Part shown: in pieces, positions 1 through 41,817 of the stretch
Layout of the letters: every line of letters begins with the position of its first letter
Position numbering within the stretch: position 1 is the stretch's first letter
Source: an uncultured Collinsella sp.
GTDB lineage: Bacteria; Actinomycetota; Coriobacteriia; Coriobacteriales; Coriobacteriaceae
Length of the DNA: 41,817 nucleotides
Direction: 5' to 3'
NCBI GenBank assembly: GCA_900545905.1
Contig: URBA01000001.1
Coordinates: 1-41,817, forward strand
Position numbers and translations under genes: made by a program
Notes under the pieces: model-generated
Seen by the model: only the letters and a program-made list of their open reading frames with translations
Told to the model about the DNA's origin: nothing
The model's database searches: none

Positions 1-912
1 GTGATCGAGGGCGCCGTTCTTGAACATGGCGGCACGCAGGGCCTCCATCTCGGCACCCTGCTTGACGAAATAGCAGCCGCGCTTCTGGAACTCGGCCTTA
101 ACCTGGTCATAGATGGTGTCGATGACGGTCACGGACTGCTCGGAAGCGCAGATCATGCCGTTGTCGAAGGTCTTGGAGTGGATGATGGAGTTGACGGCGA
201 GCAGCACGTCAGCGGTGTCGTCGATGACGACCGGGGTGTTACCGGCGCCAACGCCCAGGGCGGGCTTGCCCGAGGAGTAGGCGGCCTTGACCATGCCCGG
301 GCCACCGGTGGCGAGGATGATGTCGACGTCGCGCATGACCATGTTGGTCAGCTCGATGGAGGGGACATCGACCCAGCCGATGATGCCCTCGGGGGCGCCG
401 GCCTTGACGGCGGCGTCAAGCACGAGCTTGGCGGCGGCGATGGTGCACTTGGCGGCAGCCGGGTGCGGGGAGATGATGATGGCGTTGCGGGTCTTCAGGC
501 TGATCAGCGTCTTGAAGATCGCGGTGGAGGTGGGGTTGGTCGTCGGGATGACGGCGCCCACGATGCCGATGGGCTCGGCGATCTTGGTGATGCCGTAAGC
601 CTCGTCGCGCTCCAGGACACCACAGGTCTTGGTGTTCTTGTAAGCGTTGTAGATGTACTCTGCGGCGTAGTGGTTCTTGATGACCTTGTCCTCAAGAACG
701 CCGCGGCCGGTCTCCTCGATGGCCATCTTCGCCAACGGGATACGAGCCTTGTTGGCGGCCATGGCGGCCTCATAGAAGATCTTGTCGACCTGCTCCTGCG
801 TGTACGTAGCAAAAAGCGCCTGGGCCTCTCGCATCTGAGCGAGCTTAGCCTCAAGCGCCTCTACGTTGTCCACAATTGCGGGAGTAGTGTTTTCCGGTGA
901 CTTTTTCACCAT
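1..912 (-). CDS. adhE: Bifunctional acetaldehyde-CoA/alcohol dehydrogenase, N-terminal part (runs off the window edge)
   Basis: Manual minus-strand translation from ATG at 912: MVKKSPENTTPAIVDNVEALEAKLAQMREAQALFATYTQEQVDKIFYEAAMAANKARIPLAKMAIEETGRGVLEDKVIKNHYAAEY...IAEPIGIVGAVIPTTNPTSTAIFKTLISLKTRNAII, the AdhE aldehyde dehydrogenase N-terminus. RBS AAGGAG upstream. Absent from the ORF track because there is no stop in the window. Confidence 0.93.
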   Translation of the reverse strand, partial: MVKKSPENTTPAIVDNVEALEAKLAQMREAQALFATYTQEQVDKIFYEAAMAANKARIPLAKMAIEETGRGVLEDKVIKNHYAAEYIYNAYKNTKTCGVLERDEAYGITKIAEPIGIVGAVIPTTNPTSTAIFKTLISLKTRNAIIISPHPAAAKCTIAAAKLVLDAAVKAGAPEGIIGWVDVPSIELTNMVMRDVDIILATGGPGMVKAAYSSGKPALGVGAGNTPVVIDDTADVLLAVNSIIHSKTFDNGMICASEQSVTVIDTIYDQVKAEFQKRGCYFVKQGAEMEALRAAMFKNGALDH

Positions 913-1002
913 TTGTGTCTCCTTGCGATCGGAGATTTACCCTACGTCTTGCATGATAGCAAGAAATAATTCGGTAAACGATAAGATTCCCGTAAAAGGC
1001 AC

Positions 1003-1035
1003 ACTAAAACGCTTCAATAAACTGAAACGCTTCAA
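1003..1035. promoter_or_regulatory. Tandem LacI/CcpA-type operator candidates upstream of adhE
   Basis: ACTAAAACGCTTCAA (1003-1017) and ACTGAAACGCTTCAA (1021-1035), 18-bp period. TGAAACGCTTCA is a CG-centred near-palindrome like LacI-family/cre operators. Confidence 0.55.
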
Positions 1036-1065
1036 CTATAACTATCTGCCTATTGCATTGCCCCG

Positions 1066-1114
1066 CTCATTGGGGACAGACTTACATGAGTGCTTTCACT
1101 CATTTGTGACAGAC
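1066..1114 (+). repeat. Left inverted repeat of the Y1 transposase element
   Basis: CTCATTGGGGACAGACTTACATGAGTGCTTTCACTCATTTGTGACAGAC. Two CATTGGGGACAGAC-like units 33 bp apart. Confidence 0.9.
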
Positions 1115-1243
1115 ATCGTTTTGCCATTTTGCCGTTCTGGGCCTTTTTGCCGCTCATTGGATATAAATAGATCACAGGCTCAGCATTTCGCGTTCCTTCT
1201 CTCCTTTTAGGTGTTGCCTGTTCAGTTTTTGAAAGGAGAGATT

Positions 1244-2020
1244 ATGCCCCGATGCGCCCGCGCCGTTTCGCTCACCGGCTATTACCACGTCTTTGACCGT
1301 GGCAACTCCAAACAGATTATTTTTGAAGATGACTCTGACCGATATCGTTTCTTATCGGACATCTCGGACAGGTTTGCACGCCATAAAGTGGCAGTGTTGG
1401 CTTGGTGCCTTATGGACAACCACTTCCATTTGATGGTTGATGACCCATATGACAACCTTTCAAAGGCAATGCAGTGCGCACTGACGGCGTATGCTAAGTA
1501 TTTCAATGGGAAAACGGGAAGAACGGGCCATCTGTTTGACAATCGCTATTCGCGTGTTGCGGTTGAGTCGGACACACAGGCGGTGCAGCTACTCGATTAT
1601 ATCCATCTCAATCCTGTGAAAGGTGCGATCGACTCTCTCGAAGCATACCGCTGGTCAAGCTTTAGGGCATACCAGCTGGGCTACGATCCCTTTGACATCT
1701 GTGACGCGGCCCCTATGCTCGATATTGTCGGGGGGTCTCGTCGCTATTGTGAGCATCTTAAGGAAGTTGCCGGGCGGATCTGGTCAGTTGAGATTCTTCC
1801 ACGCCGACGGATCCTCGATGAGGATGCTCTTTCCGTTGCGCGCGAAGTCCTTCCGAGCATAGATCCTGCGCTGCTCAAGGCCCTGCCACGCCCCGATCGT
1901 GATGCGTGTCTGCTGAGGCTTAGGCGGGCACATCTCACGGTCAAGCAAATTGCCCGTATCACCGGCATCGGCGCTACAAGCGTAACCAAGGCCACCGCGG
2001 GCTGGAACGAGGCGGCGTGA
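1244..2020 (+). CDS. REP-associated tyrosine transposase (RAYT/TnpA-Y1, HUH endonuclease) with C-terminal helix-turn-helix
   Basis: Motifs YHVFDRGN..IF..D, CLMDNHFH (HUH), GHLFDNRY, YIHLNP (catalytic Tyr), YRWSS. C-terminal LTVKQIARITGIGATSV is HTH-like. RBS GAAAGGAG before ATG 1244. Confidence 0.9.
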   Translation: MPRCARAVSLTGYYHVFDRGNSKQIIFEDDSDRYRFLSDISDRFARHKVAVLAWCLMDNHFHLMVDDPYDNLSKAMQCALTAYAKYFNGKTGRTGHLFDNRYSRVAVESDTQAVQLLDYIHLNPVKGAIDSLEAYRWSSFRAYQLGYDPFDICDAAPMLDIVGGSRRYCEHLKEVAGRIWSVEILPRRRILDEDALSVAREVLPSIDPALLKALPRPDRDACLLRLRRAHLTVKQIARITGIGATSVTKATAGWNEAA

Positions 2021-2053
2021 GGCAGGGGCCGAACCGCTGCTGGCATGCGTTAC

Positions 2054-2102
2054 GTCTGTCCCCAATGCGTGAAAACACTCATGTAAGTCTGTCCCCAATG
2101 AG
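2054..2102 (-). repeat. Right inverted repeat of the Y1 transposase element
   Basis: GTCTGTCCCCAATGCGTGAAAACACTCATGTAAGTCTGTCCCCAATGAG. GTCTGTCCCCAATG occurs at 2054-2067 and 2087-2100. Confidence 0.9.
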
Positions 2103-2105
2103 TGC

Positions 2106-2138
2106 AAAAAGGCGCCCTCCGTAGGGGAGGGCGCCTTT
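2106..2138 (-). terminator. Intrinsic terminator of rpmB (possibly bidirectional)
   Basis: AAAGGCGCCCTCC-GTAGG-GGAGGGCGCCTTT, perfect 13-bp stem. The A-run at 2106-2110 gives a U-tract on the minus strand. Confidence 0.85.
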
Positions 2139-2206
2139 GGTAAGTTCTATATGAACGCGAGGTCTTTGACCCGGAGAGTCCGAGGTACTTGTTGGTAAGA
2201 CCTTAT

Positions 2207-2395
2207 TTAGGAGCGCGCAACCTTGCCAGACTTGAGGCAGGTGGAGCAAACGTTCATCTTGCGACGGTGACCATCGACGACGACGTAGACGCGCTGGATG
2301 TTGGGGCGGAACTTACGGTTGGTGACGCGGTGAGAGTGGCTGATGGAGCGACCGGCAACGGGGTGCTTACCGCAAACTTCGCAAACTTTGGACAT
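2207..2395 (-). CDS. rpmB: 50S ribosomal protein L28 (Zn-binding C+ form)
   Basis: MSKVCEVCGKHPVAGRSISHSHRVTNRKFRPNIQ...VCSTCLKSGKV. RBS AAGGAGG upstream of ATG 2395. Confidence 0.97.
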   Translation of the reverse strand: MSKVCEVCGKHPVAGRSISHSHRVTNRKFRPNIQRVYVVVDGHRRKMNVCSTCLKSGKVARS

Positions 2396-2449
2396 AACTG
2401 ACCCTCCTTGGGCGACAAACGAACATGTCGCGTTAACAAACAAGCCTGA

Positions 2450-2458
2450 ACTATAGCA
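2450..2458 (-). promoter_or_regulatory. Extended -10 promoter for rpmB
   Basis: Minus strand reads TG-C-TATAGT about 55 nt upstream of the rpmB start. Confidence 0.5.
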
Positions 2459-2701
2459 CAGAAGCAGCTCCCTGTGCGTAATCTACACAGAGATATTCCT
2501 CTTTTGGCGATAGTGCTCACGCCACGGCCCTGGACGTAGATCCGATTTGCGTGCAGCAGAGGGGATTATGCCAGCTCGTGCGTGCGTTTTCAAGCTCGTC
2601 CCACAAATATATATAGGTTTATGGAGCATTGGGCTCCGTTTACGGATTGCTCTGTATTTATGCTCGCAATTAAGCTCGAGGTTGGCTACACTATCCCTTG
2701 A

Positions 2702-2807
2702 CCATTAAAGGGGTACGAGATACCCACATGGAATTACATTGCTGCCAAAGAGCAGCCCTTCCTGTGGGTGTCTGGTCCGCTTTGAGCGGTCGGGCATCTA
2801 TTTTTTT
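2702..2807 (+). promoter_or_regulatory. PyrR-dependent transcription attenuator (binding loop / antiterminator / terminator)
   Basis: Binding-loop hairpin CCAT-TAAAG-GGGTA-CGAGA-TACCC-AC-ATGG (2702-2731). Antiterminator pairs 2718-2731 with 2761-2773. Terminator stem 2767-2798 is followed by T7 (2801-2807). Lies directly upstream of pyrR. Confidence 0.8.
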
Positions 2808-2834
2808 GACTGTGTCAGCAGTCAAGACATGTGA

Positions 2835-3431
<597 letters not shown>

Positions 3432-3435
3432 TACC

Positions 3436-4380
3436 GTGGCGTTCAACCATAAGCACCTGATCGACATTACCGAGTACTCCGAAGAGGATATCAAGCTCAT
3501 CCTCGAGACCGCCAAGGCGTTCTCCGAGGTCAACGAGCGTGCGATCAAGAAGGTCCCCACGCTCAAGGGCAAGACCATCGTCAACATGTTCAACGAGCCC
3601 TCGACGCGTACCCGCAGCTCCTTCGAGCTCGCCGAGAAGCGTCTTTCGGCCGACAGCCTCAACTTTGGCGGCTCCTCGACCTCCACGGTCAAGGGCGAGA
3701 GCCTCGTCGATACCGTCGAGACCCTCAACGCCTACAAGATCGACTGCATCGTCGTGCGCGACAAGCACGCCGGCGCGCCCTACATCGTCACGCAGAACTC
3801 GCCCGCGAGCGTTATCTGCGCCGGCGATGGCAAGCATAACCACCCCACGCAGGCCCTGCTCGACCTGTACACCATCTGGGAGCACAAGGGTGACTTCCAC
3901 GGTCTGAAGGTCGCCGTCGTCGGCGACATCTCCCACTCCCGTGTCTGCGGCTCGCTGATCCCCGCCCTTAAGATCATGGGCTGCGAGACCTACGCCGTCG
4001 CCCCCGGCACGCTGCTGCCGCCGGCACCCGAGGTCCTTGGCTGCGACCACGTGACGAGCGACCTCGATTCCGTCCTGCCCGAGCTGGACGTCGTCTACAT
4101 GCTGCGCGTGCAGCAGGAGCGCCTCGAGGGTGCCCCGTTCCCGACCATTCGCGAGTACCACAGGCTCTTCGGCCTGACCAAGGACCGCGAGAAGCTCATG
4201 AAGCCCGATGCGATCATCTGCCACCCGGGCCCCATCAACCGCGGCGTCGAGTTCGACTCCTATATGGCCGACCACCCGCAACGCTCCGTCATCCTGGAGC
4301 AGGTCTACGCCGGTATCTGCGTGCGTATGGCTATCCTGTATCTGCTGCTTGGAGGTGCCGATAATGGCCTTGCTTCTTAA
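3436..4380 (+). CDS. pyrB: Aspartate carbamoyltransferase catalytic subunit
   Basis: EPSTRTRSSFE, HPTQALLD, HPGPINRGVE. GTG start at 3436 chosen after GAGGTGA; ORF track start is 3424. Confidence 0.96.
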   Translation: MAFNHKHLIDITEYSEEDIKLILETAKAFSEVNERAIKKVPTLKGKTIVNMFNEPSTRTRSSFELAEKRLSADSLNFGGSSTSTVKGESLVDTVETLNAYKIDCIVVRDKHAGAPYIVTQNSPASVICAGDGKHNHPTQALLDLYTIWEHKGDFHGLKVAVVGDISHSRVCGSLIPALKIMGCETYAVAPGTLLPPAPEVLGCDHVTSDLDSVLPELDVVYMLRVQQERLEGAPFPTIREYHRLFGLTKDREKLMKPDAIICHPGPINRGVEFDSYMADHPQRSVILEQVYAGICVRMAILYLLLGGADNGLAS

Positions 4381-5653
4381 GAATGCCCACGTCGTCGACC
4401 CGTCCGTCGAGCTTGACGGTGTCGTTGACGTCCTGATTGACGGCGACAAGATCGCCGAGGTCGGCGAGAATCTCGCCGTCGAGGGAGCCGAGGTCCGCGA
4501 CCTTTCCGGCAAGTACCTCGTCCCCGGTCTGGTGGATATGCACGTGCATCTGCGCGAGCCCGGCTACGAGGTCAAAGAGGACATCGAGAGCGGTACCCGC
4601 GCAGCTGCCAAGGGCGGCTTTACCGGCGTGTGCTCCATGCCCAACACCGATCCCGTCACCGATAACGGCACCGTCGTGGAGTTCGTCAAGTCCCGTGCTG
4701 CCGAGGTCGGCCACTGCCGCGTCTATCCGTCGGGCGCCATGACCCGCGGTCTTAAGGGCGAGGCCATGTCCGAGATGGGCGATATGGTCGCCCACGGCGC
4801 CGTCGCCTTCACCGATGACGGTCGCGGCGTGCAGGGCGCGGGCATGCTCCGTCGCTGCATGGACTACGGCAAGATGTTCGGCAAGGTCTTCATGAGCCAC
4901 TGCCAGGACGAGGACCTGGTCGGCCACGGCCAGATCAACGAGGGCAAGGTCTCGACCCGTCTGGCCCTCGAGGGTTGGCCGGCTGCCGGCGAGGAGCTCC
5001 AGATCGCCCGCGACATCGAGATCGCCAAGCTGACCGGTGCCAAGCTGCACATCCAGCACATCTCCACCGCTCACGGTCTCGAGCTCGTGCGTGCCGGTAA
5101 GGCCGCTGGCGTTCAGGTGACCTGCGAGGCCACCCCGCACCACATGTTCCTGACCGAGAACGACCTGGACGAGACCTACAACACCTCGCTCAAGGTCAAT
5201 CCGCCGCTGCGCACCGACGAGGACGCCGAGGCCATCCGTCAGGGCGTCATCGACGGTACCGTCGACGTTATCGTCACCGATCACGCTCCCCACACCCCGT
5301 GGGAGAAGGCCCGCGAGTTCGAGCTTGCGCCCTTTGGCATGATCGGTCTCGAGACCTCGCTGTCACTCGTGCTCACCGAGCTGGTCAACACGGGCAAGAT
5401 GAGCATGGGCCGCATGGTCGAGCTCATGGCCATCAAGCCGCGTGAGATCCTGGGCCTCGACCAGGTTCAGGTCAAGGCGGGCTCCGTTGCCGACCTGACT
5501 GTCTTCGACGCGTCCGCCACCTGGACGGTCGGCGAGGACGGCTACGAGTCGCGCGCCGAGAACTCCGGTTTCGCCGGCCGCACGCTTACCGGTCGTGCCA
5601 CCGATGTGTTTGTCGGCGGTAAGCAGACGCTCGCCGACGGCTGCATCTGCTAG
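4364..5653 (+). CDS. pyrC: Dihydroorotase
   Basis: PGLVDMHVHLREPG, MPNT, KVNPPLR, TDHAPH. ATG 4364 after GGAGG. Confidence 0.96.
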   Translation: MALLLKNAHVVDPSVELDGVVDVLIDGDKIAEVGENLAVEGAEVRDLSGKYLVPGLVDMHVHLREPGYEVKEDIESGTRAAAKGGFTGVCSMPNTDPVTDNGTVVEFVKSRAAEVGHCRVYPSGAMTRGLKGEAMSEMGDMVAHGAVAFTDDGRGVQGAGMLRRCMDYGKMFGKVFMSHCQDEDLVGHGQINEGKVSTRLALEGWPAAGEELQIARDIEIAKLTGAKLHIQHISTAHGLELVRAGKAAGVQVTCEATPHHMFLTENDLDETYNTSLKVNPPLRTDEDAEAIRQGVIDGTVDVIVTDHAPHTPWEKAREFELAPFGMIGLETSLSLVLTELVNTGKMSMGRMVELMAIKPREILGLDQVQVKAGSVADLTVFDASATWTVGEDGYESRAENSGFAGRTLTGRATDVFVGGKQTLADGCIC

Positions 5654-5745
5654 CATAGCCTTATCGCTTTTGTGCGCGGCGCCCTTGCGGTGCCGCGCTT
5701 TCTGTTCGTTTGGACCATGCAACCGCATGGGGGATTGGAGCGTCT

Positions 5746-6537
5746 ATGCCCACACCTTCCACTGCACGCATGCACGACTTCGAGGTCGTCTCGAACCAGG
5801 AGATCGCCGACGGCATCTTCTCGCTCGTCATCTCGGCCCCCAAGCTTGCAAGTGCGCTCAAGCCCGGTCAGTTTGTGAACATCGCCGTGCCCGGCGATGC
5901 GTCCTCGCTGCTTCGCGTGCCTCTGAGCTTCTATCGCGCCGACGCCCAGGCCGGCACCGTCGAGCTGTGGTACGCCGTCGTGGGCGACGACACCCGTCGT
6001 CTGTCGCAGATGGCCCCCGGCTCCAAGTCCAACCTGTTGGGCCCTGGCGGCCGCGGCTGGCTTGTTCCCGAGGGCACCAGGAAGGCGCTGCTCGTGGCGG
6101 GCGGCATCGGCGTTCCGCCCGTGCTGTGCCTCGCCGGCATGCTTGCCGAGCAGGGCGTGGATGTCGACGTTTGCCTGGGCTTTGGCACCGCTTCCAAGGC
6201 CGTGGGTGTCGATGAGTTCCGCGCGCTGGGCGCCACGGTTAACGTGTGCACCGATGATGGCACGCTCGGCATGCACGGTTTTTGCACCGATCCTGCCGCC
6301 GAGCTGCTCGGCGAGGGCGGCTACGACTACGTCGCCAGCTGCGGCCCCGCCGTCATGATGAAGAAGGTCGCCGCCGCTGCCGCCGAGGCCGGTGCGTACT
6401 GCGAGGTGTCGCTCGAGCGCATGATGAGCTGCGGCTTTGGCGCCTGCAACACCTGCAATGTCGAGACGGTCGACGGTATGAAGGGTGCTTGCATGTGCGG
6501 CCCCGTGTTCGATGCTTCCAAGGTGGTGGTCTTCTAG
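5746..6537 (+). CDS. pyrK: Dihydroorotate dehydrogenase electron transfer subunit
   Basis: PGQFV, GGIGVPP, CGP and the [2Fe-2S] motif MSCGFGACNTC...CMCGPVF. Directly upstream of pyrD. Confidence 0.93.
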   Translation: MPTPSTARMHDFEVVSNQEIADGIFSLVISAPKLASALKPGQFVNIAVPGDASSLLRVPLSFYRADAQAGTVELWYAVVGDDTRRLSQMAPGSKSNLLGPGGRGWLVPEGTRKALLVAGGIGVPPVLCLAGMLAEQGVDVDVCLGFGTASKAVGVDEFRALGATVNVCTDDGTLGMHGFCTDPAAELLGEGGYDYVASCGPAVMMKKVAAAAAEAGAYCEVSLERMMSCGFGACNTCNVETVDGMKGACMCGPVFDASKVVVF

Positions 6538-7460
6538 TGGGTACCGTGAACATGGCCGTCGATTTCGGCGGCGTCAAGATGCAGAACCCCATCAACACCG
6601 CAGCCGGTACCTTTGGCTACGGTTGGCAGTTCCAGAACTTCTTTGATGTTTCCCAGCTGGGCGCCATCACCACCAAGGGTTGCGCTGCCGAGCCCTGGCC
6701 TGGCAACCCCGCGCCCCGCATGGCCGAGATCCCCGGCGGTATGATCAACTCCGTGGGCCTTCAGAACCCCGGCGTGGCCGCCTTTGCCCGCGAGTCCGGT
6801 CCGTGGCTCGAGCAGCTTTCCAAGGACGGCTGCCAGGTCATCTGTCAGGTTGCCGGCCACTCCGTTGACGAGTTTGTCCGCGCACTCGAGATGTATGTCG
6901 AGCTGTGCCCCTGGGCTGCCGGCTACGAGATCAACGTGAGCTGCCCCAATATCGCCGCCGGCGGTGCCGCCATGGGCTCCACGCCCGAGGGCGCCTCTTC
7001 CGTTATGGCTGCCTGCCGCAAGGTGACCGATAAGCCTCTGTTCGTGAAGATGGCGCCGGTCAACGTCGCCGAGATCGCCAAGGCCCTCGAGGCTGCCGGC
7101 GCCGACGGCCTTTCGGTCATCAACTCCATCCAGGGCATGGCCATCGACGTCCATACCCGCAAGTCCCGCGTGGCCAAGCCCAAGGGCGGCCTTTCGGGCC
7201 CGCTGTGTCATCACATCGCCGTGCGCATGGTCTGGGAGGTTGCCCAGGCCGTCGATATCCCCATCAACGGTGTCGGCGGTGTCATGACCGGTGAGGATGC
7301 GGCCGAGTTTATCCTGGCCGGCGCCACCTGCGTGTCGGTCGGTATGGCCAACTTCGTCGATCCGTGCGCTTCGCTCAAGATCGCGCATGAGCTCGAGGCC
7401 TGGGCCGAGTCCCAGGGCGTGAAGGACATCAACGAACTGGTAGGTGCTTTCGAATGCTAG
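6537..7460 (+). CDS. pyrD: Dihydroorotate dehydrogenase family 1B catalytic subunit
   Basis: AAGTFGYG, GNPAPRMAE, NSVGLQNPG, EINVSCPN, GGLSGP. Start is GTG 6537 or ATG 6552. Confidence 0.95.
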   Translation: MGTVNMAVDFGGVKMQNPINTAAGTFGYGWQFQNFFDVSQLGAITTKGCAAEPWPGNPAPRMAEIPGGMINSVGLQNPGVAAFARESGPWLEQLSKDGCQVICQVAGHSVDEFVRALEMYVELCPWAAGYEINVSCPNIAAGGAAMGSTPEGASSVMAACRKVTDKPLFVKMAPVNVAEIAKALEAAGADGLSVINSIQGMAIDVHTRKSRVAKPKGGLSGPLCHHIAVRMVWEVAQAVDIPINGVGGVMTGEDAAEFILAGATCVSVGMANFVDPCASLKIAHELEAWAESQGVKDINELVGAFEC

Positions 7461-8170
7461 AGACCGATGCCCGCGACCGCGTGATCGTCGCTCTCGACTG
7501 CGACCGTGAGCGTGCGCTCGAGCTCGCCCACGAGCTTTCGGGCCATGCCGCCTGGCTCAAGGTTGGCATGACGCTCTATTACGCCGAGGGTCCTGAGATC
7601 GTCAAGACGTTCAAGGACCTGGGCTTTAAGGTCTTCCTTGACCTTAAGTTCCATGACATTCCGCATCAGGTTCGCGGTGCCGCCCGCTCGGCCTCGCTTG
7701 CCGGTGCCGATCTGCTTTCGGTCCACGGCTTGGGTTCGGGCGCCATGCTCGCTGCCTGCCGCGAGGGCGCCGAGGAGGCGCGCGAGGACCGCGCCAAGCT
7801 CGTCGCCATCACCGTGCTCACGAGCATGAACCAGGATGCCTTGAGCGAGATCGGCGTCGAGTCGCCCGTGGCCGAGGAGGCCGCCCGCCTGGCAAAGCTC
7901 GCTCAGGCCAACGGCATCGACGGTATCGTGTGCTCGCCGATGGAGGCTCACGACATGCGTGAGCTGCTGGGTCCCGATGCCCTGATCGTGACTCCGGGCG
8001 TGCGTCCGGTGGGTGCCGCCCTTGGTGACCAGTCCCGCGTGGCGACGCCTTCCCAGGCTATCGAGCGGGGCGCAAGCCACATTGTGGTGGGCCGTCCCAT
8101 CACCGGCGCCGACGATCCGGTTGCCGCCTTTGACGCTATTGTCGCTGAGCTGGTCGAAAACGTCGCCTAA
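7454..8170 (+). CDS. pyrF: Orotidine 5'-phosphate decarboxylase
   Basis: IVALD, FLDLKFHDIP, VTPGVRP, DQSRVATP, VVGRPIT. Confidence 0.97.
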   Translation: MLETDARDRVIVALDCDRERALELAHELSGHAAWLKVGMTLYYAEGPEIVKTFKDLGFKVFLDLKFHDIPHQVRGAARSASLAGADLLSVHGLGSGAMLAACREGAEEAREDRAKLVAITVLTSMNQDALSEIGVESPVAEEAARLAKLAQANGIDGIVCSPMEAHDMRELLGPDALIVTPGVRPVGAALGDQSRVATPSQAIERGASHIVVGRPITGADDPVAAFDAIVAELVENVA

Positions 8171-8215
8171 AAGATTCCCCTAAGTCACCACTTTTGGGTC
8201 TCATTAGCACAAAAT

Positions 8216-8273
8216 AGCCCCTGTGCCTGCGTAATCTTTCCCATCCTTTGTGTGGAATCGCAGGTCAGGGGCT
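8216..8273. repeat. Intergenic inverted repeat between pyrF and mihF
   Basis: AGCCCCTGTGCCTGCG (8216-8231) versus CGCAGGTCAGGGGCT (8259-8273, reverse complement AGCCCCTGACCTGCG). Confidence 0.6.
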
Positions 8274-8292
8274 TAACTTTGGGCGCAGTATA

Positions 8293-8321
8293 TTGCACTT
8301 TTTGCGGGTATCGTCTAACCT
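8293..8321 (+). promoter_or_regulatory. Sigma70-type promoter for mihF-gmk-rpoZ-thiI
   Basis: TTGCAC-N17-TAACCT. Confidence 0.55.
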
Positions 8322-8409
8322 ATGGAGCCGCGATTGGGCATTTTGTACGTTCTACGTGCTAAAATGCCAATTATTGAATCAGATATAACCCAACTTTTTG
8401 GAGGTACGA

Positions 8410-8718
8410 ATGGCACTCCCTCAGCTTACCGATGAGCAGCGCAAGCAGGCTCTTGAGAAGGCTGCTGCCGCACGTCATGCCCGCGCTGAGCTTCGCGAGC
8501 AGATCAAGAAGGGCGAGAAGTCCCTCGAGTCCGTGCTCAACTCCGATGACCCCATCGCTTCCCGCATGAAGGTTTCCACCCTCATCGAGTCTCTCCCTGG
8601 TTATGGCAAGGCCAAGGCCGCCAAGATCATGGAGGAGCTCGGTATCTCCGCTACCCGTCGCGTCCAGGGCCTCGGCGTCCGTCAGCGCGAGCAGCTCCTC
8701 GAGCAGCTGACCAAATAA
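8410..8718 (+). CDS. mihF: Actinobacterial integration host factor (mIHF/sIHF)
   Basis: MALPQLTDEQRKQALEKAAAARHARAE...MKVSTLIESLPGYGKAKA...RRVQGLG. Canonical pyrF-mihF-gmk-rpoZ context. Confidence 0.95.
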   Translation: MALPQLTDEQRKQALEKAAAARHARAELREQIKKGEKSLESVLNSDDPIASRMKVSTLIESLPGYGKAKAAKIMEELGISATRRVQGLGVRQREQLLEQLTK

Positions 8719-9288
8719 GTGAGCGCTCAGGATTCCAAGCTCTTTGTGATTTCTGGACCGTCAGGCGCAGGCAAGGGTACGCTCGTCACTCGTGTGCGCG
8801 AGCGCCGCTCGAACCTGGGCCTGACGGTTTCGGCTACCACGCGAGCACCACGTAAAGGTGAGGTCGACGGCGTCAACTACTTTTTTCTGACGCGCGAGGA
8901 GTTCGACCGCCGCGTGGCAAACGGTGAGTTTGTTGAGTGGGCCGAGGTCCACGGTAACTGCTACGGCACGTTGGTGAGCGAGGTCACATCCAAGCTCGCC
9001 TCGGGCGCGTCTCTGATTTTGGAGATCGATGTCCAGGGCGCCCTGCAGGTGAAGGAGCGTTTCCCCGAGGCCGTGCTGATCTTTATCAAGCCGCCTTCGC
9101 TTGAGGTGCTTCGCGAGCGTCTAGTCGGTCGCGGTACCGAGACGCCCGAGACGATTGAGCTGCGTATGGCAAACGCCGCCGATGAGCTTGCCCTTGCCGA
9201 CCGCTACGACGACGTCGTGGTTAATGACGATCTCGACCGCGCGACCGATGAGCTCGTTCGCGTTCTCGATATGCATGAAAGGATCTGA
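8719..9288 (+). CDS. gmk: Guanylate kinase
   Basis: GPSGAGKGT P-loop, SATTRAPRKGEVDGVNYFF, EIDVQGA. Confidence 0.97.
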   Translation: MSAQDSKLFVISGPSGAGKGTLVTRVRERRSNLGLTVSATTRAPRKGEVDGVNYFFLTREEFDRRVANGEFVEWAEVHGNCYGTLVSEVTSKLASGASLILEIDVQGALQVKERFPEAVLIFIKPPSLEVLRERLVGRGTETPETIELRMANAADELALADRYDDVVVNDDLDRATDELVRVLDMHERI

Positions 9289-9293
9289 GGTCC

Positions 9294-9575
9294 GTGTCCG
9301 TTGTAAAGCCTTGCATTGACGATCTTCTGGAGAAGACCGATCACAACCGCTTCCTGCTCGCTTCGCTTGCCTCCAAGCGCGCCTGCGACATCAATAGCAT
9401 GCTGCGTGGCCAGCACAATCGCGTGCTTGCCGTCCAGGATGTCGATGACATCACCATCGGGCTTTCCGGTGCCGATACCATCTCGATGGCTATGGACGAG
9501 ATTGTCGACGGCGACATCTCTTACGACGAGGCCCGTTACGAGAAGGCGCTCGGCCACAAGGTTGCTGAAGCCTAA
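9294..9575 (+). CDS. rpoZ: RNA polymerase omega subunit
   Basis: PCIDDLLEKTDHNRFLLASLASKRA...ISMAMDEIVDG. Follows gmk. Confidence 0.88.
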   Translation: MSVVKPCIDDLLEKTDHNRFLLASLASKRACDINSMLRGQHNRVLAVQDVDDITIGLSGADTISMAMDEIVDGDISYDEARYEKALGHKVAEA

Positions 9576-10820
9576 ATGGCGGCTCGCGTCTGCCTGGTCC
9601 ACTATCACGAGGTTGGACTGAAGGGTAAGAACCGCGCACATTTTGAGCATATCCTCATGGATAACATCAAGGCGGCCTTGGCCGCCTTTTCCGTGAATGC
9701 CGTGTCTCGAATTTCCGGTTATATCCTCGTGACCTTTAACGAGCATCAGGCCGATGAGGCGGCGCGTGTCATTCGCACCGTTCCCGGCGTTGCACGTGTG
9801 TCTTTGGCGTATCACACCAACCGCGACTCGCAGGAGTACTGCGCCGCCGCCGTGAAGGCGCTGCGCGAGTTTGGTTCCTTCGATTCTTTTAAGGTGCACG
9901 CCAAGCGCTCCAATACTGACTATGAGCTTACCTCGATTGACATCAATCGTCAGGTGGGTGAGGTGCTGTGTGAGGCCTTCCCCGATAAAAAGGTCCAGAT
10001 GCACGATCCTGACGCTATGGTGCACGTGCTGGTGGTCCAGGGTAGCGTCTATGTGTATGCGCGCTCTGAGCGCGGCGTGGGTGGTCTTCCGGTGGGGTCT
10101 GCCGGCAAGGTCGTGACGCTGCTTTCTTCGGGTATCGATTCTCCGGTGGCGACCTGGATGCTCGCGCGTCGCGGCGCGGTGTGCGTGCCGGTACATTTCT
10201 CCGGTCGTCCGCAGACGCCCGATACGAGCGAGTATTTGGTGCAGGACATCATCCGTGCGCTTGAGCCGGGTGTCCAGATCGGCCGACTGTACGTAGTGCC
10301 GTTTGGCGACTGCCAGCGTGAGATTTCGGTCACCTGTCCCAGCAACCTGCGCGTGATCATGTATCGCCGCATTATGTATTCGGTTGCTGAGCGCATTGCG
10401 CACATCGAGGGTGCCAAGGCCATCGTTACGGGCGAATCGCTTGGGCAGGTTGCCTCCCAAACGCTTGAGAATATCATGGCCGTCAACGAGGCCGTGAAGA
10501 TCCCCGTGTTCCGCCCTCTCATCGGTTCGGACAAGCAGGAGATCATCGCGCGCGCCGAGGAGATCGGTACGTTCGATATCTCCACTGAGGCCGCTCCCGA
10601 CTGCTGCACGCTGTTTATGCCGCGCCGTCCCGAGACGCACGCTAAACTCGATGCCGTGCATGAGGCCTGGGAGTTGTTCGATCACGAGGAGATGATCGAG
10701 CGCCTGCTCAAGCAGACCGAGTACATCGACTTTGAGAGCAACACGTATAAGGCCCCTAAGACCTTAAAACGCAAACATTCGGAGCTTACTCCGCGTGAGA
10801 TTTACCAAGATCACGAGTAA
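9576..10820 (+). CDS. thiI: tRNA 4-thiouridine synthase ThiI (THUMP + PP-loop, no rhodanese domain)
   Basis: EVGLKGKNR, GGLPVGS, LLSSGIDSPVA, TGESLGQVASQT, RPLIGSDKQEI, DCC. Confidence 0.95.
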   Translation: MAARVCLVHYHEVGLKGKNRAHFEHILMDNIKAALAAFSVNAVSRISGYILVTFNEHQADEAARVIRTVPGVARVSLAYHTNRDSQEYCAAAVKALREFGSFDSFKVHAKRSNTDYELTSIDINRQVGEVLCEAFPDKKVQMHDPDAMVHVLVVQGSVYVYARSERGVGGLPVGSAGKVVTLLSSGIDSPVATWMLARRGAVCVPVHFSGRPQTPDTSEYLVQDIIRALEPGVQIGRLYVVPFGDCQREISVTCPSNLRVIMYRRIMYSVAERIAHIEGAKAIVTGESLGQVASQTLENIMAVNEAVKIPVFRPLIGSDKQEIIARAEEIGTFDISTEAAPDCCTLFMPRRPETHAKLDAVHEAWELFDHEEMIERLLKQTEYIDFESNTYKAPKTLKRKHSELTPREIYQDHE

Positions 10821-10830
10821 ATTTGTGCAT

Positions 10831-10863
10831 AGACCGACGATGCGTCTGCATCGTCGGTCTTTT
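10831..10863 (+). terminator. Intrinsic terminator after thiI
   Basis: AGACCGACGATGC-GTCT-GCATCGTCGGTCT followed by TTT, perfect 13-bp stem. Confidence 0.85.
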
Positions 10864-11033
10864 GCTATCTGGGCATTTTGTGGCTAAGTGTTCATTTGCT
10901 GACGTGTGCCTGAATAAATGGACGGATTTGTGCAAGGTTTTGGTCGGCTTTTGGTTTGACCGCTAAAACCGGTTTTGGGGCGTGGCTGTTACAGGGCTCC
11001 TTTCCTGACACGATGGTGTTGGGAGGTTTTGCT

Positions 11034-11747
11034 ATGGCGCAGCGCGAACAACACGAACGGGTCAAAAAGATGGACCGCTTGGCGGACAAGCTGCTCGGTC
11101 ATAAGGCAGTGGTGATGGCGATACTGGTCGTCATTGCGATGTCGAGCGGCTTGGCGATGGCGAACCTTGGCGGCGGTGCCGGCGCCGTGTCGTTTGAGCG
11201 CACTGACGGTTCGGGCTCGTTGGTGGAGCCGGGATCCGGTGATGCCTCGAGCGGAAAGACATCCGAAGGTTCTTCGACTAAGGCTTCTGCCGCGGCAGAG
11301 GTCTATGTCGATGTCGATGGCGCCGTTGTGTCGCCCGGTGTATATCGTCTCAAGGACGGCGCGCGGGTGGCTCAGGCGATTGATGCCGCCGGCGGGCTGG
11401 CGCCCGAGGCAGACGTTACGGGGCTCAATCGGGCATCTAAGGTCACTGATGGACAAAAAATCCACGTTCCAACGGTAGGGGAGCAGCAGGCGTCTATTGC
11501 GGAAGCCGGTGTTGATGGTGGGACTTCCGCATCATCGGGCGTGAGCGGCGCAACAGGCCTGGTAAACATCAATACGGCAAGCGCGGCAGAGCTGCAGACG
11601 CTCTCGGGCATCGGTCCCTCCATGGCCCAGTCGATTATCGATGAGCGGACAAAGAACGGTGCTTTTGCCTCGGTTGACGACCTGATGCGTGTGTCGGGAA
11701 TCGGCGAGAAGAAGCTTGCCAAAATCAAAGATTGCATCTGCGTATGA
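11034..11747 (+). CDS. comEA: Competence DNA receptor ComEA
   Basis: N-terminal TM segment, SLBB domain (VDVDGAVVSPGVY), HhH domain VNINTASAAELQTLSGIGPSMAQSII...RVSGIGEK. ATG 11034 after GGAGG. Confidence 0.93.
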   Translation: MAQREQHERVKKMDRLADKLLGHKAVVMAILVVIAMSSGLAMANLGGGAGAVSFERTDGSGSLVEPGSGDASSGKTSEGSSTKASAAAEVYVDVDGAVVSPGVYRLKDGARVAQAIDAAGGLAPEADVTGLNRASKVTDGQKIHVPTVGEQQASIAEAGVDGGTSASSGVSGATGLVNINTASAAELQTLSGIGPSMAQSIIDERTKNGAFASVDDLMRVSGIGEKKLAKIKDCICV

Positions 11748-14047
11748 GTGCGACCGAGCGCGAGCGTGTTATGCCTCCGCGGCCCCTGCTTCCGTGGACG
11801 ATGACCCTGTGTGCCGGCATGTGCATGAGCTGCGTCTTGGTGCTCAACATGGCCGCTGATGCGCTGTTGAGGGAGCGGGCGCCAGCGGTCGGGCCGCTAT
11901 GGACCATTCCCGTTGCGGCGGCGGTATTTGTTATGCTGGCTCAATCATGTGCGCGGCTTGCCCCTTTGAAGCGGTGGCTGTATGCCGCGTCCGTCGGTCT
12001 CGTGGCGGGAGCGGTCGTCTCGGCCTGGTGGGCTGTGGGTGCGCTAAGCGCCTCGAAGGCGCTCGACGGTCGAGCGGCAAGCAGCCTCGAGTTTGTCGTG
12101 CAGGGCGATCCATCAATAAACGACGACGTGTATTCCTATACCTGCGAGGCACGCGCGGACGGTAAGAACTTGGCAACGGTTCGCCTATCGTGCGACCGCG
12201 AGCTCAAGGTCGGGGCGCACGTGCGTGTTATCGGTCGCGTTTCGCGTTTTGAGAACGATGCGTATGGACGATCGCGCGTGCTCCGAGGCGAGGTATGCAA
12301 GGTAAAAGCCGTTCGGATTGTGTCGGTCGATGAGGGCTCTCCGGGGCCGCTGCTTCGGCTACGAAATGGGCTGCTTGCGTCCATCGCGCCTGCGACCGAC
12401 CCGGCGCGTGCACTCATAGCCGGTGTCGTCTGCGGTCGTTCGGCCGAGCTGCGCGCCCAGTCGGCGGGCGACTGGTTTTCGGTGACGGGTACGGCGCATC
12501 TTATCGCCGTCTCCGGCAGCCATTTGTCTATCGTGGGGTTTGTAATTGAGGGCGTATTGCAAAAGACTCGGTGTTCACGTGGTCTTCGGCGGGTGATATT
12601 GGCGATAACGCTTGTGGGCTACGCTGCCTTTACGGGCGCGTCTCCCTCGGCCGCGCGCGCGTGCTGCATGGTGTTCGCGACGCTTGTCGTAAACGGCGCA
12701 GGGCGTCGCCGGCACGGCGCATCGGCGCTCTTCGTAACCATGTCCATCTTTGTGCTACTGCGGCCGACGGTGCTGTTCGAGATGGGCTTTCAGCTTTCAT
12801 GTGCCAGCGTCTTAGCCATTCTGTGCTTTTGCCCCTATGCGACCTACGCTTTGGGTGAGTTGGGTGTGCCGTCGGGCGTTGCCAGCATGCTTTCCGTCAC
12901 GCTGTGCTCGCAGTTGGCGACGCTCCCCATTACCATTCCTGCCTTCGGTACGTTCTCGCTCATTGCTCCGCTGGCAAATGCGGTCATCGGTCCGGTGGTG
13001 AGCGTACTGCTCGCTGTGTCGATCGTACTGGTTCCCTATTCGCTCGTGGCACCATTGCGGATTTGGGCGCTCATTGTGCCCATGGTTGCCGCCCGTTGCG
13101 CGTTGTTCTTCGAGCAGCTGTTTGCCGCCGTGCCGGGTGCATCCGTGAGTGTGCCGCCCGATAGCATGTGGATTTACCTAGTGCCGTGTTTGCTGGCGGT
13201 TCTGCTGGTCTGGTGGCCGCGTCCCCGTGCACGTCCTATGGCGGTGGGGCTTACGTGCCTGGTGTTCTTGGCTGCGATTCCGTACGCCTACTGGGATCGG
13301 TTCGCTCCGCCTTCGGTGACGGTGCTCGATGTGGGCCAGGCCGATGCGATTCTTATCCGCCAGGGCGGCACAGTAGCGCTCGTCGACTGCGGGCTCGACG
13401 AGCGCGTGGTGGCGGCGTTGGTTCGCAATAACGTGCACCATATCGATGCCGTCTTTGTGACGCATTGGGATGAGGATCACTGGGGTGGTCTGCCTGCCGT
13501 GCTCGAACAGTTTTCGGTCGGAACGATTGCCGTGGCGGCAGATGCGCTGGAGGATGCTCCTGCCGAGGTATTGAACCGACCTGGCGTGGAGTATCGGCAG
13601 GTGCGCCATGGGGATACGGTCGACATCGGCTCATTTTGCGCCCGCGTGATGTGGCCATTCGAGTCCGTGGATGGCGAGGGCAATGAGGACTCGCTTGTCC
13701 TGCTGCTCTCTTATGTTCAGGAAGACAAGGGCCTGCGCATGCTCCTCACCGGTGATGCCGAGCTCGACCAGGAACGGGAATTCGTGCAGGAGGTGGGGGA
13801 TATCGATGTCCTTAAACTCGGGCATCACGGCTCCAAGGTTTCGGTCGATGCCGCGCTGCTGGAGATTCTGAGACCCGAGCTTTCCCTCGCGAGCGCGGGC
13901 GAGGGGAATCGATACGGTCATCCGTCCGATGCCTGCATCGATGCCGTGAAGGAAGCGGGTGGCGTGTTCGCGTGCACCATCGAACACGGCGACATTACCG
14001 TCACGCCGACTGAGAATGGCTTTGCGATGCGATGCCAGCGACCGTGA
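11744..14047 (+). CDS. comEC: DNA uptake channel ComEC/Rec2
   Basis: Competence domain GTAHLIAVSGSHL, GFQLS, many TM segments, C-terminal MBL domain LDVGQAD, THWDEDH, LLTGDAE, LKLGHHGS, NRYGHP. ATGA overlap with comEA. Confidence 0.93.
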   Translation: MSATERERVMPPRPLLPWTMTLCAGMCMSCVLVLNMAADALLRERAPAVGPLWTIPVAAAVFVMLAQSCARLAPLKRWLYAASVGLVAGAVVSAWWAVGALSASKALDGRAASSLEFVVQGDPSINDDVYSYTCEARADGKNLATVRLSCDRELKVGAHVRVIGRVSRFENDAYGRSRVLRGEVCKVKAVRIVSVDEGSPGPLLRLRNGLLASIAPATDPARALIAGVVCGRSAELRAQSAGDWFSVTGTAHLIAVSGSHLSIVGFVIEGVLQKTRCSRGLRRVILAITLVGYAAFTGASPSAARACCMVFATLVVNGAGRRRHGASALFVTMSIFVLLRPTVLFEMGFQLSCASVLAILCFCPYATYALGELGVPSGVASMLSVTLCSQLATLPITIPAFGTFSLIAPLANAVIGPVVSVLLAVSIVLVPYSLVAPLRIWALIVPMVAARCALFFEQLFAAVPGASVSVPPDSMWIYLVPCLLAVLLVWWPRPRARPMAVGLTCLVFLAAIPYAYWDRFAPPSVTVLDVGQADAILIRQGGTVALVDCGLDERVVAALVRNNVHHIDAVFVTHWDEDHWGGLPAVLEQFSVGTIAVAADALEDAPAEVLNRPGVEYRQVRHGDTVDIGSFCARVMWPFESVDGEGNEDSLVLLLSYVQEDKGLRMLLTGDAELDQEREFVQEVGDIDVLKLGHHGSKVSVDAALLEILRPELSLASAGEGNRYGHPSDACIDAVKEAGGVFACTIEHGDITVTPTENGFAMRCQRP

Positions 14048-14125
14048 CGACGTCGTTGGCGTGTGGTGGGCCCCTGGGCTAGAATGGCACGGAACGAATA
14101 CGAAGGCCTGCGGGAGGGGAGCGCA

Positions 14126-15088
14126 ATGTCCGAAACCGGTCTGCTGCCGGCATATCTGATCGTCGGTACCGACGGAGTCAAGCGCGATCACGCCGTCTCG
14201 CGTATGAAAGCGCGTCTGGAAAAGTCGGGTATGGTCGAGTTTAACCTCGACGAGCGCGACATGACTAAGGACCCCGATATCGAGTCCATTATCGGATCGC
14301 TTAACACCTTTCCGATGGGCAGCGAGTTTCGCCTGGTAATCCTTGATGGCTGCTCAAAGCTCGCTAAGGCTGTCTCGGAGCCGCTCGTCGAGTACCTCGC
14401 AAGTCCCAGCCCCACAACGGTCTGCCTCATCATCGCCGACTCGCTTGCCAAGAACACGCGCCTGTATAAGGCGATCGCCAAGATCGACAAGAAGGCCGTG
14501 ATCGATTGCTCCGGCACCAAGCGCTGGGAGCTACCGCGCCGCGTTCAGCAGATGGCGACGCAGCATGGCAAGTCGATCTCGACGGCGGCCGCCGAGGAAC
14601 TCGTCTCGCGTTCGGGTGAAAACACTCGCATGCTCGATAACGATTTGGCTAAGCTTGCCCAGATGGTCGAGGCGCCCCAGATTGAGCTTGCCGACGTTGA
14701 GCGCTGGATTGTACGTACGGCCGAGGTTCAGCCCTGGGACTTTCTCAATGCGGTCTCGGCCCGTGACATGCGCCGCTCGCTCGAGCTCTTCAATCTACTG
14801 CCCGCCAAGAGCTACGTGTGGACTTACACATTGCTGTGCGGCCGTATTCGCGAGCTTATCGTTGCCAAGGCGCTCGATGCGCGCGGACAGGGTCGTGAGC
14901 TGGCCGCAACGCTTAAGCTCCAGTCCTGGCAGGTCAAGAATCACCTGACCTGGGCTCGCCGCTTTTCGATGGCAGAGCTCGTCGCAGCGCTCGAGGGAGC
15001 GGTCGATGTGGAGCTCGCGCTCAAGGATTCGGCCGATTCTGAGACCGCGCTTTTGCTCTGGATTACGAACATCTTGAGAAAATCGTGA
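14126..15088 (+). CDS. holA: DNA polymerase III delta subunit
   Basis: PAYLIVG...FN...TFPMGSEFRLVIL, ELVSRSG. Canonical comEA-comEC-holA-rpsT order. Confidence 0.88.
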   Translation: MSETGLLPAYLIVGTDGVKRDHAVSRMKARLEKSGMVEFNLDERDMTKDPDIESIIGSLNTFPMGSEFRLVILDGCSKLAKAVSEPLVEYLASPSPTTVCLIIADSLAKNTRLYKAIAKIDKKAVIDCSGTKRWELPRRVQQMATQHGKSISTAAAEELVSRSGENTRMLDNDLAKLAQMVEAPQIELADVERWIVRTAEVQPWDFLNAVSARDMRRSLELFNLLPAKSYVWTYTLLCGRIRELIVAKALDARGQGRELAATLKLQSWQVKNHLTWARRFSMAELVAALEGAVDVELALKDSADSETALLLWITNILRKS

Positions 15089-15137
15089 TGATACCTGCCT
15101 ATTTGGCAAATTCGTTCTATCCCTTTGAGGGGGAGCG

Positions 15138-15146
15138 TGCTATAGT
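15138..15146 (+). promoter_or_regulatory. Extended -10 promoter for rpsT
   Basis: TG-C-TATAGT, the same string as upstream of rpmB. Confidence 0.5.
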
Positions 15147-15221
15147 AGGCGCTTGCATGACCTCACCGTGTCTCAGAGGTGTCATACATTTTTTGCAAGG
15201 AACTCGAAAGGAACTCCAGAA

Positions 15222-15488
15222 GTGGCAAACATCAAGTCTCAGAAGAAGCGTATCCGCACCAATGAGGCAGCTCGCATGCGTAACAAGGCTGTCAAGTCCG
15301 AGCTCAAGACGCTGACCAAGCACGTCCAGTCCGCCGTCGCCGAGGGCGACGCCGAGAAGGCCCAGGCCGCCCTCAAGACCGTCACCAAGCGTCTCGACAT
15401 GGCTGCCGCCAAGCATGTTATCCACAAGAACCAGGCTTCCAACCGCAAGTCCGGTCTTGCCAAGCTCGTGAACAGCACCAACGCCTAA
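15222..15488 (+). CDS. rpsT: 30S ribosomal protein S20
   Basis: [26 protein letters not shown]...[15 protein letters not shown] start. Confidence 0.97.
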
Positions 15489-15522
15489 GTTGTAAATTTC
15501 ACACCACACAGATTACGCGCAT

Positions 15523-15559
15523 AAATGGAGCCTGTTTTATGGAACAGGCTCCATTTTTT
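15523..15559 (+). terminator. Intrinsic terminator after rpsT
   Basis: AAATGGAGCCTGTT-TTATGG-AACAGGCTCCATTT plus T-run. Confidence 0.88.
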
Positions 15560-15584
15560 GTATCGCTCGGGTAAGATAGTCCGC

Positions 15585-17396
15585 ATGAATACTTCAAATG
15601 ACATTTCCCACATCCGCAACTTCTCGATTGTTGCGCACATCGACCATGGCAAGTCAACGATCAGTGACCGCATCCTCGAGCTCACCCATACCGTCGACGA
15701 GCGCGACATGGAGTCGCAGCTGCTCGACACCATGGATATCGAGCGCGAGCGCGGCATTACGATCAAGTCCAATGCCGTTCGCGTGTCCTATGACGCCGAC
15801 GATGGCGAGACGTATCAGTTCAACCTGATCGATACGCCGGGCCACGTGGACTTTACCTATGAGGTCTCGCGCTCGCTGGCAGCCTGCGAGGGCGCGGTGC
15901 TCGTTGTCGACGCCACGCAGGGCGTCGAGGCGCAGACCGTCTCCAACGCGACGCTCGCCATGAACGCCAATCTGGACATTGTGCCGGCCATCAACAAGAT
16001 CGACCTGCCCTCGGCACACCCCGACGAGGTTAAGACCGAGATCGAGGATGACCTGGCGATCCCTGCCGATGATGCCGTGTGTGTCTCGGGCAAGACCGGC
16101 GAGGGCATCCACGATCTGCTGGAGTCCATTGTCTTTTTGATCTCTCCGCCCAAGGGCGATGCGAACGCGCCGCTTAAGGCACTCATTCTGGATTCGTACT
16201 TCGACGAGTATCGTGGCGTCGTCGCCACGGTGCGCGTCTTTGACGGCTCCATCAAAAAAGGCGATACCTTGCGCATGATGCAGGCAAAGGGCGACTTTTT
16301 GGTCGATGGCGTGGGTGTCAAGCGTCCTGCCGAGACCCCGGTTGACGCGCTGACGGTTGGCGAGGTCGGCTACGTGGTCACGGGCCTGAAGGACCCCGAG
16401 GCCGTGCGCGTGGGCGATACCCTCACGTGGGCGTCGAATCCCTGCCCCGAGCCGCTTCCCGGCTACCGCGAGGCTAAACCCATGGTCTATACGGGTCTGT
16501 TCCCGATCGATAACAAGGACTACGAGAACCTGCGTGACGCGCTCGATAAGTTGCACGTCAACGACCCGTCGTTGGTGTGGGAGCCCGAGACCTCGGTGGC
16601 GCTCGGCTTTGGCTTCCGCGTGGGCTTCCTGGGCCTGCTGCACATGGAGGTCGTCAAGGAACGCCTGGAGCGCGAGTTCAACTTGGACCTCATTGCCACG
16701 AGCCCCTCGGTGGACTATCACGTCTACAAGACTGACGGCGAGATGATTGATGTCCGTAGCCCGCAGGATCTTCCCGAGGCCACGCGCATCGAGCGTATCG
16801 AGGAACCCTACCTCAAGGCTAAGATCATCTGCCCGCCCGAGTATACGGGTGCCGTCATGCAGCTCGCTATCGAGCACCGTGGCATTACAACCGACATGAT
16901 CCATCTCACGAGCAAATCGGTCGAGATGCGCTTTGACATGCCGCTCGCCGAGCTCATCTTGGACTTCTTTGATCAGCTCAAGAGCCGTACCAAGGGCTAC
17001 GCCTCCCTGGACTACGAGTTCAACGAGTACCGTCCCTCCGAGCTCGTTAAGCTCGATATTTTGCTTTCGGGCGACGAGGTGGACGCGCTGTCGTTTATCG
17101 TCCACAAGGACAAGGCCTACGGTCTTGCCCGCGGCCTATGCGACAAGCTCAAGGAGATTATTCCGCGTCAGCTGTTCGAGGTGCCCATCCAGGGTGCTAT
17201 CGGCAACAAGATCATTGCCCGCTCCACCGTCAAGGCGCGCCGCAAGGACGTGCTTGCCAAGTGCTACGGCGGCGATATTTCTCGTAAGCGCAAACTGCTC
17301 GAGAAGCAGAAAGAGGGCAAGAAGCGCATGAAGGCCATCGGCTCGGTAGAGGTCCCGCAGGAGGCCTTTATGGCGATTCTCAAGGTGGACGAGTAG
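15585..17396 (+). CDS. lepA: Elongation factor 4 (LepA)
   Basis: [71 protein letters not shown]. Confidence 0.98.
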
Positions 17397-17400
17397 GTCT

Positions 17401-18444
17401 ATGGCGCTTTCCGAATATAGTCTGCGGCTGCTGGGCGCCTATGCCGAGCAGCCGTTCCTTATGGCTCCCATGGCGGGCGTGACCGACCCTGCCTACCGCA
17501 TCATGTGCCGCCGCCGCGGTGCCAACCTTGCCTACAGCGAGATGGTGAGCGTGGCGGGCCTTGCCTATGCCAGCAACAAAACGTGGCGCCTGGTGCTGCC
17601 GGCCGACGAGGAGCAGCAGATTTGCGTGCAGCTCTTTGGCTCCAAGCCCGATCAGTTTGCGAGTGCCGTCGCCGCCGTCGAGGAGCGCGTTGGCGATCGC
17701 CTGTCATTGATTGATATCAACATGGCTTGTCCGGCGCGCAAGGTCGTTACCAAGGGCGAGGGCTCGGCGCTTATGCGCACGCCCGATCTGGCCGAGAAGA
17801 TCGTCGAGGCGGCGGTGGGCGCGGCACATGTGCCCGTGACTGTAAAGATCCGCAAGGGCTTTTATGCCGAGGACCGTAATGCCGCGACGTTTGCCCAGAT
17901 GCTCGAAGGCGCCGGTGCCGCCGCAGTCGCCGTGCACGGTCGTTGTGCCACGCAGCTCTATACGGGCCAGGCCGATTGGTCTGTCGTCGATGAGGTTGCC
18001 GACGCTGTCGAGATTCCCGTGATTGGTTCGGGTGATGTGTTCTCGGCCGAGGACGCTGCTGAGCATCTGCAAGGCTCGGGTGCCAGCGCGGTGTTTATCG
18101 CGCGCGGCATCTACGGCAATCCGTGGGTGTTCGGTGATGCTCGCGCCCTTGCGCTCGATGGCACGCCGGTTCCTTCTCGCTCCTCGGTCGAGCGCCTGGA
18201 GGCTCTGCGTGAGCACCTGACGTTGACGCACGAGCTTCTGCCGCTTATGTCGCGCGCCCGTACGTACGCGAGCTGGTATCTAAAGGGCATGCCCCATGCC
18301 GCCGCCTGGCGCGCTCAGGTGGTGCGCTGCTCCACGTACGAGGAGTTTATGGCACTGGTCGATGATATCGAGCGCGATGTGGTGGCCTGCGAGGCTGCCC
18401 TTGCCGCCGGCGAATTGGTGCCCCCTCATCCGCTGGAGGCTTAA
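17401..18444 (+). CDS. dusB: tRNA-dihydrouridine synthase (DusB-like)
   Basis: MAPMAGVTD, SEMV, QLFG, DINMACP, GSALM, VTVKIR, HGR. Confidence 0.9.
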   Translation: MALSEYSLRLLGAYAEQPFLMAPMAGVTDPAYRIMCRRRGANLAYSEMVSVAGLAYASNKTWRLVLPADEEQQICVQLFGSKPDQFASAVAAVEERVGDRLSLIDINMACPARKVVTKGEGSALMRTPDLAEKIVEAAVGAAHVPVTVKIRKGFYAEDRNAATFAQMLEGAGAAAVAVHGRCATQLYTGQADWSVVDEVADAVEIPVIGSGDVFSAEDAAEHLQGSGASAVFIARGIYGNPWVFGDARALALDGTPVPSRSSVERLEALREHLTLTHELLPLMSRARTYASWYLKGMPHAAAWRAQVVRCSTYEEFMALVDDIERDVVACEAALAAGELVPPHPLEA

Positions 18445-18446
18445 GG

Positions 18447-19679
18447 GTGGCCGTTACCGCGCTGTACGTGCACGTGCCGTTTTGCGCCCAAAAGTGCCGG
18501 TACTGCGACTTTGACTCGCGCAGTTTTTCTCCGTGCGACCTGAGTGCTGCGCTCGATGTCTATTTTGAGCAGTTGTTCGCGCGCCTCGATGCTTTTGGCA
18601 AGGTTGGGGCCCTTGACCATATCCGCACCGTCTATGTTGGCGGCGGTACGCCGTCGCTGGCGGGGGAGCGCCTGGTGGAGCTGGCGCGGCGTATTCGTGC
18701 GTGGTGCGCCCCCGTTGAGTTTACCTGCGAGGCCAATCCCGAGTCGCTGACCGCCGAGCTTGCCACTGCGCTTGCCAAGGTTGGTGTCACACGCGTCTCT
18801 CTGGGCGTGCAAACGCTCGATAACACCGAACTTACCGCCATCGGCCGTATTCACGATGCCGATCGGGCGTTTGCCGCCATCGCGACGGTCAAGAACTCTG
18901 GGCTTGACGTGTCGTGCGACCTTATGTGCGGACTTCCCGGGCAGACCGCAGCGAGTTGGAAGCGCACGCTCGATGGCGTGCTGGCGGCGGCTCCGCATCA
19001 TGTGTCGGTCTACCCGCTCACGCTTGAGGAGGGGACTCCCCTTTATCGCATGGCGTGCCGCGACGAGTCGGTCGAGCCCGACGAGGATTTTCAAGCTTCG
19101 TGCATGGATGTGGCGCGTGAGCGTCTGGGTGCGGCCGGCTATCACCCGTATGAGGTGGCAAGCTATGCGCTCGACGGACATGAGTGCGCCCATAACATTG
19201 CCTACTGGACCGGCCAGGGCTATTTGGGCCTGGGTCGTTCCGCCGCGGGCATGCTCGACGCCGAGGATTTCGACCGTCTTGCAGGTTTGTTCCCCGGCGT
19301 GTCTTCTCGAGGCGATTCGTACCGCGTGCGTCTGGTGCAACGTGACGATGACGCGACGGCGTTTGAGGCCGAATATCTGTCGCAGCGTGAGGCTGCGGCT
19401 GAAGACCTGATGCTGTCTTGTCGCATGACGGGCGGTGTTGCGTCCGACCTGTTGGTTCGTGCAGCTTGCGTCATCCCGGCCGATGAGCTGGCAGCTGCCT
19501 GCGATCGCGCACTCGAATTGGGTCTTGCCACTTGGGTGCCTGAGACGCTCGGGGTCCATGAGGGACCCTTCACTTCGGCAGATGTCGTCGCGGGTCATGT
19601 TCGAGCTCGTCTGGCGCCGACCCACCTGGGCTGGCTCGATGGAAATGTTCTGTTCGAGCTGTTTTGGGATCTAGCTTAG
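18447..19679 (+). CDS. hemW: Radical SAM heme chaperone HemW (HemN-like)
   Basis: LYVHVPFCAQKCRYCDF, GGGTPS, EANP and the HNIAYW (HNxxYW) motif. lepA-dnaJ context. Confidence 0.9.
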   Translation: MAVTALYVHVPFCAQKCRYCDFDSRSFSPCDLSAALDVYFEQLFARLDAFGKVGALDHIRTVYVGGGTPSLAGERLVELARRIRAWCAPVEFTCEANPESLTAELATALAKVGVTRVSLGVQTLDNTELTAIGRIHDADRAFAAIATVKNSGLDVSCDLMCGLPGQTAASWKRTLDGVLAAAPHHVSVYPLTLEEGTPLYRMACRDESVEPDEDFQASCMDVARERLGAAGYHPYEVASYALDGHECAHNIAYWTGQGYLGLGRSAAGMLDAEDFDRLAGLFPGVSSRGDSYRVRLVQRDDDATAFEAEYLSQREAAAEDLMLSCRMTGGVASDLLVRAACVIPADELAAACDRALELGLATWVPETLGVHEGPFTSADVVAGHVRARLAPTHLGWLDGNVLFELFWDLA

Positions 19680-19737
19680 GTCGCTCGGGTAGAATTACCG
19701 GAATATATACGCTGCTGTGAGCAGGAGGTTGCCGCGC

Positions 19738-20841
19738 ATGGCGACGATGAACGAAAAAGATTACTACGAGATTCTGGGTGTCTCCAAGGACGCCACCTCG
19801 CGTGATATTCAAAAGGCCTTCCAGCAAAAGGCCCGCAAGCTCCATCCGGACGTCAACAAAGAGCCGGATGCCGAGGAAAAGTTTAAAGAGGTTTCCGAGG
19901 CCTACGCCGTGCTTTCGGACGAGCAGAAGCGTTCGCGCTACGACGCCATGCGTTCGGGCAATCCCTTTGCCGGTGCTCCTACGGCTTCGCCCTATGGTGG
20001 CGGCTACGCCGGCAGCACGGGTTATGGCAATCCTTTTGAGGGCGGCTTTCCTTTTGGCGGTGCCTGGGGCCAGCAGCGTCGTGGGCAGGCTGCCTATAAT
20101 CCCGAGAACGGTGCCAACGTGGTCGTCGATATCAAACTCGACGCCAAGGAGGCCAAGGGCGGTGCCCGCAAGACCGTCCGCTACACGCGCTTCGATACCT
20201 GCGGTCATTGCGGTGGCTCGGGCTCCGTTTCGTCTGAGCATGCCCATACCTGCCCGAGCTGCGGTGGTCGCGGCCACATCGACGTCGACCTGTCCTTCCT
20301 GTTTGGTGCGGGCACGTTCCAGTCGGTCTGCCCCGAGTGCGGCGGTTCCGGTAAGGTCGTGGCCGACCCCTGCCCTGATTGCGGTGGCAGCGGCCGTACT
20401 CGCGTAACCTCCGAGCAGACGATTGAGTTTCCCGCCGGCACGCACGATGGCGACGAGGTCCGCATTAGCGGCATGGGTCATGCTGGCACCAACGGTGCCG
20501 CGGGCGGCGACCTGGTCGGCCGCGCCCATGTTGAGGCCGAGCGCTTGGAAGGCAAAGCTCGTACCGGTTTTTACCTGATGGGCATCGTGGCGCCGTTTTT
20601 GATACTCTCGGCCATCTCGGGCGTGTTCTCTGCCTTTGCCGTGATGTGCTTTATTCCGTTTACCATGGGCCTGTTCATGGTGCTTTCGGACGGCGTGCTT
20701 CATCGCAGCTTGCTGTGGTGGAAGCGCGGTGCGATGCAGTTTGCCAATGGTTTTGCCAACGGCTTTATGTTCGCGCTCGTGTCGGTTTGGTTCGCGAGCT
20801 GCTCGCAACGGGCCATGCTTTCGCCGTACCAAATGCAATAA
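19738..20841 (+). CDS. DnaJ-family protein: J domain + Zn finger + partial CTD + hydrophobic C-terminus
   Basis: KDYYEILGV...HPD...[17 protein letters not shown], four CxxCGGxG repeats, then about 100 aa of hydrophobic sequence. Confidence 0.88.
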
Positions 20842-20922
20842 CATCAAACCCTCTGTTTGCGGTCGGCCCAGCTTGGGTATAGGACGCACTGTGACAATAA
20901 TGAAAGTCGGAAGGATTCGGTC

Positions 20923-22071
20923 GTGTCGGAAAATAGGGATTACTACGAGGTGCTTGGCGTCGACAGGGATGCCGACGCGCGGACGATTAAGCGTGCGTTT
21001 CTAAAGAAGGCCCGTACCGTACACCCGGATGTTTCGGACGACCCCGAGGCCGAGGCCAAGTTCAAGGAGCTCAACGAGGCCTATTCCGTTCTTTCCGATG
21101 AGCAGAAGCGTGCTAACTACGACCGTTACGGCATTGCCGACGGCCCTGGTGGTTCGGGCTACGTCGATATCAACGATATCTTTGGTGGCATGGGCATGGA
21201 CGACTTGTTCTCGTCGTTCTTTGGCGGCGGTGCCGGCGGTGGCGCCCGCAGCCGTCGTGAGCGTCGTCGCGGACGAGACATGGCCATCTCGCTTTCGGTG
21301 ACGCTCGAGGAGGCGGCGCTCGGCTGCAAAAAGACAATCAGCTATGACCGCCTTGCTCCTTGCGAGGACTGCAATGGCACCGGTAGGGCAGAGGGCGCAC
21401 AGGAAAAGCAGTGTGGCCGCTGCCACGGTACGGGCTACGTCACGACGGTTCAGCGATCGTTTTTGGGCCAGGTTCAGTCTTCCTCGCCTTGCCCCGACTG
21501 CCATGGCGAGGGCACGGTTATCGACCATCCCTGCGAGACCTGCGACGGTCAAGGCCGCACGCCTTCGCACGAAAAGATCGACATCGATATTCCCGCCGGC
21601 GTTTCGACCGGTCGCCAGCTGCGCGTGAGCGGCTTTGGCGAGGCCGGCCTTCGCGGCGAGCCTTCGGGCGACCTGATTGTCAACGTGCGCGTTTCCGACC
21701 ATGAGCGCTTTAAGCGCAACGGGGACGACCTGTACCTGGTGAGCGATATCTCGATTGCGCAGGCCGCACTCGGCTGTGAGATCGAGGTCGAGGGCATTAT
21801 GCCCGACGAGGTCGTTAAGGTGACGGTTCCCGCCGGCGCCCAGTACGGCGACACCGTGAGCGTCAATAATTACGGCATGCCGCGCATTGGCGGTGGCGGT
21901 TCGCGTGGCCGCCTGATCGTGCAACTGCGCGTGGTCGTTCCCACCAATCTTTCCAATAAGCAGCGCGAGCTGCTCCGTGCTTTTGCCGATGAGATGGGCG
22001 ATGACGTCGCTTCCGGTAAGAAGTCGGTGACCGACCGTATCAAGAGTGCCCTCGACGATATCCTCGATTAA
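20923..22071 (+). CDS. dnaJ: Chaperone DnaJ (type I)
   Basis: RDYYEVLGV, HPD, G/F region, four CxxCxGxG repeats, complete C-terminal domains. Confidence 0.95.
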   Translation: MSENRDYYEVLGVDRDADARTIKRAFLKKARTVHPDVSDDPEAEAKFKELNEAYSVLSDEQKRANYDRYGIADGPGGSGYVDINDIFGGMGMDDLFSSFFGGGAGGGARSRRERRRGRDMAISLSVTLEEAALGCKKTISYDRLAPCEDCNGTGRAEGAQEKQCGRCHGTGYVTTVQRSFLGQVQSSSPCPDCHGEGTVIDHPCETCDGQGRTPSHEKIDIDIPAGVSTGRQLRVSGFGEAGLRGEPSGDLIVNVRVSDHERFKRNGDDLYLVSDISIAQAALGCEIEVEGIMPDEVVKVTVPAGAQYGDTVSVNNYGMPRIGGGGSRGRLIVQLRVVVPTNLSNKQRELLRAFADEMGDDVASGKKSVTDRIKSALDDILD

Positions 22072-22080
22072 GGAGCCCGC

Positions 22081-23373
22081 GTGCTCGCACCCCATATTTC
22101 CGTCGTCAACCTCGGCTGCCGTGTCAACCGGGTTGAGTCTGATCGTATCACTGCCGATCTTATGCGCTTGGGCTTTGCTATTGTGGAGCCCCAGGATGCC
22201 GATCTGATCGTCATTAACACTTGTGCCGTTACGGGCGAGGCCGAGGCCAAGACCCGTAAGGCCGTCCGTCATGCGCTGGCCCATCCAAACGAGCCCTATG
22301 TGGTCGTGACCGGATGCGTGGTCAATTTGCATCCCGAGGAGCTGTCGGAGCTTTCGGATCGCGTGATTGCCGAGCCGTCCAAGATAGATGTCGCCGAACG
22401 TGTATGCGAGGTGCTGGGTGTTGAGTCCGATAGCGTTCCCGCCTGCAGCGATGGCGAGGTGGTCGATGCGCTCGGTCGCTCTCGCCTGGGCGTGAAGATT
22501 CAGGATGGCTGCAACCATCGCTGCACCTATTGCATTGTGTGGAAGGCGCGCGGCCCCGAGCGCTCCGTGCCCGTCGAGTCCGTGCTCGAGCAAGTTCGCG
22601 AGGCCCAGGAGGCCGGCGTGCCCGAGGTGGTGCTGACCGGTGTGAACCTGGGTGCCTACGATGGCAAGAGCGCGACCGACGAGCACGTCGAAATCGATGA
22701 GCTGCTCGTGGCCATCATGGAGCGCACGTCTATTCCGCATGTGCGCATTTCCTCGGTCGAGCCCATGGATATCTCCGAGCGCCTTCTTAAGGTTATGGCG
22801 CGCTACCCGCAGCGTATCGCCCCGTTTTTGCACCTGCCCGTGCAGTCCGGCTGCACGGCGACCCTGCATCGCATGGGCCGTCCCTATAGCGCCGAAGCCT
22901 TTGAGGACACGGTGCGTATGATTCGCGCCAACTTGCCCCAGGCGTCCCTTTCGTGCGATGTCATCGTCGGTTTTCCTGGTGAGACGGACGAGGAGTTCGA
23001 GGAGTCGCTGGCGCTGTGCCGCCGTGTCGGTTTCTCGCGTATGCACGTGTTTCGCTACAGCAAGCGTCCCGGTACCCTTGCTGCCGACATGCCCGACCAG
23101 GTGCCACCCGAGGTTATGGCCGAGCGCAGCCGCCGTATGCGGGCCGCCGCACAGGAGCTCGCTATTGCCGACGCTCGTCGTCGCGTGGGCACGGTCGAGC
23201 GTGCCGTGCTCGAGTATGGTGACAACCTGACGCTCGGCTCGTTCCATCATGCCCGTCTTGACGATACCTGTGGACTTACAGCCCCGTGCCTGCTCGATGT
23301 TGCTATCATCGGAGTCGATGATTCCGGCTTGGTCCATGCACGCAGGGAGGTTCATGGAAGCCTCGAAGATTAG
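22081..23373 (+). CDS. mtaB: tRNA t6A methylthiotransferase MtaB-like radical SAM enzyme
   Basis: UPF0004 domain LGCRVN...NTCAVT...TGC, KIQDGCNHRCTYC, DVIVGFPGET, HVFRYSKRPGT. dnaJ-phoH context. Confidence 0.85.
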   Translation: MLAPHISVVNLGCRVNRVESDRITADLMRLGFAIVEPQDADLIVINTCAVTGEAEAKTRKAVRHALAHPNEPYVVVTGCVVNLHPEELSELSDRVIAEPSKIDVAERVCEVLGVESDSVPACSDGEVVDALGRSRLGVKIQDGCNHRCTYCIVWKARGPERSVPVESVLEQVREAQEAGVPEVVLTGVNLGAYDGKSATDEHVEIDELLVAIMERTSIPHVRISSVEPMDISERLLKVMARYPQRIAPFLHLPVQSGCTATLHRMGRPYSAEAFEDTVRMIRANLPQASLSCDVIVGFPGETDEEFEESLALCRRVGFSRMHVFRYSKRPGTLAADMPDQVPPEVMAERSRRMRAAAQELAIADARRRVGTVERAVLEYGDNLTLGSFHHARLDDTCGLTAPCLLDVAIIGVDDSGLVHARREVHGSLED

Positions 23374-24340
23374 ACTTACCGTTCCCGAGGGAATTGATCC
23401 CTCGTGCGTTTTGGGCGCCGGCGACGGCGTCCTTCGCGTGCTCGAGAGCTTGGTTCGCGCTCACGTGGTCGCCCGTGGCGATAGCATCGCCGTGAGCGGC
23501 GACCCGGACGAGGTCGAACTCGTGGTGCGTTTTTTCGAACATGCCTTTCGTGAGGCTGCTGCCGGGCGCACGCTTTCTGCCGACGATGTCTCGCGCTGTC
23601 TGGCCGTTCTGCGCGACGGTGAGCACGAGGCTACGTCGCTTCGCGATGACGTGCTGCTTTCGTATCGCGGCCGTGTCATTCGTCCCAAGACGCTCGGGCA
23701 AAAGCGCTATGTGGATGCCATTCGCTTGCATACCATCACCTTTGGCTTGGGTCCTGCCGGTACCGGTAAGACCTATCTGGCCATGGCGCTCGCCGTTGCC
23801 GCGCTCAAGCGTCACGAGGTGGGCCGTCTGATCTTGACGCGTCCGGTTGTCGAGGCGGGGGAGAATCTGGGCTTTTTGCCCGGTACTCTTGAGGAAAAGA
23901 TCGATCCCTACATGCGTCCGCTCTACGACGCCCTTTTTGACATGATGGATCGCGAGCGCACCGATGAGCTTATGGAGCGCGGCGTGATCGAGATCGCCCC
24001 GCTTGCCTACATGCGCGGCCGCACGCTGAGCGATGCCTTCGTGGTGCTCGACGAGGCGCAAAATACCACGCCCGAGCAGATGAAGATGTTCCTGACGCGC
24101 TTGGGCTTTAACTCTAAGTTCGTGATTACCGGCGACCTGAGTCAGCGTGACCTGGTGGGTCGTCGTGGTGGCTTGACGGATGTCGAGAAGATTTTGGGCC
24201 GTGTTGACGATGTGGCGTTTGCGCACCTGGAGCGCGCCGACGTGGTGCGCCATGCCCTGGTGGGTCGTATCGTCGAGGCATATGAAGCTTATGATGACGT
24301 GCGCGAGCAGCGCCCGCGCGACCGAAAGGAGTCCCGTTGA
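23354..24340 (+). CDS. phoH: PhoH-like ATPase (YbeZ)
   Basis: GPAGTGKTYLA, RPVVEAGENLGFLPG, APLAYMRGRTL, DEAQN. Confidence 0.95.
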   Translation: MEASKIRLTVPEGIDPSCVLGAGDGVLRVLESLVRAHVVARGDSIAVSGDPDEVELVVRFFEHAFREAAAGRTLSADDVSRCLAVLRDGEHEATSLRDDVLLSYRGRVIRPKTLGQKRYVDAIRLHTITFGLGPAGTGKTYLAMALAVAALKRHEVGRLILTRPVVEAGENLGFLPGTLEEKIDPYMRPLYDALFDMMDRERTDELMERGVIEIAPLAYMRGRTLSDAFVVLDEAQNTTPEQMKMFLTRLGFNSKFVITGDLSQRDLVGRRGGLTDVEKILGRVDDVAFAHLERADVVRHALVGRIVEAYEAYDDVREQRPRDRKESR

Positions 24341-24846
24341 GTGTATTGATCAGCAACGATGCCGAGCTCGATACGCTGCTCGACGCGCAGGAGGTGGAGC
24401 ACATCTGCGAGGTTGTGCTTGCCGCCGAGGGCGTTGAACGTGAAGTCGAGATTTCCCTTTCGTATGTCGACGAGGACGAGATGCACGAGCTCAACCACGA
24501 GTGGCGCGGTATCGACCGTACCACCGATGTGCTCTCGTTTGAGTGCGATTCGGCCTTTGACGATGACATTCCCGCCGATGAGACGCTCGAGCTCGGCGAT
24601 ATTATCCTTGCCCCGCAGGTTATTGCCCGTCAGGCCCCCGGTTTTGGCAATAGCCCCGCTGACGAGTGCCGTCTGATGCTCGTACACGGAATGCTGCACC
24701 TGCTGGGCTATGACCACATCGAGGACGACGAGGCCGAGGTCATGGAGGCCCGCGAGGACGCCATCCTGCGCGATCTGGCGCTCGAGCGCGGCGAGGACCC
24801 CAAGCTGGTCCACGTCGGCCCCATCACCAACCACGCCCACGACTAG
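24337..24846 (+). CDS. ybeY: rRNA maturation endoribonuclease YbeY
   Basis: TDVLSF, LGDI, HGMLHLLGYDH. Confidence 0.96.
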   Translation: MSVLISNDAELDTLLDAQEVEHICEVVLAAEGVEREVEISLSYVDEDEMHELNHEWRGIDRTTDVLSFECDSAFDDDIPADETLELGDIILAPQVIARQAPGFGNSPADECRLMLVHGMLHLLGYDHIEDDEAEVMEAREDAILRDLALERGEDPKLVHVGPITNHAHD

Positions 24847-24855
24847 GAGCCGTCT

Positions 24856-25233
24856 ATGATTCCCGGATCGAACAAGGACCATCCGTCCTTCTTTAAGTCG
24901 TTTTCCTACGCCATGGAGGGCTTCGTTACCGCCGTCAAGACCGAGCGCAACATCAAGGTCATGCTCGTTGCGGGCGTGTGTACCGTCATTGCCGGCTGCA
25001 TCGTGGGACTCGACATTGCCGAGTGGGCCACGATTATCATCTGTTGTGGCCTGGTGATTCACGGCGAGCTGTGCAACACCGCTATGGAGGCCATCGTCGA
25101 CCTGGCGACCCAGGAGCTCCATCCGCTGGCCAAGCGTGCGAAGGACATCGCCGCCGCCTCTGTATACATTCTTTCCATCACCGCCGCGATTGTGGGCGTG
25201 CTGGTATTTGCCCACGCGCTCGGCTTTATTTAG
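24856..25233 (+). CDS. dgkA: Diacylglycerol/undecaprenol kinase family protein
   Basis: SFSYAMEG...ERN, ELCNTAMEAIVD, HPLAKRAKDIAAA. Confidence 0.92.
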   Translation: MIPGSNKDHPSFFKSFSYAMEGFVTAVKTERNIKVMLVAGVCTVIAGCIVGLDIAEWATIIICCGLVIHGELCNTAMEAIVDLATQELHPLAKRAKDIAAASVYILSITAAIVGVLVFAHALGFI

Positions 25234-25245
25234 AAAGGGATTCCC

Positions 25246-26277
25246 ATGTCCGACAATATGCAGCCTATCGATGAGATTTTGGATGACGAGGCCGAGGAGT
25301 TCGACCCGTTTGAGGGCATGAGCGACGAGGAGCTCGACGCCCTGTGCGACGAGGACGATAGCCTCGCGGGCTTTGGCGACGTTGAACCCGGTTTTCGCAG
25401 CGGCTTCGTAGCCCTGGTTGGCCGCCCCAACGCCGGTAAGTCCACGCTGCTCAACGCCTGCTACGGCAAAAAGGTCGCCATCACCTCGTCGGTGGCCCAG
25501 ACGACCCGCCGCCGCATGCGCGCCGTCGTCAACCGTCCCGGCTACCAGCTGGTCTTTGTCGATACCCCGGGTATCCACAAGCCCAAGGACGGCCTGGGGT
25601 CCGAGCTCAACAAGAGTGCGCTGTTCGAGCTGAACGATGTCGATGTCGTCGCGTTTTTGATTGATGCCACCAAGCCGATCGGCAGGGGAGACGCCTGGGT
25701 TGCCGAGCGCGCCAAGAACGCTCGTTCCAAGAAGGTCCTGGTGCTTACCAAGGCCGATGAGGCCGACCCCGCACAGGTCATGGAACAGCTTAAGGCCGCC
25801 CATGAGCTCATGGAATATGACGACGAGATCGTGACGTCGTCGGTCAAGAACTTCAACGTCGATGCCTTCATCGAGACCGTTGCGCACTTTTTGCCCGAGG
25901 GTCCGCGTTGGTTCCCCGAGGACATGGGTACTGACGCTTCCGACGAGACACTCGTTGCCGAGTTTGTGCGCGAGAAGGTCTTGCGTCGCACCCGTGATGA
26001 GATTCCGCACTCCGTTGGCGTGATCTGCGATGCGCTCGAGCAGACCAAGAAGGTGCTGCGCGTCCACGCCACCATTTACGTTGAGCGCGAGGGCCAAAAG
26101 GGTATCATCATCGGCAAGGGCGGCGAGATGATCAAGCATATCGGTATCGACGCCCGTCGCGATCTTGAGCGCATCTTTGGCACGCAGGTCTTTTTGGAGC
26201 TGGACGTGAAGGTCAAGGCCGGCTGGCGTGACGACGAGGCCCAGATTCGCCGCTTTGGGTATAACGCCGAGGACTAA
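25246..26277 (+). CDS. era: GTPase Era with acidic N-terminal extension
   Basis: SGFVALVGRPNAGKSTL, QTTR, DTPG, KH domain GIIIGKGG. Confidence 0.96.
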   Translation: MSDNMQPIDEILDDEAEEFDPFEGMSDEELDALCDEDDSLAGFGDVEPGFRSGFVALVGRPNAGKSTLLNACYGKKVAITSSVAQTTRRRMRAVVNRPGYQLVFVDTPGIHKPKDGLGSELNKSALFELNDVDVVAFLIDATKPIGRGDAWVAERAKNARSKKVLVLTKADEADPAQVMEQLKAAHELMEYDDEIVTSSVKNFNVDAFIETVAHFLPEGPRWFPEDMGTDASDETLVAEFVREKVLRRTRDEIPHSVGVICDALEQTKKVLRVHATIYVEREGQKGIIIGKGGEMIKHIGIDARRDLERIFGTQVFLELDVKVKAGWRDDEAQIRRFGYNAED

Positions 26278-26292
26278 GGACGCACGGCGCGC

Positions 26293-27042
26293 ATGGCAGG
26301 CTCCCGGACATATCGCACGAAGGTGCTCGTTCTCGACAAAACCAAGCTCAAAGAGACGGACCTGATCCTGACGATGCTTGACGAGCGGGGTCGGCAGGTG
26401 CGTGCCGTGGCTAAGGGCGCACGTAAGCCTGGCGGTCGCCTTGCGGCCCGTTGCGAGCTCTTCTGCACCGTTGATATGCTATTGGCGCATGGCCGCTCGC
26501 TCGACGTTGTTTCTCAGGCGGAGCTTATTGAGGCGCCGCTCGGTGCTGCTCCTGACTACGAGACGACCTGTGCCGCCAGCGCGATTGCCGAGGTTGCGCG
26601 TGTGTGCTCGTTCGAGGATGCCGAGGATCCATTTACCTTTGCCATTACGCAGCGGGCGCTCACGCTTGTCGGTAGCGGGCTCGATTCGGCACACATGGAC
26701 CTGCTCGTGGCGGCCTTTGTCTTTAAACTGCTGTCGCACGTTGGTTACCGACCCGATTTCTCGGCTTGTGTCTCGTGCGGCGATCCCATGCTCTCGCATT
26801 TTTCGGCCCAAGCCGGCGGGCTTCTGTGCGGGTCGTGCGCGTCGAGCGTTCCGGGTGCCGAGCTGGTGTCGACCGGCGAGGTCGCATGGCTGCGCGCCCT
26901 CATGTCCATGACCTTCGATGCACTCATGGCCGAGAGGATCGACCCCCATACCGCAGCCTTTTTGCTGGGGCTTTCGCATGTTTGGGCTGCGACGCACACC
27001 GATCAGCGCCTCCGTGCGATGGAATTCATGTTGGGTCGGTGA
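26293..27042 (+). CDS. recO: DNA repair protein RecO
   Basis: ETDLIL...GQVRAVAKGARKP, Zn finger CVSC...CGSC. Follows era. Confidence 0.93.
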   Translation: MAGSRTYRTKVLVLDKTKLKETDLILTMLDERGRQVRAVAKGARKPGGRLAARCELFCTVDMLLAHGRSLDVVSQAELIEAPLGAAPDYETTCAASAIAEVARVCSFEDAEDPFTFAITQRALTLVGSGLDSAHMDLLVAAFVFKLLSHVGYRPDFSACVSCGDPMLSHFSAQAGGLLCGSCASSVPGAELVSTGEVAWLRALMSMTFDALMAERIDPHTAAFLLGLSHVWAATHTDQRLRAMEFMLGR

Positions 27043-27180
27043 TGATGCGCAGGGGCGGGCTGCTTGTGGTAACATACCGACCTGTTGGTACCTCGACCTT
27101 GGTTGCTCGCTCCACCGGCGGCTTCCCAGTCCGAGGCGAATCGAGTCGCCCGCGGGCGACGTAAAACGAAAGGTGAAACA

Positions 27181-27459
27181 ATGACTGTTTCCAAAGAGCG
27201 CAAGGCGGAGCTGACTGCCCAGTTCGGTAACACCCCGGTCGACACCGGTAACCCCAAGGTTCAGGTCGCCATCCTGTCCGAGCGCATCAAGGAGCTGACC
27301 GAGCACATGAAGTCCCACCAGAAGGACTTCCATACCCGTCGTGGCCTGCTCATGCTCGTCGGCCGTCGTCGTCGTCTTCTCTCCTACATCAAGAAGAACG
27401 ACATCGTCGAGTACCGTGAGCTCATCAAGGCTCTGGGCATCCGCGACAACATCCAGTAA
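27181..27459 (+). CDS. rpsO: 30S ribosomal protein S15
   Basis: DTGNPKVQVAIL...HQKDFHTRRGLLMLVGRRRRLLSY. Confidence 0.97.
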   Translation: MTVSKERKAELTAQFGNTPVDTGNPKVQVAILSERIKELTEHMKSHQKDFHTRRGLLMLVGRRRRLLSYIKKNDIVEYRELIKALGIRDNIQ

Positions 27460-27474
27460 GGATTTGTACATGCT

Positions 27475-27506
27475 AAGAGCGTCCTGCGCAGCGGGGCGCT
27501 CTTTTT
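27475..27506 (+). terminator. Intrinsic terminator after rpsO
   Basis: AAGAGCGTCCTGC-GCA-GCGGGGCGCTCTT plus TTT (with G-U pairs). Confidence 0.8.
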
Positions 27507-27608
27507 GTGTAAGGGCGTGAACAATCACGCTCTGAAGCGTGGCGGGGGCAGGGGGCCCGCGTCACATGAGAAGCCCGCAGGCAAGGGGCCTGTGGGGTAA
27601 GGAGAACA

Positions 27609-29855
27609 ATGACACTCGTATCCAAGACCTTTGAGCTGTACGGCAAGACCTACACCTTTGAGTCGGGCGAGCTTGCCAAGCAGGCCACCGGCGCCTGCCT
27701 GGTCAAGCAGGGCGACACCACGATGCTCGACACCGTGGTCGTCTCCAAGGAGCGCAAGAACTACGACTTCTTCCCGCTGACCGTCGACTTCAACGAGAAG
27801 ATGTACGCCGCCGGCCGCATCCCGGGTGGTTACCTCAAGCGTGAGGGCCGTCCCAGCGAGAAGGCCACGCTCACCGCGCGCATGATCGACCGTCCGATTC
27901 GCCCGAGCTTCCCGGACGGCTTCCGCAACGAGGTGCACATCGTCGCCACCTCGCTCGTCGCCGATCAGGTCAACCCCTTCGACGTCATCAACGTCATGGG
28001 TGCTTCCCTGGCTATGACGCTCGGTGGCGTGCCCTTCGAGGGTCCGCTTGCCTGCGTGCGCATCGGCCGCAACGTGGAGACTGGCGAGTTTATCGTCAAC
28101 CCCACCTACGAGGAGCGCGAGAACTCCGATCTGGACCTGGAGCTGGGCGGCTCTGCCGACTTCATCTCGATGGTCGAGGCCGGCGCCGAGGAGATCTCCG
28201 AGGACGACATGCTCGCCGCCATGAAGTTTGGCCAGGAGGCCCTTGCTGCTTTCTGCCAGGCCCAGGACGAGTTTGTCGCCGAGTGGGAGCAGGTCAACGG
28301 CCCCATCGTCAAGAAGGAGTACCCGCTCGACCAGCCCGTCGAGGAGGTCCAGGAGCGCATCTTCGCCCACTACGACGAGATGGCGGCCGCCCTTCGTGAT
28401 GCCGACAAGCTCTCTCGTATCGGTAAGGTTGAGGCTCTGAAGGAGTCCATCCGCGCCGAGTTTACCGAGGAGGAGCAGGCCGCTTGGGAGCGCGAGATCC
28501 CCGTGGCGCTCAAGAAGCTCGAGAAGAAGGCCATGCGCACCATGGTCGTCGAGACTGGTGAGCGCGTCGACGGCCGTGCCGCCGATGAGATCCGTCCCAT
28601 CATGGTGAAGGACAACTACCTGCCGCTCGTTCACGGCTCCGGCCTGTTCCAGCGCGGCCAGACCCAGGTGCTTTCCGTCCTGTCGCTCGGCATGCTCAAC
28701 GAGGGCCAGCGTCTGGATACCATCGAGCCCACCGAGGGCAAGCGCTATATGCACCACTACAACTTCCCGCCGTTCTGCACCGGCGAGACCGGCCGCATGG
28801 GCAGCCCCAAGCGCCGCGAGATCGGCCATGGCAACCTGGCCGAGCGCGCCCTGCTTCCGGTGCTCCCCGACGAGAACGAGTTCCCCTACGCCATCCGCGT
28901 CGTCTCCGAGGTCATGGAGTCCAACGGCTCCTCTTCGATGGCTTCGACCTGCGGCTCCACGCTCGCCCTTATGGACGGCGGCGTGCCCATTAAGCGCCCG
29001 GTCTCCGGTATTGCCATGGGCTTGATCCAGGAGGAGGGCAAGACCGTGGTCCTGTCCGACATCCAGGGTCTCGAGGACTTCCTGGGCGACATGGACTTTA
29101 AGGTCACCGGCACCACCGAGGGCATCACCGCCCTCCAGATGGACAACAAGGCCACCGGCCTCACCTTCGACATCTTGGCCCGCGCCCTGCAGCAGGCCAA
29201 GGAGGGTCGCGCCTTCATTCTGCAGAAGATGCTCGATGTGATCCCCGAGCCGCGCCACACCACGCGCAGCACCGCTCCGCGCATCGTCTCCATTCAGGTT
29301 CCGACCGACAAGATCCGCGACGTCATCGGTTCCGGCGGTAAGGTCATCCGCGGCATCCAGGACGAGACCGGCGCCTCGGTCGACATCCAGGAGGACGGCA
29401 CCGTCTTTGTCGGCGGCACCGGCGAATCCGTCGACCAGGCCGTCGAGCGCATCAAGCTCATCATCAAGGTTCCCGAGCCGGGCGAGGAGTACACCGGTCG
29501 CGTGGTCTCCATCCAGCCCTTCGGCGCCTTCGTGAACCTGCTGCCCGGTAAGGACGGCCTGCTGCACATCTCCCGCGTCGCCAAGGGCCGCGTGGAGAAG
29601 GTCGAGGACGTCCTCAACGTCGGCGACGAGGTCAAGGTCGTCGTCATCGAGGTCGACGATCGCGGTAAGATCTCGCTCGATCGTCTGGATAAGCCCGAGG
29701 CCCCGGCACGTGCTGAGGGTGCCTCCGAGGGCGACGGCGAGCACTTCCAGCGTCGTGAGCGTCCGCGTCGCGAGCGCTCCGAGCGCAACGACCGTCCGCG
29801 CCGTCCCGGTGACAATGGAGGCCGCAAGCCCCGCCGTCACCACGACGCGGAGTAA
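27609..29855 (+). CDS. pnp: Polyribonucleotide nucleotidyltransferase (PNPase)
   Basis: DFFPLTVD, AAGRIPGG, DRPIRP, RREIGHG, ESNGSSSMAS, GDMDFKV, KH and S1 domains. Confidence 0.98.
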   Translation: MTLVSKTFELYGKTYTFESGELAKQATGACLVKQGDTTMLDTVVVSKERKNYDFFPLTVDFNEKMYAAGRIPGGYLKREGRPSEKATLTARMIDRPIRPSFPDGFRNEVHIVATSLVADQVNPFDVINVMGASLAMTLGGVPFEGPLACVRIGRNVETGEFIVNPTYEERENSDLDLELGGSADFISMVEAGAEEISEDDMLAAMKFGQEALAAFCQAQDEFVAEWEQVNGPIVKKEYPLDQPVEEVQERIFAHYDEMAAALRDADKLSRIGKVEALKESIRAEFTEEEQAAWEREIPVALKKLEKKAMRTMVVETGERVDGRAADEIRPIMVKDNYLPLVHGSGLFQRGQTQVLSVLSLGMLNEGQRLDTIEPTEGKRYMHHYNFPPFCTGETGRMGSPKRREIGHGNLAERALLPVLPDENEFPYAIRVVSEVMESNGSSSMASTCGSTLALMDGGVPIKRPVSGIAMGLIQEEGKTVVLSDIQGLEDFLGDMDFKVTGTTEGITALQMDNKATGLTFDILARALQQAKEGRAFILQKMLDVIPEPRHTTRSTAPRIVSIQVPTDKIRDVIGSGGKVIRGIQDETGASVDIQEDGTVFVGGTGESVDQAVERIKLIIKVPEPGEEYTGRVVSIQPFGAFVNLLPGKDGLLHISRVAKGRVEKVEDVLNVGDEVKVVVIEVDDRGKISLDRLDKPEAPARAEGASEGDGEHFQRRERPRRERSERNDRPRRPGDNGGRKPRRHHDAE

Positions 29856-29878
29856 CAGCCGTACATAATCAGCTCAAC

Positions 29879-29907
29879 AAGGGCGACTCCTAAGGGGTCG
29901 CCCTTTT
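29879..29907 (+). terminator. Intrinsic terminator after pnp
   Basis: AAGGGCGACTCC-TAA-GGGGTCGCCCTT-TT. Confidence 0.85.
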
Positions 29908-30047
29908 GCTATTCCCGGCGGGGTCCGCGGGTAAAGTTTCCTGCTCTACAGTCCTGCTCGCACGGAGAGCACATTAAGTGCTCTCCGGCTCGTGCGGAAC
30001 TCGCGATAAACTTTACCCGCGGCCCCCGCCGGGAATAGCAAAAGGGC
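29900..30047 (+). repeat. Long palindromic element copy 1 (40-bp arms + 68-nt conserved core)
   Basis: Arms 29900-29939 and 30008-30047 are reverse complements at 39/40 positions. Core 29940-30007 has the inner hairpin GGAGAGCAC-ATTAA-GTGCTCTCC. Confidence 0.92.
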
Positions 30048-30171
30048 TGGTTGGTGCCGCTCGCTATTGAGTTAGACAGTCTATTCAGTAGTCAGATTTC
30101 AGATCTGTAGATAGCCGCAGCAGCATTTCCTCAGATAAAACCTACCTAAATAAACCTGTCTCTTATTGGTA

Positions 30172-30312
30172 GGTCTGGTCTCAGCGGGCCCGGCACGGGC
30201 TAAGTTTATCGCGAGTTCCGCACGCAAAGGAAAGCACTTAATGTGCTTTCCGTCTTGCGCAGGACTGTAGAGCAGGAAACTTAGCCCGTGCCGGGCCCGC
30301 TGAGACCAGACC
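30172..30312 (-). repeat. Long palindromic element copy 2 (36-bp arms + 69-nt core), inverted relative to copy 1
   Basis: Arms 30172-30207 and 30277-30312 are perfect reverse complements. The reverse complement of core 30208-30276 matches core 1 at both ends (CCTGCTCTACAGTCCTGC, CGTGCGGAACTCGCGAT). Confidence 0.92.
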
Positions 30313-30500
30313 GGCGAGGTACACAGGTTCAGATGGGGCTTTGATGCATGGGTGGTCTGTTGGTGGGCAAATGGGTATCATACTGTGGTTATTGCATCGA
30401 CTCTGTGATGCTTTGTTGTACGTTCCCGGCGGTCGGTTTGCCAGAAGCGCCCCGTCGGTTGTTCCAGACCCGTTTCGAAGAAAGGAAACCACACGAACCT

Positions 30501-32171
30501 ATGGCAGCTAAAAAATCATCTCCCTTGAAGATCATTCCGCTCGGCGGCCTTGACGGCATCGGCAAGAACATGACGGTCTTCGAGTGCGGCGACGACATGG
30601 TGCTCGTTGACGCCGGCCTCATGTTCCCCGACGACTCTCAGCCCGGTATCGACCTGGTGCTTCCCGACTACACCTATGTCCTGGAGAACGAGGAGAAGCT
30701 CCGCGGCATCATCGTCACCCACGGCCACGAGGACCACACTGGTTCGCTTCCGTACCTGCTGCAGGATCTCAACAACAAGGTGCCCATCTTCTCGAGCAAG
30801 CTGACGCTCGGTTTTATCGAGGGCAAGCTCTCCGAGTTCCGCATCCGCGCACCTAAGTTCCGCGAGGTCAAGGGCGGAAGCCATGTCAATCTCGGTGGCA
30901 TCTCGCTCGATTTCTTCTCCATGACGCACTCCATTCCGGGTGCACTGGGCGTGTTCATTCGCACCAACCAGGGCACCGTTATGCACACGGGTGACTTTAA
31001 GCTCGATCAGACGCCCATCGACGGCGTCACGCCCGACTATGCCGCCATCAGCCGCTTTGCCAAGCAGGGCATCGACCTGCTGCTTTCCGACTCCACCAAC
31101 GCCACGGTTCCGGGCTTTACCAAGTCCGAGGCCGAGGTTGGTCCCAACCTGCTGCATGCCATCAAGAACGCCCCGGGTCGCGTGTTCGTCGCGTCGTTCT
31201 CGAGCCACATCCATCGCCTGCAGCAGATCTGCGACGCCGCCCGCAAGTGCGGCCGCAAGGTCGTCGTGACTGGACGTTCCATGCTCACCAACACCCGCGT
31301 GGCGCGCGAGTTGGGCTACCTCAACATCGACGATGCCGATATCATTGATGCCTTCGATATCGATAACCTGCCCGACGACAAGATCGTCGTCATGTGCACC
31401 GGTTCGCAGGGCGAGCCGCTGTCGGCCCTGTCCCGCATGGCCAACGGCGAGCACAAGACGCTTTCTATCCACGAAGGCGATACCGTCATTCTCTCGGCAA
31501 CTCCCGTTCCCGGCAACGAGAAGGCCGTTCAGCAGGTCGTCAACAGCCTGGCCAAGCTTGGCTGCGACGTCTGGGATAAGTCCCGCGCCCTCGTTCACGT
31601 CTCGGGGCACGGCAGCCAGGAGGAACTCAAGCTCCTCATGGCCATGGCCAAGCCCACCTACTTTATGCCGGTTCACGGCGAGGCCGTGCATCTGCGCGCC
31701 CATGCCCAGCTTGCTCGTAAGATGGGCATCAAGGATGATCACATCTTTATCCTCGATAACGGCGACACGCTCGAGATGCGTGGCGGTATCGTCAAGCGCG
31801 GTACGCCCGTCGAGTCCGGCGTCGTCTATGTTGACGGTCTGCGCATCGGCGACACCGACCCCATTGTCCTGCGCGATCGCCAAAAGCTCGCCAATGACGG
31901 TATGGTCACGGCCGTTGCCATCGTCTCGCTCAAGCATAAGAAGATCGAGGCTATCGAGTTCTCGGGCCGCGGTGTTTCGTTTGCCATCGACGACCAGTTC
32001 TCCGAGGATGCCTCAGCAGCCATCATGAAAACGATCGAGAAGGGTAAGTTTACCTTTACCAGCAGCGGCTCCGATGCCATTCGCAAAGCCGTGCGCGATT
32101 CGCTCTCCAACTTTATCTGGAGCCGTACGCGCACCCGTCCGATGATCATCCCGGTCGTCATGGAGGTTTAG
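30501..32171 (+). CDS. rnj: Ribonuclease J
   Basis: IIPLGGL.GIGKNM, THGHEDHTG, HSIP, HTGDFK, DSTNA, TGSQGEP, HVSGH, MPVHGE, RPMIIPV. Confidence 0.97.
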   Translation: MAAKKSSPLKIIPLGGLDGIGKNMTVFECGDDMVLVDAGLMFPDDSQPGIDLVLPDYTYVLENEEKLRGIIVTHGHEDHTGSLPYLLQDLNNKVPIFSSKLTLGFIEGKLSEFRIRAPKFREVKGGSHVNLGGISLDFFSMTHSIPGALGVFIRTNQGTVMHTGDFKLDQTPIDGVTPDYAAISRFAKQGIDLLLSDSTNATVPGFTKSEAEVGPNLLHAIKNAPGRVFVASFSSHIHRLQQICDAARKCGRKVVVTGRSMLTNTRVARELGYLNIDDADIIDAFDIDNLPDDKIVVMCTGSQGEPLSALSRMANGEHKTLSIHEGDTVILSATPVPGNEKAVQQVVNSLAKLGCDVWDKSRALVHVSGHGSQEELKLLMAMAKPTYFMPVHGEAVHLRAHAQLARKMGIKDDHIFILDNGDTLEMRGGIVKRGTPVESGVVYVDGLRIGDTDPIVLRDRQKLANDGMVTAVAIVSLKHKKIEAIEFSGRGVSFAIDDQFSEDASAAIMKTIEKGKFTFTSSGSDAIRKAVRDSLSNFIWSRTRTRPMIIPVVMEV

Positions 32172-32172
32172 T

Positions 32173-34953
32173 TTGGCGCGCGGATCTGCACAAAACGCCA
32201 AAGGCAACAAAGCCAACAACCAACCGGCATCTGCTAAGGGTGCCGGTTCCCATCTGCGTGCCAATAAGGGCCACGAGTCCGAGTTCGATGAGTTCGAGCC
32301 CCTGGTCGAGCCTTCGGCCAATCGCGATATCGCCGGCGTGGTCATTGCCGTTTTGGCGATTGCGTCCTTTATTGCTGTGATTTCCCCGGCAACGGCGCCC
32401 GTGACAGCTGCGGTTGCCGGTTTCTACCACCTTGGCTTTGGCCTGGGCGCCTACGTGCTGCCGATCGTCATCTTGCTGTTTGCCGCCACGCTCTTTTTGG
32501 GTGAGGACTCGCCGCTCAACATTCGCTCGGTCGCGGGTGGCGCCGTGGTGTTTGTGGCCATTGTCTCTATCCTGTCGCTGATGGTGCCGGGCACGAGCGA
32601 TTCGTGCGACCTCATGTTTACGCCGCAAAACCTATCTGCGTCGGGCGGATACATTGGCGCCTTTATCGCAAGTACCTTGCAAAACGCCCTGGGTAAACCT
32701 ATTGCCATGGTTGTCTTGCTTGGGCTTGTCGTCGTTGGCCTGGTCATTATCGGCTTTTCGGTGGGCGGCGTTTTGCGCTCCGCACGCGATCGCGCCGCCG
32801 ATTTTGCCGAGCGCCGTCGTGCCGATGTCAATGTGAGCCCGTGGGGCGACGAAGAGGCCCTGTCGGTTCCCGGCGTCGCCCGTCCGCACCTGAGCATTCT
32901 GCGCCAGAAGGGAACTGATGCCGCGGTGACCACGGTCATGGGAGGCGATGCCGACCCGGTTTTGGATGACGTCGAGGACGATGACCCGTTTGTCGACGTG
33001 TCCGAGGCCGTGGAGGCCGAGCGCGCTAAGACCACGCTGCTGCCGCGTCGTCATGCCAAGAAGGGCAAGGCCGCGCCCAAGCTCAACACGAGCGAGCCCG
33101 ACCCGTCTTGGTCCGATAGCGAAATCGAACTCACCGAGGGCGATGACGAGGACGACGAGACTCCGCTCGAGACCGCCAAGACAACCTTGCTGCCGCGTCG
33201 CCGTGCCAAGGCAGGACAGGTCACCGGACAGTTTTCGATAGAAGACGACCCGGACAATGCTGACGAGTCAGAACCGCCGTTTGCCGTGAATCCCGTTTCG
33301 GCAGCTCCGCAGATTCCCGACTTCCTAAAGCATCCCAAGGTTGCCGATGCCTCCAGCTCTACGACTTCAGCTGCTCCTGTTGCAGCCGGTGATGGGGGAG
33401 CGGACGGTACTGCTGCCGGTGTCGAGGGCGAACAAGAGGACGGCCTCAAGCTCCCGCCGCTCGAAATCCTGCACGCCAATCCGCAGTCGGCGTCCTCCGC
33501 GTCTTCTGATAAGGAACTGGAACAGACTGCCGAGTCGTTGCAGTCTACCCTGCTCGAGTTTGGCCGTAGCGCTCGCGTCGTCGGCTGGATTGCCGGCCCC
33601 ACGGTCACGACCTTTAAGCTGCAGCCCGGCGAGGGCGAGCGCGTGAGCAAGATCTCGAGCCTCGAGGACGATATCGCGCTTTCGCTTGCCGCCCAGTCGG
33701 TGCGCATTTTCGCGCCGATTCCCGGCACCTCGCTCGTGGGCATCGAGATCCCCAATCGCAAGCGTCAGAACGTCAACCTGGGCGACGTGCTTCCCTATGT
33801 GAAGGGTGGCCCGCTCGAGCTGGCCATCGGTCGCGATGCCGAGGGCACTCCGGTTGTCGCCGACCTCGCTAAGATGCCCCACTTGCTGATTGCCGGTACC
33901 ACCGGTTCCGGTAAGTCGGTCATGATCAACTCCATCATCACGACCTTGCTCATGCGCGCTCTTCCCGAGGACGTTCGCCTGATCATGGTCGATCCCAAGC
34001 GCGTCGAGCTTGCGGGCTATAACGGCCTGCCGCATCTCTACGTGCCCGTGGTGACCGAGCCCAAGCAGGCTGCCAGTGCACTTCAGTGGGCCGTGTCCGA
34101 GATGGAGCGTCGCCTGAAGGTGTTCGAGCGCCTCAACGTTCGCAAGATCTCGACGTATAACGAAAAGCAGGCCGCCGGCGAGTTTGAGCATTACGATAAC
34201 CCACCGCAAAAGATGCCCTACCTGGTCATCATCATCGACGAGCTTTCGGACCTGATGATGGTCGCCGGCAAGGATGTCGAGGCCTCGATCGTCCGTATCG
34301 CCCAGCTGGGCCGCGCCGCCGGTATTCACCTTATCGTGGCTACGCAGCGCCCCAGCTCCAACGTGGTGACGGGCCTTATTAAGGCCAACATCACCAACCG
34401 TATTGCTTTTAACGTGGCTACGGGCATCGATTCCCGCGTCATTATCGACCAGATGGGCGCCGAAAAGCTTACTGGTTTGGGCGACATGCTGTTCTCCAAG
34501 GTCGACTGGGGCAAGCCCCGCCGTATCCAGGGCTGCTTTGTCTCGGACGATGAGATCAACGAGATCGTCGAGTTCGTTAAGTCGCAAAGCGAGCCCGACT
34601 ATCACGAGGAGATTCTGTCTGCTGTGGCGCCCGCTTCCATGTCTGTGGCTGGTGGCGGCGGCATTGTTCGCACGGGCGTTGCCGAGCCGCAAGATGACGA
34701 CCCGCTTATCTGGGAGGCCGCCCATATTGTGGTGGAATCGCAGCTTGGCTCCACATCTGGCCTGCAACGCCGCCTTAAGGTTGGTTATGCGCGTGCCGGG
34801 CGTATTATGGACATGCTGGAAGAGAAGGGTGTCGTCGGCCCACCCGACGGCTCTAAGCCGCGCGAGGTCCTGCTGGATGAGGAGGGGCTTGCCGCGCTGG
34901 AGTCTGTCGACGCCGAAATGGCACGTGAAGATCGTGAGTTTGGAGGATTCTGA
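32173..34953 (+). CDS. ftsK: DNA translocase FtsK/SpoIIIE
   Basis: N-terminal TM segments, acidic linker, MPHLLIAGTTGSGKS, IIDELSDLMM, ATQRPS, gamma domain LQRRLKVGYARAGRIMD. Confidence 0.96.
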   Translation: MARGSAQNAKGNKANNQPASAKGAGSHLRANKGHESEFDEFEPLVEPSANRDIAGVVIAVLAIASFIAVISPATAPVTAAVAGFYHLGFGLGAYVLPIVILLFAATLFLGEDSPLNIRSVAGGAVVFVAIVSILSLMVPGTSDSCDLMFTPQNLSASGGYIGAFIASTLQNALGKPIAMVVLLGLVVVGLVIIGFSVGGVLRSARDRAADFAERRRADVNVSPWGDEEALSVPGVARPHLSILRQKGTDAAVTTVMGGDADPVLDDVEDDDPFVDVSEAVEAERAKTTLLPRRHAKKGKAAPKLNTSEPDPSWSDSEIELTEGDDEDDETPLETAKTTLLPRRRAKAGQVTGQFSIEDDPDNADESEPPFAVNPVSAAPQIPDFLKHPKVADASSSTTSAAPVAAGDGGADGTAAGVEGEQEDGLKLPPLEILHANPQSASSASSDKELEQTAESLQSTLLEFGRSARVVGWIAGPTVTTFKLQPGEGERVSKISSLEDDIALSLAAQSVRIFAPIPGTSLVGIEIPNRKRQNVNLGDVLPYVKGGPLELAIGRDAEGTPVVADLAKMPHLLIAGTTGSGKSVMINSIITTLLMRALPEDVRLIMVDPKRVELAGYNGLPHLYVPVVTEPKQAASALQWAVSEMERRLKVFERLNVRKISTYNEKQAAGEFEHYDNPPQKMPYLVIIIDELSDLMMVAGKDVEASIVRIAQLGRAAGIHLIVATQRPSSNVVTGLIKANITNRIAFNVATGIDSRVIIDQMGAEKLTGLGDMLFSKVDWGKPRRIQGCFVSDDEINEIVEFVKSQSEPDYHEEILSAVAPASMSVAGGGGIVRTGVAEPQDDDPLIWEAAHIVVESQLGSTSGLQRRLKVGYARAGRIMDMLEEKGVVGPPDGSKPREVLLDEEGLAALESVDAEMAREDREFGGF

Positions 34954-36440
34954 TGGCTGCACGCTTTGGTGACATGCTGCTCGAGCAGCGTCGCCGGATG
35001 GGCCTTTCCATCCAGCAGGTCGCCAACACCATCAAAATCAGGCCGCAGATCATCGAGTTTTTCGAGACCGGTAACTTTGCATCGATGCCCCCGCGTGGCT
35101 ATGCGCAGGGCATGATTTCGAGCTACGCTCGTTTTTTGGGGCTTAACCCGCGCGAGGTCGTCAACGCTTATTTTGACGACCTCATGGCATATGAACGCGA
35201 GACCTCGCAGCAGGGCGGTCGTTTTCAGGATGCTGCCGGCTACGTTAACTCGCGTTCGTCGGTCGATAACGGCCGCTTTCTGATGGTTCAGGGAGGACGC
35301 TCGACGCGGTACGGCCAGCGTCCTCCGCAGGCTGGTTATATCACCGAGACGGGCTCTAGCGAGGAGATTCGTTCTCAGCGAGATCGCTTTCGCAGTACGC
35401 CCATGCCGGATGACCGCGCGCTTCCCGCCGCTCGCGGGTTGAGTCGCGATCCTCGCGCCGGTTACGGCGACGGTGGCTACTCCGGTCGTGGTTATCGCGG
35501 AGTTTCTGCCGGGCGTTCCCGCGGTGGATATGCCGACGCCGATACCACGCAGGTGACGCCGCGCCTCCGTTCCCAATCGCAGCCTTACGGTCAGCGCTCT
35601 TCGGCGCCTCGCTCTGACCAGCGTGGCTATCAGAACCGTGGTGAGCTTGCGCCGCGTTCGGGCCAGCGTGGCTCGCAGCGCCAGGGCGGCTATCGTGGTC
35701 GTCCCGATAGCGGTCGCGGCCGTATGCCGCAGGGGAATGGCCGTGGCGGCTCCAATCGCGGACGCGGCGGTGGACGTGCTCCTCAGAACAATGGTCTCGA
35801 TCCGCGCATCATCTACGCCGGCATCGGTGCCGTGGCACTTTTGCTGATTTTGCTCATCGTGGTCCTCCTGCGTGGCTGCGGCTCTTCTGCACCCGAGCCG
35901 ACGCCCGAGACGCCCGCGGCCACCAAGACGACGACCAAGAAGTCTTCCAAGAAGACCGAATCCGTTGATGAGGATGAAGGCACCGACGATGCGACGGATT
36001 CTGCCGATTCCGATGCCACCATGGCGACGGTAAAAAAGGAAGAGGACGAGGTCATCAAGGTCAAGGTTTCCGTTGCCAAGGGCAAGACCGCCTGGATTGA
36101 GGTCAAGGTCGACGGCAAATCGGTCTACGGCGCCCAGGCGACCGGTCCCTTTGAGCAGGAGTACACGCCCGAGTCCTCGATCGAGATCACCACGTCCAAG
36201 CCCTCCGATGTCACGGTTACCAAGAACGGTGAAAAGGTCCGCTATGACACCAAGACATCGGGCGTGGCGCGCGTGACCATTACCGTTCCCAAGAAGGAGT
36301 CCACAGACTCCAAGGACGGCGAGGGTACCGACGGCACCGATACTGCCGACGGCACCGACGCCCAGTCTGCCGACGGCGCCGATGCTCAGTCTGCCGACGG
36401 CACCGACACGGCATCCGACGGCCAGGCAGCAAACGATTAG
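34953..36440 (+). CDS. rodZ: RodZ-like protein (HTH_25, long low-complexity linker, TM, DUF4115-like domain)
   Basis: FGDMLLEQRRRMGLSIQQVANTIKIRPQ...YARFLGL, one TM helix, AWIEVKVDGK. ftsK-rodZ-rimO-pgsA context. Confidence 0.8.
   Translation: MAARFGDMLLEQRRRMGLSIQQVANTIKIRPQIIEFFETGNFASMPPRGYAQGMISSYARFLGLNPREVVNAYFDDLMAYERETSQQGGRFQDAAGYVNSRSSVDNGRFLMVQGGRSTRYGQRPPQAGYITETGSSEEIRSQRDRFRSTPMPDDRALPAARGLSRDPRAGYGDGGYSGRGYRGVSAGRSRGGYADADTTQVTPRLRSQSQPYGQRSSAPRSDQRGYQNRGELAPRSGQRGSQRQGGYRGRPDSGRGRMPQGNGRGGSNRGRGGGRAPQNNGLDPRIIYAGIGAVALLLILLIVVLLRGCGSSAPEPTPETPAATKTTTKKSSKKTESVDEDEGTDDATDSADSDATMATVKKEEDEVIKVKVSVAKGKTAWIEVKVDGKSVYGAQATGPFEQEYTPESSIEITTSKPSDVTVTKNGEKVRYDTKTSGVARVTITVPKKESTDSKDGEGTDGTDTADGTDAQSADGADAQSADGTDTASDGQAAND
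36345..36407 (+). repeat. 24-bp coding tandem repeat (ADGTDAQS-type) in the RodZ C-terminal tail
   Basis: GCCGACGGCACCGACGCCCAGTCT / GCCGACGGCGCCGATGCTCAGTCT / GCCGACGGCACCGAC. Confidence 0.8.
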
Positions 36441-36492
36441 TTGACTATTCGTACGACAGCTACTAAGGCTCCCCGTACCGAAAGGAAGAACC

Positions 36493-36990
36493 ATGGCTAA
36501 AGATTCCAGCTTCGACGTTGTGTCCGAGGTCAATATGCAGGAGGTCGATAACGCTTTCCAGCAGACCACTCGCGAGATCTCTCAGCGCTATGACCTCAAG
36601 GACTCCGGCGCCTCCATCGAGCTTTCGAAGGGCGACAAGCTCTTTACGATCAATGCCCCGGCCGATTTCGTCTCCAAGCAGATCGTCGACGTGCTGAGCT
36701 CTAAGCTCATCAAGCGCGGCATCGACCTCAAGGCTGTCTCCTGGGACGCGCCGCAGGCGGCTTCGGGCGGTACCGTGCGCGTGCTCGGCCATATCGTCGA
36801 AGGCATCGACCAAGCGACCGCCAAGAAGATTAATAAGGACATCAAGGATCAAAAGCTCAAGGTCAAGGTGACCATCGAGGCCGATAAGCTGCGCGTTATC
36901 TCGGCCTCTAAGGACGCGCTTCAGACGGTGATCCAGTTCCTGCGCGACCAGGACTACGGTCAGCCGCTGCAGTTTACCAACTACCGCTAA
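36493..36990 (+). CDS. yajQ: YajQ family nucleotide/c-di-GMP-binding protein
   Basis: SSFDVVSEVNMQEVDNA...RYDLK...LQFTNYR. Confidence 0.95.
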   Translation: MAKDSSFDVVSEVNMQEVDNAFQQTTREISQRYDLKDSGASIELSKGDKLFTINAPADFVSKQIVDVLSSKLIKRGIDLKAVSWDAPQAASGGTVRVLGHIVEGIDQATAKKINKDIKDQKLKVKVTIEADKLRVISASKDALQTVIQFLRDQDYGQPLQFTNYR

Positions 36991-37016
36991 TTTACTCGAA
37001 AGGACCGTTCTCCAAT

Positions 37017-38366
37017 ATGGATACTCCGTTGGGTTCCGTACTCTACATCACGCTTGGCTGCGCTAAGAACGAGGTCGATACCGACCGCATGCGTTCGCTG
37101 CTGACCGCTGCGGGCTACGAGGAGGCATTCGATCCGCAGGATGCCGATATCGCTATCGTCAACACGTGCTCGTTTCTCGCCTCGGCGACGTCCGAGAGCA
37201 TCGAGACCACGCTCGAGCTCGCCAACGAGGTGCAGGACGGCGTTCGCGCCTGCCCCATCGTCATGTGCGGTTGCGTGCCGTCTCGTTACGGCGACGACCT
37301 GCCCGACGAGCTTCCTGAGGTCGCTGCCTTTGTGAAGGCCGATGAGGAAGACGGTATCGTCTCTGTCATCGATGGCGTACTGGGCGTGGAGCGCGAGATC
37401 GCGGCCTATATCCCGCAGGTCAAGCGTACCGTTGAGGGTGCCGTTGCCTACGTCAAGATCTCCGATGGCTGTAATCGTTTTTGCAGCTTCTGCATGATCC
37501 CCTACATTCGCGGTCGCTATCATTCGCGAAATGCCGAGAGCATTATCTCCGAGGTTCGCGACCTGGTTGCCGGCGGTGTGCGCGAGATCGTGCTGATCGG
37601 CCAGGACACGGGCATTTGGGGTACCGACTTTGCCGACGAGGACGTCGCCGAGGGCTCGCCGCGCAATCTGGCGCAGCTGCTGCGTGCCGTCGCCGAGGCC
37701 GTGCGTCCGCACAACGTCTGGATCCGCGTGCTCTATCTGCAGCCCGAGGGTATGACCGACGAGCTTATCGAGACGATTCGCGATACGCCTGAGGTGCTGC
37801 CCTATATCGATATCCCCGTGCAGCACTGCGACGCCCGCATCCTCAAGGCCATGCGTCGCTCCGGTTCGCGCCAGGAGCTCGAAGATTTGTTCCGCGACCT
37901 TCGCGAGCGCATCCCCGGCATCGTGATTCGCTCTACGGCCATGGTCGGATTCCCGACCGAGACCGACGACGAGTTCCGCGACCTTATTGACTTTATGGAC
38001 ACCGTCGGCTTTGACTACACGAGCGTCTTTGCCTACTCGCGTGAGGAGGGCAGCCTAGCCGCCAAGATGGAGGGCCAGGTCGATGAGGAGGTCAAGCTCG
38101 AGCGCGCCCAGGAGGCCATGGATCTGGCCGAGTCGCTTGGTTTTGCCGCCACGGCAGCCCATGTGGGTGAGCGCGCCCAGGTGATCGTCGATGGCATCGA
38201 GGAGACCGAGGACGGCGCCGAGCTGATCGGTCACGCCTGGTTCCAGGCGCCCGATTCCGATGGCGCGGTGCATCTGGATGCCAGCGAGGCGTCCGTGGGC
38301 GATATTCTGACCGTCGAGTTTACCGATAGCTTCTGCTATGAGCTTATCGGTCATGTTGTGGAGTAG
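37017..38366 (+). CDS. rimO: Ribosomal protein S12 methylthiotransferase RimO
   Basis: TLGCAKNEVD, NTCSFL, AYVKISDGCNRFCSFC, YIDIPVQH, QAPDSDG. Upstream of pgsA. Confidence 0.92.
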   Translation: MDTPLGSVLYITLGCAKNEVDTDRMRSLLTAAGYEEAFDPQDADIAIVNTCSFLASATSESIETTLELANEVQDGVRACPIVMCGCVPSRYGDDLPDELPEVAAFVKADEEDGIVSVIDGVLGVEREIAAYIPQVKRTVEGAVAYVKISDGCNRFCSFCMIPYIRGRYHSRNAESIISEVRDLVAGGVREIVLIGQDTGIWGTDFADEDVAEGSPRNLAQLLRAVAEAVRPHNVWIRVLYLQPEGMTDELIETIRDTPEVLPYIDIPVQHCDARILKAMRRSGSRQELEDLFRDLRERIPGIVIRSTAMVGFPTETDDEFRDLIDFMDTVGFDYTSVFAYSREEGSLAAKMEGQVDEEVKLERAQEAMDLAESLGFAATAAHVGERAQVIVDGIEETEDGAELIGHAWFQAPDSDGAVHLDASEASVGDILTVEFTDSFCYELIGHVVE

Positions 38367-38375
38367 GAGAGCGTT

Positions 38376-39014
38376 GTGGCAAACGAGAGCAATAAGGAAC
38401 TGACGAGTGTTTGGACGCCCGCCAACATCGTGACGTGCGTTCGCATCGTCTTTATCCCGGTGTTCATGATCGTCTCGGCCCTGTCTCAGGCGAGCGTTGC
38501 CGGTACGGACTGGAGCACCTTTGACGGCCCGCTCGCCGCCGCTGCCTTCATTTTGTATGTGATCCTGTCGTGCACCGATAAGGTCGACGGCTATCTGGCG
38601 CGCTCGCGCAACGAGATCACCGATTTCGGCAAGTTCTTGGACCCCATCGCCGACAAGCTGCTGGTGTTCTCGGCCCTGCTGCTGTTCTTGGATTTTGGCG
38701 CGGTGACCGTGTGGTCCGTGTTCATCATCTTGTTCCGCGAGCTGCTGGTGAGTGCCCTTCGCATGGTCGCGAGCGCTGCCGGCGTGGTCGTTGCCGCCGA
38801 TAAGCTCGGCAAGTATAAGACGGCGACCACGATGGTCTCCATCTGCGGCTATCTGTGCGTCTTTGCGATGGCCGGTCTCCAGCTGGGGTCGGTGTCGCTG
38901 CTGCTCGGTGTCTATTCGGTGTCGCGCTTCCTGTACGTCATCGCCGTGATTTTGACCATTGTCTCGGGCGCCCAGTACTTCTGGAACTGTCGCAAGATCG
39001 TCTTTTCGGTCTAG
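38376..39014 (+). CDS. pgsA: CDP-diacylglycerol--glycerol-3-phosphate 3-phosphatidyltransferase
   Basis: TDKVDGYLARSRNEITDFGKFLDPIADK, RELLVSALR, GKYKT. Confidence 0.95.
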   Translation: MANESNKELTSVWTPANIVTCVRIVFIPVFMIVSALSQASVAGTDWSTFDGPLAAAAFILYVILSCTDKVDGYLARSRNEITDFGKFLDPIADKLLVFSALLLFLDFGAVTVWSVFIILFRELLVSALRMVASAAGVVVAADKLGKYKTATTMVSICGYLCVFAMAGLQLGSVSLLLGVYSVSRFLYVIAVILTIVSGAQYFWNCRKIVFSV

Positions 39015-39020
39015 GTCCTG

Positions 39021-39557
39021 GTGGGTATGACGGAGTCTTATTTGCTAATCGCCGCAAACAACGAGGAACTGGCGCGCGATATTGTCGAGCGCGCGAGTGC
39101 CCGTGGTGTGACGGTCTCGACGGCGGAGTCGCTGACGGCGGGTATGATTGCCTCGACGATTGCCGATATCCCGGGTGCCTCGGCGGTGCTTCGTGGTGGC
39201 GCGGTGACCTACTGCGATGAGATCAAACATCGCGTGCTCGGCGTTAAACAGGAAACGCTCGATCGGTTTAGCGCCGTGTCGCACCAGACGGCTCGCGAGA
39301 TGGCCGCAGGCTCGCTGGAGCTTTATCAGAGCGATATAGCCGTAAGCGCAACGGGCTACGCTGGGCCCGGTGGTGGCACCGAGCAAGACCCCGCCGGTAC
39401 GTTCTATATTGGGTGGGCGTATCGCGCGGCCGATGGGGGAGCGCCGGTTGTCGAGTCTGCGCGCTGTCATTACGAGGGCGATCGGTCGTGCGTTCGTGCT
39501 CATGCGGTCGCGGAGGCTTTGGAGCGCATTGTTCGCGTGCTCAATTCTATGGAATAG
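39021..39557 (+). CDS. cinA: CinA C-terminal domain protein (NMN deamidase PncC-like)
   Basis: TAESLTAG, PGASAV, AVSHQTAREMA, TGYAGPGGG. Stand-alone C-terminal domain; start may be ATG 39027. Confidence 0.9.
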   Translation: MGMTESYLLIAANNEELARDIVERASARGVTVSTAESLTAGMIASTIADIPGASAVLRGGAVTYCDEIKHRVLGVKQETLDRFSAVSHQTAREMAAGSLELYQSDIAVSATGYAGPGGGTEQDPAGTFYIGWAYRAADGGAPVVESARCHYEGDRSCVRAHAVAEALERIVRVLNSME

Positions 39558-39564
39558 ACATGGT

Positions 39565-39588
39565 TTAAGGGGCCTTAGGGCCCCTTAA
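39565..39588. terminator. Hairpin/terminator after cinA
   Basis: TTAAGGGGCC-TTAG-GGCCCCTTAA, perfect 10-bp stem but weak U-tract. Confidence 0.6.
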
Positions 39589-39686
39589 TTGTGGAGATAG
39601 GGACCTTTGACGGAATTGGTGTTTGCGCTGGTATAAGGCCTAAATTTATTCGTGCACCTCTATTTGTGATTGGCGTGGTCAAGCGT

Positions 39687-39716
39687 TTGGTCGGTGATTG
39701 GTCGGCGTTTGGTCGG
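39687..39716 (+). repeat. Three phased direct repeats TTGGTCGG (11-bp period) upstream of recA
   Basis: TTGGTCGG at 39687, 39698 and 39709; partial copies TGGTC at 39676 and 39726. Confidence 0.75.
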
Positions 39717-39755
39717 GTTTTGGAATGGTCGGGTACATATGATGAATCTGAACGG

Positions 39756-39784
39756 TTGACCACGAACAGCCGTTCGTTTATTAT
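39756..39784 (+). promoter_or_regulatory. recA promoter with LexA (SOS/Cheo) box in the spacer
   Basis: TTGACC-N17-TATTAT. The spacer contains CGAACAGCCGTTCG (39763-39776), matching the Gram-positive GAAC-N4-GTTC box. Confidence 0.88.
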
Positions 39785-39814
39785 CGTTTCAGGTTGTTAA
39801 GAGGAGGGCTATTC

Positions 39815-40963
39815 ATGGCCAAGAATTCAGGTCCCGTACGTACCGTTCATGCACGCACGACGGGTAAAGAGCGCGATGAGATGATCGCCACCACCAAGGC
39901 CGAGATTGAGAAGAAGTTCGGCCAGGGCTCTATTATGAGGTATGGCGACGGCGGTCCCGAGCTCGAGGTCGAGGCTATTCCGACGGGCTCTCTGGCGCTC
40001 GATGCCGCCTTGGGTATCGGCGGCGTGCCGCGCGGCCGTATCGTCGAGATTTATGGCCCCGAGTCCTCCGGTAAGACAACGCTTTCACTCGAGATCCTTG
40101 CAGAGGCGCAGGCCATGGGCGGCGTTGTTGCATTTATCGATGCCGAGCACGCGCTAGATCCCACCTATGCCGCGCGTATCGGTGTTGATATCGATGAGGT
40201 CCTCATTTCCCAGCCCGATACGGGCGAGCAGGCGCTCGAGATCGTCGATATGCTTGTGCGCTCCGGTGCCATCGACGCCATTGTTGTCGACTCTGTAGCC
40301 GCCTTGACTCCGCGTGCCGAGATCGAGGGCGAGATCGGTGACACGACGGTGGGTCTGCAGGCTCGCTTGATGAGCCAGGCGCTCCGCAAGCTCGCCGGCT
40401 CGCTTTCCAAGTCCAACACGACCTGCATCTTCATTAACCAGCTGCGCGAGAAAATCGGCGTCATGTTCGGCAACCCCGAGACCACCACGGGCGGCCGCGC
40501 ACTCAAGTTTTTCTCTTCCGTGCGAATCGATATTCGCAAAATCGATACCATCAAGCTCAAGGACGAGGTTATCGGTAATCGCGTGCGTGCCAAGGTCGTT
40601 AAGAACAAGGTGGCGGCTCCGTTCCGTTCGGCCGAGTTTGACATCATGTACGGCACCGGCATCTCTAAAGAGGGCTCGATTCTGGATATGGCCGTCGAGT
40701 GCGGCATCTGCAAAAAGATGGGGTCCTGGTTTGCCTATGGCGAGGATAAGCTCGGCAACGGTCGCGAGGCCGCCAAGACATTCCTGCGGGAGCATCCCGA
40801 TTGCGCCGACGAGATCGAGCACAAGGTTCGCCTTGCCTGCGGCCTTGAGTATGACGATGATGCCCCCTCCGAGGTTGAGTTGACCGACCAGCCCGCCCCC
40901 GAGGAGTTTGATGAGCTGTACGCCATCGATGGCTCCGCGATGCTCGACGATGACGATGAGTAG
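39815..40963 (+). CDS. recA: Recombinase RecA
   Basis: [53 protein letters not shown]. Acidic tail; no intein. Confidence 0.99.
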
Positions 40964-40974
40964 CGGATGCCGAC

Positions 40975-41667
40975 ATGTCGTATACGGTGACCGAGGCCAC
41001 GGTCGTCTTTCCCGATAAGAAGGCGGCTTCCTCGTTCTCGAGCGGTTATGCGTCTAAAAAGCCCTGCGCGCATATCGATTGCGATCTTGAGGGCGGTTTC
41101 GAACGTTCCATTTGGATTCCCGTGCGCGTGGCGCGCCTGTACGTTAAGAACCGCCCCGACCTTCCCTGTGATTGGGATGACTTTCGCGAGGCGGTGCAGC
41201 TTATCGAACGTAAATGTGCACTCACCATGGTGACCGAGATGCTTTCGCGCCGCGATCATGCCACGGGCGAGGTGCGCGATAAGTTGGCGCGCTATGGCTT
41301 TCGACAGCCTGCGATCGATTTTGCGGTTGCTCGAGCGACCGAGTATCGTTTTTTGGATGAGAACCGCTTTTGTTCGTACTTTATCGAAGAACGCAAACGT
41401 CGCGGCTGGGGACAGCGCAAGATCGAGGTTGAACTCAAGCGCCGTCATGTCGTACTTGACGATATCCCCGGGTATCCCGAGGCTTATTTTGCCGTGGATG
41501 ATGACTTGGCCCGCGCTTCGGCTTTGCTCGCTAAACGTCGCGTTCCCGAAGTACGTGCATTCGAAAAGCTCGTCAGATTTTTGATGGGTAAAGGCTTCTC
41601 GTATCACATCGCCGCCGATGCCGTTAAGGCGCGCCTCGATGCCTCAAGCGAGGAATGCGCCGTGTAA
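40975..41667 (+). CDS. recX: Regulatory protein RecX
   Basis: LSRRDHATGEVRDKL, FLDENRF, WGQRKIEVELKRR, KLVRFLMGKGF. Follows recA. Confidence 0.88.
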   Translation: MSYTVTEATVVFPDKKAASSFSSGYASKKPCAHIDCDLEGGFERSIWIPVRVARLYVKNRPDLPCDWDDFREAVQLIERKCALTMVTEMLSRRDHATGEVRDKLARYGFRQPAIDFAVARATEYRFLDENRFCSYFIEERKRRGWGQRKIEVELKRRHVVLDDIPGYPEAYFAVDDDLARASALLAKRRVPEVRAFEKLVRFLMGKGFSYHIAADAVKARLDASSEECAV

Positions 41668-41729
41668 GCGTTCACCCGTTACGCCCCTGCCGTTCACCGC
41701 TTGATTGGCGCCGTGCCGGGTGCGTTTAT

Positions 41730-41758
41730 TTGACAGTTGTTGCGGTTCAACGTAGGAT
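41730..41758 (+). promoter_or_regulatory. Sigma70 promoter for the next gene beyond the window
   Basis: TTGACA-N17-TAGGAT. Confidence 0.7.
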
Positions 41759-41817
41759 AATCACTGTCATTTGCTTTGTGATATGTGCTCATCTGTGATG
41801 AGTTTGTTTATATGTTT

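Follow-up and report, generated by a model that had tools for sequence, protein, structure and literature searches.

Why two long palindromes lie side by side between pnp and rnj in an uncultured Collinsella, and whether they act as mobile DNA, as RNA or as resident DNA sites, is the question raised by this locus. The window, i.e. the whole stretch of DNA analysed here, comprises 41.8 kb, and the genes around the two elements are housekeeping genes such as recO, rpsO, ftsK, recA and others, as judged by Pfam. The pnp ORF (27609-29855) encodes RNase_PH, S1, KH and PNPase domains and is followed by an intrinsic terminator on the + strand at 29879..29905, with a 12-bp stem, a TAA loop and a T-tract. 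This terminator is context and lies outside the repeat family; according to the terminator prediction, copy 1 shares the first bases of its left arm with the descending stem and T-tract of the terminator. The start codon of rnj, which was assigned by its Pfam RNase J domains, is found at 30502 (ATGGCAGCT), and both copies sit between the pnp terminator and the rnj leader. An alignment of orthologous intervals revealed that the leader (about 190 nt, 3' of copy 2) is near-identical in another strain, compared to which the spacer between the copies is poorly conserved. Predicted terminators around the elements are solely that of pnp at 29879-29905, plus a hairpin in the rnj leader.

The original prediction described two palindromic elements in opposite orientation, 124 bp apart, and recomputing the coordinates and arm complementarity (39/40 and 36/36) gave the same picture. 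Copy 1 (29900-30047) carries its core on the + strand. Its left arm (29900..29939; 40 nt, inner end AAGTTT) is complementary to the right arm (30008..30047; 40 nt) at all but one position (98%), and the arms enclose a core of 68 nt (29940..30007), which is composed of block 1 (29940-29957), a linker (29958-29963), an apical hairpin with a 9-bp stem and an ATTAA loop (29964-29986), a second linker (29987-29990) and block 2 (29991-30007). Beyond the spacer (30048..30171; 124 bp, AT-richer) follows copy 2 (30172-30312), the core of which is on the - strand (30208..30276; 69 nt) with block 2 at 30208-30224, the apical hairpin at 30229-30251 and block 1 at 30259-30276. Its spacer-side arm (30172..30207; 36 nt) is complementary at every position (100%) to the rnj-side arm (30277..30312; 36 nt), after which the conserved rnj leader begins. 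The 18-nt block 1 reads CCTGCTCTACAGTCCTGC at 29940-29957 (+) and 30259-30276 (-), and the 17-nt block 2 reads CGTGCGGAACTCGCGAT at 29991-30007 (+) and 30208-30224 (-). For neither block did the window contain another match at up to three mismatches, so two occurrences were seen versus 0.03 expected for block 1 and 0.37 expected for block 2. The inner 9-bp stem differs between the copies by one compensated pair (GGAGAGCAC/GTGCTCTCC versus GGAAAGCAC/GTGCTTTCC). Identical end blocks and such a compensated pair had been predicted as well, and the sequence and the window searches agree on both.

Each element is extremely stable if folded. As RNA, -108 to -111 kcal/mol were obtained versus about -50 in dinucleotide shuffles (z -13.5 to -15.2; 0 of 200 shuffles equally good), and as DNA, -67.5 to -69.6 versus about -24 shuffled (z -14 to -16), with both DNA strands equally stable. 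On the strand of the core, a covariance model built from 55 distinct sequences (R1) gave 114.7 bits for copy 1 (+) and 127 bits for copy 2 (-), compared to 60 and 63.2 bits on the respective opposite strand. Scanning the window with R1 revealed no third copy, and coreless ('empty') long palindromes were likewise lacking in the window.

As had been predicted, both elements are members of a multi-copy family, in which the core is conserved and the arms are specific to each copy. The core plus inner arms match 13 places in a finished C. aerofaciens record (899,693 bp; a chromosome-sized, mislabelled sequence that is filed among plasmids), the best match being the orthologous pnp-rnj interval, where both copies are present. 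A scan of species-representative genomes with an exact 17-mer of block 1 as seed delivered at least 124 matching stretches of public genomes, 121 of which fit R1; because of this seed, diverged copies are under-sampled and the invariance of block 1 is given by construction. R1 matches 78 of the 80 loci with 2-kb flanks, missing L040 (Verrucomicrobiaceae) and L058 (Desulfovibrio), which are chance seed matches, and 43 of the 44 loci with 300-nt flanks, where the one miss (L085) breaks off into adapter sequence. Among the matches listed, nearly all labels are Collinsella or Coriobacteriaceae and the few exceptions belong to the same Collinsella loci; the family is thus, so far and among these matches, found in Collinsella alone. 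A phage collection contained no match to the core plus inner arms, and the other match in the plasmid collection, 25 nt in Sphingobium, was discarded as a chance hit. The R1 scan detected a decayed copy in L044 (1743-1791), while no decayed partners were found beside single copies, where weak R1 matches turned out to be terminators, tRNA gene ends (identified by eye) or unrelated hairpins.

Flank clustering together with Pfam assigned the matches listed to at least 13 distinct intergenic sites beside housekeeping genes. These include the sites between a solute-binding protein (SBP) and a trmA-like methyltransferase gene, a histidine phosphatase gene and rplC, a metallophosphatase and an Rrf2 regulator gene, a PTS EIIC-EIIA gene and ptsH-ptsI, tsaD and cstA, an amidohydrolase gene and groES-groEL, and a sulfatase and a flavodoxin gene, as well as the rpoC/rpsL locus with rpoC, an ECF sigma factor and a DUF4179 gene, and finally pnp and rnj of this window. 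Three sites were confirmed in the annotated finished record, in which the pnp-rnj, rpoC/rpsL and RAYT-like regions were inspected and the rplC and groES matches were located by coordinates. Copies occupy the same orthologous sites across many Collinsella genomes. One candidate for an empty pnp-rnj site (L105) had to be dismissed: this contig does carry both copies, separated by about 950 nt that include an ORF. For several copies, the distance from the preceding stop codon to their start is 8-45 nt, namely for those behind tsaD, a gene for a 651-aa protein, the flavodoxin, sulfatase and His-phosphatase genes, and pnp.

Most sequences of the family stem from metagenome-assembled contigs. Since 48 of the 128 true 17-mer matches among the matches listed lie within 160 nt of a contig end, the element seems to break assemblies often. 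About 11 of 79 distinct complete elements have two non-matching arms, as if two sequences had been joined through the repeat. Such hybrids (arm A, core, arm B) were read as assembly joins because they run into the outer flanks of different loci or alleles. Collinsella is a very common genus of the gut, and since the repeat interrupts its short-read assemblies and led to several chimeric joins, it bears on the quality of Collinsella MAGs.

Across the family, elements are 123-165 bp long, with arms of 27-48 bp and an asymmetric, almost invariant apex of 68-69 nt. The consensus fold comprises the arms, three short helices between the conserved blocks and the 9-bp apical hairpin. Blocks 1 and 2 are near-invariant and pair partly, leaving a 5-nt and two 1-nt positions unpaired; the helices within the blocks lack covariation support because they never vary. 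The apical stem, in contrast, occurs in five variants, all of them Watson-Crick paired, under a constant CAC-ATTAA-GTG top, and covaries at 4 of its 9 pairs. Over 39 pairs in 55 sequences, 99.3% are paired, compared to 79.4% in shuffles and 35-46% if the partner column is slid, whereby the arm share of this percentage is partly due to selection because elements entered the underlying alignment if at least 18 of 20 inner-arm positions were complementary (those dropped were mostly flank hybrids). Changes on both sides were found in 22 of the 39 pairs. Furthermore, the left arm is G-rich across the family (855 G versus 554 C), an observation that we leave unexplained.

Arms had been described as sharing little between copies. 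They are indeed locus-specific, but they are not unrelated, given that arms of different loci share an inner part of mostly 2-9 nt and up to 16-17 nt at no more than one mismatch. Read by eye, they follow a loose common pattern, CCCGG...GGGGCGGG...AT-rich...AAGTTT. The further proposal that arms are regenerated in each copy goes too far: alleles of one site have the outer 8-12 bp of the arm in common, different sites have the inner arm together with core modules in common, and this pattern of sharing agrees with common descent and conversion. That the arm of copy 1 contains the tail of the pnp terminator also suggested that arms might be copied from the target flank; this idea was rejected as a general rule, given that inner-arm sequence and the common pattern recur at different loci.

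The part of the original prediction that proved robust is the homogenisation of arms within a copy, as changes affecting both arms are common, include transversions, and G.T intermediates are nearly absent. Forty of the 57 distinct arms of at least 25 bp are perfect, and 2155 paired positions contain 27 mismatches, 10 of which are G.T or T.G. Within allele classes, i.e. closely related alleles at one site, we counted 26 both-arm changes (17 transitions and 9 transversions) versus 21 unpaired states over 718 arm columns. The arms of copy 2 are an instructive example: between the window and the orthologous interval of another strain they are 77.8% identical over 36 aligned positions, and each version is perfectly self-complementary. 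Because exact compensation is too frequent for independent mutation, and because transversions occur without a wobble intermediate, the comparison points to one arm probably being copied from the other at the DNA level. Which strand would be chosen could not be read from the wobble pairs, since the excess of 10 G.T over 6 A.C is not significant either way and thus uninformative. With 26 both-arm changes, a third of them transversions, the family represents an unusually clean natural case of arm-to-arm copying in palindromes, and this bears on the origin and persistence of long perfect stems. Template switching that homogenises the arms of inverted repeats is described in parts of PMC8794818 and PMC8604942.

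Copies also seem to exchange sequence with each other. Comparing copy 1 of the pnp site between the window and a finished strain (L001), the arms are 97.5% identical while the central linker and hairpin module differ, and the differing module equals that found at other family loci. Such an exchange of central apex modules among loci speaks for gene conversion between copies, which would be anchored in the invariant blocks. Site-specific alleles fall into classes as well. At the SBP/trmA-like site, one class has identical arms and cores that are 98.6-100% identical, with left flanks differing by 4-8%, while a second class compared to the first has only 77-83% arm and 85.5% core identity. In five genomes that form one class at the rplC site, the 48-nt arm and the 69-nt core are identical and the next 120 nt are 78-96% identical. 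Such locus-specific arms that stay identical, while the adjacent 120 nt diverge to this degree, argue for purifying selection that probably acts on the whole hairpin, although the alleles were compared pairwise and are not phylogenetically independent. This matters for a quite unlikely alternative, namely that the family is a neutral or selfish palindrome without host function, which is kept uniform through conversion within and between copies alone. Both kinds of conversion are the best supported part of our analysis, and at least one copy (L044) has decayed, which also fits this alternative. However, conversion between copies cannot preserve locus-specific arms that are identical among genomes differing by 4-22% next to them, and the process that perfects the arms leaves the unpaired positions of the apex 'uncorrected'.

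The reading we prefer, if only tentatively and at somewhat less than an even chance, is that of resident intergenic DNA palindromes of REP/BIME/ERIC-like type, which are shaped by arm-to-arm DNA copying and conversion and present a folded apex to a host factor. In this scenario, the palindrome would fold as DNA, forming either a cruciform or, while single-stranded during replication, a hairpin. Intrastrand template switching or hairpin-directed repair could then copy one arm from the other, while conversion between copies and purifying selection would maintain the apex. The folded element may offer this asymmetric apex as a putative site for a host protein, by analogy to REP/BIME and ERIC-type repeats, which present sites for host proteins; this is the weakest step of the model. 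Elements would thereby mark boundaries between transcription units, and the pair in our window would bracket the 124-bp spacer between the pnp terminator and the promoter plus leader of rnj. They would act on DNA more than on RNA, although co-transcribed copies would still form RNA hairpins. We lean towards a function in DNA because transcription would read the apex in either orientation, copy 1 follows a terminator and wobble pairs are near-absent, and furthermore because a 40-bp RNA stem would not require arms as well conserved as these. The strictly conserved asymmetric apex provides a defined bait for a factor that reads it, and a factor acting on folded DNA, if it exists, would make the finding considerably more interesting.

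The main rival to the DNA reading is a role as RNA hairpin. In that case, the elements would act in cis on co-transcribed mRNA, as a block to 3'-exonucleases, as an RNase III site, or as a terminator or insulator, and copying at the DNA level would be merely the way in which the stem is maintained. REP, ERIC and Correia elements are reported to act as mRNA hairpins of this kind. We regard such a role as possible but rather unlikely. It fits the positions of several copies 8-45 nt past stop codons, the highly expressed neighbours (rplC, groES, ptsH, rpsL, rpoC), the extreme stability of the RNA folds and the apical covariation at 4 of 9 pairs. The arm-to-arm copying is compatible with it too, since such copying can also maintain RNA hairpins: part of PMC8794818 describes that template switching can create and keep them. 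However, relative to the nearest gene 5 copies are in sense and at least 8 in antisense orientation, so the apex would be transcribed as opposite strands; where copies in convergent or paired settings directly follow a stop codon, they are sense to the gene that ends there. A canonical terminator precedes and overlaps copy 1. Elements of the family were also considered as intrinsic terminators themselves and rejected, having arms of 27-48 bp without a T-run after them. Moreover, G.T occurs in just 10 of 2155 arm pairs, while selection on RNA only would tolerate G.U, and a single mismatch in a 40-bp stem should be near-neutral, yet conservation is higher in the arms than in the DNA next to them. 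The original prediction had offered a structured RNA family as one of two explanations; this found no clear support in view of the two transcriptional orientations, the start of copy 1 within the pnp terminator and an arm evolution that looks DNA-templated.

The other explanation offered there was a non-autonomous mobile hairpin of single-stranded DNA. In this case, a Y1/HUH-type enzyme or another recombinase that recognises the folded apex would move it in trans. REPIN/RAYT and IS200/IS605 are examples of Y1/HUH-type systems, and Y1 transposases read hairpins that are flanked by conserved sequence, which a folded hairpin beside conserved blocks would resemble. Besides this analogy, the multi-copy nature of the family fits mobility, as does a RAYT-like protein encoded in the window at 1244-2017 (Pfam Y1_Tnp, 31.8 bits; NCBIfam REP-associated tyrosine transposase, 56.6 bits versus a cut-off of 80). 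Single-strand transposons show an orientation bias relative to replication, and single copies of our family between co-directional genes have their core strand (block 1 to block 2) antisense in 6 of 6 cases, a bias that is unexplained and in which two of the loci counted (L054 and L062) may be one. In addition, the element of L062 lies on the opposite side of the sigma/DUF4179 cassette compared to L127 and L054. Nevertheless, we consider mobility improbable. The 49-nt inverted repeats on either side of the RAYT-like gene are its own and differ from our element: a 16-mer of these occurs four times in the window, always at that gene, with a fifth match at 17979 at 3 mismatches, and their 14-nt core was found in 0 of 125 family loci. 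This gene, unrelated to our element, is the only transposase-like gene seen in the window by Pfam. A second RAYT-like gene, in the finished record (L126), has no nearby R1 match above 11.4 bits. Among 38 neighbouring ORFs at 13 representative loci, Pfam detected neither transposase nor recombinase. Furthermore, the sites are orthologous across many genomes, no empty site was met among the loci retrieved with the core 17-mer, and no target-site duplication was seen at the boundaries of 29 representative copies. The outer arm ends are the least conserved part between loci and lack conserved terminal inverted repeats; together with the missing target duplication in the 29 copies, this excludes an ordinary MITE. 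Mobility was thus not supported, on the grounds of orthologous sites, missing target duplications and conserved ends, the lack of a neighbouring transposase and RAYT-like genes that are not flanked by the element. As a side observation, the right flank of the 29 representative copies often starts with T or TG.

If the elements are thus best seen as resident palindromes, the question arises which class of repeats they resemble. The absence of a name had been stated in the original prediction, and searching the whole window against Rfam 15 at gathering score delivered 0 matches. Even at E values up to 10, the interval 29800-30520 gave six weak matches and nothing meaningful; the best of these, mir-3160, was rejected, as it reaches 47.1 bits versus a threshold of 80 and aligns the generic long stem alone. 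None of the outcomes that had been named as speaking against the prediction was encountered, neither a known family nor a single local duplication nor MITE-like arms. To our knowledge, such repeat families are hardly described in the Coriobacteriia, and a literature search on Collinsella repeats or invertons and on Coriobacteriia MITEs found no account of this one. In PMC8040213, 250 palindromic candidate RNAs are reported, and among those described in the part of the text at hand none matches the element, while the supplementary tables could list it.

A close likeness is found to the ERIC/IRU repeats of enterobacteria. These are intergenic imperfect palindromes of moderate copy number at orthologous sites without a transposase, best conserved at their centre and with compensated stem changes. 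Both families consist of intergenic imperfect palindromes of about 127-150 bp with a moderate copy number, orthologous sites, the best conserved part in the centre, compensated stem changes and no encoded transposase. However, they share no sequence similarity, Collinsella belongs to another phylum (Actinomycetota, Coriobacteriia), each of its loci has its own, essentially perfect arms around an asymmetric apex, and convergent pairs are frequent. REP/BIME repeats are intergenic mosaics, in which inverted palindromic units surround a central protein-binding motif, and REP units are short (about 35 nt) and conserved in sequence. Our family resembles them in its mosaic, inverted-repeat architecture around a conserved centre and in its position between genes, be they of one operon or of neighbouring ones; moreover, some Collinsella copies are joined by a further small repeat, module M, as BIMEs are by extra motifs. 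It differs in that its palindromic arms are long and variable and the conserved part is the centre. Correia elements are MITEs, and integron attC sites have conserved boxes at the base of the stem and a variable apex. To MITEs such as Correia, the Collinsella elements bear a likeness in size, intergenic position and hairpin folding, whereas they lack conserved terminal inverted repeats and target-site duplications, and no parent insertion sequence was found among the neighbouring ORFs or in the window. With attC they share a folded single strand, conserved unpaired or extrahelical positions and a stem that varies while pairing is kept; however, their arm bases are not conserved, they come without integrase, cassette array and R-box, and their neighbours are housekeeping genes. 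REPINs, according to part of PMC3337134, are likewise hairpin-forming non-coding repeats, and a RAYT-like gene is present in our window, but they have conserved REP ends and a variable loop, so that the Collinsella element is organised the other way round. Moreover, the two RAYT-like genes examined are not flanked by the Collinsella element. In being multi-copy, non-coding, intergenic, hairpin-forming and located at conserved chromosomal sites, the family agrees with the loose definition of the REP/BIME/ERIC class. Taken together, it is an undescribed repeat that looks like a variant of the REP/ERIC type and not like a new kind of system.

Perfect arms around an asymmetric core might also work as a flip-flop switch, in which either the core inverts between the arms or inverted cores allow the spacer to flip, thereby switching a function that depends on orientation. 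The core of L082 is inverted relative to both flanks compared to the other 13 members of the rplC site (one of 14 assemblies), that of L073 is probably inverted too, and part of PMC8604942 reports that template switching can invert the spacer between inverted-repeat arms. However, these one or two cases come from metagenome assemblies, in which a 48-bp perfect inverted repeat can be misresolved, and for this reason we did not rely on the inverted cores. A consensus scan found 0 promoter-like sites in or beside the two window elements, and by-eye -35/-10 hexamers revealed none that is conserved across core types. None of the contigs examined carries an inverted spacer, and the hybrids continue into the outer flank as mis-joins would. 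We consider a switch of this kind very improbable.

More regular is the arrangement of paired copies, which were found at pnp-rnj, at tsaD-cstA and, with one of the two copies decayed, at sulfatase-flavodoxin. All three pairs are convergent, with their block-2 sides facing a spacer of about 120-140 nt, and this regularity is unexplained. Spacers were measured at the two intact pairs (124 and 134 nt), the one next to the decayed L044 copy roughly. One might speculate that the family represents a new class of single-stranded DNA sites, the apex of which would be recognised and perhaps nicked by a putative enzyme while the arms would be rebuilt by hairpin-primed synthesis with each use. We regard this as hardly likely. 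If true, it would unite the perfect locus-specific arms, the both-arm changes including transversions and the occasional flip of the core, and would cover the convergent pairs with their fixed spacing and the strand bias relative to the gene and, probably, to the direction of replication. The spacers themselves have little in common. By eye, no homology is seen between those of the window and of L038, and a BLAST search with the window spacer retrieved no contig of the tsaD/cstA locus. Module M, which is common to the pnp-rnj and the rpoC/rpsL sites, is the only shared spacer piece found. It lies in the right part of the window spacer at about 30126-30169, with a 25-nt motif core on the - strand at 30145-30169, and 15 M-like matches were detected in the 336 kb searched versus 0 in shuffles.

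Next to the hairpin family, a second small repeat, which we call module M and which resembles CCAAAAAGGGACAGGTTTATTTTGG, recurs at several of the collected loci. In the window it occupies 30126-30169 and adjoins the second copy of the pnp-rnj pair, and it likewise adjoins the hairpin element upstream of rpsL. In the finished C. aerofaciens record (L127, the rpoC/rpsL locus) module M lies at 1698-1722 and 3493-3517, and a further collected stretch (L037) carries it at 67 and 1862. Two inverted copies of M bracket the ECF-sigma/DUF4179 gene pair of the rpoC-rpsL interval in two genomes. Across 336 kb of collected sequence the search for module M gave 15 matches, compared with none in shuffled sequence.

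The position of the hairpin element itself differs at this site. In the finished genome and three further assemblies it is located between DUF4179 and rpsL, whereas in a single metagenome assembly (L062) it sits between rpoC and the sigma gene, and the roughly 26 nt adjoining it on either side are identical as well (L062 1780-2260 compared with L127 1440-1860 and 3395-3710). The differing position in L062 reflects either a rearrangement or a mis-join.

At the pnp-rnj site of one assembly, in which L105 and L106 are parts of the same contig, the two cores are approximately 950 nt apart, and the copies lie about 630 nt further from each other than elsewhere. As read from the 300-nt flanks, copy 1 is followed there by an ORF beginning MTNKVEWDRMIAGELY, which appears acetyltransferase-like. 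Downstream of the pair lies the rnj leader (window 30313-30501). It is almost identical in another strain, unlike the spacer that precedes it. The leader contains a terminator-like hairpin (30394-30411) and may be an RNase J 5' UTR with an autoregulatory role.

Family-wide, the left arm, which lies 5' of the core on the core strand, is rich in G and T (G 855, C 554, T 443, A 303), with G exceeding C in 46 of 57 distinct arms, and the right flank usually starts with T or TG.

The window also encodes a RAYT-like Y1 transposase (1244-2017, forward strand; Pfam Y1_Tnp, 31.8 bits), which reaches 56.6 bits against the NCBIfam model for REP-associated tyrosine transposases, below its cut-off of 80. 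The gene lies in a stretch of lowered G+C content (0.51), with 49-nt inverted repeats on both sides of it (1066-1114 and 2054-2102; 92% complementary). Each repeat comprises the 16-mer CTCATTGGGGACAGAC twice with a small hairpin in between, and all four copies of this 16-mer in the window are found at the gene. Its 14-nt core, CATTGGGGACAGAC, occurred in none of the 125 loci collected among the matches listed.

Long, near-perfect hairpins without the family core were also seen close to family members: one, downstream of the PTS gene, has arms of about 30 bp (L009 2205-2295), and the other, behind rpoC, is a nested palindrome that surrounds a bidirectional terminator (L127 3561-3660). There may be further palindrome families in Collinsella.

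Among four of the collected stretches (L019, L049, L098 and L085), Collinsella pnp and PTS loci were found on contigs filed under Methanobrevibacter smithii or Oscillospiraceae, which suggests bin contamination. In L085, apparent sequencing-adapter sequence follows directly after block 1 of the core, at the contig end.
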